A DNA stretch of 64,000 bases from Alphaproteobacteria bacterium (GTDB lineage: Bacteria; Pseudomonadota; Alphaproteobacteria; SHVV01), in the NCBI GenBank assembly GCA_965261735.1, contig OZ253470.1, positions 1,984,001 to 2,048,000 on the forward strand, written 5' to 3'. Every line of letters starts with the position of its first letter. The first letter of the stretch is position 1. Position numbers and translations under genes: made by a program. The notes below the pieces were generated by a model. It did no database searches. It saw only the letters and a list, made by a program, of their open reading frames with translations, and had not been told where the DNA came from. Shown here piece after piece: positions 1-64,000 of the stretch.

Positions 1-572
1 TTTCTCGCAACGATGCGAGCAGCGAGCTCTGCCGGCGGATAGGGCAGGCGGGTCCAGCCGGCGGCCCTACCTTCACGGGCCTTCCGCTTGATGAGCTGCT
101 GCGTGTGGCGCCTGTACACACCATTGACGATCATATCGCGCTGACGCTTGTCGATTGGCGGCAGTGGCGGTCGACCCCGGGGCGGCTTGATATTCCCGGT
201 GAAGAACTTACAGATGTACTCCAGCAAAACATCCGGGATCTCGCCGGTGTTTTCACGTCGTAAGACATCGGCGAGTTCCGGTCCGCTGACATAGTCGCCC
301 GACTGTATTCGTTCCGTGATGTGCTCCAGGCAGCACCGGTGGATCTCTCCGAGGTGTTGACCTTTGGAGTGGGGAACTTTCGGCCGACCTCTCCGTCTCC
401 TGACTTCTCCGGCGAGCAATCGGCACACGTAGTCCAAGAAGATTCTCGAGAATGGAAGCGTATCCCTACTTTGGAGGGCGTCCGCAAGCTTCTCACCGTC
501 GATGTAGTCACCTTTATCTATGCGCTGTGTTAACCATCCGACGAGATCGGTCTCTATCCTAAATTCTACCAT
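1..572 (-). CDS. Hypothetical protein with two tandem ~52-aa repeats, each ending in an RGRP AT-hook-like motif; runs off the window start
   Basis: Manual translation: AGGAG RBS, ATG at 572, 190 open codons MVEFRIETDLVGWLTQRIDKGDYIDGEKLADAL...RRRRGRPK...ITERIQSGDYVSGPELADVL...PPRGRPP...LIKRKAREGRAAGWTRLPYPPAELAARIVAR. Absent from the ORF track because the window contains no stop for it. Confidence 0.8.
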   Translation of the reverse strand, partial: MVEFRIETDLVGWLTQRIDKGDYIDGEKLADALQSRDTLPFSRIFLDYVCRLLAGEVRRRRGRPKVPHSKGQHLGEIHRCCLEHITERIQSGDYVSGPELADVLRRENTGEIPDVLLEYICKFFTGNIKPPRGRPPLPPIDKRQRDMIVNGVYRRHTQQLIKRKAREGRAAGWTRLPYPPAELAARIVAR

Positions 573-840
573 CGTTTCTCTCCTGAACAATTCTTCGGCG
601 CCAATCTGGTGACCAATTTGTCGAAATCTCTATGAGCAAACAGATGATTGCCTCCGATTTGAGTGGTCAGGTTTGTTCGTTAGTGTGTGATTGCCGTAGG
701 TCAACGGCAACGATGGTTCCTGGATCCTATCCGCGACGACGAGCACTTGCGTTGAACCCCTCACCGCCCGGACTCCCGCCGGGTGGCGAAGGGGGAGGCA
801 CAGCTAACTCGGTGCATCTGACGCTGCTGGATGTGCCGAA

Positions 841-1020
841 CTAGATCGGTATCGCGCTTCTGCTGCTTCCGCCGCTGATGGCCATGAAGCCCGTAGCGGT
901 GCCGCCGGCCAACGCAACGATCCCCGTACGCCGGTCGAGGTAGGTCGATTGGGAAAACGCATCGTGGAAACCTACGTCGCGCCTGAAGGCCACCATGAAC
1001 AGTGTCTGGTCGATCTTCAT
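841..1020 (-). pseudogene. Short fragment resembling the N-terminus of a UPF0158-like protein
   Basis: MKIDQTLFMVAFRRDVGFHDAFSQSTYLDRRTGIV has a YLDRxTG motif; the sequence after it looks degenerate. Confidence 0.3.
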
Positions 1021-1037
1021 CGGTCCGAGCCTTCGTC

Positions 1038-1344
1038 TCAGAACGCGTAGCGCAGCAAGAGCCGGAGTCGTGACTCCTGAGCCTCGCCCGCGTTGGAGCC
1101 AGATGGAGCAAACGTCGCCTTCGATTCCCGTCGTGCCGACGCTACGATGTCCTGCAGCGTCACACCGTCCGCTTCCAGGCGCCCGTGGCCCGCCACGACC
1201 CGCCGATTCTCGTCGATGAGGATCGGGTTCGTCCAGCCCAAGGTCTGGATGGATCGGGCGATCTGCCGGATCTGCCTTTTGGTATGAGTACAGGCGTTGC
1301 CCGCGTACGGTCGAAGGGTGGAGGTGGCGAATGCGCTCAGACAT
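1038..1344 (-). pseudogene. Remnant of a ParB/Srx-domain DNA methyltransferase with a frameshift and an internal deletion
   Basis: LRPYAGNACTHTKRQIRQIARSIQTLGWTNPILIDENRRVVAGHGRLEA is the typical ParB-like N-terminus of mobile-element methylases. It joins directly to a C-terminal-like tail (DGVTLQDIVASARR) with no DPPY or FxGxG core. The ATG at 1344 is out of frame with the domain. Confidence 0.7.
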
Positions 1345-1524
1345 CGGACAAACCCCCGGCGTCGCCGAAACCGTCGGGGACGGCGTTGTGTGCCGCTGCC
1401 GGAACACGAGCGTCAGGGATGGTCGTTTGGAACTCGGTTCTTCGCTTCAGCGCGCCATGCCAGGTCACCGACCACCTCACTGCCTCCATCGGCGGGAGAC
1501 CGGAGGATCGCGTGATCCTCAGCT

Positions 1525-1665
1525 GGCGGGTTTGGACCGAGTGCCAAGCGTCCTCGCCGTAGTAATAGATTCTCGCAACGATGCGAGCAGCGATCTCTGC
1601 CGGCGGATAAGGCAGGCGGGTCAAGCCGGCGGCATGACCTTCACGGGCCTTCCGCTTGATGAGGT
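1525..1665 (-). pseudogene. Truncated C-terminal paralog of the 1..572 protein
   Basis: 1570-1663 is a near-identical direct repeat of 2-95 and encodes LIKRKAREGHAAGLTRLPYPPAEIAARIVARIYYYGEDAWHSVQ; its 5' part is replaced by an IS481 fragment. Confidence 0.75.
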
Positions 1666-1666
1666 T

Positions 1667-1790
1667 CTCCGTACCGAGCGCCAACACCAGGCCCGAGGTA
1701 TGAAGGGCAGGACACCCGCAGACGTCTTCGTCCGCTGCCTGCCCACACCCAAAACGACCAAGAAGGAAAAGATTGAAGAAAGCCGCCTGA
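1667..1790 (+). mobile_element. IS481-family transposase 3' fragment
   Basis: TERQHQARGMKGRTPADVFVRCLPTPK resembles the RPHQGRGMNGRTP C-terminus of IS481 transposases. Confidence 0.6.
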
Positions 1791-1799
1791 ACCAACCCC

Positions 1800-1970
1800 C
1801 TACCGGGAGCGGCCCGCGGCCTCGGGATCGAGCCGCCAGGTCTTCAACTGCGTTGGCGTGACGCCCAGCTCGGCAGCCACACTGCTATGCGTCGCACCTG
1901 GCTCCGACAGCCGGGCAACCGACTGATCCTTGTATTCCGGCGAAAATCGCCGCCTCGTCTGCTTTGCCAT
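1800..1970 (-). mobile_element. IS3-family OrfA (HTH) fragment
   Basis: MAKQTRRRFSPEYKDQSVARLSEPGATHSSVAAELGVTPTQLKTWR; truncated, no OrfB. Confidence 0.8.
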
Positions 1971-2099
1971 CTCGTCCCTCCAGGTCGGCATTCAATTTAC
2001 CGCCTGGTCCGGGATCCGGGAGCAACGACACACACCCAGCCGCGGCACCGCGCCCGGTGATCGGATAAGATGGCCTACGAACAACGAGGGGATCGCGCG

Positions 2100-2978
2100 A
2101 TGTCATTCGACGATATGCCTGAGATGCCGCCGATGTTTCTGCCTGGTGCCGAAGAATATGCGGCGCGAATTCTGGCCCGCTCGAAGGATGTGGCGGCGCG
2201 TTATCGGACGGTGATGGACGTCGCTTATGGCGAGGATTACTGGCAGAAGGTCGATTTCTATCTGCCGCAAGACGTTGGCGCCGGTGATCTGCCGGTGCTG
2301 TGCTACATCCATGGTGGCGCCTTCCGCAATGGCTTCAAGGAGTGGATGGGTTTCGTCGCGCCGCCGTTTCTCGAGCTACCCGCGGTTTTCGTGTCGTTCT
2401 CCTATCGCCTGGTGCCGAATGTCATCCAGCCGCGGGTGGTTGACGATTGCTTCGATGCGCTCAAGCTGGTCTACGACGGCGTCGGCGATCATGGCGGCGA
2501 CCCGAATCGCATTTTCGTCGCCGGTCATTCCGCTGGCGCTAATTTGGCGGCGATGCTGGCACTGCGGCGCGACCTGTCGACCGCCCGCGGGATGCCGGCC
2601 GACGTAGTCAAGGGCTGCTTCCCCAATGGGGGCACCTATGATGTGCGGCCGGAAAGCGTTGTGCCGGGAAGCGTGCTCGAGCGCTCCTACGAAGGGCGGT
2701 TCGACACTGAAGATCAAGCTGCGGAGTGCAGCCCGATCCTGTACGCGGCCGGCAACACCACGCCGTTTTTGATCGCCTGGGGCGGCGGCGACCTGGACCA
2801 AGCCAGGGCGTCTGGTCCTAAGCTAGTCGCGGCACTCGGCGGCGAACCGGGTCCCGTGCGCAAACATGTGTGGCCCGACCTCGGCCACTTCGCCGCGAAC
2901 GAAGCGCAGGCCGATCCCGACGATCCATGGACACGGTTGGCCCTGGAGTGGCTGACGTCGCCGCCCACGGCCACGTAG
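2100..2978 (+). CDS. Alpha/beta hydrolase (HSL-like esterase/arylformamidase family)
   Basis: HGGAF oxyanion motif, GHSAG nucleophile elbow, C-terminal His (LGHF); GAGGGG RBS before ATG 2100. Confidence 0.9.
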   Translation: MSFDDMPEMPPMFLPGAEEYAARILARSKDVAARYRTVMDVAYGEDYWQKVDFYLPQDVGAGDLPVLCYIHGGAFRNGFKEWMGFVAPPFLELPAVFVSFSYRLVPNVIQPRVVDDCFDALKLVYDGVGDHGGDPNRIFVAGHSAGANLAAMLALRRDLSTARGMPADVVKGCFPNGGTYDVRPESVVPGSVLERSYEGRFDTEDQAAECSPILYAAGNTTPFLIAWGGGDLDQARASGPKLVAALGGEPGPVRKHVWPDLGHFAANEAQADPDDPWTRLALEWLTSPPTAT

Positions 2979-3126
2979 GAAATCGTATGGCGTTGCTCAT
3001 AATGCGTTCTCCTCGAAATACGAAGACCGGCTTGAGTTCGTTCGCGGTTAGGTTATCGTGGATTTCACCGAGCCTTAGCACATGCTCGAAAGCCGCCATG
3101 CATCGGGGTGTCGAGGTCGTCATCGG

Positions 3127-3713
3127 TCATCGGGCTGTGATCCGCCCTTCGATCGCCGGCGCGACCGTGCCGGCCGCAATGATGTGATCGATCAGCTGGC
3201 CGGCCATCAGGGTGCCCGACGCCGAGTCGACCAGCACCTCGCCCGCCCTGAACACGCGATAATCGTCGCCGCCGCGCGCGAGGAAATTGTTGGTCGCAAG
3301 CGTATAGGTCTTGCCATCCTCCAGCGTTGCACGGCCCACCGTGACGCTCGTCACGCGGTCGCCCGGAGGTCTGCGCGCGTCGAAGGTAAAGGCGAGACCC
3401 GAGATCTGCGGGAAGCGGCCCGAGGGGTTCTCCGCCCGGCTCACGCCGGTCTCCAAGGCTTCTCGCACCTGGGCGCCGGTGAGGCGGAGCACCACGGTCT
3501 TGTTGCCGAAGGGAAGCTCCGTCAGTACCATCTTGCGGGTGAGCTTGGTGCCGGGCGGATAGACCGTGTCGCCGCGAATGCCGCCGCCGTTAGTGAGCGC
3601 GATATCGCTGCCTGTCGCCTGCCGCATGGCGTCTGCCAGCAGATTGCCGAAGGCGGTCTCGGCCGATCCGCGGGCTTGTGTTGTGGTCAGGAGGGCGTTG
3701 TCAGGCATTGTCA
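3127..3713 (-). pseudogene. 5'-nucleotidase C-terminal domain only; N-terminal metallophosphatase domain missing
   Basis: ETAFGNLLADAMR, NGGGIRGD, LPFGN, FPQISG and FLARGGDDY motifs; 5' end abuts the IS110 right end. Confidence 0.8.
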
Positions 3714-5068
3714 TGTATGGACGCCCCCGGTGTTGCAAGGGAGAAACTGACTTAAAACGGCGGTAGAGCTTGCAGTCATGTATCCGGCCTTTGCGCTGCG
3801 GTACGCTGACCGCTGGCCCTGATGGAATCCGAAAGATCGACGCCCAGTCAGATTAACGAGCTCAAAGCTCTGACAATGCCTCGGGTTTGGCCGATCTCGG
3901 GTGGAGCCCTGTTTCGCCATCAAATCGTCGTTACCCTCGCAAGTTTGTATCCGCTTTCCAGCTGGTCAGGCGGGCGACGGTCGGTAGATACGCTCGTATC
4001 TGAGCAGTGCCCAGGCGACGCGGGCTGTCTTATTGGCCATGGCGACCAGCACGACGTTTGTCGGCCGCCGCGCCAGGAGCCGGTCGGTCCAGCCAGGCCC
4101 CGTGCCCGGCTTGGCGCGGCGCCAGCGCAGCACGCTTCGCGCACCATGCACGAGCAAGCGCCTGATATAGCCATCCCCGCGCTTCGAGATCCGCCCCAGC
4201 CTGTCCTTGCCGCCACTCGAGTGTTGTCGGGGCACGAGACCGAGCCAGGCCGAGAGCTGCCGGCCCGAGCGAAACTGCGCGCCATCTCCGATCGTCGCGA
4301 CCAGCGCCGTCGCGGTGATGACACCGACGCCGGGGATCGTCGCAAGCCGGCGGCTCGCCTCGTTGGAGCGGTGCCAAGCCAAAAGCGTCGCCTCCAGCTG
4401 CTTGATCCGGGCCTGAGCGGAATGGAGCTGCTCAACCAGAGAGCCAAGCGCCTCGCGTGCCAGAGGGGGCAGTCGCACATCACCGGGATCTTCGATGATG
4501 GCAACCAGTTCCTCCACCTTCGACGCCCCTTGAGCGACGATCAGTCCGAGCTCCGCACAGTGGCCGCGAAGCGCATTGATCACCATCGTGCGTTGACGGA
4601 CCAACAGCTCACGGGCCCGGTGCAGCATCAAAACCGATTGCTGCTCGGCGCTTTTCGCCGGCGCAAAGCGCATCGTCGGACGCGTCACCGCCTCGCAGAT
4701 CGCTTCCGCATCCGCCGCGTCGTTCTTGTTCGTCTTGACGAAGGGGCGAACGTATTGAGGCGGGATCAGCCGGACCTCATGGCCCAGCGCTTGTATCTCA
4801 CGCGCCCAGTAGTGCGCACTGGCGCAGGCTTCCATGCCGACAAGACATGATGGCAATCCGGCGAAGAACGCCAACACCTTCCCGCGGCGCAGCTTCCGCC
4901 GTAGTACCGCTCGCCCCTCACCATCAGCACCGTGAACCTGGAACACCGTCTTTGCCAGATCAAAACCGATTGTTGTAATATCCATCGTGGACGCTCCCTC
5001 TGTCTGGAGTTCAAACCAAACTCCATTCTGGCGCACTCGACGCCGAAAAGGGGGCGCCCATACCATCA
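3713..5068 (-). mobile_element. IS110 family, IS1111-type element, apparently complete
   Basis: 14-bp sub-terminal inverted repeats GTATGG(A/G)CGCCCCC at about 3715-3728 and 5050-5063; ~250-bp non-coding region 3' of the transposase; no target duplication seen; ends approximate. Confidence 0.85.
3966..4985 (-). CDS. IS110-family DEDD transposase/recombinase (339 aa)
   Basis: IGFDLAK, GMEAC and KNDAADAEA (DEDD RuvC-like); PGVG...TA and LGLVPRQHSSGGK (catalytic Ser loop). Confidence 0.95.
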   Translation of the reverse strand: MDITTIGFDLAKTVFQVHGADGEGRAVLRRKLRRGKVLAFFAGLPSCLVGMEACASAHYWAREIQALGHEVRLIPPQYVRPFVKTNKNDAADAEAICEAVTRPTMRFAPAKSAEQQSVLMLHRARELLVRQRTMVINALRGHCAELGLIVAQGASKVEELVAIIEDPGDVRLPPLAREALGSLVEQLHSAQARIKQLEATLLAWHRSNEASRRLATIPGVGVITATALVATIGDGAQFRSGRQLSAWLGLVPRQHSSGGKDRLGRISKRGDGYIRRLLVHGARSVLRWRRAKPGTGPGWTDRLLARRPTNVVLVAMANKTARVAWALLRYERIYRPSPA

Positions 5069-5115
5069 GAGTAAATGGGCTTGAGCTAAAAAGTAAGATC
5101 TCGTAGCCTCCGGCG

Positions 5116-5201
5116 ATGCACAATCCTTTCCGTTATTTCAACAGTTCGCCTGTGGCAATCCGCAGCGCGGTGATGCTGTATGTCCGTTACCCCTTGTCGC
5201 A
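5116..5201 (+). mobile_element. IS6-family transposase 5' fragment
   Basis: MHNPFRYFNSSPVAIRSAVMLYVRYPLS matches the NPFRYFxSSPEVIRLAVMxYVRYPLS start of alphaproteobacterial IS6 transposases. Confidence 0.75.
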
Positions 5202-5245
5202 GAGCCGTGCGGTACTGGTAGATTCTTCAGTTCCGACCCAGTTAG

Positions 5246-5659
5246 TCTGATGGTATGGACGCCCCCTTTTCGGCGTCGAGTGCGCCAGAATGGAGTTTGG
5301 TTTGAACTCCAGACAGAGGGAGCGTCCACGATGGATATTACAACAATCGGTTTTGATCTGGCAAAGACGGTGTTCCAGGTTCACGGTGCTGATGGTGAGG
5401 GGCGAGGGGTACTGCGGCGGAAGTTGCGCCGCGGGAAGGTGCTGGCGTTCTTCGCCGGATTGCCATCCTGTCTTGTCGGCATGGAGGCCTGCGCCTCTGC
5501 GCACTATTGGGCTCGGGAGCTGCAGGCACTCGGGCACAAAGTGCGGCTGATCCCGCCTCAATACGTACGTCCCTTCGTCAAGACGAACAAGAACGACGCG
5601 ACGGATGCGGAAGCGATCTGCGAGGCGGTGACGCGTCCGACGATGCGCTTTGCACCGGC
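5246..5659 (+). mobile_element. Truncated second copy of the IS110/IS1111 element (left end plus the first ~110 codons, ATG 5331)
   Basis: Near-identical inverted copy of about 4660-5070; similarity ends at MRFAPA. Confidence 0.9.
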
Positions 5660-5783
5660 GTGGCCAAGTCCCAGGTGAGCCGGCCGTCGGCACGCACCCG
5701 CACCGTCTCGCGCGGCGGCTTCGCCGTCCGCGCCGCCAGCTAATCCACAGCTCGCCGCCTGCGGATCCAGGAGCGGATCGGCG

Positions 5784-6362
5784 ATGTCGAGCGCTGATGG
5801 CGGCCCGGTCGTGAACGCCATGGCCGGGCGTCTGCAGCCGGTGCTGGTGCTGGTGGGCGTGATCTGGGCGGTCGAGATCGTCAACCTGCTCACTGGCCAT
5901 GTGCTGGTGTCGTGGGGAATCCTGCCGCGTTCTCTGAGCGGCCTGATCGGCATACCGCTGGCGCCGCTGATCCATGGCGGTCTCTGGCATACGCTCTCCA
6001 ACACGGTGCCGCTGGCGCTTCTCGGTACGCTTACGCTCGCGAGCGGCCGCAAGCGGTTCTGGCAGACCACGATCGCAATCGCCTTGCTCTCCGGCGCTTT
6101 GGTATGGCTGTTTGCGCGCGAAGCCTACCACGTTGGCGCCAGCAGCCTGGTGTTCGGCTATTTCGGCGCGATTTTGGCGCGCGCCTTCACCGAACGCAGT
6201 CTATCGTCGATGGCGATCGCCTTCGCTACACTGGTGATCTATGGCGGGTTGCTGTGGGGGCTGCTGCCGCTGCGCAACCACATTTCGTTCGAGGGACATC
6301 TGTTTGGCTTTGTCGCCGGCATCGCGGTGGTATGGATTGGTCGGCGATTGGCCCGGGAATAG
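5784..6362 (+). CDS. Rhomboid-family intramembrane serine protease
   Basis: HGGLWHTLSN, HVGASS (GxS), EGHLFG; multiple TM helices. Confidence 0.9.
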   Translation: MSSADGGPVVNAMAGRLQPVLVLVGVIWAVEIVNLLTGHVLVSWGILPRSLSGLIGIPLAPLIHGGLWHTLSNTVPLALLGTLTLASGRKRFWQTTIAIALLSGALVWLFAREAYHVGASSLVFGYFGAILARAFTERSLSSMAIAFATLVIYGGLLWGLLPLRNHISFEGHLFGFVAGIAVVWIGRRLARE

Positions 6363-6465
6363 CGTCACCGGATCGGGCTTGGTTAGCGGAGCGAACGGCT
6401 GAGGCGGGGGCGCCTGATCCCTGCGGAAACCGGCTCCCCATGCGCAACTGTCTTGATATTTGTTC

Positions 6466-7571
6466 CTTGCCTATCCGGTTAACGCCCATGACCGCTACAT
6501 GTAGGGTGCCGCCACTCTCCCGAGTAAAGCTCGGCATAGGTTGGAGCAGAGGTGTCGCCCGCGATGCCGAGCAATGAGCGGAAGGCGTTGAACGGGTAGA
6601 ACCGCCTGTTGAAGCGGAAGGTGAACTCGTTGAGGTAGGCTTGTAGGTGCTGGTGGCTAACGCCGTGGTGAGATACCGATCAGCCACGTCTTCAGGTTGG
6701 CGAAAACCAGATGGATGATCGGCAGGTATTGCTCGGCAACCTCTGGATCACCACACTCGGCAACAGCGAAGTGCTCATAGCCGCGCTTACCGAGGCCAGC
6801 ATAGCCGCTCCAATCGTCAGTAACGATCAGCGATCGCGGCGCGACGGTGCTCTCGACGAACCCACAGAGCGACTCGGCGCTACGGTCGAGCACGACGGCG
6901 AGCCGAACGCGTCCGGCATAGCGTCCGTCTTTCCGGTTGTCGAGCTTGGTGCCCGGCTTTCGATGACGCACCTCGATGGCACAGGAGACGGGAACCTTGT
7001 GGTGAACACCACGGCCTTCCCCACGCGTTCGCCCGCCAACCCAGGTTTCGTCCACCTCAACATGGTTCTTGGGCTGTCCACCGATCCTGTCTTGGTTGGG
7101 CCGCACCATGCCCGAGCGGAGCTTGTGGAGAATTTGAAAGGCCGTCTCGTAGCGCGAAAGACCAAGTTACCGCTGAAACTGCACGGCGGACATGCCGGGC
7201 GTCTGACTGGCGACCAGATAAGCGGCCCAGAACCAGACGTTCAGCGGAGTGTGGCTACGCTCCATCACTGTTCCCACCGTCAGCCCGGTGTTCTGGCGGC
7301 ACTTGCGGCAGCGCAGGACGCCAGGGCGGTTTTCAAAGTGGAACGGCTCTCCCGCCGTGCCGTAGTGCGGGCAGGCAAAGCCGTCTCCCCAGCGGGCTTT
7401 CTCCAGGTAGGCGGCGCAGGCCGCATCATCGGGGAAAAGTCGCTGGAACTCGGGTAGCGAATGCGGGAATGGGAGATCGGCGCGGTCGAGAACATCCATG
7501 GCGCGCTCCCCTATATCCGGTTTGCGCCCATTCTAGCCCTAGTGGGTGTGGGTGTAAACCGGATACGCAAG
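6466..7571 (-). mobile_element. IS1595-family element, degenerate copy (transposase pseudogene about 6479-7499)
   Basis: Nearly identical to 50713-51817 but with CAA>TAA at about 7167-7169, a +1 insertion at about 6671, a Zn-ribbon C>Y change (CPHY) and one IR substitution; IRs CTTGCCTATCCGGTT / AACCGGATACGCAAG. Confidence 0.92.
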
Positions 7572-7600
7572 CTTACGCCATGCTATGTGAAGTGACGGTC

Positions 7601-8254
7601 TTAGACCAGCCGCGGCGCGCCCGCGTCCCGGCCGGCCACCCGCCGCCACCGCGCGAGGTCGGCGGCGCAATCGACGTCGATGAGGGTCTCGAGCCAGGCG
7701 GCGGTGGAGGCTCGCGGCAGGTTGGCCCGTGTATCGGCGAGCGCGTGCGGGCTCGACCAGCGGACATCCGTGAACAGGCTCTTGCGCGGGAACGAGGGGC
7801 CGGTGCGGCGCAAGCCGATGAGCCAGTATCCTCCGTCCGCGGCCGGACCGAACACGACGTCGTCGCGCCGCAACGCCTTGAACGCGGCCGCGACGTGGCG
7901 ACACCCGAGTGCGGGTATGTCGCTGCCCACGATCACCGCGGGCCCCGGCGGCAGCGCCCGAAACACGCGAGCCATACGCCGGCCGAGATCGCCCGTGCCT
8001 TGCGGTGCGCGGTCGACGCCGCCGGGCCAGAAGCCGGGGCCGCGGGCGAAACGGTCCGGCGTGACCGCGAGCCAGCAGCGCCAGCGCGGATCCCGCGCGA
8101 CGCGGGCGATGAGCCGCGCCGTCGTGCGCCGGTAGAACTGCCACGCCGCCACCGCACCGGCCTCGCGGGCGAGCCGGGTTTTGACCGCCGCCACCTGGGG
8201 CGCCTTGACGAAGATCACCAGGTGATTGGTAGGCCGCGCGCGCGGCCTAGCCAT
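7601..8254 (-). CDS. TIGR04282/DUF2064 CofC-like glycosyltransferase
   Basis: FVKAP..VKTRLA, QGTGDLGRRM, IVGSDIP, VFGPAADGGYWLIG, WSS, LIDVD. Confidence 0.9.
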   Translation of the reverse strand: MARPRARPTNHLVIFVKAPQVAAVKTRLAREAGAVAAWQFYRRTTARLIARVARDPRWRCWLAVTPDRFARGPGFWPGGVDRAPQGTGDLGRRMARVFRALPPGPAVIVGSDIPALGCRHVAAAFKALRRDDVVFGPAADGGYWLIGLRRTGPSFPRKSLFTDVRWSSPHALADTRANLPRASTAAWLETLIDVDCAADLARWRRVAGRDAGAPRLV

Positions 8255-8969
8255 AGATCCTGACGATCAGGCGCGGCGGCAGGCCGAGGAAGTACAACGC
8301 CAAACAGAAGAGGTTGCGCAGGCTGCGCCATGAGTAGCCGGCGCGCTCGAAGCGGGCGGCCGAGGTGACCGCGGCACACGGCAACAAGGTCAGGCGGGCG
8401 CGACCGATACGGCGCACGAGATCGACATCCTCCATGATCGGCAGCGGGCGGATGCCACCAATCTGTGCCAGAAAGGCGCGGTGGATGAGCAGCCCCTGGT
8501 CGCCGTAAGGTATCCCCAGGGCGCGGTAGCGCCAGGCGACCGCGCGCTCGAGCCGGCGCGCCGCCGCCGATCGAGCGTCGAGAGCGAAGCGAAATACCCC
8601 CGCGGTTGCGCGGTTGCGCGGATCGCCCACGAAGTTGGCCGCGGCTTCCGCCCACCCGGCCTCGAGCCGCGTATCGGCATGGACGAACAATAGCCACTCA
8701 TGAACGGCCGCGGCGGCGCCGGCCGCGAGCTGTGCGCCGCGCCCGGCCGGACCGCGAACGATGCGCGCGCCCCGGGCCTTCGCAAGCTCGAGCGTAGCAT
8801 CGCGCGATCCGCCGTCGGTCACGATAATTTCGGCCGTGAGCCCAGTACGCTCGGTGCTCAGCGAGTCCAGCGTTGCCGCCAGCGTCGCCGCCGCGTGCAG
8901 GGTCGGAATGACGATGCTGAGGCTCGCTGCCGGCGGTTCAGCGTTCCCGGTCACCATGCGCGACATCAT
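8247..8969 (-). CDS. TIGR04283-type GT2 glycosyltransferase
   Basis: SIVIPT, TDGGSRD, GRGAQLAAGA, LFVHADT, PYGDQGL, IMEDV, TSAARF. Confidence 0.9.
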   Translation of the reverse strand: MMSRMVTGNAEPPAASLSIVIPTLHAAATLAATLDSLSTERTGLTAEIIVTDGGSRDATLELAKARGARIVRGPAGRGAQLAAGAAAAVHEWLLFVHADTRLEAGWAEAAANFVGDPRNRATAGVFRFALDARSAAARRLERAVAWRYRALGIPYGDQGLLIHRAFLAQIGGIRPLPIMEDVDLVRRIGRARLTLLPCAAVTSAARFERAGYSWRSLRNLFCLALYFLGLPPRLIVRIYG

Positions 8970-9043
8970 ACTTCACCATCGGCGAGTATCCGTGAGGCGA
9001 TATGTTCTTGCTTTGTTCGATCATTGACGCGTAGACTTTCGCC

Positions 9044-10153
9044 ATGGGAACGGAGTCGCAGGCGGGCGTTCATCCCGAGGCGCGGCGCGGGCGCGGCGCG
9101 GCGAGCAACACGACCAACCGCTTCGAAACGTTGAAGCGCGTGGCGCGCGACGCCGACTGGGTGTTCGACGACGGCTGGGGCGGCGCCGACGAGCCGCCGC
9201 CCACCATCGCCACCACGGTCACGGTCGATGCGACCCGCACCATCATTGCCACCAACGATTCACCCGACATCGGGTTCGACCGCTCGATCAATCCCTATCG
9301 TGGCTGCGAGCACGGCTGCATCTACTGCTTCGCGCGCCCGACCCACGCCTGGCTCGGCTACTCGCCGGGGCTCGACTTCGAATCGCAGCTCGTCGCCAAA
9401 CCCGAGGCACCGCGCCTGCTCGCGCGCGAGCTCGCGCGCCCCGGCTATCGCTGCCGTATGATCGCGCTCGGCACCAACACGGACCCCTACCAGCCGATCG
9501 AACGCACCTGGCGCATCACGAGGGGCATCCTCGAGGTGCTGGCCGCCCACAGCCACCCGCTCGGCATTGTCACTAAGTCGGCGCTGGTCGGGCGCGATAT
9601 CGATATTCTGGCGCCGATGGCGGCCCAGGGCCTGGCGCAGGTGTTCGTCTCCGTGACGACGCTGGACCGCCGCCTTGCGCGCCGCATGGAGCCGCGGGCG
9701 GCAACACCCGAGAAAAGGCTGGAGATCATCCGACGCCTGACCCAGGCGGGCATCCCGACGGGCGTCATGGCGGCGCCGGTGATCCCGGCGCTAACCGATT
9801 CCGAGCTCGAGGCGATCCTGCAGGCCGCGGCCGCGGCCGGCGCACGCACGGCATCCTACGTGCTCTTGCGCTTGCCGCTAGAGATCAAGGACCTGTTCCG
9901 TGAGTGGCTCGCCGAGAACGAGCCGCTCAAGGCCGAGAGCGTCATGCGGCGGGTCCGCATCATGCGCGGCGGGCGCGACTACGACGCGACTTTTGGGCGG
10001 CGCCAGACCGGCGAAGGCAGCGACGCCGAGCTGCTCGCGCGTCGCTTTCAACTCGCGTGCCGGCGCCTCGGCTTCAATCAGGCCCGGACCGAGCTCGACA
10101 CCTCGCTCTTTCGCGTGCCTCCGGCACCCGGCGATCAGCTCAGCCTGTTGTAG
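9044..10153 (+). CDS. PA0069-family (SplB-like) radical SAM protein
   Basis: NPYRGCEHGCIYCFARPTH CxxxCxxC motif; TDPYQPIE; C-terminal QLSLL clamp-binding-like motif. Confidence 0.92.
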   Translation: MGTESQAGVHPEARRGRGAASNTTNRFETLKRVARDADWVFDDGWGGADEPPPTIATTVTVDATRTIIATNDSPDIGFDRSINPYRGCEHGCIYCFARPTHAWLGYSPGLDFESQLVAKPEAPRLLARELARPGYRCRMIALGTNTDPYQPIERTWRITRGILEVLAAHSHPLGIVTKSALVGRDIDILAPMAAQGLAQVFVSVTTLDRRLARRMEPRAATPEKRLEIIRRLTQAGIPTGVMAAPVIPALTDSELEAILQAAAAAGARTASYVLLRLPLEIKDLFREWLAENEPLKAESVMRRVRIMRGGRDYDATFGRRQTGEGSDAELLARRFQLACRRLGFNQARTELDTSLFRVPPAPGDQLSLL

Positions 10154-10170
10154 GTAAGCGAGGCGCGGAG

Positions 10171-11061
10171 TTAGGCCGCGGCGGGATGGCGTACCGTCAT
10201 CAGCGCCTGGCCCATGACCGCGACGATGATGATGGCGCCGCCCAGCAGCGTCGATGCGCTCGGCACTTCGCTGACGACGAGCCACACCCAGATCGGGCCG
10301 AGCACGATCTCGAAATTCGACAACAGGGAAGCTTCGCCGGCCCGCACGTGCCGGGCGCCGAACGTGAACAGGACAAACCCGGCCGCCAGCTGAACCGTAC
10401 CCATCAGAATACAGAGCACCAGGTCGCGGGCGGAAATCGCGAAGGAGTCGACGAGCGCCGCCGCGATGATCATGGCCAAGGCCGCGCCCAGGCAGCTGAC
10501 GGGCGTCATGTCCACGGCGCGCCCGCCGCGCAGGGTGACCACCAGTGCGGCGTAACCGCAGATGCCGACGAGCGCGATCAGGTTGCCGAGCGCGCGGCCC
10601 TCGAGGATGCCGCCGCCGACCATGATGGTGAGACCCGTGAGCGCCGCCGTCATGGCGATCCAGGTGGCGCCGAGGACTCGTTCCCCGAGCAGCAACCAGG
10701 CGAGGACCGCGGAGATGAAAGGAAGCGCCCCGAACACGAACACCGCGTTGGCGACCGAGGTGTAGAACAGGGCCCACACGAAGCAAACCGAGCCGATGGC
10801 AAGGCCGCAGGCACCGGCCACGCCGCGCCAGCCGATGGCGACGAACGCGGCGCCGGTGCGCGGCCCGTAGCGCACCGCCGTCAGCAACAGGATGGCGAGC
10901 GAAAACGCGACCGAGCGGTAGAAGACTACCTGCCAGCCGTCGGCCGCCTCCAACAGGCGCACCAGCAGGCCCGCGAGGCTGAAGCAAACGCCGCCGGCGA
11001 GGACCGCGGCCGCGCCGAGAACGTGGCGCCGGTCGGCGGCCAGGATCGCAAAAGCTCTCAT
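10171..11061 (-). CDS. DMT/EamA-family transporter
   Basis: About 10 hydrophobic helices; TSVANA, LGERV, EIVLGPIWVWL motifs. Confidence 0.88.
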   Translation of the reverse strand: MRAFAILAADRRHVLGAAAVLAGGVCFSLAGLLVRLLEAADGWQVVFYRSVAFSLAILLLTAVRYGPRTGAAFVAIGWRGVAGACGLAIGSVCFVWALFYTSVANAVFVFGALPFISAVLAWLLLGERVLGATWIAMTAALTGLTIMVGGGILEGRALGNLIALVGICGYAALVVTLRGGRAVDMTPVSCLGAALAMIIAAALVDSFAISARDLVLCILMGTVQLAAGFVLFTFGARHVRAGEASLLSNFEIVLGPIWVWLVVSEVPSASTLLGGAIIIVAVMGQALMTVRHPAAA

Positions 11062-11089
11062 CAAACGCTGGGATGCCCGGCCGGGGTTG

Positions 11090-11980
11090 TCATGGCGCCT
11101 CGCGCAGGCGCGCGGTCGCGACCGCTTGGCCGGCGATGGCGAGGATGACGATGCCGCCGCCAATGAGGGTCACGAGGCGGGGGATCTCGCTGACCGCAAA
11201 CCACACCCACAGCGGCCCGAGAATAATCTCGATGTTGGAGAGCAGCGTCAGCTCGCCGGCCCGCACGTAGCGTGCACCGACGGTGAACAGCGAATAGCCG
11301 ATGGCGCTGGGAACGGTCCCCATGAGCACGCAGATGGCGAGGTCGTGCGCCGAAATCGCGAAGTCGGCGGCCAGGGGCGCCGAAATCAGCGCGATCAGTA
11401 GGCTCGAGAGGCCGACGACGGGGACCATGTCGACCGAGCGCCGCGCCCGCAGGATCACCGTCATGGTCGCGAAGCTGATGGCCGCGGTTACCGCCAGGAG
11501 GTTGCCGAGCACACGCCCGGCCGCGAGCCCGCCGACCACCATGATGGTGATGCCGACAAAGCCCCCCGTCATGAAAAACCAGGTCGCCCGCCGCACCCGC
11601 TCGCCGAGCGCGAGCCAGGCCAGGATTGCCGTCACGAAGGGCAGGCCGCCGAGGACGAAGATGGCGTTGGCGACGGTCGTGTGAAGGAAGGCCCAGATGA
11701 AGCAGAGCCCGCCCAGGCCGAGGCACGCGGCGCCACCCACCCCGGCCCAGCCGATTCCGACATAGGCGCGAAACACCCGGCCGCGGTGCCGCAGCGCGAC
11801 GATCGAGAACACGGCGAAGGACGCGACCAGCGAGCGATAGAAGAGCATCTGCCAGCCGCCCGCCGAGTCGATGAGGCGTACGAACAGGCCGGTGGTGCTG
11901 AAGCAGGTGGCCGCTGCCAGAACGAGAAAAACCCCGAGCAGGTGGCGCCGGTCGATAGTCGTGTCACCGAGGGTCGCCAC
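11090..11980 (-). CDS. DMT/EamA-family transporter (tandem paralog)
   Basis: Same motifs (TTVANA, LGERV, EIILGPLWVWF); AGGAGG RBS before GTG 11980. Confidence 0.88.
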   Translation of the reverse strand: MATLGDTTIDRRHLLGVFLVLAAATCFSTTGLFVRLIDSAGGWQMLFYRSLVASFAVFSIVALRHRGRVFRAYVGIGWAGVGGAACLGLGGLCFIWAFLHTTVANAIFVLGGLPFVTAILAWLALGERVRRATWFFMTGGFVGITIMVVGGLAAGRVLGNLLAVTAAISFATMTVILRARRSVDMVPVVGLSSLLIALISAPLAADFAISAHDLAICVLMGTVPSAIGYSLFTVGARYVRAGELTLLSNIEIILGPLWVWFAVSEIPRLVTLIGGGIVILAIAGQAVATARLREAP

Positions 11981-12144
11981 CGGACCTCCTGGCGAGAGGG
12001 GATGAGCGACAGGCTCCACCGCTCACCGACCGCCGGCCGGGCCGGCAACGATGGCGCACTATATTCACAGCGACAGGCGAAACCGAGCACGAATCGGGAT
12101 TCCAGCGGCGCGGCCGTACGCGCCGGTCATGCTATGCTCATGCC

Positions 12145-13537
12145 ATGCCGGGCCACGCCGAGATCACGGGAATCGCCGTCGTCGCGGTCGTGGCCCTGGT
12201 TTGCGGCATCCTGATGGCGCGGCTGCGCCAGCCGGCCATCGTCGGCTACATCCTCGCCGGGCTCCTGCTCGGCCCCTCTGGTTTCGGTTTGGTAGCCGAC
12301 CGCGCGCAGGTCGCGCTGCTCGCCGAGCTCGGCGTGCTGCTGCTTCTGTTCCTCATCGGCATGGAGCTGAGCCTACGCGCCTTTGCCCGTGTGTGGCGCG
12401 TCTCCCTGGTTGGCGCCGCCCTTCAAATCGCCATCGCCGCCGCCGTCACCCTGGCGCTCTCCGGCCTCCTCGACTGGTCCTGGAGATTCGCCGTCGTTCT
12501 CGGTTTCGCGGTGGCGCTCAGCAGCACCGCGGTCGCCATCAAGACGCTCGAGGACATCGGCGAACTGCGCACCGGCGTCGGGCGCACGGCGATCGGCGTG
12601 CTCATCGCCCAGGACCTCGCCGTCGTGCCGATGCTGCTGATCATCGACGGCATGGGCCGGGAGCGGGCGTTCGACATGGCCATCCTTGGCAAGATCGGCA
12701 TCGCCGTGCTCGGGCTCGGCCTGATGATCCGCATCCTCAGCCGCCGCGACCGCATCAGCCTGCCGTTCGGCCGCTTCTTCGCGCGCAGCAACGACCTCAC
12801 CGCGGTTGGCGCGCTCGCCTACTGTTTCGCGGCGGCCGCGGCCTCGGGAGTGCTCGGCCTGTCGCCGGCTTATGGCGCGTTCCTGGCCGGCCTGTTCATC
12901 GGCAACACCACGAGCCGCCGCGCCATCTACCGCGCCACGCTGCCGGTGCAGAGCGTGCTCATCATGGTCTTCTTCCTGTCGATCGGGCTGCTCATCGACC
13001 TCGCCTACATCTGGACCAACCTCGGCACGGTACTGCTGTTGCTCGCCGTGGTGACGATCTTCAAGACGGCAATGAACGTGGCCCTCCTGCACGGTCTCGG
13101 CGAGCCGTGGCCGCGCGCGTTCCTCGCCGGCGTCGTCCTCGGGCAAATCGGCGAGTTCTCCTTCTTGCTCGTGGCCGCGGGCGTCGGCGCCGCGATCGTC
13201 GGCGCCGACGAGCAGCGGCTGATGGTCTCGGTCATCGCGCTTAGCCTCGTCACCAGCCCGCTATGGCTGGTAACGGCGCGCAGGCTCCACAACCTCGCCT
13301 CAGGCGGCATCTCCTCGCTCGGCGAACTGCTCGATCAGGTCTACGGCCACGAGGCTCGCCTCGTGGCCGTGACCTCGGGCCGCGCCTACCGCCTGAGCTA
13401 CAGGCTCGGGGCCGGTGCGCTTCGGGTCGTCAACCGGCTGCGGCCGCATCCGGCGGCCGACAGCGCCCCGGCCGAGCCTCCGCCTTGTGCCGCCACGGCG
13501 AAGCGCAGGGCGCCGCGCCGGCGCAAGTCCCCCACCG

Positions 13538-13548
<11 letters not shown>
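12145..13548 (+). CDS. CPA2 cation:proton antiporter (KefB/KefC-like membrane domain, no KTN domain)
   Basis: [53 protein letters not shown]. Confidence 0.9.
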
Positions 13549-15317
<1,769 letters not shown>

Positions 15318-15331
15318 ACACCGGCGCTACG

Positions 15332-16399
15332 TTACGGCGCGTCGGCCCGCGCGTGGGCGATGACCTTTTTCATCAGCGTCGGTAGCGCGACCCCCTCGAG
15401 CCCGTCGAGCGGACACCAGAGGCCGTCGGCCGCACCTTCCGTGACCGCGGCGGCGAGTACGCGGAGTTCGAGCCGGAAGTGGGTGAAGCCGTGGTCGACG
15501 AGGCCATCGAGGGCGCGCCAGCATGCGCGCAGCGGCGCATGGCGGCGGGCCTCGGCGTGGCTCCAAGCGGCCTCGCGCCAGGGCGTGGATGGGACCTCCA
15601 TCATACCGCCGAGCAGCCCCTTGGGCGGGCGCCGCCGCAGCAATACCGCACCGTCGGCGCGCACCGCCCAGAAGGCCACGCCGCGCCTCGTCGGACGCTC
15701 ACGCCGGGGGCTGCGTTTCGGCAGCGTTTCGGCGACGCCTTGCGCCCGTCCCAAGCAGGCAGCACCCCACGGGCAGGCGGTACAGAGCGGACGGCGCGGC
15801 GTGCACACCGTGGCGCCGAGATCCATGAGCGCCTGGGCATAGTCGCCGGGGCGCGAGCGCGGCGCCAACTCGGCCGCGAGGGCGCGCAGGCGCCGGCGCG
15901 CCGCGGGGAGCGGCTCGTCGATTCCGCGCAGGCGCGCGATCACGCGCTCGACATTGCCATCGACCACGTTCGCCGGCCGGCTGAAGGCGATTGCCGCGAT
16001 CGCCGCCGCGGTGTAGGGGCCGATCCCGGGCAGGGCGCGCAAAGCCGCCTCGTCGCCCGGGAAGCGGCCGCCGTGATGGGCTGCCAGCTCTTTCGCGCAG
16101 GCGTGCAGGCGGTGCGCGCGGCCGTAGTAGCCGAGCCCCTGCCAGGCGTGGAGAACATCGGCGAGCGGCGCCGCCGCGAGTGCCGCGAGGCTCGGCCAGC
16201 GGGCGACGAAACGCTCGAAGTAGGGGATGACGGTCGCCACCGTGGTCTGCTGCAGCATGATCTCGCTGAGCCAGACACGGTAGGGGTCTGGTACACTCCC
16301 CTTCGCGCGCCACGGCAGGTCGCGCCCGGCGGCGTCGTACCAGACGAGCAGTTGCGCAGACGGGCGATTGACGGCGGCGCTCACGCCGTCGGCCCACAT
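15332..16399 (-). CDS. mutY: A/G-specific adenine glycosylase
   Basis: WLSEIMLQQT, WQGLGYY, LPGIGPYTA (HhH), VDGNVERV, CTPRRPLCTACPW...C (FCL); start approximate. Confidence 0.95.
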   Translation of the reverse strand: MWADGVSAAVNRPSAQLLVWYDAAGRDLPWRAKGSVPDPYRVWLSEIMLQQTTVATVIPYFERFVARWPSLAALAAAPLADVLHAWQGLGYYGRAHRLHACAKELAAHHGGRFPGDEAALRALPGIGPYTAAAIAAIAFSRPANVVDGNVERVIARLRGIDEPLPAARRRLRALAAELAPRSRPGDYAQALMDLGATVCTPRRPLCTACPWGAACLGRAQGVAETLPKRSPRRERPTRRGVAFWAVRADGAVLLRRRPPKGLLGGMMEVPSTPWREAAWSHAEARRHAPLRACWRALDGLVDHGFTHFRLELRVLAAAVTEGAADGLWCPLDGLEGVALPTLMKKVIAHARADAP

Positions 16400-16434
16400 T
16401 TGCCCGCCCCATCGGGGATGACGCGGGTGCGCTT

Positions 16435-16959
16435 TTGGCGCACACTCGCGCCATGAGGAAGCGGCGATGGCGGGGGCCCGAGAATATAGCCGCCTTCCTG
16501 CCGGCGGTGACGAAAGCGGCCCGCGGCCCGCGCGGTTTCGCGGCGGCAGAGGTCATCGCCCATTGGCCGGCCATCGTCGGCGAGGCACTCGCGCGCCAGT
16601 GCAGCCCGGAAAAGCTCAGCATGAGCGGGCGCGCCGGTGGCGTCCTGCGCGTGCGCGCGCCCGGAAGCCTCGCGCTTGAGCTGCAGCATCTCGAACCCCA
16701 GGTCATCGACCGCATCAACGCGTATCTCGGCTATCGCGCGGTCGGCCGGCTCGCCTTCACGCAGGCGCCCGTGCCGGAGCGGAAGCGGGCGCCTGCGGCG
16801 GTCGATCCCCCGCTTGCGCCGGCCGCACTCGTCGCTGGCGCCGTATCGGGCATCGTCGATCCCGGCCTGCGCCGGTCGCTCAGCGGGCTCGGGCGCCGCG
16901 TCGCGGCGGCGCCAGCGCGCGGGCGCGAGGGCCGCGGGAGATCGCCCAAGAGTCCTTGA
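16435..16959 (+). CDS. DUF721/DciA-like protein
   Basis: HWPAIVG, ALELQH, RINAYLGYRAV; conserved position between mutY and dsbA/smc. Confidence 0.85.
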   Translation: MAHTRAMRKRRWRGPENIAAFLPAVTKAARGPRGFAAAEVIAHWPAIVGEALARQCSPEKLSMSGRAGGVLRVRAPGSLALELQHLEPQVIDRINAYLGYRAVGRLAFTQAPVPERKRAPAAVDPPLAPAALVAGAVSGIVDPGLRRSLSGLGRRVAAAPARGREGRGRSPKSP

Positions 16960-17013
16960 GGTCGCGCAGCCCAACCCCTATACTTTCACCATATCTTGTA
17001 GTCACAGTCTGTG

Positions 17014-17799
17014 ATGGCCCAAATTAGCGGTTTTTTCGCCACGTCGCTCGCTGCCGCCCTCGGGCTCGCGGTGGTGCTTGCCGGAGCGGTACAGGCACAA
17101 GCTCCTGTGGCGGAGACCGAGGTCGCTCTGGGCGCCGAGGACGCGCCCATCACCGTCATCGAATACGCGTCGCTGACCTGCCCCCACTGCGCCGCGTTCC
17201 ACCGCGAGACGTTTCCGCGCCTTAAGTCCGACTATATCGACACCGGGCGGGTGCGCTACGTCTTTCGCGATTTCCCCCTCGATCAGCTCGCGTTCCGGGC
17301 GGCGATCCTCGCCCGCTGCGCCGGTCCCAAGCGCTATCTCAGCTTCGTCGAGGTGCTGCTAAGCCAGCAGGAGAGCTGGTCGGGCCATGCCGATCCGATG
17401 CTGGCGCTGAAGCTGCTCGCCGGCCTCGGCGGCATTTCCGAAGAGAGGTTCGACGCCTGTTTCAACGATAAGGAATTGGGTGAGCGCGTGATCGCCTCGC
17501 GTCTGGAGGGCGAACAGCGTTACGACGTCTCGTCGACCCCAACCTTTTTCATCAATGGCGAAAAGCACGTCGGCGCGCTCAAGTTCAAGGACTTCGACGC
17601 CATCCTCAAGCCGCTGCTGGGGGTAGCGTCGGCGCAGGCCGCCCCGTCCGAGGCGGCGCCCGCGTCCGCGGCCACACCTGAGGCAGCGCGCAGCGGCAGC
17701 ACAACCTGGCTCGTCGTCGCCGCCCTGCTCGTTGCGCTTGCCGCCGGCGGCGCCTCCTTCTGGTGGCGGCGCCCAAGCCCGGATCAGGACCAGGGTTAG
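17014..17799 (+). CDS. DsbA-family thiol:disulfide oxidoreductase with an extra C-terminal Ala/Pro linker and TM helix
   Basis: Signal peptide, EYASLTCPHCAAFH, FPLD, STPTFFING; tail TWLVVAALLVALAAGGASFWWRR. Confidence 0.88.
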   Translation: MAQISGFFATSLAAALGLAVVLAGAVQAQAPVAETEVALGAEDAPITVIEYASLTCPHCAAFHRETFPRLKSDYIDTGRVRYVFRDFPLDQLAFRAAILARCAGPKRYLSFVEVLLSQQESWSGHADPMLALKLLAGLGGISEERFDACFNDKELGERVIASRLEGEQRYDVSSTPTFFINGEKHVGALKFKDFDAILKPLLGVASAQAAPSEAAPASAATPEAARSGSTTWLVVAALLVALAAGGASFWWRRPSPDQDQG

Positions 17800-17804
17800 C
17801 GGCC

Positions 17805-20800
17805 GTGCAGTTCGAGCGCCTTCGCGTCTCCGGCTTCAAGTCGTTCGTCGATGCGACCGAGCTCCTCATCGAGCCCGGCCTCACCGGCATCGTCGGACCC
17901 AACGGCTGCGGCAAGTCGAACCTGGTCGAGGCGATACGCTGGGTCATGGGCGAATTCTCGCCCCGGCGGGTACGCGCCGGCGAGATGGACGATGTGATCT
18001 TCGGCGGCACCAGCGAGCGGCCGATGCGCAACCTCGCCGAGGTATCGCTGCAGCTCGACAACGCCGACCGGCGTGCGCCGGCCCCGTTCAACGCCAACGA
18101 CACCCTCGAGGTCACGCGCCGCATCGAGCGCGGCAGCGGGTCGCACTACCGGATCAACGGCCACGAGGTGCGCGCGCGCGACGTGCAGCTCCTGTTCGCC
18201 GACGCTTCCAGCGGCGCGCACTCGACGGCATTGGTGAGCCAGGGCGAGGTCGGCGCGATCATCGACGCCAGGCCGCTCGACCGGCGCGCCATTCTCGAAG
18301 AGGCAGCCGCCATCACCGGGCTGCATTCGCGGCGCCACGAGGCGGAGCTACGATTGCGGGCGGCGGACACGAACCTGGGCCGCCTCGACGACGTGATGGG
18401 GACGCTGGAGAGCCAGCTCCACGGGCTCAAGCGGCAGGCGCGGCAGGCGACCCGTTACCGCAACCTCAGCGGCCACATCCGCCGGGCCGAGGCGGTTCTG
18501 CTGTACTTCGCGTGGAGCGAGGCGATGGCCGAAGGAGCGGCGGCCGCGGCCGCGCTCGCCCAGGCGCAGGAATGCGTTGCCGAGTTGACGCGAGACGCGG
18601 CCGGTTGCGCCGCCGTCGTCGCCGAAGCAGCTTCGATCGTGGACGGGCTGCGCCGGGCCGAGGTTGAGGCCGCCGCCGCCCTGCACCGGCTCGCGGTGGC
18701 GCGCGACCGTATCGAGGCCGACGAGGCGAGGGTTGCCGAGGACCGACGCGAGCTCGCAGGCGTCAGCGAGCAGATCGTGCGCGACTTCGCCCGGGAAGAG
18801 GAACTTGCAGCCGACGCCGACGCCGCCCTCGCCCGGCTGCACGGGGAGGATGCGGAACTCTCAGTCCGCGACGACCACGATGACGCGCGGCGCACCTCCG
18901 AGGAGCGCGCCGAGACCGCGGCCAACGCCCTCGCCGAGCGCGAGCGCGAGCTCGATGCGCAGACGGCAGCGGCCGCAGGCGAGGAGGCCCGGCGCGACAG
19001 CCTGGCGCGCGAGGCCGCGGAGCTCGCGCGTACCCAAGAGCGCCTACGGGCGCGCACGGCCGAGCTGGTCGAGGAACGCGGGCGGCTCGCCGCCAAGGCG
19101 CAAGCCTCGCCGGGAGAGCCTACGGCACCGCAGGCGGCCGAAGCCGCGTCCGCCGCCGGCGCGCGGCTCATCGAGGCCGAAGCGGCGCGCGACCGGGCCG
19201 AGGCGGTCGCCACCGAAGCGGGCGAGTCATACCAGACGATCGCCGCCGAGGCGGCACGGCTCGACGCCGAGGAACAGGCGCTCGCCCGTCTGGCCGCCGG
19301 AGCCGGCGGCGAGCGCTGGCCGCCGATCATCGATTCGGTCACCGTCGCCAAGGGCATCGAGGCGGCGCTCGACGCCGCGCTCGGCGACGACCTCGCCGCC
19401 GCCACCGAGGCCGAAGCCCCGGCCCATTGGCGCGCGCTCGCCGCAAAGGACGAGCCGCGGCCCCTGCCAGAAGGCGCGACTCCGCTTAGCGAGGTTGTCA
19501 GTGCGCCGCCCGCGCTGGGGCGCCGCCTCAGCCAAATCGGCCTTGTCGATGGCGACGAGGGGGCGCGCCTACAGGAGCGCCTCGCCCAGGGGCAGAGGCT
19601 CGTGAGCCGCGAAGGAGCCCTGTGGCGGTGGGACGGTTATTCGGTGGAGTCGGGCGCGCCAACCGCGGCCCAGGTGCGCGCGCGGCAGTGCCGGCGCTTG
19701 CGCGAGGTGCGGGCCCAGCGCACCGAATTAATGCCGCGGCTCGAAGAAGCGCGGGCGAGTCGTGACGACGCCCTAGCCCGCTCGCGGGCCGCCACCGAGC
19801 ACGCGGGCGCGGCGCGGCGCACCGCCCGCGAGGCCGACGCCCACGCCACACAACTCCGCGAGGCCGATGCCGAGGCCACGCGGGCGACGCTAACGCGCGC
19901 CGCACGGCTGGCCGCTATCAATGACACGGTGCGCCACCTCGAGGCCGAAACGGCCGCCGCCACGACCCGGCTCGACGAGGCGCTCGGCGCGCACGAAGCG
20001 CTCCCGGCGCCGGAGGTGGCGCGTCAGCGTTTGGCGGACCTGAGGCCGGACGTCGCCGCGCAGCGGCTCGTGCTCGCGGCGGCCGAGCGCGAGCGCGACT
20101 CCCTCGAGGAGCAGGCGGCCGCCGCCGCGGCGCGGCGCGGCGCCATTGTCGACGAGCGCCAAACCTGGCAGGCGCGGGCGCAAGCCGCGAAACGCCAGCT
20201 CACCCAGCTGGAGGCGCGCCGCACCACCACGGCGGCACGGCGCGCCGCGCTCGATCGCAAGCCCGACGAGATCGCCGAACGCCGTCGCGCCCTGCTCGAC
20301 GAGCTGAGCACCGCTGACACCGCCCGCAACCGCGCCGCCGACTCGCTGGCGAGCGCCGAGGCTGAGCTCGCCGGTGGCGAGCGAGCAGCGCGCGCGGCGG
20401 AGAAGGCGCTCGCCGAGGCGCGCGAGGAGCGTGTTCGTGCCGAGGCCGCGGCAACGCGGGCTGACGAGCGCCGCGAGGAGGCGGCGACACGTATCGGCGA
20501 GCGCCTCGACTGCGCGCCCGAGGATGCCGCCGCCGAAGCCGGCCTCGATGCCAATGCCCCGGTACCGGACGTCGGCGCGGTTGAGGTCCGTTTGCAGCGG
20601 CTGAGGCGCGAGCGCGACACCATGGGGCCGGTCAACCTGCGCGCCGAAGCGGAAGCCGCCGACATCGACGACAAGCTCAAGGCGTTGCGCGACGAGCGCG
20701 CCGATCTTGAGGCGGCGATCGCGCGGCTGCGGCACGGCATCGGCCGCCTCAACCGCGAGGGGCGCGAGCGCCTGATCGAGGCTTTCGGCCGCGTCGACGG

Positions 20801-21248
20801 CCATTTCCGCGACCTGTTCGTGCGCCTCTTTGGCGGCGGCCGCGCCCATCTCGCCCTGACCGAGTCCGACGACCCGCTCGAGGCCGGGCTCGAAGTCATG
20901 GCCAGCCCGCCGGGCAAGCGCCTGCAGGCGATGTCGCTGCTATCGGGCGGCGAGCAGACGCTGACGGCGGTCGCGCTCCTGTTCGCCGTGTTCCTGACCA
21001 ACCCGGGGCCGGTGTGTATCCTCGACGAGGTCGATGCCGCGCTCGACGACGCCAACGTCGAGCGACTCCTCGACCTCGTGACCGACATCGCGCGGCAGTC
21101 CGAGACGCGCTTCGTGCTCATCTCCCACAACCCGATCACCATGGCGCGCATGAACCGGCTGTACGGCGTCACGATGAGCGAGCGCGGCGTGTCACAGATC
21201 GTCTCGGTCGATCTGTCGCGCGCGGAGGCTCTTCGGGCCGCCGAATAG
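17805..21248 (+). CDS. smc: Chromosome segregation ATPase SMC
   Basis: GFKSF, GPNGCGKSN Walker A, coiled coils and hinge, GPVNLRA, LSGGEQ, LDEVDAALD, ISHN. Confidence 0.97.
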   Translation: MQFERLRVSGFKSFVDATELLIEPGLTGIVGPNGCGKSNLVEAIRWVMGEFSPRRVRAGEMDDVIFGGTSERPMRNLAEVSLQLDNADRRAPAPFNANDTLEVTRRIERGSGSHYRINGHEVRARDVQLLFADASSGAHSTALVSQGEVGAIIDARPLDRRAILEEAAAITGLHSRRHEAELRLRAADTNLGRLDDVMGTLESQLHGLKRQARQATRYRNLSGHIRRAEAVLLYFAWSEAMAEGAAAAAALAQAQECVAELTRDAAGCAAVVAEAASIVDGLRRAEVEAAAALHRLAVARDRIEADEARVAEDRRELAGVSEQIVRDFAREEELAADADAALARLHGEDAELSVRDDHDDARRTSEERAETAANALAERERELDAQTAAAAGEEARRDSLAREAAELARTQERLRARTAELVEERGRLAAKAQASPGEPTAPQAAEAASAAGARLIEAEAARDRAEAVATEAGESYQTIAAEAARLDAEEQALARLAAGAGGERWPPIIDSVTVAKGIEAALDAALGDDLAAATEAEAPAHWRALAAKDEPRPLPEGATPLSEVVSAPPALGRRLSQIGLVDGDEGARLQERLAQGQRLVSREGALWRWDGYSVESGAPTAAQVRARQCRRLREVRAQRTELMPRLEEARASRDDALARSRAATEHAGAARRTAREADAHATQLREADAEATRATLTRAARLAAINDTVRHLEAETAAATTRLDEALGAHEALPAPEVARQRLADLRPDVAAQRLVLAAAERERDSLEEQAAAAAARRGAIVDERQTWQARAQAAKRQLTQLEARRTTTAARRAALDRKPDEIAERRRALLDELSTADTARNRAADSLASAEAELAGGERAARAAEKALAEAREERVRAEAAATRADERREEAATRIGERLDCAPEDAAAEAGLDANAPVPDVGAVEVRLQRLRRERDTMGPVNLRAEAEAADIDDKLKALRDERADLEAAIARLRHGIGRLNREGRERLIEAFGRVDGHFRDLFVRLFGGGRAHLALTESDDPLEAGLEVMASPPGKRLQAMSLLSGGEQTLTAVALLFAVFLTNPGPVCILDEVDAALDDANVERLLDLVTDIARQSETRFVLISHNPITMARMNRLYGVTMSERGVSQIVSVDLSRAEALRAAE

Positions 21249-21407
21249 AGATCCTGACAGCCCCGCCATCATCGCAGTTTTACCAAATAATTCAGGCGCT
21301 TAATCGGTTGGTAGCCCACCTTGACAGGGCCCAGGCGAGCCCCTATGGTGGCGCCGCCTTGGGCGGGCCGGCTGGACCGTCGGATCGCGCGGGGCCGGCA
21401 GGGTACA

Positions 21408-21746
21408 ATGGGTGCAACGAAGCCGCCGCCGCCTCTCGAGGATCTCGACGCCCGCCTGAAGAAAGCCCGCGAGACCCAGCAGCCGCCACAGCGCGCGCCG
21501 CTGATGACGAGCGGGATGGCCCAGGCGCTCAGAGTCGCGCTGGAGATGGCGTCGGCGCTTTTCGTTGGCGGTGCGATCGGTTGGTTCCTCGACCGCTGGC
21601 TCGGTACGCGGCCGTGGCTGCTCTTGGTGTTCCTGTTGCTCGGCGTCGCCGCCGGTATCCTTAATGCCTACCGCGCGGCGACGCGGATAAGCGCCGAGGC
21701 GAACAGGTCGGAATCGCCGGACGAGCGTTCCGGCCAGGGGCGGTAG
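21408..21746 (+). CDS. atpI: AtpZ/AtpI-family ATP synthase accessory protein
   Basis: IGWFLDRWLGTRPW motif; first gene of the F0 operon. Confidence 0.85.
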   Translation: MGATKPPPPLEDLDARLKKARETQQPPQRAPLMTSGMAQALRVALEMASALFVGGAIGWFLDRWLGTRPWLLLVFLLLGVAAGILNAYRAATRISAEANRSESPDERSGQGR

Positions 21747-21747
21747 C

Positions 21748-22482
21748 GTGGCGGAATCTCATAGTCCTCTCGAACAATTCACCATCGAGCGCTGGGTGCC
21801 GATGAAGATCGGCGGCGTCGACGTTTCGCTCACCAACTCGGGCGCCTGGATGGTCATTGCGGTAGCGTTGATCACGCTCTTCCTGACCGCGAGCATGCGC
21901 GGGCGGCACATGGTGCCGAACCGATGGCAGTCCGTCACCGAACTCTCCTACGAGTTCATCGCCAACCTCTTGCGCGACAACGTGGGCAGCGAGGGGCGCC
22001 GCTATTTCCCGTTCATCTTCTCGCTGTTCATGTTCATCCTGTTCGCCAATACCCTCGGCCTCGTCCCCTATAGCTTCACGCCGACGAGCCACATTGTCGT
22101 GACTTTCTCCATGGCGATCTTCGTGTTCGTCGGGGTCACCCTGATCGGCATCGCGCGCCACGGGTTTCGGTTCCTCACCCTGTTCCTGCCGCAGGGCATT
22201 CCGGTCGCGCTGGCGCCGCTCCTGGTGGTGATCGAGCTCATCTCGTATCTAGCGCGCCCGGTGACCCTGTCACTGCGGCTGTTCGCCAACATGATGGCCG
22301 GTCACACGCTGCTCAAGGTGTTCGGCGGATTCGTCGTCGCCCTCGGGTTCGCCGGCATCGCCCCGCTCGTCTTTACGGTGGCGCTCTATGGACTCGAGGT
22401 CATCGTCGTCTTCCTGCAGGCCTACGTGTTCACGGTGCTGACCTGCCTCTACCTCAACGACGCTCTCCACTTGCACCACTGA
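21748..22482 (+). CDS. atpB: F0 ATP synthase subunit a
   Basis: SPLEQF, PNRWQS, LSLRLFANMMAGH, LQAYVF. Confidence 0.97.
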   Translation: MAESHSPLEQFTIERWVPMKIGGVDVSLTNSGAWMVIAVALITLFLTASMRGRHMVPNRWQSVTELSYEFIANLLRDNVGSEGRRYFPFIFSLFMFILFANTLGLVPYSFTPTSHIVVTFSMAIFVFVGVTLIGIARHGFRFLTLFLPQGIPVALAPLLVVIELISYLARPVTLSLRLFANMMAGHTLLKVFGGFVVALGFAGIAPLVFTVALYGLEVIVVFLQAYVFTVLTCLYLNDALHLHH

Positions 22483-22535
22483 GTACGCCCCGCTTCGCTC
22501 TACCCTGTCGCTACAACCACGAGAGGACCCTGATC

Positions 22536-22760
22536 ATGGATGTTGAAGCAGCGAGAATGATTGGCGCCGGGCTGGCAACGATCGGCTTGGCCGGCGTTGG
22601 CATCGGCATCGGCATTATCTTCGGCGACTACGTTTCGGCCGGCATTCGAAATCCGGCCGCCGCGCCGGGCATGTTCGGCAACGTGCTGCTGGGCTTTGCC
22701 CTGACCGAGGCGGTTGCGCTCTACGCGCTCGTCATCGCCTTCCTCATCCTGTTCGGATAG
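22536..22760 (+). CDS. atpE: F0 ATP synthase subunit c
   Basis: GxGxGxG, RNP loop, FALTEA. Confidence 0.97.
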   Translation: MDVEAARMIGAGLATIGLAGVGIGIGIIFGDYVSAGIRNPAAAPGMFGNVLLGFALTEAVALYALVIAFLILFG

Positions 22761-22806
22761 GCCAAAGGGCTTCGGAGAAGCTAACAGGCCGCTCGCGGAG
22801 GGCCGC

Positions 22807-23295
22807 ATGCCGCAGCTCATCGTTCCCGACTTCGCGCCGCAGATCGTGTGGCTGGTGATCACCTTCGCCGCGCTCTACCTGATCATGGCGCGGGTCGCGC
22901 TGCCGCGAATCGCCGAGGTGCTCGAGGAGCGCCAAGACCGCATCACCGATGACCTCGAGCGGGCCGAATCGCTGAAGGAGGAGGCCGAGCGCGCGGTCGC
23001 CGAGTACGAGGCGGCGCTGGACAAGGCGCGCGCCGAGGCGCAGGCCATCGCCCAGGCCGCGCGCGATACGCTGGTGGCCGAGATGGACAAGCGACGATCC
23101 GAGGTCGAGGGCGACTTGGCGGCCCGGGCCGGCGAAGCCGAGGCGCGAATCGGCACGGCGCGGCGCGGCGCCTTGTCGGCGATCGCCGAAGTCGCGGCCG
23201 ACGGGGCTATCGCGGCCACCGTGCGCTTGATCGGCGTCGAGCGTGACCGCGAGGCAGCGGCGGCCGCGGTTGCCGCGGAGACCAGCGTTGGCTGA
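22807..23295 (+). CDS. F0 ATP synthase subunit b'
   Basis: MPQL...QIVWLVITF..LY..ALPRI, followed by a coiled coil. Confidence 0.92.
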   Translation: MPQLIVPDFAPQIVWLVITFAALYLIMARVALPRIAEVLEERQDRITDDLERAESLKEEAERAVAEYEAALDKARAEAQAIAQAARDTLVAEMDKRRSEVEGDLAARAGEAEARIGTARRGALSAIAEVAADGAIAATVRLIGVERDREAAAAAVAAETSVG

Positions 23296-23779
23296 GTTGT
23301 TCGCCGACGCGGAATTCTGGGTCGCGGTCGCCTTCGTCATCTTCTTCGCGGCCGTCGGCCGGCTCGCGTTCACCCGCATCACCGCGGCGCTCGACGGTCG
23401 CAGTGCCCGTATCAAGAACGAGCTCGACGAGGCAATGCGCCTGCGCGAAGAGGCCCAGGCCCTGCTCGCGAGCTACCAGCGCAAGCAACGCGACGCGGCT
23501 CGCCAAGCCGAGGAGATCATCGAGCACGCGCGCGAGGAGACGAAGAGAGCTGCGGAACAGGCGGCGCAGGACTTCGATGCCGAGATCGCGCGGCGCGCGC
23601 AGCAGTCGCTTGACCGCATCGCACTGGCCGAGGCGCGGGCGCTACAGGACGTGCGCGATGCCGCCGCCACCCTGGCCATCGCGGCGACACGGCGGCTCAT
23701 CGTCGAGTCCCTCGACGAGAAGCGGGCCGACGCGCTGGTCGACGATGCGCTGGCCGAGGTCGCCGACAAGCTGCACTAA
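23288..23779 (+). CDS. atpF: F0 ATP synthase subunit b
   Basis: AEFWVAVAFVIF, LD.RSARI..ELDEA..LREEAQ; ends KLH; TTG start overlaps the b' stop. Confidence 0.92.
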   Translation: MAELFADAEFWVAVAFVIFFAAVGRLAFTRITAALDGRSARIKNELDEAMRLREEAQALLASYQRKQRDAARQAEEIIEHAREETKRAAEQAAQDFDAEIARRAQQSLDRIALAEARALQDVRDAAATLAIAATRRLIVESLDEKRADALVDDALAEVADKLH

Positions 23780-25152
23780 CAGGCTGCTGAAAAAGTCATC
23801 ATTGCCGGGCCTTGAACTCGGATTCATCGCCGAAATGAAATGAGATTTCGTGTCTTAGGGTGAAACCGTCTTCAATCTCGACCGATCCGATGCCCTGGGC
23901 TTCGTCCAGTTCGATGATCTGCCACTTTGCGGTCAGCGGCGTGCCGGCATCGCCCGTCATGTTGGCGCCTCCGCCAGCAGTCTGGGTAGTCGGACGAGGT
24001 TATAGGCGGCCAAGGCCAGGGTGAACGAAGCGTCGACCCGGTGGCGGCCCCGGAATTTGGTCTTGCTCAATCCCGCGCTCGTCTTGACCCAGCCGAAGAC
24101 CTCCTCGATGCGCTTGCGGCAACGTTGGCTGACGCCGTAACCGGGATGGCGCGTCGTGCGCCCGTCTATCTTGGTCTTGCGCCGCTTGCCGGTCTTGGTG
24201 ACGTGGTCCTGGACGGCGATATGGGGGGTCACCTTGCGGTGCCGCAGTTCCTCGACAAAATCCGCGACGTCAAAACCCTTGTCCCCGCCCACCGTGATCC
24301 GACGCCGCCCGCCTCTACTCTCCACCGGGCGATGCCTGTCGATCAGATCAAGGGCGGCTTCGCGTTCCGCCGTGCCCGACGCAATGGTCACGCCGCCGCC
24401 GACTGCCAGACCATGGCGGTTCTCCGTCAGCGCATGGCCCATGTAACACAGCTTGCTTTCCCGGCCATTACCCTTGCGATAAAGCCGGGCGTCCGGATCA
24501 GTGGTGCTTGCATGGGTCGCGTTCGAGCGTTTCTCGCCATGAAAATCCCGCGCGGCGTTGCGCCCCGATCCCCCGTCGCCATCGTCCTCACCTTTGGGAC
24601 GAAAGCTCTTCATCGACGCCCAGGCCTCGATCAATGTTCCGTCTACCGAAAAATGATCCCGGCTCAATAGTCCCCCTACCTTGTGGTGCTGGATAACCCC
24701 CGCAAGCAGCTGCCCCGAAACCTCCGCCTCCAGAAGACGGTCCCGGTTGTGGCAGAACGCGCTGGCGTCCCACACGCCATCGTCCAGCCCAAGCCCCACA
24801 AACCAGCAAAACAGCATGTTGAAGTTTAGCTGCTCCATCAGCTGACGCTCCGAGCGGATCGAATAAAACGCCTGCAACAGTAACGCTCGAAGAAGCTTCT
24901 CCGGCGGGATCGATGGGCGACCCATGTGGGAATAAAGCGTCTCGAACTCCGAAGATAGAGACCCCAATACGTCGTTCACGATCTCACGGATCAGACGCAG
25001 CGGATGATCATCCGGAACACGCTCTTCCAAGTCTACGTAGCTGAATAAATTGCCACTGCTTTGATCTCGACCCCGCATGCCATCCTCCATCACTCGAAGA
25101 AATCACAGAATCATGTCACAACTGCAAAGGCGAGGACTTTTTCAGCAGCCTG
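23780..25152 (-). mobile_element. IS5-family element, complete, with CTAA target duplication
   Basis: 18-bp perfect terminal IRs CAGGCTGCTGAAAAAGTC / GACTTTTTCAGCAGCCTG; CTAA at 23776-23779 and 25153-25156. Confidence 0.96.
23957..25078 (-). CDS. IS5-family DDE transposase
   Basis: MRG..LFSYVDLEERVPDDHPLR, GRPSIPPE, FSVDGTLIEAWAS, GDKGFD, RKRIEEVFGW. Confidence 0.95.
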   Translation of the reverse strand: MRGRDQSSGNLFSYVDLEERVPDDHPLRLIREIVNDVLGSLSSEFETLYSHMGRPSIPPEKLLRALLLQAFYSIRSERQLMEQLNFNMLFCWFVGLGLDDGVWDASAFCHNRDRLLEAEVSGQLLAGVIQHHKVGGLLSRDHFSVDGTLIEAWASMKSFRPKGEDDGDGGSGRNAARDFHGEKRSNATHASTTDPDARLYRKGNGRESKLCYMGHALTENRHGLAVGGGVTIASGTAEREAALDLIDRHRPVESRGGRRRITVGGDKGFDVADFVEELRHRKVTPHIAVQDHVTKTGKRRKTKIDGRTTRHPGYGVSQRCRKRIEEVFGWVKTSAGLSKTKFRGRHRVDASFTLALAAYNLVRLPRLLAEAPT

Positions 25153-25176
25153 CTAAACCGCATTCTCGGATCGTTG

Positions 25177-25205
25177 GTAGGGGCGGGTTTGAAACCCGCC
25201 CCTAC
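25177..25205. repeat. GTAG-type REP-like palindrome
   Basis: GTAGGGGCGGGTTT-G-AAACCCGCCCCTAC is a perfect 14-bp inverted repeat between convergent transcription units. Confidence 0.75.
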
Positions 25206-25235
25206 GCGTTGTGTGCGGGTCGACGCCGCGGGCGC

Positions 25236-26264
25236 CTATAGCATGTAGCGCCGCTCGTCTGCGCTGGCCTGCGCGATGTGGTCGAAGCCGGGCTCACGCT
25301 CGGCATAGAACTCGACCCGCATGCCGTCGGGATCCTCGAGGAAGATGCTGCGCTTGGCCGCGTTGTCGACCTCGCGGTCGATGCCGTGGCCCAGCGCCGC
25401 GAGCCGCTCGGCCGCGGCGGCGAAGTCGGACTCGTCGGCGAGCTCGAGCGAGTTGTGGTGCATGTGCGACTCTTCACCGGACTTGGCCTGAATGAGCGCG
25501 GTATCGTACGCCGAGTTCTTGCCGTGCAGGCACATCCAGCTGCGGTCCGCAGCCTCGGCCGCGACGCCGAGCCCGAGCACGTTGGTGTAGAAGTCGATCA
25601 TCCGCTCCATCTGCTGCACGACCAGGACGATGCGGCTGATGCGGCGGGGCCGGAACGGTGCCCCCGGCACCACCGCCACCGGCGGCGTCGGATCCCAGAA
25701 TGTCTCTTTCGTCGGCTCCTTGGAGAGCGGCTCCCAGCCGCCGCTGATCAAGCCGGTGATGTCACCGCCGAGGATCGAGCGCCAGTCGGTGGTCATGTCG
25801 GCGTACATCTCGTGGAGGAACCCTTCCGGGTCGAAGATGTAGATGCTGTGGGTTGTCTGATGGTCAGTGAGACGGTGTAGCGGGAGGTCGGCCGCGCTCG
25901 CCCGCTTGTACGCTTCAACCAGCTCGTACTCGTTCTCCATCTCCCAGCCGAAATGGTTGAGGCCGGCCTTGAGCCCGCGGCCCTTGTGGAGCTGCACATG
26001 GCCGTCGCGGCCGCGCCTCTCCTGGCCGTCCGGGGAGACCCGCACCAGGCCGTAGTCGTGGTGGGTGTTGCCGTTGCTGATAAAGATCGCCGGAATCGCC
26101 ATCTCGCAGCCAATCTCCTCGACGCCGCACACGTTGGTGTAGAACTCGGCCGAGCGGAACACGTCGGTGACGAAGACGTTGGCGTGACCGATGCGCCGTG
26201 GCGAGAATTTGATCGCGGCAAAGGACTCGGCCTTGGGCATGTGGTCCAGATAATTCACGCTCAT
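25236..26264 (-). CDS. VOC-family protein, extradiol ring-cleavage dioxygenase-like
   Basis: RIGHANVFV, GNTHHDYGL, GLNHFGWE, DHQTTHSIYIFDPEGFLHEMY; second VOC domain SIFLEDPDGMRVEFY. Confidence 0.85.
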   Translation of the reverse strand: MSVNYLDHMPKAESFAAIKFSPRRIGHANVFVTDVFRSAEFYTNVCGVEEIGCEMAIPAIFISNGNTHHDYGLVRVSPDGQERRGRDGHVQLHKGRGLKAGLNHFGWEMENEYELVEAYKRASAADLPLHRLTDHQTTHSIYIFDPEGFLHEMYADMTTDWRSILGGDITGLISGGWEPLSKEPTKETFWDPTPPVAVVPGAPFRPRRISRIVLVVQQMERMIDFYTNVLGLGVAAEAADRSWMCLHGKNSAYDTALIQAKSGEESHMHHNSLELADESDFAAAAERLAALGHGIDREVDNAAKRSIFLEDPDGMRVEFYAEREPGFDHIAQASADERRYML

Positions 26265-26389
26265 CGTCCATCCTCCAGAATTTCGGGGTCACGCCGTGGT
26301 CGGCGGCAGGCGCTCGCGCCGCGCCTCTTGATGCCGCCATTATGGGGCGCCGGTCGGCGTTGTCCAGCCGCGCCTGCACCGACCAGCGC

Positions 26390-26422
26390 AAAAAAAGACG
26401 GCGGCTCCAAGGAACCGCCGTC
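26390..26422 (-). terminator. Rho-independent terminator
   Basis: Minus strand GACGGCGGTTCC-TT-GGAGCCGCCGTC followed by T7. Confidence 0.85.
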
Positions 26423-26575
26423 TGGGTCCGTAGAGGGGGGATCTACGAGACCGGCGCTGCCCGCAACGGCCGGGGAGACCGCAATGAAACAGCGCGAGCG
26501 TGCTGCCTCAGGTTGGGGTCGGTGCGGGCCGCCGTTGACCGGCCGCTCTCCCCACCTCACCCGAAGCCTTACATC
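26390..26575 (-). ncRNA. Candidate sigma54-dependent small RNA or attenuator leader, about 185 nt
   Basis: Bounded by a -24/-12 promoter and an intrinsic terminator; hairpins with C-rich loops; no convincing ORF. Confidence 0.6.
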
Positions 26576-26586
26576 GGTGTATTTAA

Positions 26587-26601
26587 GCAATTACCACGCC
26601 A
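26587..26601 (-). promoter_or_regulatory. Sigma54 (-24/-12) promoter
   Basis: TGGCGTGGTAATTGC(T) with exact GG-N10-GC spacing; AT-rich IHF-like site TTTCAATGGTTTA at about 26620-26632; palindrome GTGTA-N9-TACAC at 26767-26785. Confidence 0.7.
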
Positions 26602-26856
26602 ACCTTTATTTCTCCTTTATTTCAATGGTTTAGGTCCGCCGCGCCGGGGCGGCGTCGCACCGAGTGTAAATATTTCTGACGCTCGGGCGCGAGCCCCATG
26701 GCGGCGATCGACGCCTAAGTCCCTTTCACGAAGCGTTTTTTCCGTAGCGCGGCCATAATCGGTCGGGTGTAGGCGAGCTTTACACAATGGGGCGACCGCA
26801 CGCGCCTCAATGGCCTCGGGCGGGCGGAGAACGGGGTGGGCCCGCGCTCCGGGCGG

Positions 26857-28359
26857 CTACTCGGCGGCCGCGCTCGGCGCCGGCGGGTGCCAGCGCAGGA
26901 CCGGACGGCGCGCGGCGCGGGCCTCGTCGAGCCGACGCCGCGGCGCGAAGCGCGGCGCTTCAGTAAATCTTTCGGTATCGCCCTCGGCGGCACTCTTGGC
27001 GAGGGCCCGCAGCGTCGCGATGAAGTGGTCGAGACTCTCCTTCGACTCGCTCTCCGTCGGCTCCGTGAGCAGCGCGCCGTGGACGACGAGCGGAAAATAG
27101 ATGGTCATCGGATGGTAGCCCTCGTCGATCATCGCCTTCGCGAAGTCGAGCGTCGTGACCCCGCTTCCCGTGAGGAAGCGATCGTCGAACAGCGCCTCGT
27201 GCATGCAAGGCCCGGAATAAGCCGGCGTCATGACATCGCCGAGCCGCACCATCACGTAGTTGGCCGCGAGCACCGCGTCCTCCGCAACCTGCCTGAGCCC
27301 GTCCGCACCGTGGCTCATCATGTAGGCGAGCGCGCGCACGAACATGCCCATCTGGCCGTGGAAGCCCTTCATGCGGCCGAACGATTCACCCTCGGCGTGC
27401 TCGACCAGGGTCAATCCGTGCGCATCGCGCGCCACCCACGGTACTGGGGCGTAGGGCGCCAGCGCCGCCGAGAACGCCACCGGGCCGCTACCGGGCCCGC
27501 CGCCGCCATGCGGCGTCGAGAAGGTCTTGTGGAGATTGAGGTGCATGGCGTCGACGCCGAGATCGCCGGGCCGCACGCGACCGACGAGCGCGTTGAAGTT
27601 GGCGCCGTCGCAGTAGAGGAAAGCGCCGGCCGCGTGCGTCGCCTCGGCGACCTCGAGGATCTCGTTCTCGAACAGTCCGCACGTGTTGGGGTTGGTCAGC
27701 ATGATCGCGGCGACGTCGGGGCCGAGCTTGGCCCTGACGGCCCCAAGATCGATGCGTCCCCGTTTGTCGCTTGGCACCGAATCGACGGTGTAGCCGCAGT
27801 GCGCCGCCGTGGCCGGGTTCGTGCCATGCGCCGAATCGGGCGCGAGCACGCGCGAGCGCGCATCGCCGCGGTCCTCGAGGGCGGCTCGGATCGCCATCAT
27901 GCCGCACAGCTCGCCGTGGGCGCCGGCGGCCGGGGCCATCGCCACCGCGGGCATACCCGTCAGCGTCTTGAGCCAGCCGCCGAGCGCGTCGATGAGGCCG
28001 AGCGCGCCCTGCACGGTCGAGACCGGCTGCAGCGGGTGTATGTCGGCGAAACCGGGGAGCCGGGCGAGCGCCTCGCCGAGCCGCGGATTGTGCTTCATCG
28101 TGCACGAGCCGAGCGGGTACAGGCCGGCGTCGATGGCGTAGTTCATCCGGCTCAGGCGCACGAAATGACGAACGACCTGGGGCTCGGCGAGCCCCGGCAA
28201 CTCGACCGGCCGGTGGCGGCCGAGCCCACCGAGACGCTCGGCAAACGGCATCGGCTCCGGGACATCGACGCCGCTGCGGCCCGGCTTGTGCTGCTCGAAG
28301 AGCAGGGGCTCCTCGAGATCGAGGCCGCGGTTGCCGGAAAAGGTTGCGGGCGCCGCCAT
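26857..28359 (-). CDS. gcvPB: Glycine dehydrogenase subunit 2
   Basis: YPLGSCTMKHNPR, PAAGAHGE, SAHGTNPA, HLNLHKTFSTPHGGGGPG, EPTESESKE. Confidence 0.97.
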   Translation of the reverse strand: MAAPATFSGNRGLDLEEPLLFEQHKPGRSGVDVPEPMPFAERLGGLGRHRPVELPGLAEPQVVRHFVRLSRMNYAIDAGLYPLGSCTMKHNPRLGEALARLPGFADIHPLQPVSTVQGALGLIDALGGWLKTLTGMPAVAMAPAAGAHGELCGMMAIRAALEDRGDARSRVLAPDSAHGTNPATAAHCGYTVDSVPSDKRGRIDLGAVRAKLGPDVAAIMLTNPNTCGLFENEILEVAEATHAAGAFLYCDGANFNALVGRVRPGDLGVDAMHLNLHKTFSTPHGGGGPGSGPVAFSAALAPYAPVPWVARDAHGLTLVEHAEGESFGRMKGFHGQMGMFVRALAYMMSHGADGLRQVAEDAVLAANYVMVRLGDVMTPAYSGPCMHEALFDDRFLTGSGVTTLDFAKAMIDEGYHPMTIYFPLVVHGALLTEPTESESKESLDHFIATLRALAKSAAEGDTERFTEAPRFAPRRRLDEARAARRPVLRWHPPAPSAAAE

Positions 28360-29702
28360 CACAGGACCTCGCGCAGGCCGGCGGCGAGGGTGTCGATGTC
28401 GGCCGCCGTCGTCATTTCGGTTGCCGCGACCAGCAGCAGATCGGCGAGCTCGGGCAGGTCCGGGTAGAGCCTGGAGACCGGCACGCCGGCAAGAATACCG
28501 CGCGCCGCCAGGGCCTCGACCGCGGGCGCGGCAGGGCCCGCGAGACGCACCGTCAGCTCGTTGAAGAAGCTCTCGTTGAGGACCTCGACGCCGGGCACCC
28601 CGGCGAGCGCATCGGCGAGTGCAACCGCGGCGGCGTGGTTGGCGCGGGCGAGTCGCTCGAGCCCTTCGCCGCCCAGCAGCGCCATGTGAATACAGAAGGC
28701 CAACGCGCACAGGCCCGAGTTGGTGCAGATGTTGCTCGTCGCCTTTTCGCGGCGGATGTGCTGCTCGCGCGTGGCCAACGTCAGCACGTAGCCGCGCCGC
28801 CCGTCGGCGTCCACGGTCTCGCCGCACAGGCGTCCCGGCATCTGGCGGGCGTAGGCCACGCGGGTGGCGAACAGGCCGAGATGGGGGCCACCGAAATTGA
28901 GCGAATTGCCGATCGGCTGGCCCTCCCCGGCGACGATGTCGGCACCCATCTCGCCCGGCGGCACGACGGCGCCGAGGGCGACCGGCTCGGTCACGACGAC
29001 GATCAACAGCGCGCCCGCGCCGTGGCACGCCGCGGCGAGCGGACGCAGATCGCACAGGCGGCCGAACATGTCGGGGTACTGAACGACCACGCACGAGATC
29101 GCGTCGTCGATGCGGGCGCCGAAGTCCTCGACGCCGCGCCAGTCGGGAGGCTCGAGCTCCACCGCGAGGTTCATGAAGGTGGCCGCCGTGCGCGTCACCT
29201 CGCGGTAGTGCGCGTGCAGTCCACCGGACAGGATCGCGGAGCGCCGCTTGTTGAGGCGGTGCGCCATCAACACGGCCTCGGCGCAGGCCGTGGCGCCGTC
29301 GTACATCGAGGCGTTGGCCACCTCCATGCCGGTGATGACGGCGACCTGGGTTTGAAACTCGAACAGATACTGCAGCGTCCCTTGGCTGATCTCGGGCTGG
29401 TAGGGCGTATAGGAAGTGAGGAACTCGCTGCGTTGAATGAGATGGTCGACCGCGGCCGGCACGTGGTGGCGATAGGCGCCGGCGCCGAGGAAAAAGGGTG
29501 CCGAGCCGGCCGTGATGCTGTCCGCCGCGTACGCGGCGATGGAGCGGCCGACGTTCATCTCATCGGCGTGGAGCGGGAGGTCGAGCAGCCCGTCGAGGCG
29601 AGCACCTTCGGGCACGTCGCAAAACAGCTCGTCGATCGATGCCGCACCGACGGCGGCCAGCATGTCTTGGCGGTCGGCATCGGTCAGCGGCAGGTAGCGC
29701 AT
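28359..29702 (-). CDS. gcvPA: Glycine dehydrogenase subunit 1
   Basis: [46 protein letters not shown]. Confidence 0.97.
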
Positions 29703-30079
29703 CACTCGAGCTCCTCGATGAAGGCCGTGTACGCGGCTTCGTTCATCAGTTCGTCGAGCTGGCCCGCCTCCGAAATCTTGAGCTTGAAGAACCATCCCTG
29801 GTCGGTGGGCGATGCATTCACCAGCTCCGGGCGCTCGTTGAGAGCCTCGTTGGTCGCCACCACCTCGCCGCTCACCGGCGCGTAGACCTCGCTCGCGGCC
29901 TTGACCGATTCCACCACGGCCGCCTCGTCGCCCATTGCCATCACCGCGCCCTGAGGCGGGAGCTCGACATACACGATGTCGCCGAGTTGGCCCTGCGCGT
30001 AGTCGCTGATGCCGACCGTGCCGACGTCGCCTTCCACGTTGATCCACTCGTGCTCCTTGGTGAACCAGACCTCGCTCAT
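29702..30079 (-). CDS. gcvH: Glycine cleavage system H protein
   Basis: [29 protein letters not shown] lipoyl-Lys motif. Confidence 0.97.
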
Positions 30080-30104
30080 GTACTCCTCCTCACTCGGTTC
30101 CGAT

Positions 30105-31211
30105 TTACGTTTTGGCGTAGCGGTGCGGGACGAACGGCAGGGCCACGACCCGGCCGGGATGGGTTCGCCCCCTGACGCGGAGACCGACCTCGGTACCGGT
30201 CGCCGCGAACGCGCTTTGGACGTAGCCCATGGCTATGGGTGCCCCGAGAGTCGGCGCGAAGCCGCCGCTCGTGACCTCGCCGATCAGCTCGCCCGAGCTC
30301 GCGAGAATGGGGCTGTGTTCGCGTGCCGGGGCCCGGCCCTCGGGTCGGATGCCGACGCGACGGCGCGCCGGCCCCTCGGCGAGCTGCGCGCGAACGACAT
30401 CGGCGCCCGGGAAGTCGCCGGCCTCGCGGCGGCGCTTGGCGATGGTCCATTGCAGCACCGCTTCCACGGGCGTCGTGGTCGTATCGATGTCGTGGCCATA
30501 GAGGCACAGCCCGGCCTCGAGGCGGAGCGAATCGCGGGCACCGAGACCCGCGGGCGCGACCTCGGGCTCATCGAGGAGACGCCGCGCCACCTCGATAGCG
30601 TTTTCCGCCGCTAGCGAAATCTCGAAGCCATCCTCGCCGGTATAGCCGGAGCGGCTCGCCACGCACGGGGCGCCCGCAATCTCGACATGCGCCGTTGACA
30701 TGAAGGCGAGGGCGGCTGCGGCCGGCGCATGCCGCGCCATCACCTGCGCCGACGCCGGTCCCTGCAGCGCCAGCAGCCCGCGATCCTCGAGGTGCGAGAG
30801 ATGCGCCCGGCCGGCGAGGCCGCCCTCGATGTGATCGATATCGCCGGCCACGCACGCGGCATTGACCACGAGGTGAAGCCCGTCGGCCTCGCGCGTGACG
30901 ATGAGGTCATCGAGAATGCCGCCGGCGGCATTGGTCAACAGCGTGTAGCGCATGCGGCCCACGGCGAGGCCGCGGATGTCGCCGGGCACCAACGCTTCCA
31001 GCGCCGCAGCCGCGTCCGTGCCCTCAAGGCGCAGCTGCCCCATGTGCGAGACGTCGAACAGGGCGGCTTGGGCGCGCGTGTGGCGGTGCTCGGCCATGAT
31101 GCTGCCCGGGTAGTGCAGCGGCATGTCGAAGCCCGCGAAACTCACCATGCGGGCGCCGAGCTCGAGGTGGAGGGCGTGGGCGGGCGTGACCTTGGCCGGG
31201 GCTTCCGTCAA
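30105..31211 (-). CDS. gcvT: Glycine cleavage aminomethyltransferase T
   Basis: FDVSHMGQ, RSGYTGEDGFEI, GLGARDSLRLEAG; GAGGAGG RBS before TTG 31211. Confidence 0.95.
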   Translation of the reverse strand: MTEAPAKVTPAHALHLELGARMVSFAGFDMPLHYPGSIMAEHRHTRAQAALFDVSHMGQLRLEGTDAAAALEALVPGDIRGLAVGRMRYTLLTNAAGGILDDLIVTREADGLHLVVNAACVAGDIDHIEGGLAGRAHLSHLEDRGLLALQGPASAQVMARHAPAAAALAFMSTAHVEIAGAPCVASRSGYTGEDGFEISLAAENAIEVARRLLDEPEVAPAGLGARDSLRLEAGLCLYGHDIDTTTTPVEAVLQWTIAKRRREAGDFPGADVVRAQLAEGPARRRVGIRPEGRAPAREHSPILASSGELIGEVTSGGFAPTLGAPIAMGYVQSAFAATGTEVGLRVRGRTHPGRVVALPFVPHRYAKT

Positions 31212-31247
31212 ACGGACCTCCTCTGTCGCCGACGCTTGCGCCGGCAC

Positions 31248-31458
31248 AGCCCCCTCTGTCGTCGGACCTGAAAGATTGACCCGCTGGCGCTCGCGCGCCC
31301 TCGGGCTTGCCCCTTCGGTGAGGCGCGCCGCCAACGGCCTCGCGCCTGCTTTCCAGAGTGCCATCCCCTTGCGGTCCCGGTGCCTGAGAGTTTCCGGGGC
31401 GGTTGCTCCTTCGGCGCCGGCGCAGCGCGAGCAGCCCGCCGGTCTCTCCCGCAAAGAT
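31248..31458 (-). ncRNA. Tandem glycine riboswitch
   Basis: GGGAGAG...CGCCGAAGGAGCAA...GGAAACTCTCAGG then CTCTGGAAAG...CACCGAAGGGGCAA...ATCTTTCAGG...GACAGAGGGG, directly upstream of gcvT. Confidence 0.95.
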
Positions 31459-31613
31459 CAACTGTATGGTCGGCCGCGCTCATGCACCCGATGACGGCAT
31501 GATAGTGGACCGCCCCGGCGAGTCAACTGAGCCTCACGTCGCAGCACGGCAGCATTGACGCCACGGTATCGACGTTTCACTGTCGCGTCCGTGGCCAGTA
31601 CGCGAGGCGGACG

Positions 31614-32150
31614 ATGACACCGCTTGCCCGGCATATGGCGGTCTATGCCGCCTATCATCGCGACCCGCGCAACCGGCTCACGCATTTTATCGGCGTTCCG
31701 GCGATCGCTTTCGCGATCCTCATTCCCATGGCCTGGGCTCGGACCGACATCGCTGGCGTCACGCTGTCGCTGGCGATGCTGTTCACCGCGGCGGTGCTTG
31801 TCGTGTACCTGTGGTACGACCGCACCCTAGCGTTGGCCGCCATGTGCGCGTTCGCGCCGCTCCTCTTCACTGCCGAGCGGGTGGCGGCGCTCACGCCTTT
31901 CACGGGATGGACCGTGTTCGCCGTCTTTTTCGTCGGCGGCTGGGTGTTCCAGTTGGTGGGACATGCCTTCGAAGGCCGGCGGCCGGCACTGGTCGACAAC
32001 ATCCTGCAGATTTTCATCGCACCCCTGTTCCTGATCGCCGAGATCTTCGTCGCTCTGGGATTGAAGACGGAGCTTCACCGCCAAGTGGCGGCGGGCCTGG
32101 CGAGCCACCCGGCCGATCCCGCGTCAACCGCGCGCTGGCCATCCCCCTAG
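31614..32150 (+). CDS. DUF962/Mpo1-like membrane protein
   Basis: YAAYHRDPRNRLTHFIGVP, GWVFQLVGHAFEGRRPALVDN. Confidence 0.9.
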   Translation: MTPLARHMAVYAAYHRDPRNRLTHFIGVPAIAFAILIPMAWARTDIAGVTLSLAMLFTAAVLVVYLWYDRTLALAAMCAFAPLLFTAERVAALTPFTGWTVFAVFFVGGWVFQLVGHAFEGRRPALVDNILQIFIAPLFLIAEIFVALGLKTELHRQVAAGLASHPADPASTARWPSP

Positions 32151-34184
32151 GCGAGGACGCGCGGGACGCGTGACCCGGTCCGGCGCACTATGCGCGCCGC
32201 TAATCGCGCGACGCTCCGGTGGGGCGATTAGCCGCCTCGATTGCCTTCGACCGGCAGCGTCCGCACGACCGCGGTGAGCGCGTTTACCGAAGCGGAGTTC
32301 AAGAAGATCGTTGGGGGGGCCGTAGGCGGGCGGCGAGACGCGCCAGCCGGATCGGGCGGCGGCCGGCGTCGCGTCGCCCGAACCGGCATCGTTCGCGGCT
32401 CCGTCGCGCCACGCGACCTCGACGAGTTCGACCGGCTCCTTGAAGCCCTTGAAGTCCTGCGATCCGCCGTCGACGAACGTGATGTTCTTGCCCGCGCATA
32501 AATCGCGCACCGCGGCCGAGACGAGAATGTCGTTGCCCTTGGCGGCGCCGCACAGGCGGGCGGCGAGCTGTACGGATGTGCTGAACAGATCCCCGTCCTC
32601 GCGGATAGGCTCTCCGGCGCTGATGCCGATGCACAGGCCGAGCGGCAATTCCGGACACTCGCGCGTATGCCACTCCGCACCCCGCTGCATCTCGACCGCG
32701 GCCTCCACGGCCGCCGAGATGCGCTTGAACGCGGTCATAATGCCGTCGCCGGTGTGTTTGATCTCGCGGCCCTCGAACCGCTGGATGGCACGGCGCACGA
32801 TGTCGTTGTGGGCGTGCACGAGAGCCTGGCTGTGGGCGTCGCCGTGATCCTGGGTAAATTGAGTCGAGGACACGATGTCGGTGAACAGCACCGCGACGGT
32901 GCCCTCGCCGCTCCGCTGGTCGCGCGGCTTGTTCCAGGCATCGAGGGCTGCCACGAGGTCGGCGCCGATTCCGGGCGGCGCATCGCCGGCACCCGTTGCG
33001 ACATCCCTATCGCGCAGATAACGCTCGATCGCGTGGCGCCCGGCGTCGAACATCTCGCTGCTCCGCGGATCGGCGAAGTAGCTCTCGTAGTTGGCGACGA
33101 AGCGCCGCGCCTTGCGCGCGTTACGGCCGAGGACCTCGATGCAGCTTCGCAGCACCTCGGGGTAGGCCGCCCCGTCGAGGTCCTTGGCTTCCAGGTAAGC
33201 CTCGCAGGCACCGGCGACGAAGAGGTGACAGCCGAAGGTGTTGGACGCGTTGAGCCGACCGCCCTTGACGTATTGCTGCGAATCCTTGAGATGGCCGAGG
33301 CAGCGGCCGAAGAAAACGAGGATGGCTAATTTCGCTTCGTCGAGCAGCTCCTCGCTCACCACCGCATTGATATCGACTCCGGCCTCGTCATCGTCAAACC
33401 ACGGGTGGTCCTCGCCCGCCTCCGAGCGTGCGCCGTCCTCCTCCTGGTCGGCCGCATCGGCCACGGTTGCGGGCGCATCGTTCTTGTTTCGTGAGTTGCC
33501 CGCGGGGGCCTTATCAGCGGCCGCGGCCGCGACGGTGGCATTGAGGAGCGCCGTAAACTCTTCGCGCGAGTAGAAAAAGGGAACGAGCGCAACGACGAAG
33601 AGAATGGCGGCGACCGCGAATATCTTGATTTGCGCGTTCTGCTGACCCGCGAATGCGGCATACTCCCCGAACGCGGAAGAGTTGCCCGCGGCCGACAAGA
33701 GGTAAACCAGCCCCAGCGCCAACACCGCGCCGCCCGCTAGTACACCGAAGATCTTGTAGGCGAAGACGTAGGGCGCGGGGCTCGCTGCGCGCGCGGGCAT
33801 CAACGCCGACCCGACGGTCGCGTGGCCTTCGGGCCTACTGGGCGGCGCGGCGGCGCGCGCCTCCACCCGGCTCTCGCGCGCGGGCTCGCGCTGTTGTTGT
33901 GCGGGCGCGGACTTGGACCGGCGATCCGCGCGCGGCCGAATCGCGGCGCCCCGAAAGTTCGTCACGCCGGTGCGCTTAGCGTCGCTGTAGGTCTCGACTT
34001 CTCGCGTGGTTCCGTCGTTCTGGTTGAACACCTCCTTGATGACGCTGACCGCCTCGACGGACGCTTCGTCGAAGACGGCCTCCGCGCGCGCGACGGCGTC
34101 GTCCCGGCCTACGCCCTCGACGCGATCGCTCAGCCGCCAGCGGCGCTCCTGGTAGGCATAGATTTCGTATGTGACAACGGGCAT
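32124..34184 (-). CDS. Membrane-anchored class III adenylate/guanylate cyclase with an uncharacterised N-terminal domain
   Basis: FTDIVSST, EIKHTGDGIM, IGISAGE, GDLFSTSVQLAARLC, FKGF; two TM segments; the last ~90 aa are low-complexity, possibly read-through. Confidence 0.88.
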   Translation of the reverse strand: MPVVTYEIYAYQERRWRLSDRVEGVGRDDAVARAEAVFDEASVEAVSVIKEVFNQNDGTTREVETYSDAKRTGVTNFRGAAIRPRADRRSKSAPAQQQREPARESRVEARAAAPPSRPEGHATVGSALMPARAASPAPYVFAYKIFGVLAGGAVLALGLVYLLSAAGNSSAFGEYAAFAGQQNAQIKIFAVAAILFVVALVPFFYSREEFTALLNATVAAAAADKAPAGNSRNKNDAPATVADAADQEEDGARSEAGEDHPWFDDDEAGVDINAVVSEELLDEAKLAILVFFGRCLGHLKDSQQYVKGGRLNASNTFGCHLFVAGACEAYLEAKDLDGAAYPEVLRSCIEVLGRNARKARRFVANYESYFADPRSSEMFDAGRHAIERYLRDRDVATGAGDAPPGIGADLVAALDAWNKPRDQRSGEGTVAVLFTDIVSSTQFTQDHGDAHSQALVHAHNDIVRRAIQRFEGREIKHTGDGIMTAFKRISAAVEAAVEMQRGAEWHTRECPELPLGLCIGISAGEPIREDGDLFSTSVQLAARLCGAAKGNDILVSAAVRDLCAGKNITFVDGGSQDFKGFKEPVELVEVAWRDGAANDAGSGDATPAAARSGWRVSPPAYGPPNDLLELRFGKRAHRGRADAAGRRQSRRLIAPPERRAISGAHSAPDRVTRPARPRLGGWPARG
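32230..32325 (+). pseudogene. Possible C-terminal remnant of a GYD-domain protein
   Basis: STGSVRTTAVSAFTEAEFKKIVG resembles the GYD-family end (GNVRTxTLxAFTxxEFxxI). Confidence 0.4.
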
Positions 34185-34240
34185 GGGGAACCACCGTGCC
34201 GGCCACCTTAACCGGCTAGCGTAAAGCGCGCCCGGCACCG

Positions 34241-34256
34241 GTAAACCCGGCCTTAA
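34241..34256. promoter_or_regulatory. CtrA-like binding site in the divergent promoter
   Basis: Reverse complement TTAA-GGCCGGG-TTTAC, one mismatch to TTAA-N7-TTAAC; half-site TTAACC at about 34208. Confidence 0.55.
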
Positions 34257-34318
34257 GCCTCGCTGCCGTCTAATGCCAAGGCACGGGCGCTGGCTCGAGC
34301 GATTGACACCGGCTGGAA

Positions 34319-36367
34319 ATGGCGAAGTCGAGCGGCGAGGGCACGTCCACGACCTCCGATGGTGGCACCAGTGTCATCCTCAAGGATCGATTCCGCATCC
34401 ATTTGGATTCGCCGCTCGAGGAACTCGATTCGCCGACCGCGAAGGCCTTTCTCGCCAACGACCTTAAGAACGACGAGCGCCCGTTGTTCGCCCTCGTATG
34501 CGAGACCGGCGTGCCCTACAGGGCCAAGACGCTGTCGGCGCTGACGGGTCGCGAGATCCCCTACGTTCTGCCCGTTTCCACGGCCGGGGTCGTTCGCGTT
34601 CGTGCGGCCAAGAAGTTTTGCCTTGCACTCGTCCTCCAACGCCCCCGGGGTCCGCGCCTGAGCACATTGTTGGGCCCGGGCGGCGGCCCCATATCGGAGA
34701 CCTTCGCCGTCACCCGTTTGCTGCCGGTGCTCGCGGAGGCGCTCGAGGGGTTGGCCGCCTTCGACCTCGCGCACCGCGCCTTGAGGCCCGACAACATCTT
34801 CTTTGTCGACGCCGATCGTACCGAGCTTGCCCTCGGCGAATGCGTCAGCGCGCCGGCGGGATCCGGCCAACCCATGGTCTACGAGCCCGTGGAGCGCGCG
34901 ATGGCCTCGCCGGCCGGCCGCGGAGAGGGCAACCCCGCCTGCGACTGCTATGCGCTGGGCGCGGTATTGGTTGCGCTGTTGAGCGGCAAGGACCCGGCCG
35001 CCGGTATCGACGAGCGCGAGCTGCTGCAGGCCCGCATCGTGAAAGGCTCCTTCCGCGCCCTGACCAGGGATGTGCGCTTTCCAGGCGCGATCAGCGAGCT
35101 CATTCGCGGGCTACTGTGCGACGACTCGTCACTTCGCGCGAGCGCCGCCGACATCAAGGCCTGGTGCCAAAACCGTCGCCTCAACGTCAAGCCCGGAGCG
35201 CCGGCCCGTCAGGCGCGTCGACCCTTTGTCTTCCGGTCGCGAGAGATCCTTTACGACCGCACGCTGGCGAACGCGTTCGGCGAATCACCCGCCGAAGCGG
35301 CGCGCGTGATCCAATCCGGCAACGTGGAGGCCTGGGTGCGCCGCGGTCTTGAAGACGCCAAGGGAGCCGACCTCATCGGCCCCCTCGTGAGTGCGGCGCG
35401 GCCCAGCACCGGGGTCGCAAGCGAGCGCGACGACGCCGAGCTGGTCGGCCAGTTCTGCCGCGTCCTCGACCCGCTTGGCCCCATCCGCTTCGGCTCCCTG
35501 GCAGTAGCGGCCGACGGTATCGGCGGCGAACTCGCCGACGCCGTCCGCAAGAATGACGGCACGCGCGTGAGCTTGGTGGCGGATTTATTGCGTAGGGACC
35601 TTGCGACCGATTCGATCCAGTCGCGCGGTCTCTCAGGGGTGAAGAAAACAGCCGCGTTAGGACTGTTGCTGCGCCTGCGCGGGCACGTGGCCAACGGCTC
35701 GCCCGGCTTCGGCATCGAGCGCTGCCTCTACGAGCTCAATCCCAGCCTGCCCTGCATGAGTCCGCTCGTCGCCCGCCTCCACGCGAACGGCGTCCATACT
35801 CTCCTTCTTGCCCTAAATCGCGTTGCCACGGCGGCCGACGAGTCGGTCGAACTGCTGGATGCCCATGTTGCCGCGTTCATTGCCGAGAAATGGGAGAATG
35901 GGCAGCGCCGGCTCAGCGCCGTCGCGAGCGCGGGCAGCGATGAAATGGGGCGGCGGCTCGCCGTCCTGCGCCTGCTCGCGGCCCTACAGAGCGACGTGCG
36001 TAGTGACCCGCTCGTTGGCTTGACGGGCTGGTTCGCCAAGCGCCTCGACTCGTTGGTGAGCACCTACCGCAACCGCAACCGGCGCAGCGAGCTCATGCGG
36101 AGGCTCGAACAGATCACGGCCGGCGGCGACCTGCAGGCGATGGCGAAGCTGTTCCGCTCCTATCAAGGTCACGACCTCGACGAGCGCGCCTATCATCGGG
36201 CCGTCGCCGAGTACGCGGCGCTCGAACGGGGCGTCCTGCGCCTCAAGGCCGAGCAGGACGGTATCCCGTTCGCCACCTCCAGGCTCACCAGCCGAATCGT
36301 CGCGAGCGCGGGCTACTCGCTGCTAATGGTCAGTGTGGTCGGCGCGGTTATAGCGGCGGCGCTGTGA
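34319..36367 (+). CDS. Ser/Thr protein-kinase-fold protein (probable pseudokinase) with helical C-domain and C-terminal TM
   Basis: HRALRPDNIFF (catalytic Asp replaced by Ala), LGECV in place of DFG, YEPVER, DCYALG, G.ERCLYELNP.LPC.SP. Confidence 0.8.
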   Translation: MAKSSGEGTSTTSDGGTSVILKDRFRIHLDSPLEELDSPTAKAFLANDLKNDERPLFALVCETGVPYRAKTLSALTGREIPYVLPVSTAGVVRVRAAKKFCLALVLQRPRGPRLSTLLGPGGGPISETFAVTRLLPVLAEALEGLAAFDLAHRALRPDNIFFVDADRTELALGECVSAPAGSGQPMVYEPVERAMASPAGRGEGNPACDCYALGAVLVALLSGKDPAAGIDERELLQARIVKGSFRALTRDVRFPGAISELIRGLLCDDSSLRASAADIKAWCQNRRLNVKPGAPARQARRPFVFRSREILYDRTLANAFGESPAEAARVIQSGNVEAWVRRGLEDAKGADLIGPLVSAARPSTGVASERDDAELVGQFCRVLDPLGPIRFGSLAVAADGIGGELADAVRKNDGTRVSLVADLLRRDLATDSIQSRGLSGVKKTAALGLLLRLRGHVANGSPGFGIERCLYELNPSLPCMSPLVARLHANGVHTLLLALNRVATAADESVELLDAHVAAFIAEKWENGQRRLSAVASAGSDEMGRRLAVLRLLAALQSDVRSDPLVGLTGWFAKRLDSLVSTYRNRNRRSELMRRLEQITAGGDLQAMAKLFRSYQGHDLDERAYHRAVAEYAALERGVLRLKAEQDGIPFATSRLTSRIVASAGYSLLMVSVVGAVIAAAL

Positions 36368-36844
36368 TGGCACCGAGGGCGCCCCTCGAACGCACCCGCG
36401 CAGGCGGGCCGCCCCGCGATCAGGGGCGGGTACTCGGCCAGGTTGTGATCGGCGGCGCCGGTTTTGTGCTTGGCATCGTTCTCCTGCTGCCGACGGTCGT
36501 CCTTTTCACCGTCGGCATGGCGCCAACTCTGGTCAGCGCCCTCCTGGTTTCGCGCGGAAGCGGTGGTGCCGGGTCGGGGGTGCCGAGCTTCAACCTCGCG
36601 GGCGTCGTCCCCGTTCTCGGCTGTCGCGGCCGACATCGCGGAGCGCAAGGCGCGCCAGAAGGCGCTCGTCGAGGAGTGGGGCCTCGACGTCGTCTCGACC
36701 GCGCTGGATGGGGTAGCCGAGCCGCGCGCCAAGCAAGCGACACCGAAGCCGGCGCAGCGGCACCCCTCCGACCAGGAGGCCGTCAACGACGTTGACGGCG
36801 CGCTGGCAACGGGGGAAGAGGGCGAGGTAGTGGCGGCGCGCTAG
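36364..36844 (+). pseudogene. Membrane protein gene downstream of the pseudokinase, frameshifted or internally deleted near 36620
   Basis: Frame A ...LLPTVVLFTVGMAPTLV...FNLAGVVPVLG; frame B continues ...RKARQKALVEEWGLDV; overlaps the kinase stop. Confidence 0.6.
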
Positions 36845-36853
36845 GCGGCGGCG

Positions 36854-37732
36854 CTAAGCGTAATGCTTGGCGAGTGCCGCGTTGCGCATCGCCTTTTGGA
36901 TCTTTTCGAAGGCGCGCACCTCGATCTGGCGCACCCGCTCTCTGCTGATGCCGTATTTCTTGCTCAGGTCCTCGAGCGTCGTCGGCTCGTCCTTGAGCCG
37001 CCGCTCATCGAGGATGTGCCGCTCACGCTCGCTCAGGCCCTTCATGGCCTGCTTCAGCAGAGCGCGGCGCTCGTCGAGCTCCTCGGTCTCACCCAGAACC
37101 CGTTCCTGGCTCGGCGCCTCGTCGACAAGCCAATCCTGCCATTCAGCATCGCCATCACCGCGCACCGCCGCGTTGAGCGAGTGGTCCGGCGCCGCGAGCC
37201 GGCGGTTCATGCTGATGACCTCGGTGTCCGAGACGTTAAGCTTGTCGGCGATCTCGCTGACGTGCTCGGGCGTCAGGTCGCCCTCTTCAAGGGCGTGCAA
37301 CTGCGCCTTCATCTTGCGCAGGTTGAAGAAGAGCTTCTTCTGAGCCGCGGTCGTGCCGATCTTGACCAGCGACCAGGAGTGAAGGATGTATTCCTGAATG
37401 GACGCACGAATCCACCACATGGCGTAGGTGGCGAGTCGGAAGCCGCGGTCGGGATCGAAACGCTTGACCGCCTGCATCAGACCCACATTGCCCTCCGCGA
37501 TCACCTCGCCGATGGGCAGGCCGTAGCCGCGGTAGCCCATGGCCATCTTGGCGACCAGCCGAAGATGACTCGTGACCAGCTTGTGGGCGGCTTCGATGTC
37601 CTCGTGCTCGCGCCACCGCTTGGCGAGGATGAACTCCTCTTCGGGCTCGAGCATGGGGAACTTGCGGATCTCCTGAAGGTAACGGGAAAGACTACCCTCG
37701 GGGGTGAGCGTCGGTATGGTTGTTCGCGCCAT
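36854..37732 (-). CDS. rpoH: RNA polymerase sigma-32 factor
   Basis: SHLRLV, FDPDRGFRLATYAMWWIRA, RpoH box QKKLFFNLR, SRERVRQIE. Confidence 0.97.
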   Translation of the reverse strand: MARTTIPTLTPEGSLSRYLQEIRKFPMLEPEEEFILAKRWREHEDIEAAHKLVTSHLRLVAKMAMGYRGYGLPIGEVIAEGNVGLMQAVKRFDPDRGFRLATYAMWWIRASIQEYILHSWSLVKIGTTAAQKKLFFNLRKMKAQLHALEEGDLTPEHVSEIADKLNVSDTEVISMNRRLAAPDHSLNAAVRGDGDAEWQDWLVDEAPSQERVLGETEELDERRALLKQAMKGLSERERHILDERRLKDEPTTLEDLSKKYGISRERVRQIEVRAFEKIQKAMRNAALAKHYA

Positions 37733-37843
37733 CGCGCACTCCGTGTCCTCTAGCGGCGCATCCTAGCGCTCGACTTTGTCAATATTGTGACTTCGAGGCG
37801 CCCCTTCCAGGGCGTTGACCGGTTGGCTCCGGAGCCAACTATC

Positions 37844-38806
37844 CTACAGACTTTCTAAATGAGTGATTAACCGGCGTAAATCATTCGGTAATTGGCTAAC
37901 CAATTGTATCGCCTCGCCGGTCGAAGGGTGGTCAAACCGGATAAAATGGGCGTGAAGCGCCTGTCGGCGCAGACCTGCCTCGCGCACGGCCGCCGTCATG
38001 GCCTGCGGCGGGCCGCGACGCAGGCCATAGAGCGGGTCGCCGATGACCGGGTACCCGAGATGGCGCAAATGAACCCGGATCTGGTGCGTCCGTCCGGTCT
38101 CGAGGCGGCACTCGAGGCGACTCGCGGCGCCGCCGAAGGCGCGGCGCACCCGATAGTGGGTGCGGGCCGGCTTTCCGCCCGCGGGTACGACCGCCATCTT
38201 CTTGCGGTTGGACGGGCTGCGGCCGATGTTGCCGGAGATGTCCCCCCTCGCGGGCGCTGGAACGCCCCATACCAGGGCGGTGTACGCGCGCACCACGCTG
38301 CGGCGAGCGATGTCGGCGGCGAGGGCGCGGTGGGCGGCATCGCTCTTGGCCACGAGCATGAGGCCGCTCGTGTCCTTGTCGAGTCGATGAACGATGCCCG
38401 GCCGGCGCACGCCGCCGATCCCGGAGAGGCTGGCGCCGCAGTGCGCGATGAGTGCGTTGACCAGGGTGTGTTCGCGGTGGCCGGGTGCCGGGTGGACGAC
38501 GAGGCCGGCCGGCTTGTCGATAACGATGAGGTCACGGTCCTCGTAGGCGACGACGAGCGGAATGGCTTGGGCGCGCGGCGCCGCGTCGACCGCCTCGGGA
38601 AGGCGCAGCGTCCATGACTGTCCGGCCTTCACCCGCGTGGCCGCCGCGGCGACGGCGGCACCGTTGCCGCCGAGGCAGCCCGACTCGATCAATGACTTGA
38701 TGCGCGAGCGCGAAAGGCTGGGCCATGCTCGTGCCAGCACGCGGTCGAGGCGCTCGCCATCGTCCGCGCGCGTGCACACATAGGTGAGGCTTTGCGGTTC
38801 CGCCAT
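37844..38806 (-). CDS. rluD: RluA-family 23S rRNA pseudouridine synthase (RluD-like)
   Basis: S4 domain, IDKPAGLVVHP, GIVHRLDKDTSG, LETGRTHQIRVH, QALHA. Confidence 0.92.
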   Translation of the reverse strand: MAEPQSLTYVCTRADDGERLDRVLARAWPSLSRSRIKSLIESGCLGGNGAAVAAAATRVKAGQSWTLRLPEAVDAAPRAQAIPLVVAYEDRDLIVIDKPAGLVVHPAPGHREHTLVNALIAHCGASLSGIGGVRRPGIVHRLDKDTSGLMLVAKSDAAHRALAADIARRSVVRAYTALVWGVPAPARGDISGNIGRSPSNRKKMAVVPAGGKPARTHYRVRRAFGGAASRLECRLETGRTHQIRVHLRHLGYPVIGDPLYGLRRGPPQAMTAAVREAGLRRQALHAHFIRFDHPSTGEAIQLVSQLPNDLRRLITHLESL

Positions 38807-38960
38807 CGCCCGCGAGATTGGACCCAAAGACGCCCCGCCTCAAGGTGCGACCGAGGACCGCCGGGGTGCGTTTGACCCCCCACAATGGCACCGGTATCGT
38901 CTAAAGACATCGGCCGTACGCGGCGGGGCGGCCCTAATTCAATCCATCCGGTCCTCGACC

Positions 38961-39290
38961 ATGCAGATTCTCAAGGCCGTCGTCATCGTCATGGGGGTGC
39001 TTATCGTCGCCGGCTTCACCGTCATCGCGACGACCATCTACAAGCGCGCCGGACAGCGGGCGGAAACCAGCGCCGGCGCCGAGGGGAAGCCCGCCGGACG
39101 CGCCGCACCGCTACCGTTTACGGCGCGTCAGCTCGTGATCCCGCCAGGCAGCGCCGTGCGCCACGTCACGGCGGCCGACGAACGCTTGATCGTGTGGTTG
39201 TCGGACTCCGGCGGCACGCAGCGAATCATGGTGCTCGATCTCGGGACTGGCGAGGAACTCGGAACGTTCGAGATCAAAGAGTCGCCGTGA
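38961..39290 (+). CDS. Small single-TM conserved protein (DUF6476-like)
   Basis: LKAVVIVMGVLIVAGF TM helix and beta-rich C-terminus; usual position divergent from rluD. Confidence 0.7.
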   Translation: MQILKAVVIVMGVLIVAGFTVIATTIYKRAGQRAETSAGAEGKPAGRAAPLPFTARQLVIPPGSAVRHVTAADERLIVWLSDSGGTQRIMVLDLGTGEELGTFEIKESP

Positions 39291-39766
39291 TCCTGTTCGA
39301 GCCCGAGGATCTGCGCGCGCTGGTGACGGCGGTCGAAACGGCGTACCCCAACGAGGCATGCGGGCTGCTGGTCGGGCGCGGCGAGAACGGCGGGCGCTGG
39401 CGCGTCGCCCGGCTGGCGCCGAGCGCCAACCTCTCGGCCCACCCCGAGCGCGGCTTCGAGATCGACGCCAGGCTCCGGCTTACCCTGCAGCGGCGCCTGC
39501 GCGGGAGCGGCGACCGCGTGATCGGACTCTATCACTCCCATCCCGACCAGAGCGCCCAGCCCTCGGCTGCCGACCTCGGCCAGGCGTGGGAGCCCGACCT
39601 CGTCTGGGTCATCGTGTCGGTCCTGACGGGCGAGGCGGTGCTCACCTGCGGCCACGTCCTGAGCCGGCACGAAGACGGTCTTCGGTTCGACGAAATCGCG
39701 GTGCACACAACGGATTGGACCGCCGATCCGGTGCGCTCCGAACCCCTCGGGCCCGGCCTCCCATGA
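39287..39766 (+). CDS. M67/JAB (Mov34/MPN) metalloprotease
   Basis: YPNEACGLLVG and YHSHPDQSAQPSAAD JAMM motif. Confidence 0.9.
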   Translation: MILFEPEDLRALVTAVETAYPNEACGLLVGRGENGGRWRVARLAPSANLSAHPERGFEIDARLRLTLQRRLRGSGDRVIGLYHSHPDQSAQPSAADLGQAWEPDLVWVIVSVLTGEAVLTCGHVLSRHEDGLRFDEIAVHTTDWTADPVRSEPLGPGLP

Positions 39767-39788
39767 GGCTCGCTCACACGCCACAGCC

Positions 39789-40826
39789 ATGAACTTCGCC
39801 AGCGACAACGTCACCGGCGTGGCCCCCGAAATCATGGCCGCGCTCGAACGCGCCAACGCCGGCAGCGTCATGCCCTATGGCGAGGACCCCGTGACCGATC
39901 GGTTGACGGCACTGTTCAGCGGGCTCTTCGAAACCCCGGTTACCGTGTTCCCCGTTGCCACCGGCACCGCCGCCAACGCGCTGTCGCTCGCGCTGCTGGC
40001 GCCGCCCTTCGGGGCGATCTATTGCCACGCCGGGGCGCACATCGAAAACGACGAGTGCGGCGCGCCCGAGTTCTACACCGGTGGCGCCAAGGTGGTGCCG
40101 CTTCCCGGCGCCCACGGCAAGATCGCCCCCGAAACCCTGGCGGCCGCGCTCGAGGGCGCGGGCGCCGGTGTCGCGCACCACGTGCAACCCGCGGCACTGA
40201 GCCTGTCGCAGGCGAGCGAGGCGGGGACGGTGTATGCGCCGGCCGAGGTAGCGGCGCTGAGCGCCGCGGCGCGCGCCCACGGCCTCGGCGTTCACATGGA
40301 CGGCGCGCGCTTCGCCAACGCCGTCGCCGCCCTCGGCTGCACGCCGGCGGACCTCACCTGGCGCGCGGGCGTCGACGCCCTGTCCTTTGGCGCGACCAAG
40401 AACGGCGCCATGGCGGCCGAGGCGGTCATCCTGTTTCGGCCCGAGCTGGCTGCTGATTTCGCCTATCGGCGCAAGCGCGCGGGCCACCTGTTCTCGAAGC
40501 TGCGCTTCCTGTCGGCCCAGCTCGAGGCTTATGTCGCCGAGGGCCGCTGGCTCTCCTTTGCCGCCCACGCCAACGCCATGGCGCGGCGCCTCGAGGCCGG
40601 CATCGGCGCCATCCCCGGCGCCCGTATTGTCCATCCCGTCGAGGCCAACGAGGTGTTCGCGGAGCTCCCCGCGGTGGTGCTGCGCGGCCTCGAAGCCGAC
40701 GGCGCGCGCTTTCACCGCTGGGAAGGCGAGGCGACGACCATCCGCCTGGTGACCGCCTTCAACACCGACGCGGGCGAGGTCGAAAGCCTGCTCGCCGCCG
40801 CCCGCCACCACGCGGGCGCGGCTTGA
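39789..40826 (+). CDS. ltaE: Low-specificity L-threonine aldolase
   Basis: MNFASDN, TGTAAN, DECGAPEF, HMDGARFANA, SFGATKNG, SKLRF. Confidence 0.93.
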   Translation: MNFASDNVTGVAPEIMAALERANAGSVMPYGEDPVTDRLTALFSGLFETPVTVFPVATGTAANALSLALLAPPFGAIYCHAGAHIENDECGAPEFYTGGAKVVPLPGAHGKIAPETLAAALEGAGAGVAHHVQPAALSLSQASEAGTVYAPAEVAALSAAARAHGLGVHMDGARFANAVAALGCTPADLTWRAGVDALSFGATKNGAMAAEAVILFRPELAADFAYRRKRAGHLFSKLRFLSAQLEAYVAEGRWLSFAAHANAMARRLEAGIGAIPGARIVHPVEANEVFAELPAVVLRGLEADGARFHRWEGEATTIRLVTAFNTDAGEVESLLAAARHHAGAA

Positions 40827-40881
40827 GGGCTCGAGTTCGCGCCGGGATGACGGCGGCGAGGGGCAGAGGCGGGGTGTTGCC

Positions 40882-42249
40882 ATGGATACCCCCCGCGTAG
40901 CGGGCGAGAAGCCGGCGGCGCCGGTGCCGCCGGCCGCGTGGCCGACCCTCGAGCAGGCGCGCAGGGTCGTGCGCGACAACGTCCTCGCCATATGGCCGCG
41001 CTCGGCCTACGAGGATGCCTTCATCGATCGCTCCAACGCCCTTGTCCGGGTGTTCCTCATCAACGACCCGGAGGCGGTTCAGCACGTCCTCCTCGGCAAC
41101 GCCGCCAACTACGTCAAGTCGGTCGCCGTGCGCCGTCAGCTGCGCCCGGTGCTGGGCGACGGCCTGATCACCGCCGAGGGCGCGCGTTGGCAGCATGCCC
41201 CTCACCTCCTCGCCCCCGCCTTCCGCGGCGAGCGCATCACGTCCTACGTGCCCGCGATGGCCAAGGCGGCGGCGGAACTGGGGGAGCGCTGGACGCGGCC
41301 GGCATCGGCGCCGACCATGGATGCCGGCGCCGAGATGACCGACCTCACCCTCGCCATCATTTCGCGCACCATGTTCTCGCAGGATCTGGGGCCGGCCGCG
41401 GCAAGCGTGTGCGCGGACCTCGCGCGCTATCGCGAAACCCTCGGGCGCGTCGGTCTCGCCGACATTCTTCAGGTGCCCGAATGGGCGACGCCGTGGCGCC
41501 AGTGGCGGGCACGGCTGATGCTGCGCCGCTTCGACCGCGCGGTGGCGGGGCTCATCGCGCGCCGCCGAGGGACGGCGCCGGCCGACGATCTGCTCGCCCT
41601 GCTGCTCGAGGCGCGGGGCGCCGACGGGCGAGCGCTGCCCGCCGCGCACATCCACGACGAGGTCGCGACGATTCTGGCCGCCGGCCACGAGACGACGGCG
41701 AGCGTTCTCATCTGGTGCTGGTACCTCCTGTCACTCCATACCCGGGCGCGCGAGCGCATGGAGCGGGAGCTCGACGGCGTGCTCGGCGGCCGGCTCCCCG
41801 AAGCGGGCGACGTACCGCACCTCTCTTTCACTGGGCGGGTGATCGAGGAAGCCATGCGGCTCTATCCGCCCGTCCACGCCATCGAACGGCGTGCCCTAGG
41901 CGCCGATGAGGTCGCCGGTCATCCCATCCCGGCGGGCTCGGTCCTCATCATCGCGCCGTGGCTGCTGCACCGCCACCGCCGGCTGTGGGAGGACCCCGAG
42001 CGCTTCGATCCGGACCGGTTCGCCCCCGAGCGCGCGGCGTTACGCCACAGGTTCGCATACGTGCCGTTCGGCGGGGGTCCGCGCGTCTGCCTCGGCGCCG
42101 CCTTCGCCCTGACCGAGGCGGTGGTGGTCCTGGCCACGCTCGGGCAGCGCTTCCGCTTGGACCTCGTGCCCGGGCAACGCGTGGAACCGGTCGGCCGGAT
42201 CACCGTGCGCCCGCGCGACCCGCTCATGATGACGGTCACCGAACGCTAA
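40882..42249 (+). CDS. Cytochrome P450
   Basis: AGHETT I-helix, EAMR (ExxR), PERFDPDRF, FGGGPRVCLG heme motif. Confidence 0.95.
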   Translation: MDTPRVAGEKPAAPVPPAAWPTLEQARRVVRDNVLAIWPRSAYEDAFIDRSNALVRVFLINDPEAVQHVLLGNAANYVKSVAVRRQLRPVLGDGLITAEGARWQHAPHLLAPAFRGERITSYVPAMAKAAAELGERWTRPASAPTMDAGAEMTDLTLAIISRTMFSQDLGPAAASVCADLARYRETLGRVGLADILQVPEWATPWRQWRARLMLRRFDRAVAGLIARRRGTAPADDLLALLLEARGADGRALPAAHIHDEVATILAAGHETTASVLIWCWYLLSLHTRARERMERELDGVLGGRLPEAGDVPHLSFTGRVIEEAMRLYPPVHAIERRALGADEVAGHPIPAGSVLIIAPWLLHRHRRLWEDPERFDPDRFAPERAALRHRFAYVPFGGGPRVCLGAAFALTEAVVVLATLGQRFRLDLVPGQRVEPVGRITVRPRDPLMMTVTER

Positions 42250-42253
42250 ACGG

Positions 42254-43699
42254 CTAGCGCACCGTCGCCGCGGTCGCCGCGGTCGCGGCGGCGGGCTCGA
42301 GCAGGTGGGCGATGGCGTTGGCGTAGTAGCCGAGCAGCGGCCGCTCCTCGGCTCGCGCCCGGTAGAGGCCGTCAGCCTCGACGACGAGGCGGCGCAGCGT
42401 CAGCGTGCGCAGGCCGACGACGACGGCATAGTCGTGATCGGCGCGCGGGATGTAGACGTGGGCGCCCTTGGCTTCGAGCTCGCGCACGAGTGCGAACACG
42501 GCGGCCTTGAGCTCGAGCTCGCTGTACCAGCGCTCCTCGTCGCGCACGAAGACGCTCGCCACGAGCGATACCGGCAGCACCGGGATAACGCGCCCGACCG
42601 CGTCCATCAGCTCGGCCCCGAGCGCCTCGACGGCGGCGAAGCGCGCGGCCTCGTCGAGGCGGGCGAAGTCCGTGCCATGGCGCGCGACGTAGGCCCGCAT
42701 CGACAGCGGCGTGCCGAAGGTGACGCAGGCATAGCCGAAACGGTACCAGCGCCGGCGCAGCATCAGGCCAACCTGGCGCGCCAGGAAGCCCACCGTGGTC
42801 AGGGCGACGGCCGCGCCGCCGCGCCGACTCGCCTGCGCATCCTGGGCCCGCACCAGGCTGCGGTCCTCGATGACGCGGTCGTAGTTGATGCCGACGGGGA
42901 CGAACACGAGGTCGCGGCCGGCCGCATCGAAGTCGCTCACCATATAGGCGATGAGGCCGAGCCGGGGCGGGCGCAGGCGGCCGTCGCGGCTCAGGCCCCC
43001 CTCCGGATAGACCGCCTGCACGACGCCCCCCTCGGTCGCCATGTGGATGTAGCGCGCCAGCACCTTGCGGTAGAGCGGGTTGTCGGAATGGCGGCGGATG
43101 AAGTAGGCACCGAGCGAGCGGATCAGGGTGTCGAGCGGCCAGATGCGGGCCCATTCGCCAACCGCGTAAGAGAGCGCCGTGCGCGTCGCCGCCAGGTAGG
43201 CGACCATGATGTAGTCCATGTTGCTGCGGTGGTTCATCACGAAGACGACGGAGGCATCGCCCGGGATGGCGGCGAGAGCGGCGTCGTCGGCGTAACCCAG
43301 TCGGACACGGTAGAAGAGCTGGGCGAGGCGCCGTGCCAGACGATAGCCGATGCGGAAATAGGCGTAGGCGTTGAACGAGGGCACGATCTCGCGGGCGTAG
43401 CGCTCGACCTCGGCGAGCACGACCTCGCGCGGCTCGCCGCGCTCGGCGCCGCGGGCCTCGATAGCGGCGACGACTTCAGGGTCGAACAGCAGGCGGTCGA
43501 TCAGCACCTGGCGTTTGGTCATGCTGAGCGCCGGAAGGCGGACCTCGAGGCGGGCGTTGAGGTCGTCGATGACGCGATTGACGCGGCGCCGCAGATACCA
43601 GCGCACGCTCGGGATCAGGAGCCGTTCGAGCACCGCCCAGGCTGCGAGCACCCCAAGGCCGGCGATGACCCACAGCGGCAGCGCGACGGTCTGCGTCAT
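42254..43699 (-). CDS. PlsB-like glycerol-3-phosphate/1-acyl-G3P acyltransferase
   Basis: NHRSNMDY (HX4D), GAYFIRR, YPEGGLSRDG, VPVGINYD. Confidence 0.9.
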   Translation of the reverse strand: MTQTVALPLWVIAGLGVLAAWAVLERLLIPSVRWYLRRRVNRVIDDLNARLEVRLPALSMTKRQVLIDRLLFDPEVVAAIEARGAERGEPREVVLAEVERYAREIVPSFNAYAYFRIGYRLARRLAQLFYRVRLGYADDAALAAIPGDASVVFVMNHRSNMDYIMVAYLAATRTALSYAVGEWARIWPLDTLIRSLGAYFIRRHSDNPLYRKVLARYIHMATEGGVVQAVYPEGGLSRDGRLRPPRLGLIAYMVSDFDAAGRDLVFVPVGINYDRVIEDRSLVRAQDAQASRRGGAAVALTTVGFLARQVGLMLRRRWYRFGYACVTFGTPLSMRAYVARHGTDFARLDEAARFAAVEALGAELMDAVGRVIPVLPVSLVASVFVRDEERWYSELELKAAVFALVRELEAKGAHVYIPRADHDYAVVVGLRTLTLRRLVVEADGLYRARAEERPLLGYYANAIAHLLEPAAATAATAATVR

Positions 43700-43754
43700 C
43701 GCTTCCTCCCCACGAGCCATGATAGCAGGCCGCGCGGCCAACGCGGCGCAAAGC
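43659..43754. repeat. Direct repeat copy 1 (5' end and upstream region of the acyltransferase gene)
   Basis: About 96 bp with about 8 differences from 45087-45183. Confidence 0.9.
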
Positions 43755-44227
43755 ACTCCGATCCGCCGGCTATCGGTGAACGCAAGCCGCGCGATCTAGC
43801 GGGTGTTGTCAATCGGCGGCCCAACCCGTCCGCGTTTACCCCCCCAAACATAGCCCAAGGCATGCCGATCACCGTCCTCCTCCGGCCGCCCACCGCCGAC
43901 GGAGCGCGCGGCCGGCGTGTGCCAACGCTCCGTGGTGGCCCGCGGCGGTCGGTAAGAGAGCGCCACTACCTTCACGAGGTACAACTTGGGGACGGCGCTG
44001 CTTGTTCGCGACCTACCCGCGTCTGAGCGGGAGCCCGTCTTTCTAGCCCGCCGCGACGCGGCGTGTTGAGCGCACGATATGCCTTGACAGCTCGGTATGG
44101 AAGTCTGACCGTAACCGTTACAACCGTTAGTGGAGCGGCTACGTTATTGTACGAAGTGCAACAGTAGTGTCTTTGTCGTCGCGTTCGATTGGTATGTTTT
44201 AACTTACCCACGGCATGGAGCAATTCC

Positions 44228-45017
44228 GTGAATATTAATTGGGTAAATCATGCCTTCCTTCGTAATAGAAGCGAACGGTGTGCGGCTCCTCACCGCTTCA
44301 TGGACCCACGGTCGGGTATTCAACAATAGCTGGGATCTGGTCGCCTTTACTGTGTTCAATGACTATGATAGCATTGACTACATCTGGCTGTCTCATGAGC
44401 ATCCCGACCACTTTTCGCCGCCCGTCCTCGCCGCCATTCCAAAGGAGTCCCGAAATACCATAACGGCACTCTTTCAGGAGACGAGCGACCAACGTGTTGT
44501 CGGCTTTTGCGAGAAACTGGGATTTCGCGTGCGAGAATTGCCGGATGGTACGCGTTCACGACTCTCGGACGATTTTCATCTAACTCTTGGTAAAGTCCCA
44601 TTTTACGATAGTTGGTTACTGATTGAGGCAGCGGGTGCACTGATATTGAATCTAAATGATTGCGTACTAAGTACTCCAGCCATAATGAAAGCTCTGGCAA
44701 GAAAGGCTGGTCACATAGACGTACTATTGTGCCAATTCTCATTCGCTAGTTGGCACGGATCCGCTAACCAAGTCGAGTCATGGAAATCGGCGGCTCGAGA
44801 GAAGTTGGACCACATCTCGAAACAGATTGCTGTATTTCGACCAAACCAAGTAATACCATGTGCGGGTTTTATGCGCTTTTGCCATACTGAAAACAGCTTC
44901 ATGAACGCTTTCGCTAACCGGGTGTCCAAGCAAAGGTGGATTTCGAAAACTTATAATTGTGTTTTCTCCGGGTTCACTGAACAACATAGGACGACGCTTT
45001 GGTTTTGGCCTCCATGA
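44228..45017 (+). pseudogene. Low-GC MBL-fold metallohydrolase (UlaG/CMP-Neu5Ac-hydroxylase-like), frameshifted and truncated
   Basis: GTG 44228 INWVNHA then a frameshift to SFVIE; VFNNSWDL, IWLSHEHPDHFS, YDSWL, LNLNDC, QFSFASW, FCHTENSFMN. Confidence 0.75.
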
Positions 45018-45086
45018 AAAACAGGGTGTTGTTGCGGCGAGTTCTTAGAAAAATTATCCGCGCGCGATGACGAGTCTAACGCGAGC

Positions 45087-45183
45087 CCGGCGATGATCCA
45101 CAGCGGCGGCGCGACGGTCTGCGTCATCGCATCCCTCCCCACGAGCCATGATGGCAGGGCGCGCGACCAAGGCGGCGCAAAGC
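45087..45183. repeat. Direct repeat copy 2 (displaced acyltransferase 5' end, MTQTVAPPLWIIAG)
   Basis: Matches 43659-43754; directly upstream of tRNA-Glu. Confidence 0.9.
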
Positions 45184-45226
45184 GCTTGATCGGGCGCCGG
45201 GCGGAGGTTAAGTGTGGGGCCGGGCC

Positions 45227-45302
45227 GTCCCCTTCGTCTAGCGGCCTAGGACATCGCCCTCTCACGGCGAAAACAGGGGTTCGATTCCCCTAGGGGACGC
45301 CA
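45227..45302 (+). tRNA. tRNA-Glu(CTC)
   Basis: GTCCCCT/AGGGGAC acceptor stem, anticodon loop CT-CTC-AC, GGTTCGATTCC T-arm, encoded CCA. Confidence 0.97.
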
Positions 45303-45322
45303 ATCATTTCAATGGGTTGGTT

Positions 45323-46756
45323 GATCGTGTCCCGCGGAGTGGTGTAAGAGCGTTGCGCTCTACGCGGCTCCCGGCGGGTAGGGCCGGGACGTTCAGGCTG
45401 CCACGGTGGGCAGCGTGATGGGGACACCATCGCTCAGCGGAGCGATGGATTCCAGCGTCATGTATCTCCTTGAGACGGCCCACTCGTCGTTCTGCTCGAG
45501 AAGGATGGCGCCGACGAGCCGTGTGATGGCGGCTTCGTTGGGAAAGATACCGACGACGTTGGTGCGACGCTTGACCTCGGCATGGAGCCGTTCGATCGGG
45601 TTTGTGGAGTGCAATTTCTGGCGGTGCTCCCTGGGGAAGCTCATGTAGGCGAGGACGTCGTGCTCGGCTTCGTCCATGAGAACTGCCAGCTTGGGCACCT
45701 TGGGCCTGAGCTGGTCGGCGACCTGGCGCCACTGGACCTTCGCGCTGTCGGCGTCCTCCTGGGCGAAGGCGGTGGCGACGCGCCGGCCCTGGCGGCCGGC
45801 ATGGGCCAGCAGGTTGCGGGCGAAGTGTACGCGGCAGCGCTGCCATGTGGCGCCGAGGATCCGGGTCGCGGCGGCCTTCAGGCCCTTGTGGTCGTCGGAG
45901 ATCACCAGCTTCACGCCGCGCAGCCCGCGCCGGGCCAGCGAGCGCAGGAATTCGGTCCAGAAGGTCTCGGCCTCCGACGCGCCGATCGCCACGCCCAGGA
46001 CCTCGCGGCGGCCTTGGTCGTTGACGGCCACAGCCACGGTCACCGCGACCGAGACGATGCGTCCGGTCTGGCGCACCTTCACGTAGGTGGCGTCGAGCCA
46101 CAGATAGGGCCAGTCGCCCTCCAGCGGTCGATCGAGGAAGCCGTTGACCTTATCGTCGATCTCGCCGCACAGCCTGGAGACCTGGCTCTTGGAGGCGCCC
46201 GACATCCCCATCGCCTGAACCAGATCGTCAACCGAGCGGGTCGACACCCCCTGGATGTAGGCCTCCTGGATCACCGCAGCCAGCGCCTTCTCGGCCATCC
46301 GCCGCGGCTCCAGGAAGCCCGGGAAGTAGCTTCCCTTCCTCAGCTTCGGGATCTTCAGCTCGACCGTGCCGGCCCGCGTCTCCCAGGACCGGTCGCGGTA
46401 GCCGTTGCGATGGGTGATACGATCCGCCGAGCGCTCGCCGTGCCCGGCGCCGGTCAGGCCCTCAACCTCCAGTGCCATCAGCCGCTCGGCCGTGAAGCCG
46501 ATCATCTCGCAAAGCAGATCGGCATCGGAGCTCTTCTCCAAAAGCGCGCGCAGGGTCATCATGTCCTGGGTCATCGTGGTTCTCCTTCGGGTCAGGTTGG
46601 TTTGCACTAGCCCAACCCTAAACCGGAACCGCGATGGCCTCCGCTGTGGATAGCCGGCTTGCCTACGCCAGACTCTCGGCGGTCGCTACGGCAAGCCGCC
46701 TACCCACAGCTACCAGAGGCTCCAACAACTCCTACACCACGTCCTGGGACACGACC
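45323..46756 (-). mobile_element. IS256-family element
   Basis: Imperfect terminal IRs GATCGTGTCCCGCGGAGTGGTGTAAGAG / CTCCTACACCACGTCCTGGGACACGACC; no target duplication seen. Confidence 0.9.
45393..46574 (-). CDS. IS256-family (Mutator) transposase
   Basis: [52 protein letters not shown]; possible short in-frame deletion at GRRVATAF. Confidence 0.93.
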
Positions 46757-47536
46757 TCGCTCTCTGATTCGGCCTCCTCCGCACTTCGCGCGTAGGTCAT
46801 CGCGCAGGAGCCAGCGGCACCGCCACTTGTGGCAGGGTTGGCTGCTGTGGGTCACCAGCAGACCTCCGGCCACATTGCTGTGTAGTTCCGCTTACGGCCA
46901 AGAAGCGGGCATGATCGCCCGGAAAGCGGACATCACGTCACCGATGTTGAGTTATCGCTCGATACCATCGACCCCCGGTGGGCCCATCCGCCCGGCCTGA
47001 CGCGACCAATTGGCGGGATCGCCTTCGTCCAAAAGGGCCCGGACGGCAGAGTCCGGTATTTCGCGCATGCCAACACCGAGGGCTTTTACCGGGAGATCCA
47101 CAATCCCGATGGACCTCCTCAGGCTAACGTGAGCGCGTCGGAGGCCTCTGCCCCTACCCCCCCCTCTTGCCTAGCCAGTGCGCCTGCAACGTGACCTCAG
47201 CGCACACCCAGGTCACTCGCGGTGAGACGCCATCCGAAGGCCGGGCGCATCAGCTGCGGCTCAACGGGACGGGTGACGCGCTACGCGGTCGCGTTCGCCC
47301 CTAGTGCCAAGGTCCGATGCTGGAGAGGGCCACACCCGGGCAGGCCGCGGCGGTTCTGCTCCGCCTCGTACCAGTCGGCGGCCCTGATTCCCTGAGGTGC
47401 GCAACCCATAACGGCGAATTGCTCCGTCGGGCAGGTTTCTTCTATATACTGGGGCTCTTCCCACGTGCGGCCTTGTGCCGCTTTCAGCCTCGCCGCGGCG
47501 GGTTTCGCCACGTGGGCACAAACAGGGAGGTATCCC

Positions 47537-48703
47537 ATGAAAAAGCATTTTGGTCTTGTGGCCTCGCTATCGGTGATCGTGGGCCTGGCCCTGGGGACTC
47601 TGTCGCCCACTGAAGCGGCGGAGGCCAAGGGCGAGCCCTTCCGCGTGCCCTTCCTGGCGACATTCAGCGGCGCGCTCGCCTACTACGGCCACGACATGTT
47701 CCAGTCGGCCGAGATCGTGCAGAACCTCATCAACAAGGAGGGCGGAATCAAGGGCAGGCCGCTCGAGCTCTATAAGGTCGACGGGCCCTGGGACGACATG
47801 CCGACCACGGTCACCTGGGTCAAGAAACTGTCTTCTGATCCAACGGTGCCGCTGATCATCGATTCGGGAACCACGAGTCAGGTGATTGCCGCCCACGACA
47901 TCGTTAACAAGAACGAGGTGCCGTCCTTCGCCTTTGCCAACAGCGGCTTGTGGCCTACCAACACCATCAGCCCGTGGCTGTTTCGGCTGATGCCGCAGGT
48001 CGAGACGGCCTTTCCGGCCATGTTCCCGAAGATCATGCAGAAGTGGAACCCGAAGACGACGGCGGTCGTCTACACCCACGACCAGGAGTACGCCGTCAAC
48101 AACGCCAAGGTGTTCCGCGAGTTCGCGAAGAAGTTCGGCATCGAGATCGTGGTCGAAGCGACCGGCAAGGCCAAGGACCCCGACTGGTCGCCGCAAATGA
48201 TCCGCGTTAAGGCGGCCAACCCCGACCTCCTCTTCCTCATGGGGCCCGGCAACGACACCGGTCTGATGGTGAAGACGGCGCGCGATATGGGGATCACCGC
48301 TCCCGTGCTCGGTGACGCGGGGATGACACACCAGGACTACTGGGACATGTCGAAGGGCCGAGTCGGGACGTCCATTTTTTATAACTTCTATGATCCCGAG
48401 GACACGCGACCCTATATCCGGAAACTAGTCGCCGACCACAAGGCGATCACCGGCAAGGTACCGGATCAATGGCGGGCCATGGCCGCCGATGCCGTCTACA
48501 TCCTGGGCAAGGTGCTGAACAGCGCCGACGACCTTTCGCGCGACGGCATCCGCACGGCGTTCGCCAACGCATCCAGCGTGGAGTCCCTGACCGGAAAGGT
48601 GGGCTGGAAAGGCTCGGGGAACGCGATGCGCGAAGAGGTCATCATCGCCACCTGGAAAGACGGCGAGATCGTCCGCGTTCCCGAGAGTTTCTGGAACGAG
48701 TAG
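47537..48703 (+). CDS. LivK/Peripla_BP_6-type ABC substrate-binding protein
   Basis: Signal peptide, SGALAYYG, INKEGGIKGRPLEL, DWSPQMIRVKAANPD; GGGAGG RBS. Confidence 0.88.
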   Translation: MKKHFGLVASLSVIVGLALGTLSPTEAAEAKGEPFRVPFLATFSGALAYYGHDMFQSAEIVQNLINKEGGIKGRPLELYKVDGPWDDMPTTVTWVKKLSSDPTVPLIIDSGTTSQVIAAHDIVNKNEVPSFAFANSGLWPTNTISPWLFRLMPQVETAFPAMFPKIMQKWNPKTTAVVYTHDQEYAVNNAKVFREFAKKFGIEIVVEATGKAKDPDWSPQMIRVKAANPDLLFLMGPGNDTGLMVKTARDMGITAPVLGDAGMTHQDYWDMSKGRVGTSIFYNFYDPEDTRPYIRKLVADHKAITGKVPDQWRAMAADAVYILGKVLNSADDLSRDGIRTAFANASSVESLTGKVGWKGSGNAMREEVIIATWKDGEIVRVPESFWNE

Positions 48704-48721
48704 AGGCCGGTAGCGTTCGCG

Positions 48722-48763
48722 GGGGCTGGGCGGCTGGTGCCGTACCGCCAGTTGCCCAGCCCC
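48722..48763 (+). other. Intercistronic stem-loop between the binding-protein and permease genes
   Basis: GGGGCTGGGCGGCTGG...CCAGTTGCCCAGCCCC with no U-tract; probably stabilises the upstream mRNA. Confidence 0.55.
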
Positions 48764-48843
48764 ACGCGGTGGGCCAACGCCCGTATTCGATGACCGGGCG
48801 CCGGTGCGCCGACGGATAGCCTAGGTTCCCGGCCCGAGAGCCC

Positions 48844-49731
48844 ATGGGAACATTCATTCAACAGCTGACCACCGGGCTGACAATAGGTTCTGTCTACGCG
48901 CTTATCGCGCTCGGCTACAACCTGATCTTCGGCGTCCTCAACGTGCTGAGTTTCGCGCACGGGGCGATCGTCATGGTCGGTTCGTATTCGACCTTCTTCC
49001 TGCTCACCCAGTTGGGCGTCAATTTCTACGCCGCCATCCTCGCCGGCATCGTGTGCGCGACCCTGCTTGGGCTTGTCGTCGAGCGCGTCGCCGTCCGCCC
49101 CATTGTCGAGCGCTCGGAGTGGGGGGTCATCGTGGCGACGATCGGTGCCGGGCTCTTCATCCAATTCGTCGTCCGGCGCTTCACCAGCGGCCGGCCCGTG
49201 CCGTTCCCGGTACCGTTCGAGCCTACCTACTTCGAGACTTTGTGGGGCGCCCGCATCAGCGACACCCAATTGATGCTAATGGGGGCCGGGCTCATCATTC
49301 TGACTGGTCTGCTGCTGCTGATCTATCGCACCAAGCTTGGCGTCGCGATTCGTACGGTGGCGCAAAGCCCTGACATCGCCAGCTGCCTCGGCATCGACCG
49401 GACGCGCACGAGCGTTATTACCTTCGGCGTCGCCTCGGCCGTGGGCGGCGCTTCGGGCATCTTGTACAGCGTCCACTATGGCGTCACCGACGTGTTCATG
49501 GGCGTAACCCTGGGGCTCAAGGGGCTCGTCGTGGTCATCGTCGCGGGCGTAGGCAACCTGTTCGGCTGCCTGGTCGTAGGTCTGCTGCTGGCGACGACCG
49601 AGGTAATGGTCGTCGGCTACGGGCAATCGACGCTCCGCGATTTCGTTGGTTACGCGGCGCTGCTACTGATCCTCATTGCCCGGCCCGGCGGCCTGTTCGG
49701 CGAGCACGGGCGCGCCCAGTACGAGGTGTGA
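48844..49731 (+). CDS. Branched-chain amino acid ABC permease (LivH-like)
   Basis: GSVYALIALGYNLIFGV...FAHG, TKLGVAIRTVAQ, RPGGLFG. Confidence 0.92.
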   Translation: MGTFIQQLTTGLTIGSVYALIALGYNLIFGVLNVLSFAHGAIVMVGSYSTFFLLTQLGVNFYAAILAGIVCATLLGLVVERVAVRPIVERSEWGVIVATIGAGLFIQFVVRRFTSGRPVPFPVPFEPTYFETLWGARISDTQLMLMGAGLIILTGLLLLIYRTKLGVAIRTVAQSPDIASCLGIDRTRTSVITFGVASAVGGASGILYSVHYGVTDVFMGVTLGLKGLVVVIVAGVGNLFGCLVVGLLLATTEVMVVGYGQSTLRDFVGYAALLLILIARPGGLFGEHGRAQYEV

Positions 49732-49734
49732 ACG

Positions 49735-50616
49735 GTGCTCGACCCACACATCGTCTCGTTCCTGCTCAATATCCTGACCGACTACGGGGTCTTCCTCATC
49801 CTTGCGCTCGGCTGCTACTTCACGCTGATGGCCGGGCAGATCTCGATCGGCCATGGCGGGCTCGCCGGGATCGGTGCCTATACGACGGCCGTGCTCACGG
49901 CCAAGCTTGGATTTCCGCCCTATGTCGGCATACCGCTCGCCGGCGCCGCCGGCGCGGTGGCCGGGCTGGCGGTCGCGTATCTCATGGCCATGCGACTCAA
50001 GGGCATGTACCTCGCCATCGGTACCTTTGCCTTCGGTGAGGCGATGTCTGTCGCCTGGATCAACACCGACTATGTCCGGGGCGCGGTCGGCATGATCGGG
50101 ATCCCGCCGGTCACCGACTTCAAGCTGGTGCTTGCGGTGGTTGCAATCGTGAGCTTCGCGCTGTGGCGCTTCGAGGCCTCCCACATGGGCCGCGCCTTCC
50201 GCGCCACCTTCGACGACGAGCGCGCCGCCTCGGCGCTCGGCGTCAACATCACGTTTGTCAAGGCGCTAGCATGGTCGATGGGCGGGTTCATCACCGGAAT
50301 CGGCGGGGCCCTCTATGCGCACAATCTGAGCGTCATCCGGCCCGACCAGTTCGCCTTCGACATGTCCGTGCTGGTGCTGCTCGCGCCCTGCATCGGCGGC
50401 TATTTCACCTTTTGGGGGACCTACATCGGGGCGGGCGTCATTATCTTCGCGCCGTGGATCCTCAACCTCGTCCATCCTCTCGACAAGCGTATCTTCTTCG
50501 CCGCCCTCTACGTCATCATCATGCTGTGGCGCCCCGACGGCATCATCGGACGCGAGGGCGTCAGGGTGCCAGCGATTCTGCGGCTCCTGCGCAGCGAGCC
50601 CAAGGGCGGGTTGTAG
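49735..50616 (+). CDS. Branched-chain amino acid ABC permease (LivM-like)
   Basis: GQISIGHG, RLKGMYLAIGT, GRAFRA..DDERAASALGVN, RPDGIIG. Confidence 0.92.
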   Translation: MLDPHIVSFLLNILTDYGVFLILALGCYFTLMAGQISIGHGGLAGIGAYTTAVLTAKLGFPPYVGIPLAGAAGAVAGLAVAYLMAMRLKGMYLAIGTFAFGEAMSVAWINTDYVRGAVGMIGIPPVTDFKLVLAVVAIVSFALWRFEASHMGRAFRATFDDERAASALGVNITFVKALAWSMGGFITGIGGALYAHNLSVIRPDQFAFDMSVLVLLAPCIGGYFTFWGTYIGAGVIIFAPWILNLVHPLDKRIFFAALYVIIMLWRPDGIIGREGVRVPAILRLLRSEPKGGL

Positions 50617-50712
50617 AGAGCGGGATGTAGGGCGAAGCGCGGCTTGATCCTACCACCATGCTGACGGCCGGCGTGGCCGGGCCGCGTCAAGGATAGCGCG
50701 CCCAGATCGAAG

Positions 50713-51817
50713 CTTGCCTATCCGGTTAACGCCCATGACCGCTACATGTAGGGTGCCGCCACTCTCCCGAGTAAAGCTCGGCATAGGTTGGAGCAGAGGT
50801 GTCGCCCGCGATGCCGAGCAATGAGCGGAAGGCGTTGAACGGGTAGAACCGCCTGTTGAAGCGGAAGGTGAACTCGTTGAGGTAGGCTTGTAGGTGCTGG
50901 TGGCTAACGCCGTGGTGGATACCGATCAGCCACGTCTTCAGGTTGGCGAAAACCAGATGGATGATCGGCAGGTATTGCTCGGCAACCTCTGGATCACCAC
51001 ACTCGGCAACAGCGAAGTGCTCATAGCCGCGCTTACCGAGGCCAGCATAGCCGCTCCAATCGTCAGTAACGATCAGCGATCGCGGCGCGACGGTGCTCTC
51101 GACGAACCCACAGAGCGACTCGGCGCTACGGTCGAGCACGACGGCGAGCCGAACGCGTCCGGCATAGCGTCCGTCTTTCCGGTTGTCGAGCTTGGTGCCC
51201 GGCTTTCGATGACGCACCTCGATGGCACAGGAGACGGGAACCTTGTGGTGAACACCACGGCCTTCCCCACGCGTTCGCCCGCCAACCCAGGTTTCGTCCA
51301 CCTCAACATGGTTCTTGGGCTGTCCACCGATCCTGTCTTGGTTGGGCCGCACCATGCCCGAGCGGAGCTTGTGGAGAATTTGAAAGGCCGTCTCGTAGCG
51401 CGAAAGACCAAGTTGCCGCTGAAACTGCACGGCGGACATGCCGGGCGTCTGACTGGCGACCAGATAAGCGGCCCAGAACCAGACGTTCAGCGGAGTGTGG
51501 CTACGCTCCATCACTGTTCCCACCGTCAGCCCGGTGTTCTGGCGGCACTTGCGGCAGCGCAGGACGCCAGGGCGGTTTTCAAAGTGGAACGGCTCTCCCG
51601 CCGTGCCGCAGTGCGGGCAGGCAAAGCCGTCTCCCCAGCGGGCTTTCTCCAGGTAGGCGGCGCAGGCCGCATCATCGGGGAAAAGTCGCTGGAACTCGGG
51701 TAGCGAATGCGGGAATGGGAGATCGGCGCGGTCGAGAACATCCATGGCGCGCTCCCCTATATCCGGGTTGCGCCCATTCTAGCCCTAGTGGGTGTGGGTG
51801 TAAACCGGATAGGCAAG
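50713..51817 (-). mobile_element. IS1595-family element, intact copy
   Basis: 23-bp imperfect IRs CTTGCCTATCCGGTTAACGCCCA / TGGGTGTAAACCGGATAGGCAAG; no target duplication seen. Confidence 0.95.
50726..51745 (-). CDS. IS1595-family transposase
   Basis: Zn ribbon CPHC..CRKC, VEVDETWVGG, VTDDWSGY, HHGVSHQHLQAYLNEFTFRFNRR. Confidence 0.95.
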   Translation of the reverse strand: MDVLDRADLPFPHSLPEFQRLFPDDAACAAYLEKARWGDGFACPHCGTAGEPFHFENRPGVLRCRKCRQNTGLTVGTVMERSHTPLNVWFWAAYLVASQTPGMSAVQFQRQLGLSRYETAFQILHKLRSGMVRPNQDRIGGQPKNHVEVDETWVGGRTRGEGRGVHHKVPVSCAIEVRHRKPGTKLDNRKDGRYAGRVRLAVVLDRSAESLCGFVESTVAPRSLIVTDDWSGYAGLGKRGYEHFAVAECGDPEVAEQYLPIIHLVFANLKTWLIGIHHGVSHQHLQAYLNEFTFRFNRRFYPFNAFRSLLGIAGDTSAPTYAELYSGEWRHPTCSGHGR

Positions 51818-51818
51818 G

Positions 51819-52160
51819 TTCTTCGGTCCGGGCTCGATGCTGACCGAGGAGGCAAAGCCCGCGGGCGCGCACGGGGGACGCACGGCCGAAGCGGAGCTTA
51901 CCGGCGGGACCCAGGTGACGTTCGCGCGCTCGGGCGTGACCGCGAGCTGGGACCCGGCGTGCGCGAGCATCCTGGACCTGGCGGAGCACCATGGCCTGAG
52001 CCTGCCCTACAGCTGCCGTTCGGGCATCTGCCACACGTGCGTGTGCGAAGTGACCGAGGGCGATGTCGAGTACCTGGACGAGCCCCAGGACGAACCGGAC
52101 GAAGGCCATGTTCTGATCTGCTGTTCCGTGCCGACGACCAACCTCGTGCTCGAGGCGTGA
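51819..52160 (+). pseudogene. C-terminal 2Fe-2S ferredoxin domain of a PDR/MOSC-type oxidoreductase, cut by IS1595
   Basis: Begins FFGPG (the end of an FNR domain, E-x-F-G-P) right at the IS end; SCRSGICHTC...LICCS.P. Confidence 0.75.
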
Positions 52161-52269
52161 GCGTGGAATTGTGGCCCCAGCGCCAGCCCCAACCAATGGG
52201 CTCCCTACTCCAAAGGCCCTGTGTTAGGCTCGGCCGCATAAAACCACCAAACCTCCACGGAGGATTGCC

Positions 52270-53280
52270 ATGACGACGCGCGGCTGGATCGTTGCTCTCG
52301 CCCTCGGCTGCTTGCCGCTGATGAGCCTGCCTGTGCACGCCGGGCCATGCGACGGGCCGGCGGAGGCCACGAAGGTCACGCTGCTGGGCGACTGGCTGCC
52401 CTGGGCCTCACAGGGGCTCTTCATCGCCGCCGAGCTCGAGGGTTACTACAAGGAAGAGGGGCTCGAGGTCGAGCTCATCTCGCCGGCAAACCCGACGGAC
52501 ACGATCAAGCCGCTGGGGACGCAAAAGGTCGAGTTCAGCCTGACTTATCTGCCGGATGTCATGCAGGCCCGCGAGCAGGGGATCCCCGTGATCAGCATCG
52601 CCGCCCTGCTGAGGCCGTTGCCGAGCGGGCTGGTGATCCCCGGTGATTCGGAGATCAAGTCCGCCAAAGACCTCAAGGGCAAGATTCTGGCGGTGAATTC
52701 GATTCCCTCGGCGCTGGCGGAGATGCGGACGTTGCTGAGCTCCGCCGGCCTGACCGAAAAGGACGTCAAGGTCATCGACCCGGGGTTTGGCGGCATTACG
52801 TTGCTGCTCGAGGGCAAGGTCGACGCGCTGTTCGGGCTCAGCATCGCCGATCCCTACATCCTCGACCCGATCTACAAGGAGCAGGGTCGGCCCCCGATCA
52901 GGTTCTTCCAGTACACGGACTACGGCGTCCCCAACAACTACTTCATGGTGATCGCCGCGAACGAGGATTGGACCAAGGCCCATCCCAACGCGACCTGCCG
53001 CTTCCTGCGCGCCAGCAGCCGCGGCCTCGATACCTGGCTCGCCGACCCGGAGCCGATCATTCAGGAGATCCTGCGGCGCAACGAGCTCTATACGCACCAG
53101 CAGCAAACGGACATCGCCGAGGGGACGCGCGCGAGCTGGAAAAAGGCGGACGGGACCGTGTTTGCGCAGGATCGTGCGGTCTGGGAGAAAGCACGGGACT
53201 GGGCCTTCGAGCACAAGCTCATCACCAAAAAGCCCGATCCGAGCACCTACTTCTCGAACGCCTTCCTGCCGCCAAGCTAG
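52270..53280 (+). CDS. NMT1/THI5-type ABC substrate-binding protein (orphan)
   Basis: Signal peptide, DWLPW, GYYKEEGLEVEL, DLKGK, DYGVPNNY. Confidence 0.88.
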   Translation: MTTRGWIVALALGCLPLMSLPVHAGPCDGPAEATKVTLLGDWLPWASQGLFIAAELEGYYKEEGLEVELISPANPTDTIKPLGTQKVEFSLTYLPDVMQAREQGIPVISIAALLRPLPSGLVIPGDSEIKSAKDLKGKILAVNSIPSALAEMRTLLSSAGLTEKDVKVIDPGFGGITLLLEGKVDALFGLSIADPYILDPIYKEQGRPPIRFFQYTDYGVPNNYFMVIAANEDWTKAHPNATCRFLRASSRGLDTWLADPEPIIQEILRRNELYTHQQQTDIAEGTRASWKKADGTVFAQDRAVWEKARDWAFEHKLITKKPDPSTYFSNAFLPPS

Positions 53281-53297
53281 GCGAGGCTGCACCGCCC

Positions 53298-53669
53298 TCA
53301 GGGGTCGCGGCGTTTGCCCTCGCGCTCTAGGGCGGCGAGGTAGTCGCGCCACAGCTCCTCGTGGCGGCGGCCGATCTCGTACAGGTAGTCCCACGAGTAG
53401 ATGCCGGTGTCGTGCAGGTCGTCGAAGAAGATGCGCACGGCGTAGTGGCCGACCGGCTCCAGGCGCGTGATGCCGACGTGACGGCGGCCGGCGACGGTGA
53501 TGCGCTGGTCGGGAGCATGGCCCTTGACCTCGGCCGAAGGGCTCTCGACGCGCAGGAACTCGGCCGGGTAGGTCAGGGTCTCGCCGCCCTCGAAGTCGAT
53601 CTCGAGGCGCTTTTCGGCGCTGACGAGCCGCACCTCAAGGGGCCGCGGTACGCCGTCGGCCGGGTTCAT
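53298..53669 (-). CDS. DUF971 (gamma-butyrobetaine hydroxylase N-terminal-like) protein
   Basis: [39 protein letters not shown]. Confidence 0.92.
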
Positions 53670-53887
53670 TCGGGATCGACGGGCGGCGCGGCTGGCGCGT
53701 CCTCGTCGAGCCGCCGCGCCTCCTCGATCAGCATGATGGGAATGCCGTCGCGGATCGGATAGGCGAGGCCGGCCTGCTCGCTCACCAGCTCCTGGGCCTC
53801 GCGGTCGTAACGCAGCGGCCCCTTGGTCAAGGGGCACACGAGGATCTCCAGGAGCTTGGGATCGACCTCGCCAGTGGGCTCGTTCAT
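53666..53887 (-). CDS. Trm112/UPF0434 family protein
   Basis: [17 protein letters not shown]...[11 protein letters not shown]. Confidence 0.93.
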
Positions 53888-53898
53888 TGCCGATGTCC

Positions 53899-54561
53899 TC
53901 AGTGCAGGGGGGAGTCTTCGCTGCCCGACTCGAGCACGGCCATCTCGATGAGGCTGGTGACGAGTTCGCCGCGCACGCCGAGCGTCGGCGCCTCGAGCAG
54001 GGCCTGCTTCTCGCGCGGCTCGAAGGGGCACATCATCGACAGCGAGGTGACCAGCGTCGCGCTACCGACCTTCTCAAGGGTCTCCCAGTCGGCCTTGATC
54101 TGGTGCGAGTCGAGGAACGGACGCAGCGCGCGCAACAGGCGCTCGCGGTCGACGTCGCCTTCGTCCTCGGGCTCGAGGTCGTGGCCGAACGAGTCGTAGG
54201 AGGCGATGACCTGGCGGTACATGGTGGTGGCGGACAGCTCCTCGACGATGGAGAAGCGGCATACGCCCTTGAGCGCGATGAGGTAGCGCCCGTCGTCGGT
54301 CTCGCGGAAGGCGGTCATGCGGCCCGCGCATCCGATGCCGTAGACGGCCGGGGCCTGGCTACGCGCGCGCGGCTCGGTCGGCTGAACCATGCCGATGATG
54401 CGCGCCTCGGTCAGCGAATCGCGCACCATTTCGAGGTAGCGCGGCTCGAAGATGTTGAGCGGCAGGCGCCCGCCGGGCAGCAGCACGACACCCGCGAGCG
54501 GGAAGATGGCGAGCGTGCGCGGAAGGTCCGCGAGGATCGGCGGCGGCCCCTCTTCGCTCAT
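53899..54561 (-). CDS. LON peptidase substrate-binding domain protein
   Basis: [38 protein letters not shown]. Confidence 0.92.
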
Positions 54562-55469
54562 GCGAACAGCAGCGAGGACAGTTGGCGCCGCCCCGCGACC
54601 GTCATCTCGTGCGTCGGGCCGAGCACGTCGAACAACTTGACGAGTTGCTGGCGGGCGGCCTGATCGTTCCACTCCCTGTCGCGGCGGAAGATCTCGAGCA
54701 ACTCGTCGATCGCAGCCTGGTGCTCGCCCGCACTGATCAGCGCGTTGGCGAGGTTGAGCCGCGCCTCGTGGTTGTCGGGCTCTCCCGCCACCTGGGCGCG
54801 CAGATCGTCGACCTCACCCGCCTCGCCCGCCGCCTCGGCGAGCGAAACGGCGGCCTTGGCGCTGGTCACCTCGGCATGGTTGGCGTGCTCGGGCGGTACC
54901 ATGGCGAGGGTCTGCTCGGCGAGCTGAAGGTCGCCGCGCCCGACATAGCAGCGGGCGAGGCCGGCCAACGCCGAGGGGTTGCTGGTTTCATGCTTCAAGA
55001 CTTGGCCGTAGATGTTGGCGGCGGCGCCGAGATCGCCGGCATCCAGCGCGCTGCGGGCCTGCTCCAGCGCCTCGTCGACCGGCGAGGGGCCCGGCGCGCC
55101 GCCGAGCCGCTCGATGAACGCCTTGACCTCGCTCTCGGGCAGAGCGCCGATGAAACCATCGACCGGCTGGCCGTTGCTGAACGCGAACACCGCGGGTATC
55201 GACTGGACACGGAGCTGCTGCGCGATCTGCGGGTTCTCGTCGATGTTGATCTTGACCATCCGCACCGATCCCGCGGCGCCCTTGACGACCTTCTCCAACG
55301 TCGGGGTCAGCTGCTTGCAGGGCCCGCACCACGGCGCCCAGAAGTCGACGATCACCGGTACTTCCTGGGACGCCAGCAACACGTCCTCCTGGAAGGTGGC
55401 GGTGCTGCTGTCCTTGATGAGGTTACCGCTCGGGCCGGTGGGCGGGTTGATATCGATCAGATTCTCCAT
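54558..55469 (-). CDS. cnoX: Thioredoxin-TPR chaperedoxin (YbbN/CnoX)
   Basis: DFWAPWCGPCKQL followed by a TPR domain ending RRQLSSLLF. Confidence 0.9.
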   Translation of the reverse strand: MENLIDINPPTGPSGNLIKDSSTATFQEDVLLASQEVPVIVDFWAPWCGPCKQLTPTLEKVVKGAAGSVRMVKINIDENPQIAQQLRVQSIPAVFAFSNGQPVDGFIGALPESEVKAFIERLGGAPGPSPVDEALEQARSALDAGDLGAAANIYGQVLKHETSNPSALAGLARCYVGRGDLQLAEQTLAMVPPEHANHAEVTSAKAAVSLAEAAGEAGEVDDLRAQVAGEPDNHEARLNLANALISAGEHQAAIDELLEIFRRDREWNDQAARQQLVKLFDVLGPTHEMTVAGRRQLSSLLFA

Positions 55470-55628
55470 GGTCGTCCCCCTATGCGCGGCGCTGTGCCTT
55501 AAGTGGCGCCGCTGCGGCGTTTCGGCAAGGCCTCGGCCCGCGGCCGCGCCTATTGTAGCAAATCCGGGCCGAGCTGAAACGGCAAGCGCGCCGCCGCCGG
55601 GCGGCCAGGGTGGTTATGGAGGCCGCCG

Positions 55629-56834
55629 CTAGGCCGCGTTTTCCGCCGCTTCCGGCACCTCGTCACCCGCGTGCGCGGCCAGATAATCGAGGGCCGCCTG
55701 TACGCCGCCCTTGCGATGGGGCACGCCGGCTACCGCCAGTCCCATCTCGACGCCGCTCAGGGTCCCGGCGAGCATAAGATCGTTGAAGGCGCCGAGATGG
55801 CCGATGCGAAAGACCTTGCCCGCGAGCTTGCCGAGCCCAGCGCCGAGCGACATGTTGAAGTGCTCGAGGATAACGCCGCGCACGCGATCCGCATCGTGGC
55901 CCGCGGGGGGCACGACCGCGGTCACCGAGGCGCTGTGCTCGGACGCGTCGCTCGCCTGGATCTCGAGGCCCCAGGCGCCGACCGCACGGCGCGTGGCCTC
56001 GCCATGACGTTGATGGCGGGCGAACACCGAATCGAGCCCCTCCTCGTCCAACATGCGGAGTGCCTCGCTGAGGCCGAAGAGCAGATTCGTGGCCGGCGTA
56101 TAGGGGTACATGCCGCTCTTGTTGGCCGCCAGGACCGGCCCCCAATCCCAGAAGGCACGCGGCAGGCGCGCGCTCGCCGCGGCCGCGAGCGCCCTCTCGC
56201 TGACGGCGTTGAAGGCGAGGCCGGGCGGCAGCATCAGGCCCTTCTGCGAGCCGCCGATGGCCACGTCGATGCCCCACTCCGCGGCCTGCATCGCGGTCGC
56301 GCCGAGAGAGGAGACGACGTCGGCCATGAGCAGTGCCGGATGGCCCGAAGCGGCGATGGCCTTGCCGATCTCGGCAAGACGGCTGGTGACCCCGGTGGAC
56401 GTCTCATTGTGCACCACGCAGACCGCCTTGATGTCGTGCCCGCGGTCCTCGGCGAGCTTGGAGCGGACGAGGTCCGGATCGATGCCGGTGCGCCAGTCCC
56501 CGGCCACGAAGTCGACCTCGAGCCCGAAAGCGCGGGCCATCGCGCACCACAGGGTCGCGAAGTGTCCGGTCTCGAACATCAGCACCCTATCGCCGGGCGA
56601 GCAGGTGTTGACGAGGGCCGCCTCCCAGCCGCCGGTGCCCGAGCCCGGAAAGATCAGCACCGGCCCTTCGGATGCGAAGAGGCGCCGCGTGCCTTCGATC
56701 ACCTCAAGGGCGAGCGCTGCGAACCCCGGGCCGCGATGATCGATGGTCGGCGCCGACATGGCGGCGAGGATACGGTCGGGGACGTTGGTCGGCCCCGGGA
56801 CCTGGAGAAAGTGGCGTCCCTCGGACGGTCGCAT
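55629..56834 (-). CDS. Class V aminotransferase, serine-glyoxylate/alanine-glyoxylate type
   Basis: GRHFLQVPGPTNVPDRIL, SGTGGWEAA, HNETSTG, GSQKGLMLPPG, FRIGHLG. Confidence 0.93.
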   Translation of the reverse strand: MRPSEGRHFLQVPGPTNVPDRILAAMSAPTIDHRGPGFAALALEVIEGTRRLFASEGPVLIFPGSGTGGWEAALVNTCSPGDRVLMFETGHFATLWCAMARAFGLEVDFVAGDWRTGIDPDLVRSKLAEDRGHDIKAVCVVHNETSTGVTSRLAEIGKAIAASGHPALLMADVVSSLGATAMQAAEWGIDVAIGGSQKGLMLPPGLAFNAVSERALAAAASARLPRAFWDWGPVLAANKSGMYPYTPATNLLFGLSEALRMLDEEGLDSVFARHQRHGEATRRAVGAWGLEIQASDASEHSASVTAVVPPAGHDADRVRGVILEHFNMSLGAGLGKLAGKVFRIGHLGAFNDLMLAGTLSGVEMGLAVAGVPHRKGGVQAALDYLAAHAGDEVPEAAENAA

Positions 56835-57041
56835 GGCTCTATCGAATCGTTGTGAGAAAAACGCCCGCTGGCCCGCGTGGCGTGCGCGGCGGCCGGGGAA
56901 CATCGAGCGCTGGGCTTAACATGGGCCTTTCGCCGATGCAATCGCGTTTGCGGTGCGCCGCTCCCCTGTGCCGCCGTTGCGCCGGTCGGCTCGCCGCGCA
57001 TACTCTCCGCCCAACCCGGCCGCCCACGAAGTTGTGACCTT

Positions 57042-59999
57042 ATGAGCCCACACGCCCCACCTCCCGGCCGCGCGCGCGCGGCCAGCCCGGGTGAGCCCGC
57101 GTTGGCGGCGCGGCTTGCCGCCGAGCTCGAGGGCGAGGTGCTGTTCGATCCATGGAGCCGGGGTCGCTACGCCACCGATGCCTCGATCTACCAGATCGAG
57201 CCCATCGGCGTGGTCGTGCCGAGGACGACGGCCGACGTGGCACGCGCTATCGCGATCTGCGCCGATGCGAAGGTGCCGGTCCTGCCGCGCGGCGCCGGGA
57301 CCTCGCAGGGCGGTCAGGCGGTCGGCGCGGCCGTGGTCCTCGACACCAGCAAGTACCTGACCCGCGTGCTCGCGGTCGACAAGGAGGCGGGCACCGCGAC
57401 CGTCGAGCCGGGCGTCGTGCTCGAGACGCTGAACCAAAGGCTCGCGCCGACCGGCCTCCACTTTCCCGTCGACATCTCGACCGCCAACCGGGCGACGATC
57501 GGCGGCATGGTCGGCAACAATGCGTGCGGCGCACGCTCGATCCGCTACGGCAACATGGTGCACAACGTGCGCGCCATTGACGCGGTGCTGGCCGACGGGG
57601 CTACCCACCACTTCGGCGCCGTGCCGGCCGACCTCGGCGCGCTCGACGCACCGCCCGCGACCATCGAGCTGATCGGCCGGATGCGCGCGCTCGCACGCCG
57701 CGAGGGCGCCGAGATCGAGGCGCGCTTCCCCAAGCTGCTGCGCCGCGTCGGTGGCTACAACATCGACACCATCGATGCCGGCGACCACAACATGGCTCAC
57801 CTCCTGGTGGGCTCGGAGGGTACGCTTGGCTGTGCCACCCGGATCACGCTCGACCTCGCACCCGTACCGCCGCACCGCATCCTCGGCGTGTGCCACTTCG
57901 CGAGCCTGCATGCGGCGATGGCGGCGACCAAGCCGATAGTCGCGCTCGGGCCCTGCGCCGTCGAGCTCGTCGACGGTACGATGATCGAGATGGCCCGCGC
58001 CCAGCCGCGGTTCGCGGCCACGGTCGAGGCTTTCGTGCGCGGCCGGCCCGAGGCCGTTCTATTGGTAGAGTTCGCCGGCGAGGACGCGGCCGAGCCGCGC
58101 CGGGGCCTCGCCCGGCTCCAGGAGTTGATGGCGGACCTCGGCGCCGAGGGCGCGCTCGTGCGCGTGAGCGAGCCCGCCCTGCAGCATGGCATCTGGGAGA
58201 TGCGCAAGGCTGCGCTCAATATCCTCATGGCGATGAAGGGCGACGGCAAGCCGATCTCTTTCGTCGAGGATTGCGCGGTAGCGCTCGACGATCTGCCGGA
58301 ATACACCGCGCGGCTCAACGCCATCTTCGCGAAGCACGGCACCCGCGGGACGTGGTACGCCCATGCCTCGGTCGGCACCCTCCACGTCCGCCCCATCCTC
58401 AACATGAAGGACGAGGCGGACGTGCGCAAGATGCGCGCTATCGCCGAGGAATGCTTCGCCATGGTGCGCGCCTACAAGGGGTCGCACTCGGGCGAGCATG
58501 GCGATGGACTGGTGCGCTCGGAGTTTCACGAGGCGATGTTCGGGGAGCGCATCGTGCGCGCGTTCGAGGAGGTCAAGGACGCCTTCGACCCGGGTGGCCT
58601 GTTCAACCCCGGCAAGATCGTGCGCGCCTCTCGCATGGACGACCGGGCGCTGTTCCGCTACCCGCCGGGTTATGGGGTGCAGGCAACAACCACCGTGCTC
58701 GATTGGTCGGACGGGCCCGGGCTCGGCGCCGCGGTCGAGATGTGCAACAACAACGGCGCCTGCCGCAAGCGCGACGCCGGCGTGATGTGCCCCTCCTACC
58801 GGGTCACCGGCGACGAGGTCCACTCGACGCGGGGCCGCGCCAACTCCCTGCGCCTCGCGCTGTCGGGCCAGCTCGGCGCCGAGGCGCTCACCTCGGACGA
58901 AATGTTCGCGACCATGGCACTGTGCGTCGGCTGCAAGGGCTGTACGCGCGAATGCCCGACCGGCGTCGACATGGCGCGCATGAAGATCGAGTTCCTCCAT
59001 CACTACCGCCGGCGCCACGGGCTGAGCTGGCGCGACCGGCTCATCGCCTATCTGCCGCGCTATGCGCCGTTCGCTGCCCGCCTCGCGCCGGCGCTCGGGG
59101 TGCGCGATGCGGTGCCCGGATTCGCGCGCCTGAGCGAGCGAGCGCTCGGCTTTGCCGCCGCCCGTCCCTGGCCGCGCTGGCGCCGGGACCGCTTCCGCGG
59201 GAGCGTCGGCGCGCGGGGAGCGGGGCGCGAGGTGGCCCTCTTCGCCGATACCTTCAGCACCTACTTCGAGCCCGACAACGCGCGCGCCGCCGTACGGGTC
59301 CTTGAGGCGGCGGGCTACCGCGTGGCGACGCCCGCCGCGGCCGATGGCGGCCGGCCGCTGTGCTGCGGTCGCACGTTCCTCGCGGCCGGGCTCGTGGACG
59401 AGGCGCGCACCGAGGCGCGGCGTACGCTTGCGGCGCTGGCCCCGTACGCCGCGCGCGGCACCCCCATCGTCGGCCTCGAGCCCGCGTGCCTGCTGACCCT
59501 GCGCGACGAGTACACGGTGCTGCTAGACGATACGGAGCCGGTGGCCGCCCGCGCGCTCCTGTTCGAGGAGTTCCTCATCGCCGAGGGTGGTGCCGCGCGG
59601 CTTCGCCTGCGGCCCGTGGCCACGAAGGCGCTGGTCCACGGCCACTGCCACCAGAAGGCGCACCGCGCCTTCGCGCCCGTAACGGCGCTGCTGGCGCGCA
59701 TCCCCGACCTCGAGGTCGAGGCCATCGAGTCGAGCTGCTGCGGCATGGCCGGCGCCTTCGGCTACGAGGCCGAACATTTCGAGGTCTCGATGGCGATGGC
59801 CGAGCTCGCGCTGCTGCCGGCGGTGCGCGCGGCCGATCCGGCGGCGCTGCTGGTCGCCGACGGCACCAGCTGTCGCCAGCAGATCCGCGATGGCACGGGA
59901 CGCGAAGCGCTGCATGCGGCCCGCGTGCTCGACATGGCTCTCGATACGCGGAGCCCCGGCGGCACCGCCCTTGCAAACGCGGAGCCGTCGTCTCTATGA
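57042..59999 (+). CDS. FAD-linked oxidase fused to 4Fe-4S/CCG domains (YdiJ/GlcDF-like 2-hydroxyacid dehydrogenase)
   Basis: YATDASIY, RGAGTSQGGQ, GSEGTL, SGEHGDG, CNNNGAC, CVGCKGCTRECP, CCGMAGAFG. Confidence 0.92.
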   Translation: MSPHAPPPGRARAASPGEPALAARLAAELEGEVLFDPWSRGRYATDASIYQIEPIGVVVPRTTADVARAIAICADAKVPVLPRGAGTSQGGQAVGAAVVLDTSKYLTRVLAVDKEAGTATVEPGVVLETLNQRLAPTGLHFPVDISTANRATIGGMVGNNACGARSIRYGNMVHNVRAIDAVLADGATHHFGAVPADLGALDAPPATIELIGRMRALARREGAEIEARFPKLLRRVGGYNIDTIDAGDHNMAHLLVGSEGTLGCATRITLDLAPVPPHRILGVCHFASLHAAMAATKPIVALGPCAVELVDGTMIEMARAQPRFAATVEAFVRGRPEAVLLVEFAGEDAAEPRRGLARLQELMADLGAEGALVRVSEPALQHGIWEMRKAALNILMAMKGDGKPISFVEDCAVALDDLPEYTARLNAIFAKHGTRGTWYAHASVGTLHVRPILNMKDEADVRKMRAIAEECFAMVRAYKGSHSGEHGDGLVRSEFHEAMFGERIVRAFEEVKDAFDPGGLFNPGKIVRASRMDDRALFRYPPGYGVQATTTVLDWSDGPGLGAAVEMCNNNGACRKRDAGVMCPSYRVTGDEVHSTRGRANSLRLALSGQLGAEALTSDEMFATMALCVGCKGCTRECPTGVDMARMKIEFLHHYRRRHGLSWRDRLIAYLPRYAPFAARLAPALGVRDAVPGFARLSERALGFAAARPWPRWRRDRFRGSVGARGAGREVALFADTFSTYFEPDNARAAVRVLEAAGYRVATPAAADGGRPLCCGRTFLAAGLVDEARTEARRTLAALAPYAARGTPIVGLEPACLLTLRDEYTVLLDDTEPVAARALLFEEFLIAEGGAARLRLRPVATKALVHGHCHQKAHRAFAPVTALLARIPDLEVEAIESSCCGMAGAFGYEAEHFEVSMAMAELALLPAVRAADPAALLVADGTSCRQQIRDGTGREALHAARVLDMALDTRSPGGTALANAEPSSL

Positions 60000-60032
60000 T
60001 CGGGACGCGGGCGCTTCGGCGCCCCTCGGAGC

Positions 60033-60107
60033 GCGGGCGTAGCTCAGGGGTAGAGCACAACCTTGCCAAGGTTGGGGTCGTGGGTTCGAATCCCATCGCC
60101 CGCTCCA
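60033..60107 (+). tRNA. tRNA-Gly(GCC)
   Basis: GCGGGCG/CGCCCGC acceptor stem, anticodon loop TT-GCC-AA, GGTTCGAATCC, encoded CCA. Confidence 0.97.
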
Positions 60108-60188
60108 ACGTTTCAGAGTAAAAACAAGGCGATTATTAACTTGACATAAGACGCGGTGATCCCCATATCTGGAACATAGGGGGTCACA

Positions 60189-61043
60189 ATGACTACGTTT
60201 TACGAGTTTCAGAAGCAGTTTCCGGACGATGAAGCATGCCTTCACCATATTATGGTCGCGCGTTACGGAAGCACTACGATCGACTGCCCAAAGTGCGGCG
60301 CGTTTGGCAAGTTCTACCGCATGACGAAGGATCGCGGGTACGTATGCCAGCATTGCGGCCACCACCTGCATCCGACGGCCGGGACATTCATGCACCGGAC
60401 GCGCCTGCCTCTGCACAAGTGGTTCTTCGCGATGTTCCTGTTCTCGACCTCGCGCCATGGTGTGGCCGCCAAGGAACTGGAACGCCAGTTGGACGTGTCC
60501 TATCCGACCGCTTGGCGCATGGCTCGGCTGATCCGCGAGCACATGGCGGAGACTGACGGCGAGCACCCGCTTGATGGCGAGGTAGAAGCGGACGAAACCT
60601 ATGTCGGCGGGCGGACAACTGGCGGGAAGCGCGGCCGCGGAGCGCCGAATAAGACAGTCGTATTCGGGATGCTGGAGCGCGACGGCGACGTGATGGCGAA
60701 CGTAGTTCCGAACGTTCGCAAGCGAACCTTGCAGCCAATCGTTATCGAAAACGTGAAGTTGGGTAGCACGATCCATACGGACGAACTGCGGTCCTACTTT
60801 GGTTTGGGACGGGCAGGATACCGGCATGAAACCGTGAACCACAGCGCCGGTGAGTATGTGAGCGGCTCTAGCCATGTGAACGGGATCGAGGGGTTTTGGG
60901 CGCGGCTGAAGCTGTCGATACGCGGGACCCACGTTCACGTTTCCCGGAAGCACCTTCAGAAGTACGTGAAGGAGTTTGAGTATCGCTACAACCGCCGGAA
61001 ACGGCCCGACGCGATCTTCCGTGATCTGGTTTCGAGCTTCTAA
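60189..61043 (+). CDS. IS1595-family transposase (distinct from the 50726 type)
   Basis: CPKC..CQHC, VEADETYVGG, IHTDE, HVNGIEGFW, YVKEFEYRYNRR. Confidence 0.95.
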   Translation: MTTFYEFQKQFPDDEACLHHIMVARYGSTTIDCPKCGAFGKFYRMTKDRGYVCQHCGHHLHPTAGTFMHRTRLPLHKWFFAMFLFSTSRHGVAAKELERQLDVSYPTAWRMARLIREHMAETDGEHPLDGEVEADETYVGGRTTGGKRGRGAPNKTVVFGMLERDGDVMANVVPNVRKRTLQPIVIENVKLGSTIHTDELRSYFGLGRAGYRHETVNHSAGEYVSGSSHVNGIEGFWARLKLSIRGTHVHVSRKHLQKYVKEFEYRYNRRKRPDAIFRDLVSSF

Positions 61044-61112
61044 TCGCCGCGTCCAGAAGAGCGTGAAACCGGCGCCACGTAACATCAAGAGGGTAGTGAT
61101 CATTGTTGGTGG

Positions 61113-61607
61113 TCATTGGCGCCACGTCTGTTCGGACGTTATCTTCTTGGCTTTGCATAAATTACCAGCCGTTGCACAACCCACCATCTTCGGAAGCCAC
61201 CTATACCATTCTTGGCCCTGGCGTGTCTCTGGCGGGTAGATCCCGAATTTCCCCATCTTGTTGGCAAGTGTTTCTGCCTTCGCACTTGTTTCAGCGGACA
61301 TGTGAAAGTAGCTCACCCTGCCGTCGCTGTAACAATTCTCCTGGTGTGCGCTCACCACCTCCATCATCTCCTCAGCTAGAAGCCTGAATCGGCCTGATTT
61401 TGTGAGCCACTTGTGTAGCGGCCACGCGCAGAGAAATAGCCAAACCCCACTAGCAACCATAAGGCCAAACCATATCCCGGGGGCGATGGCCACGTCCTTC
61501 ACCACCATCACCGCTCCAGTGAAAAAGTTGTAGCCGGACGCGGCCAGAAGAAAAAGTGAGAAGACGCCGCCTCGGCGACCACCTCCGATGTTCTTGATCC
61601 ACCCCAT
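61113..61607 (-). CDS. Passenger hypothetical membrane protein (2 TM plus soluble tail)
   Basis: 164-aa ORF inside the IS ends, convergent with the transposase; two hydrophobic segments; lower GC. Confidence 0.6.
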   Translation of the reverse strand: MGWIKNIGGGRRGGVFSLFLLAASGYNFFTGAVMVVKDVAIAPGIWFGLMVASGVWLFLCAWPLHKWLTKSGRFRLLAEEMMEVVSAHQENCYSDGRVSYFHMSAETSAKAETLANKMGKFGIYPPETRQGQEWYRWLPKMVGCATAGNLCKAKKITSEQTWRQ

Positions 61608-62337
61608 CCGCGCAAGGTAGCGAAAACATCACTTAGGTCAACTTGATAATCGCCAAAAACAATGACTAAAAGGGGTCGGCCTAAGCGGAGCTGCCCCTCG
61701 TTTTTCTAGGGAAGCACCGGGGAAGCAGTCGGAAGGAAATTGCGGCCAGCCCCGGCCACCGCAGCACCAGGGCGAAGAGGGGGATTCCTAGGAACGAAAG
61801 AGCTAAAAGCCCCTCCTCCTGGTCGGAACAAACATGGAGTTAAGGGCGCTCCAAGAGGGGGGAAGGCGGTCCTATACCCCTCCGGCGCACGCGCAACAAC
61901 GCAACACTTCGAGGGTCAGGTCACGCAGGCCGCCTCAACAGCCGCCAGGGCCGTGGTCAGCGGCCGCCCTCGTGCACGTGGTTTCGGCGGTCATCGACGA
62001 CAACCGATGACGCTTAAACATGCAAATAGTTTGAGTACCTTAGTCACCGACCCTCACGGTATGCGCGGGTTCGAGTGGACCGAAAGGAGTAACGTCGCGT
62101 TTCGCTCTCATTCGCCCAACACCCGATGTCGTAGCACCTGAAAGTTGGGCGTTTTGCGCACGCTATGGGCTTTTGCACACGTTATTGCCAACGTTTCTCC
62201 GATGAGTCATGCGTTTGTTGGTAGCGACCGTAAATTTCCCATTTGTAACGACCCAAAATTTCTCACTTTGGGCTTGTCGCTGAAGGCGTCCCGGGCCGCT
62301 CTGTTGGCTTTGCCAACAGAGCGGGATCGGTGCGCGG

Positions 62338-63360
62338 ATGTACAAATGGGAGACCAGGATGTTGTTGAAGCACTATCTGGACCGGGGTGTCTCGAAGGCG
62401 GAGCTGTCGAGGCGGTTCGGGGTGAACCGTCGGACGATCCACAATTGGGTCGATACCGGCCAACTGGACCGGGATCTGGCGGCCGGTGCGCGAGGGTATT
62501 CGCCCCGTCCGCCGGTGGCCCACAAGCTGGACCCCTACAAGGCGATCATCGACGCCCGTCTTGAGGCGTTCCCGAAGCTGTCGGCGAAGCGGCTTTTCGA
62601 TGAGGTCCGCGCTGCGGACTACCCGGGCTGCTACTCTCGCGTGAACGACTACGTGCGGGCGACGCGACCGCGCGAACCGGTTGAATCGCTGGTCCGGTTC
62701 GAGACGCCGGCGGGGCGTCAGGGCCAGGTGGACTTCGGTACGTTCACGCTGCCCTGGGGCCGGCGCCATGCCCTGGTGATCGTCCTCGGCTTCACCCGGC
62801 TGCTGTGGCTGCACTTCTATACTCGGCAGACCATGCCGGTCCTGATGGAAGGTCTGGAGAGCGCCTTCGACCGGTTCGGCGGGGTTCCGGAGGAGCTGCT
62901 GTTCGACCAGATGCGCGCCGTGGTGCTGTCCGACGACCGCGGGGCCGGCGGCGGCCTGGTGCTGAACGAGGAGTTTCTGCGGTTCGCCGCGCACTGGGGG
63001 TTCATGCCGCGCTCGTGCCGACCCTATCGGGCCCAGACCAAGGGCAAAGTGGAGCGCCCGATCCGCTACATCCGCGAGAGCTTCTTCTACGGCCGCTCGT
63101 TTGCGAATGACAACGATCTCAACGAACAGGCCGTGCGCTGGCTGGAGGGCACAGCCAACGTCCGCCGGCATGCCACGACCGGGGAGCGTCCTGTCGACCG
63201 CTTCGAGCGCGACGAGCGAGCGGTGCTTCTCCCCTTGGCGAACCATCCCTATCGACGTCTCGGCGTCCGGCATGCTCCGGAGCCCGCGCCGCGGCGACTG
63301 CCGGCAACCGTGAAGGTCGAGCGGCGACCGCTTAGTGTCTATGCGGAGGCGCTGCAATGA
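62338..63360 (+). CDS. istA: IS21 transposase IstA
   Basis: HTH, KLDPYKAII, RFETPAGRQGQVDFG, LFDQM, RAQTKGKVER. Confidence 0.93.
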   Translation: MYKWETRMLLKHYLDRGVSKAELSRRFGVNRRTIHNWVDTGQLDRDLAAGARGYSPRPPVAHKLDPYKAIIDARLEAFPKLSAKRLFDEVRAADYPGCYSRVNDYVRATRPREPVESLVRFETPAGRQGQVDFGTFTLPWGRRHALVIVLGFTRLLWLHFYTRQTMPVLMEGLESAFDRFGGVPEELLFDQMRAVVLSDDRGAGGGLVLNEEFLRFAAHWGFMPRSCRPYRAQTKGKVERPIRYIRESFFYGRSFANDNDLNEQAVRWLEGTANVRRHATTGERPVDRFERDERAVLLPLANHPYRRLGVRHAPEPAPRRLPATVKVERRPLSVYAEALQ

Positions 63361-63486
63361 ACGCTCCGGCGCCGGCCCGGCGCGACCGGCTGCGGGCAAT
63401 GCTGGCGGACCTCAAGATGCCGGGCGCGCTGGAGGCCGTCGACGGCATCCTCTCGGACGCCGACGGCGGCACGATCTCGGCGGCGC
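63357..63486 (+). pseudogene. istB: istB N-terminal fragment (about 43 codons, no Walker A)
   Basis: MNAPAPARRDRLRAMLADLKMPGALEAVDGILSDADGG; overlaps the istA stop. Confidence 0.8.
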
Positions 63487-63987
63487 ATGGACGGCGTCGT
63501 CTGCATCCGGGCGCAGGGGCGCGCATCCGCCTCGGGCCTGTATCGCGCCGTCAACTACCGCGTGGCCGTGCATCCCTGGCTCGAATGGCGCTGGCGCGTC
63601 GATGCGCTGCAGGGCGCGGCGGACATACGCGTGAAGGAGCGCGAGGACTTCGCGGCCGCTATCTTCCTCATCTTTGGGCGTCCCGGGCTGCTCAGCCGGG
63701 ATGCGCCGACGCTCGCCTATGTCTGGACCAACGAGCGCGTCGCCCGCGACAGCATCGTCGTAAGCCCGCGCTTTCCCGCGCAGATGCGGAGCGTGGTGGT
63801 TGAGAACGGCAGCGGCCGGCTCGGCTCGTGGCGCACCGAACGCCGCAACGTGGTCGCCGATTTTAAGCGCGCTTTCGGCCGCGACCCGCCCGAGGTCGTC
63901 GAATTGATCGCGATCTTCACCGACAACGACAACACCGGCGAGCCGGTGGAGGCGTACTATGGCGCCATCGCCGCCCGGGCCCAATAG
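63487..63987 (+). pseudogene. DUF3047-family protein, 5'-truncated
   Basis: ASASGL, PWLEWRWRV, EDFAA, LAYVW, W.TERRNVVADF, IFTDNDNTG; no signal peptide or N-terminus. Confidence 0.75.
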
Positions 63988-64000
63988 GAAAAACGGATCG

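Follow-up and report, generated by a model that had tools for sequence, protein, structure and literature searches.

The question raised by this locus is whether the intergenic region that follows the glycine cleavage operon encodes an RNA of its own, and how such an RNA might be transcribed and act. The locus lies in a 64-kb stretch of alphaproteobacterial chromosomal DNA with a GC content of 67%, referred to here as the window. The gcvT-gcvH-gcvPA-gcvPB operon, assigned on the basis of Pfam matches, occupies positions 31454 to 26857 of the minus strand, and a tandem glycine riboswitch recognised by Rfam (31252-31461) precedes gcvT and places the operon under riboswitch control. The final gene of the operon, gcvPB (26857..28467, minus strand; Pfam), is the upstream neighbour of the candidate RNA, which is located within the 592-nt gap that separates gcvPB from a gene coding for a protein of the VOC type. 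The GC content drops to 50-62% over positions 26550-26800. The VOC gene (25236..26264, minus strand) is the downstream neighbour and is not part of the RNA. It codes for a two-domain glyoxalase/extradiol-dioxygenase-like protein of 342 aa with two stretches matching Pfam Glyoxalase; the protein falls under all NCBIfam cut-offs, and its relatives at 38-52% identity are catechol 2,3-dioxygenases according to one source. Its start codon (ATG, 26264) is located on the same strand 125 nt past the terminator of the candidate RNA, at the distance given in an earlier reading of the sequence alone (hereafter the sequence-only reading). Beyond the VOC gene are found a perfect 14-bp hairpin (25177-25205) and, at 23777-25155, an IS5-family element bounded by terminal inverted repeats of 24 nt, past which the atpI-B-E-F-F' genes approach from the opposite direction. 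The neighbourhood of the candidate RNA is lineage-specific and adjoins this IS element. The answer tentatively preferred here is that the gap contains a free-standing sRNA gene of approximately 186 nt, with an activator-dependent promoter, most likely of the sigma54 type, and with C-rich loops that would serve as seeds.

Extent and fold of the predicted transcript

The predicted non-coding transcript spans 186 nt on the minus strand (26390..26575), with its start placed from the -12 element of the promoter and its end from the U run of the terminator. It folds into four hairpins with a minimum free energy of -97.3 kcal/mol, in agreement with the structured RNA of about 185 nt, followed by a GC hairpin and U7, that the sequence-only reading had described. 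Open reading frames across the region have a GC3 of 0.63-0.64, with flat GC content over the codon positions, as against 0.78-0.93 in the genes of the window, and the region is non-coding.

The first hairpin, SL1 (26505..26567, minus strand), is a long irregular stem in which a G-rich 5' arm faces a C-rich 3' arm beneath the loop GUCAA (z = -2.13; 4 of 200 shuffles as good). SL2 (26454..26495, minus strand; z = -2.41; 2/200 shuffles) carries the apical loop UCCCC (26476-26472), which comprises 5 nt closed by a C-G pair. A C-rich loop is thus present where CUCCCC had been proposed, with the correction that the first C belongs to the closing pair. SL3 (26425..26452, minus strand; z = -2.95; 0/200 shuffles) contains CGUAGA-UCCCCCC-UCUACG, exactly as previously claimed, within a longer stem, and exposes the loop UCCCCCC (26441-26435). 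The loops of SL2 and SL3 have an unpaired probability of approximately 0.9-1.0, and both are stable hairpins with at least four consecutive C residues in the apical loop, the feature by which C-rich-loop sRNAs such as sX13, RNAIII and 6C are recognised. The fourth hairpin, called by the terminator scan (26390..26423, minus strand), has the form AGACGGCGGUUCC-UUGG-GGAGCCGCCGUCU, with a 12-bp stem containing eight GC pairs and a 4-nt UUGG loop; the last U of the stem begins a run of seven U residues (26396-26390). These features, a GC-rich stem-loop and an ensuing U run, are those of an intrinsic terminator, and the present one, at -22 kcal/mol and z = -5.46, is the sole terminator-like site in positions 25900-27200.

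The region as a whole (26385-26580) folds more stably than any of 200 shuffled versions (z = -3.39; shuffle mean -83 kcal/mol), as do SL2 and SL3 taken jointly (z = -3.48; 0/200). When the terminator is left out, the body of the RNA still folds better than most shuffles on the minus strand (z = -2.05; 6/200 as good), whereas the same interval read on the plus strand does not stand out (z = -0.52; 55/200). Better-than-shuffle folding is confined to the minus strand. For comparison across genomes, a gcvPB-anchored search yielded at least 80 loci, with 62-75% amino-acid identity among the matches listed, and the window together with 80 listed loci amounts to 820,577 bases. Adjacent pairs of C-rich-loop hairpins are rare in this set, with five occurrences on both strands, the candidate included, under a loose criterion.

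Putative promoter elements and the origin of the predicted transcript

Immediately upstream of the predicted start is the element TGGCGTGGTAATTGCT (TGGCGTG-GTAA-TTGCT; 26586..26601, minus strand), which matches the -24/-12 pattern TGGC-N7-TTGCW exactly and agrees at 10 of the 12 specified positions with the sigma54 promoter consensus TGGCACG-N4-TTGCW, as given in the part of PMC4482717 drawn on here. It combines GG at -24 and GC at -12 with the fixed spacing expected of a sigma54-dependent promoter, as the sequence-only reading had maintained, and counting from the C at -12 (26587) puts the predicted start at approximately G26575. The pattern by itself occurs at chance level, with two instances in the window, where 0.81 would be expected, and two or more in 18 of 100 shuffles; for the second instance (61452-61467) a downstream terminator was not found. 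Its pairing with a terminator is rare. Among the 11 -24/-12 patterns on both strands of the 820,577 bases, where terminator-like sites occur at a background of 0.16 per strand-kb, only that of the candidate is followed by such a site no more than 320 nt away. A scan of 25900-27200 found no sigma70-like promoter (at least 9/12 positions) upstream of the RNA, which suggests that the promoter would require an activator, and the -24/-12 match makes sigma54 the best candidate factor. We infer from this layout that the promoter fires with sigma54 and an enhancer-binding protein and that the transcript has approximately the ends given above.

The sequence-only reading had described the upstream region as the canonical arrangement of enhancer, IHF site and -24/-12 element. 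This was overstated. The -24/-12 element stands, as does one IHF-like site, TTTCAATGGTTTA (26620..26632, plus strand; centre at about -51), which has one mismatch to the IHF consensus WATCAANNNNTTR and is the sole match with no more than one mismatch on either strand of the 255 nt upstream. The proposed enhancer (UAS), a GTGTA-N9-TACAC dyad read directly in the sequence at 26767..26785 of the minus strand, is present at about -200 from the predicted start, as claimed. It is not above chance expectation: when the 255-nt upstream region was shuffled 1000 times, 453 of the versions contained one or more AT-rich 5-bp inverted repeats. By direct count the spacing of the dyad corresponds to TGT-N11-ACA, while NifA sites have the form TGT-N10-ACA, and no known activator site was matched to it. 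Neither rpoN nor a gene for an enhancer-binding protein was found in the 64-kb window, either by Pfam among 47 ORFs or with signature motifs in six frames.

One further element, absent from the list in the sequence-only reading but the most conspicuous one of the upstream region, is a perfect 11-bp tandem repeat in which GAAATAAAGG occurs twice (26603..26623, minus strand; -28 to -48). Tandem Repeats Finder (TRF) reports a period of 11, 1.9 copies and 100% matches, and a single base separates the repeat from the -24 element. Its two copies account for two of the three matches to the 10-mer in the window (no more than one mismatch), against 0.83 expected. A direct repeat at this position is not a typical dyad, and it fits another type of activator.

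The most durable of the other explanations concerns the origin of the RNA. The region may represent a long 3' untranslated region of gcvT-H-PA-PB, in which the hairpin with U7 terminates the operon, the -24/-12 element is due to chance and an sRNA is cut from the operon transcript. The RNA has the same orientation as the operon, there is no terminator-like site between the gcvPB stop (26857) and 26423, and the -24/-12 pattern has no significance when taken alone. The terminator is, however, located 467 nt past the gcvPB stop, and the operon could be stopped earlier at a GC-rich hairpin taken from the inverted-repeat list (26633..26656, minus strand), which has a CGCCGC-N6-GCGGCG core. This hairpin lacks a U run and drew no call in the terminator scan, and it may weakly terminate the gcv transcript. 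Furthermore, the regions downstream of gcvPB in the 12 closest listed loci, inspected by eye, differ from one another and contain no comparable element, and an extended operon transcript would leave unexplained why an AT-rich block is found together with the repeat and the -24/-12 element some 185 nt before the terminator. Derivation of the RNA from the operon transcript is consequently considered unlikely.

The tandem repeat raises the alternative that the same sRNA is made from a promoter that does not depend on sigma54. OmpR/PhoB-like response regulators bind 11-bp direct repeats, spaced by one helical turn, in lieu of a -35 element, and such a regulator might act here on a sigma70-type promoter with the weak -10 sequence TTAAAT (26585-26580) and no -35. 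Transcription from TTAAAT would start within a few nucleotides of the sigma54 prediction. The copies of the repeat are identical and adjoin the promoter, and TTAAAT follows the end of the repeat at a distance of 17 nt. TTAAAT, however, agrees with TATAAT at only 4/6 positions, no sigma70-like site reaching 9/12 lies upstream of the RNA, and the -24/-12 match is far better, while a repeat of two copies may equally be a neutral slippage duplication. Control by a response regulator of this kind is accordingly a rather improbable substitute for the sigma54-type promoter favoured here.

Homologues, chance and the downstream VOC gene

The candidate appears to be confined to its own lineage. Neither blastn nor nhmmer found a homologue of the RNA in the 80 listed gcvPB-anchored loci, and only one weak match to a VOC gene downstream of gcvPB was obtained in these loci. 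The -24/-12 pattern was likewise found downstream of gcvPB in none of them, aside from a palindromic repeat in one (L050). A covariance model derived from this one sequence and run over the 820,577 bases matched the candidate itself only (227 bits); the runner-up, at 21.5 bits, was the opposite strand of the candidate's own terminator, and the best score in the 80 listed loci was 17.9 bits (E 0.11). Plasmid sequences gave no DNA match to the RNA region, their VOC relatives share no more than 32% identity, and the IS elements of the window have plasmid matches at 70-86% identity. A single cluster, with six member sequences and three contigs, matches the VOC protein at 99% identity, and since the next relatives share no more than 52% identity, the lineage is evidently poorly sampled.

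The possibility that the RNA is a relic of gcvPB was considered and rejected. Positions 26442-26473 match the antisense of conserved 3' codons of gcvPB in about 12 of the listed loci, over 26-29 nt and at best over 29 nt at 90% identity (E 0.002). No meaningful similarity was obtained by tblastn, the gcvPB gene of the window itself gave no blastn match at E <=1, and unrestricted RNAduplex energies track GC content. The match is attributed to chance.

That no homologue occurs in plasmids or in the 80 listed loci, and that the neighbourhood is lineage-specific and lies beside an IS element, would also be expected if the gap were non-functional intergenic DNA in which a GC-rich fold and a promoter match had arisen by chance. 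Sequence of high GC content forms stable folds regardless, as is evident from the shuffle average of -83 kcal/mol. Against this stand the strand specificity of the fold stability, the 12-bp terminator with U7 at z = -5.46 and the joint arrangement of promoter and terminator, seen at one of 11 pattern sites. Non-functional DNA is a rather improbable reading.

The position of the VOC gene, on the same strand and 125 nt past the terminator, had led the sequence-only reading to propose, as one of two branches, that the RNA is an attenuator leader in which a sigma54 promoter drives VOC expression through a conditionally read-through terminator. Control of aromatic catabolism by sigma54 is well known, and the catechol 2,3-dioxygenase label that one source gives to the VOC relatives would be in keeping with it. 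The switch was to consist of pairing between GGGGAGA and UCUCCCC. Both segments are present, but the conformer in which they pair reaches only -87.7 as against -97.3 kcal/mol, a cost of 9.6 kcal/mol, and it does not disturb the terminator, whose base pairs form with probabilities of 0.87-1.0. The best duplex formed with the 3' arm of the terminator has -21 kcal/mol and involves a segment buried in SL1, compared to -22 kcal/mol for the hairpin itself, and no upstream segment outcompetes the latter; no fold in competition with the terminator was found. In addition, no riboswitch or cis-regulatory Rfam family matches the RNA region, and VOC is preceded, past the terminator, by a sigma70-like promoter of its own, TGGACA-16-CATAAT (26339..26366, minus strand; 10/12 match), which is the sole such site in 25900-27200, with 0.1 expected in shuffles. 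With its alternative pairing costly, its terminator intact and VOC separately provided with a promoter, the attenuator branch found no support and is highly improbable.

Relation to known RNAs and proposed action

At gathering thresholds, Rfam recognises four RNAs in the whole window, namely two tRNAs and two aptamers of the glycine riboswitch, all located outside the RNA region. When the cut-off is relaxed to E <=10 over 26200-26900, seven sub-threshold matches appear, none of them credible. The best is 6C RNA (RF01066; 26.1 bits, E 0.31, gathering score 47), and lower scores were obtained for suhB/MmgR (RF00519; 18.8 bits, E 0.27, over 26384-26456 only, gathering score 41) and alpha-r7 (RF02342; 17.2 bits, E 0.52, gathering score 60). 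All three scores rest on SL3 and the terminator. The novelty suggested by the sequence-only reading holds, then, in the sense that Rfam offers no match at the gathering threshold and no credible one at E <=10. Its remark that the RNA does not exactly match cuckoo/alpha-r14 or suhB/MmgR is borne out by these sub-threshold scores and by the lack of CCUCCUCCC, the cuckoo motif. As no family threshold is reached and the cuckoo motif is absent, the RNA lies outside every described family that could be compared here.

The comparison with characterised RNAs is nevertheless informative as to class. MmgR (alpha-r8; RF00519 suhB) of Sinorhizobium meliloti is a trans-acting sRNA of 77 nt with a C-rich anti-Shine-Dalgarno motif and an intrinsic terminator, and its transcription is induced by NtrC, with both RpoD and RpoN motifs predicted at the promoter, according to the portion of PMC7143759 used here. 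The candidate resembles it as an alphaproteobacterial RNA with a C-rich anti-Shine-Dalgarno motif and an intrinsic terminator, but differs in its length of about 186 nt and its four hairpins. In the MmgR/suhB model, moreover, the C-rich motif is unpaired ahead of the terminator hairpin, whereas here it occupies the loop of SL3. The cuckoo RNAs (alpha-r14/CcsR/RSs0680) likewise come from Alphaproteobacteria and consist of two to four adjacent hairpins with C-rich anti-Shine-Dalgarno loops, as described in the excerpted sections of PMC4615179. There, however, CCUCCUCCC is given for every loop of the family and the model loops are 9-27 nt long, and RSs0680a-d share a transcript with a small gene under RpoHI/HII control (PMC4615179). 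The loops of the candidate (GUCAA, UCCCC, UCCCCCC and CUUG) do not contain CCUCCUCCC, and the Rfam families of the alpha-r14 type gave no match at E <=10.

The closest counterpart in loop sequence and proposed mechanism is sX13 of Xanthomonas, a similarly highly structured RNA of 115 nt in which three C-rich loops (CCCC/CCCCC) repress mRNAs that carry GGGG close to their start codons, as outlined in the accessible part of PMC3771888. It differs in being gammaproteobacterial and in having three C-rich loops rather than the two found here, and the same part of that report makes no mention of a sigma54 promoter (PMC3771888). No sequence relation to sX13 was found, and there was no Rfam match to it at E <=10. 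The 6C RNA of Actinobacteria has two C-rich-loop hairpins that bind several mRNAs, as stated in the section of PMC6486639 relied on. It belongs to another phylum, and the second hairpin of its model aligns to the terminator of the candidate.

With regard to the promoter, Qrr, GlmY and CrcZ are sigma54-dependent sRNAs. NrsZ and GlnZ are additional RpoN-dependent sRNAs and share with the candidate an enhancer-dependent sRNA promoter, through which a signal sensed by the activator is relayed post-transcriptionally, as presented in the part of PMC9731577 consulted. All five are gammaproteobacterial with known activators, and their sequences and seeds differ from those of the candidate. Among Alphaproteobacteria, the precedents found comprise MmgR and a small number of sRNAs from S. 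meliloti for which RpoN motifs were predicted, in the portions of PMC7143759 and PMC3616915 covered; the latter reports 112 S. meliloti start sites with a predicted RpoN motif upstream (PMC3616915). Met2624 of Methylorubrum was also considered and set aside; it is described, in a preprint, with a predicted sigma54 promoter and without an intrinsic terminator, and it has no link to the candidate.

The near-complete pairing of the RNA and its C-rich loops, as in sX13, 6C, cuckoo and MmgR, lead to its interpretation as a trans-acting sRNA. This was the other branch of the sequence-only reading, and it is the one best in keeping with a non-coding region that has strand-specific structure, C-rich loops, a strong terminator and a -24/-12 element. 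The preferred, if tentative, interpretation is a trans-acting sRNA of the C-rich-loop type, restricted to its lineage and probably driven by sigma54. Transcription would begin near 26575, under an activator-dependent and most likely sigma54-type promoter (-24/-12 at 26601-26586), and would end at the intrinsic terminator (26423-26390). The resulting RNA, predicted to be almost wholly paired, would expose little apart from four hairpin loops, of which two are C-rich. By analogy with sX13, 6C, cuckoo/CcsR and MmgR, we infer that these two loops may act as seeds on G-rich or Shine-Dalgarno sequences of target mRNAs and thereby lower their translation. Within the window, GGGG occurs in 9 of 48 start regions and no duplex rises above background. 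Pairing of SL2 with the glycine-riboswitch leader (-26.3 kcal/mol) was rejected as chance, being equalled by 198 of 5096 window segments. A more elaborate scheme is doubtful: in it a sigma54-dependent sRNA of a poorly sampled lineage would use its two C-rich seed loops to relay a signal sensed by an activator to the level of translation, acting on mRNAs whose ribosome-binding sites are G-rich, with the 11-bp repeat as a second input and read-through from the gcv operon as a second source of the RNA.

The RNA has the status of a candidate, lineage-restricted if real, and it would hardly surprise a specialist. Since both sigma54-driven sRNAs and C-rich-loop sRNAs are established, the gain would consist of a new example in an uncultured lineage rather than a new principle. 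Should it prove real, the Alphaproteobacteria would gain a sigma54-linked riboregulator, and the RNA would represent another case in which C-rich seed loops have arisen in unrelated lineages.

Repeats and motif matches related to the candidate sRNA

The putative promoter of the candidate sRNA, a predicted 186-nt RNA (26390-26575, minus strand) located between gcvPB and the VOC gene, is flanked by a perfect 11-bp tandem repeat (2 x GAAATAAAGG; 26603-26623, minus strand), which lies 1 base upstream of the -24 element of the sigma54-type -24/-12 match. This repeat could be bound by a direct-repeat regulator, or it could have arisen by slippage duplication. A second match to the TGGC-N7-TTGCW motif occurs at 61452-61467 (minus strand), in a lower-GC stretch adjoining an integrase-type gene. 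No terminator is present within 320 nt of this match, which is probably due to chance.

The segment spanning parts of the two hairpins with C-rich apical loops, SL2 and SL3 (26442-26473, minus strand), resembles the antisense strand of conserved codons at the 3' end of gcvPB in other species, as observed in the comparison locus L050 (6541-6567) and ~11 additional gcvPB-anchored loci, with the top match extending over 29 nt (90% identity; E 0.002). The organism's own gcvPB shows no match to this segment, and the likeness was judged to be a chance resemblance. The gcvT gene is preceded by tandem glycine riboswitch aptamers (31252-31461, minus strand; 72.4 and 35.9 bits), which is the usual arrangement.

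Mobile elements and a split methyltransferase

Two tRNA genes each adjoin mobile-element genes (45227-46700 and 60033-63360), namely an IS256/Mutator-family transposase and an rve integrase, and these sites could be island insertion points. A CcrM-like N6/N4 DNA methyltransferase carrying a RAMA domain is divided between two plus-strand ORFs (14214-14660 and 14709-15317), with positions 1-101 and 144-221 of the Pfam profile falling in different frames. This split could stem from a frameshift or an assembly error, or the gene could be a pseudogene.

The VOC gene and its 3' flank

Immediately past the stop codon of the VOC gene (25236-26264, minus strand) is a likely terminator, a 14-bp inverted repeat whose perfectly matching arms (GTAGGGGCGGGTTT / AAACCCGCCCCTAC; 25177-25205) are 1 nt apart. 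Between this hairpin and atpF' lies an IS5-family element (23777-25155), coding for a DDE transposase of 378 aa and bounded by 24-nt terminal inverted repeats that are 92% complementary. Plasmid copies share 70-86% identity with this element, covering 4-46% of its length. The VOC protein has neither an NCBIfam equivalog nor, at 1e-5, a sequence match in the PDB. It belongs to a single 99% cluster from three contigs, with other relatives sharing at most 52% identity, and is predicted to be a lineage-specific enzyme.
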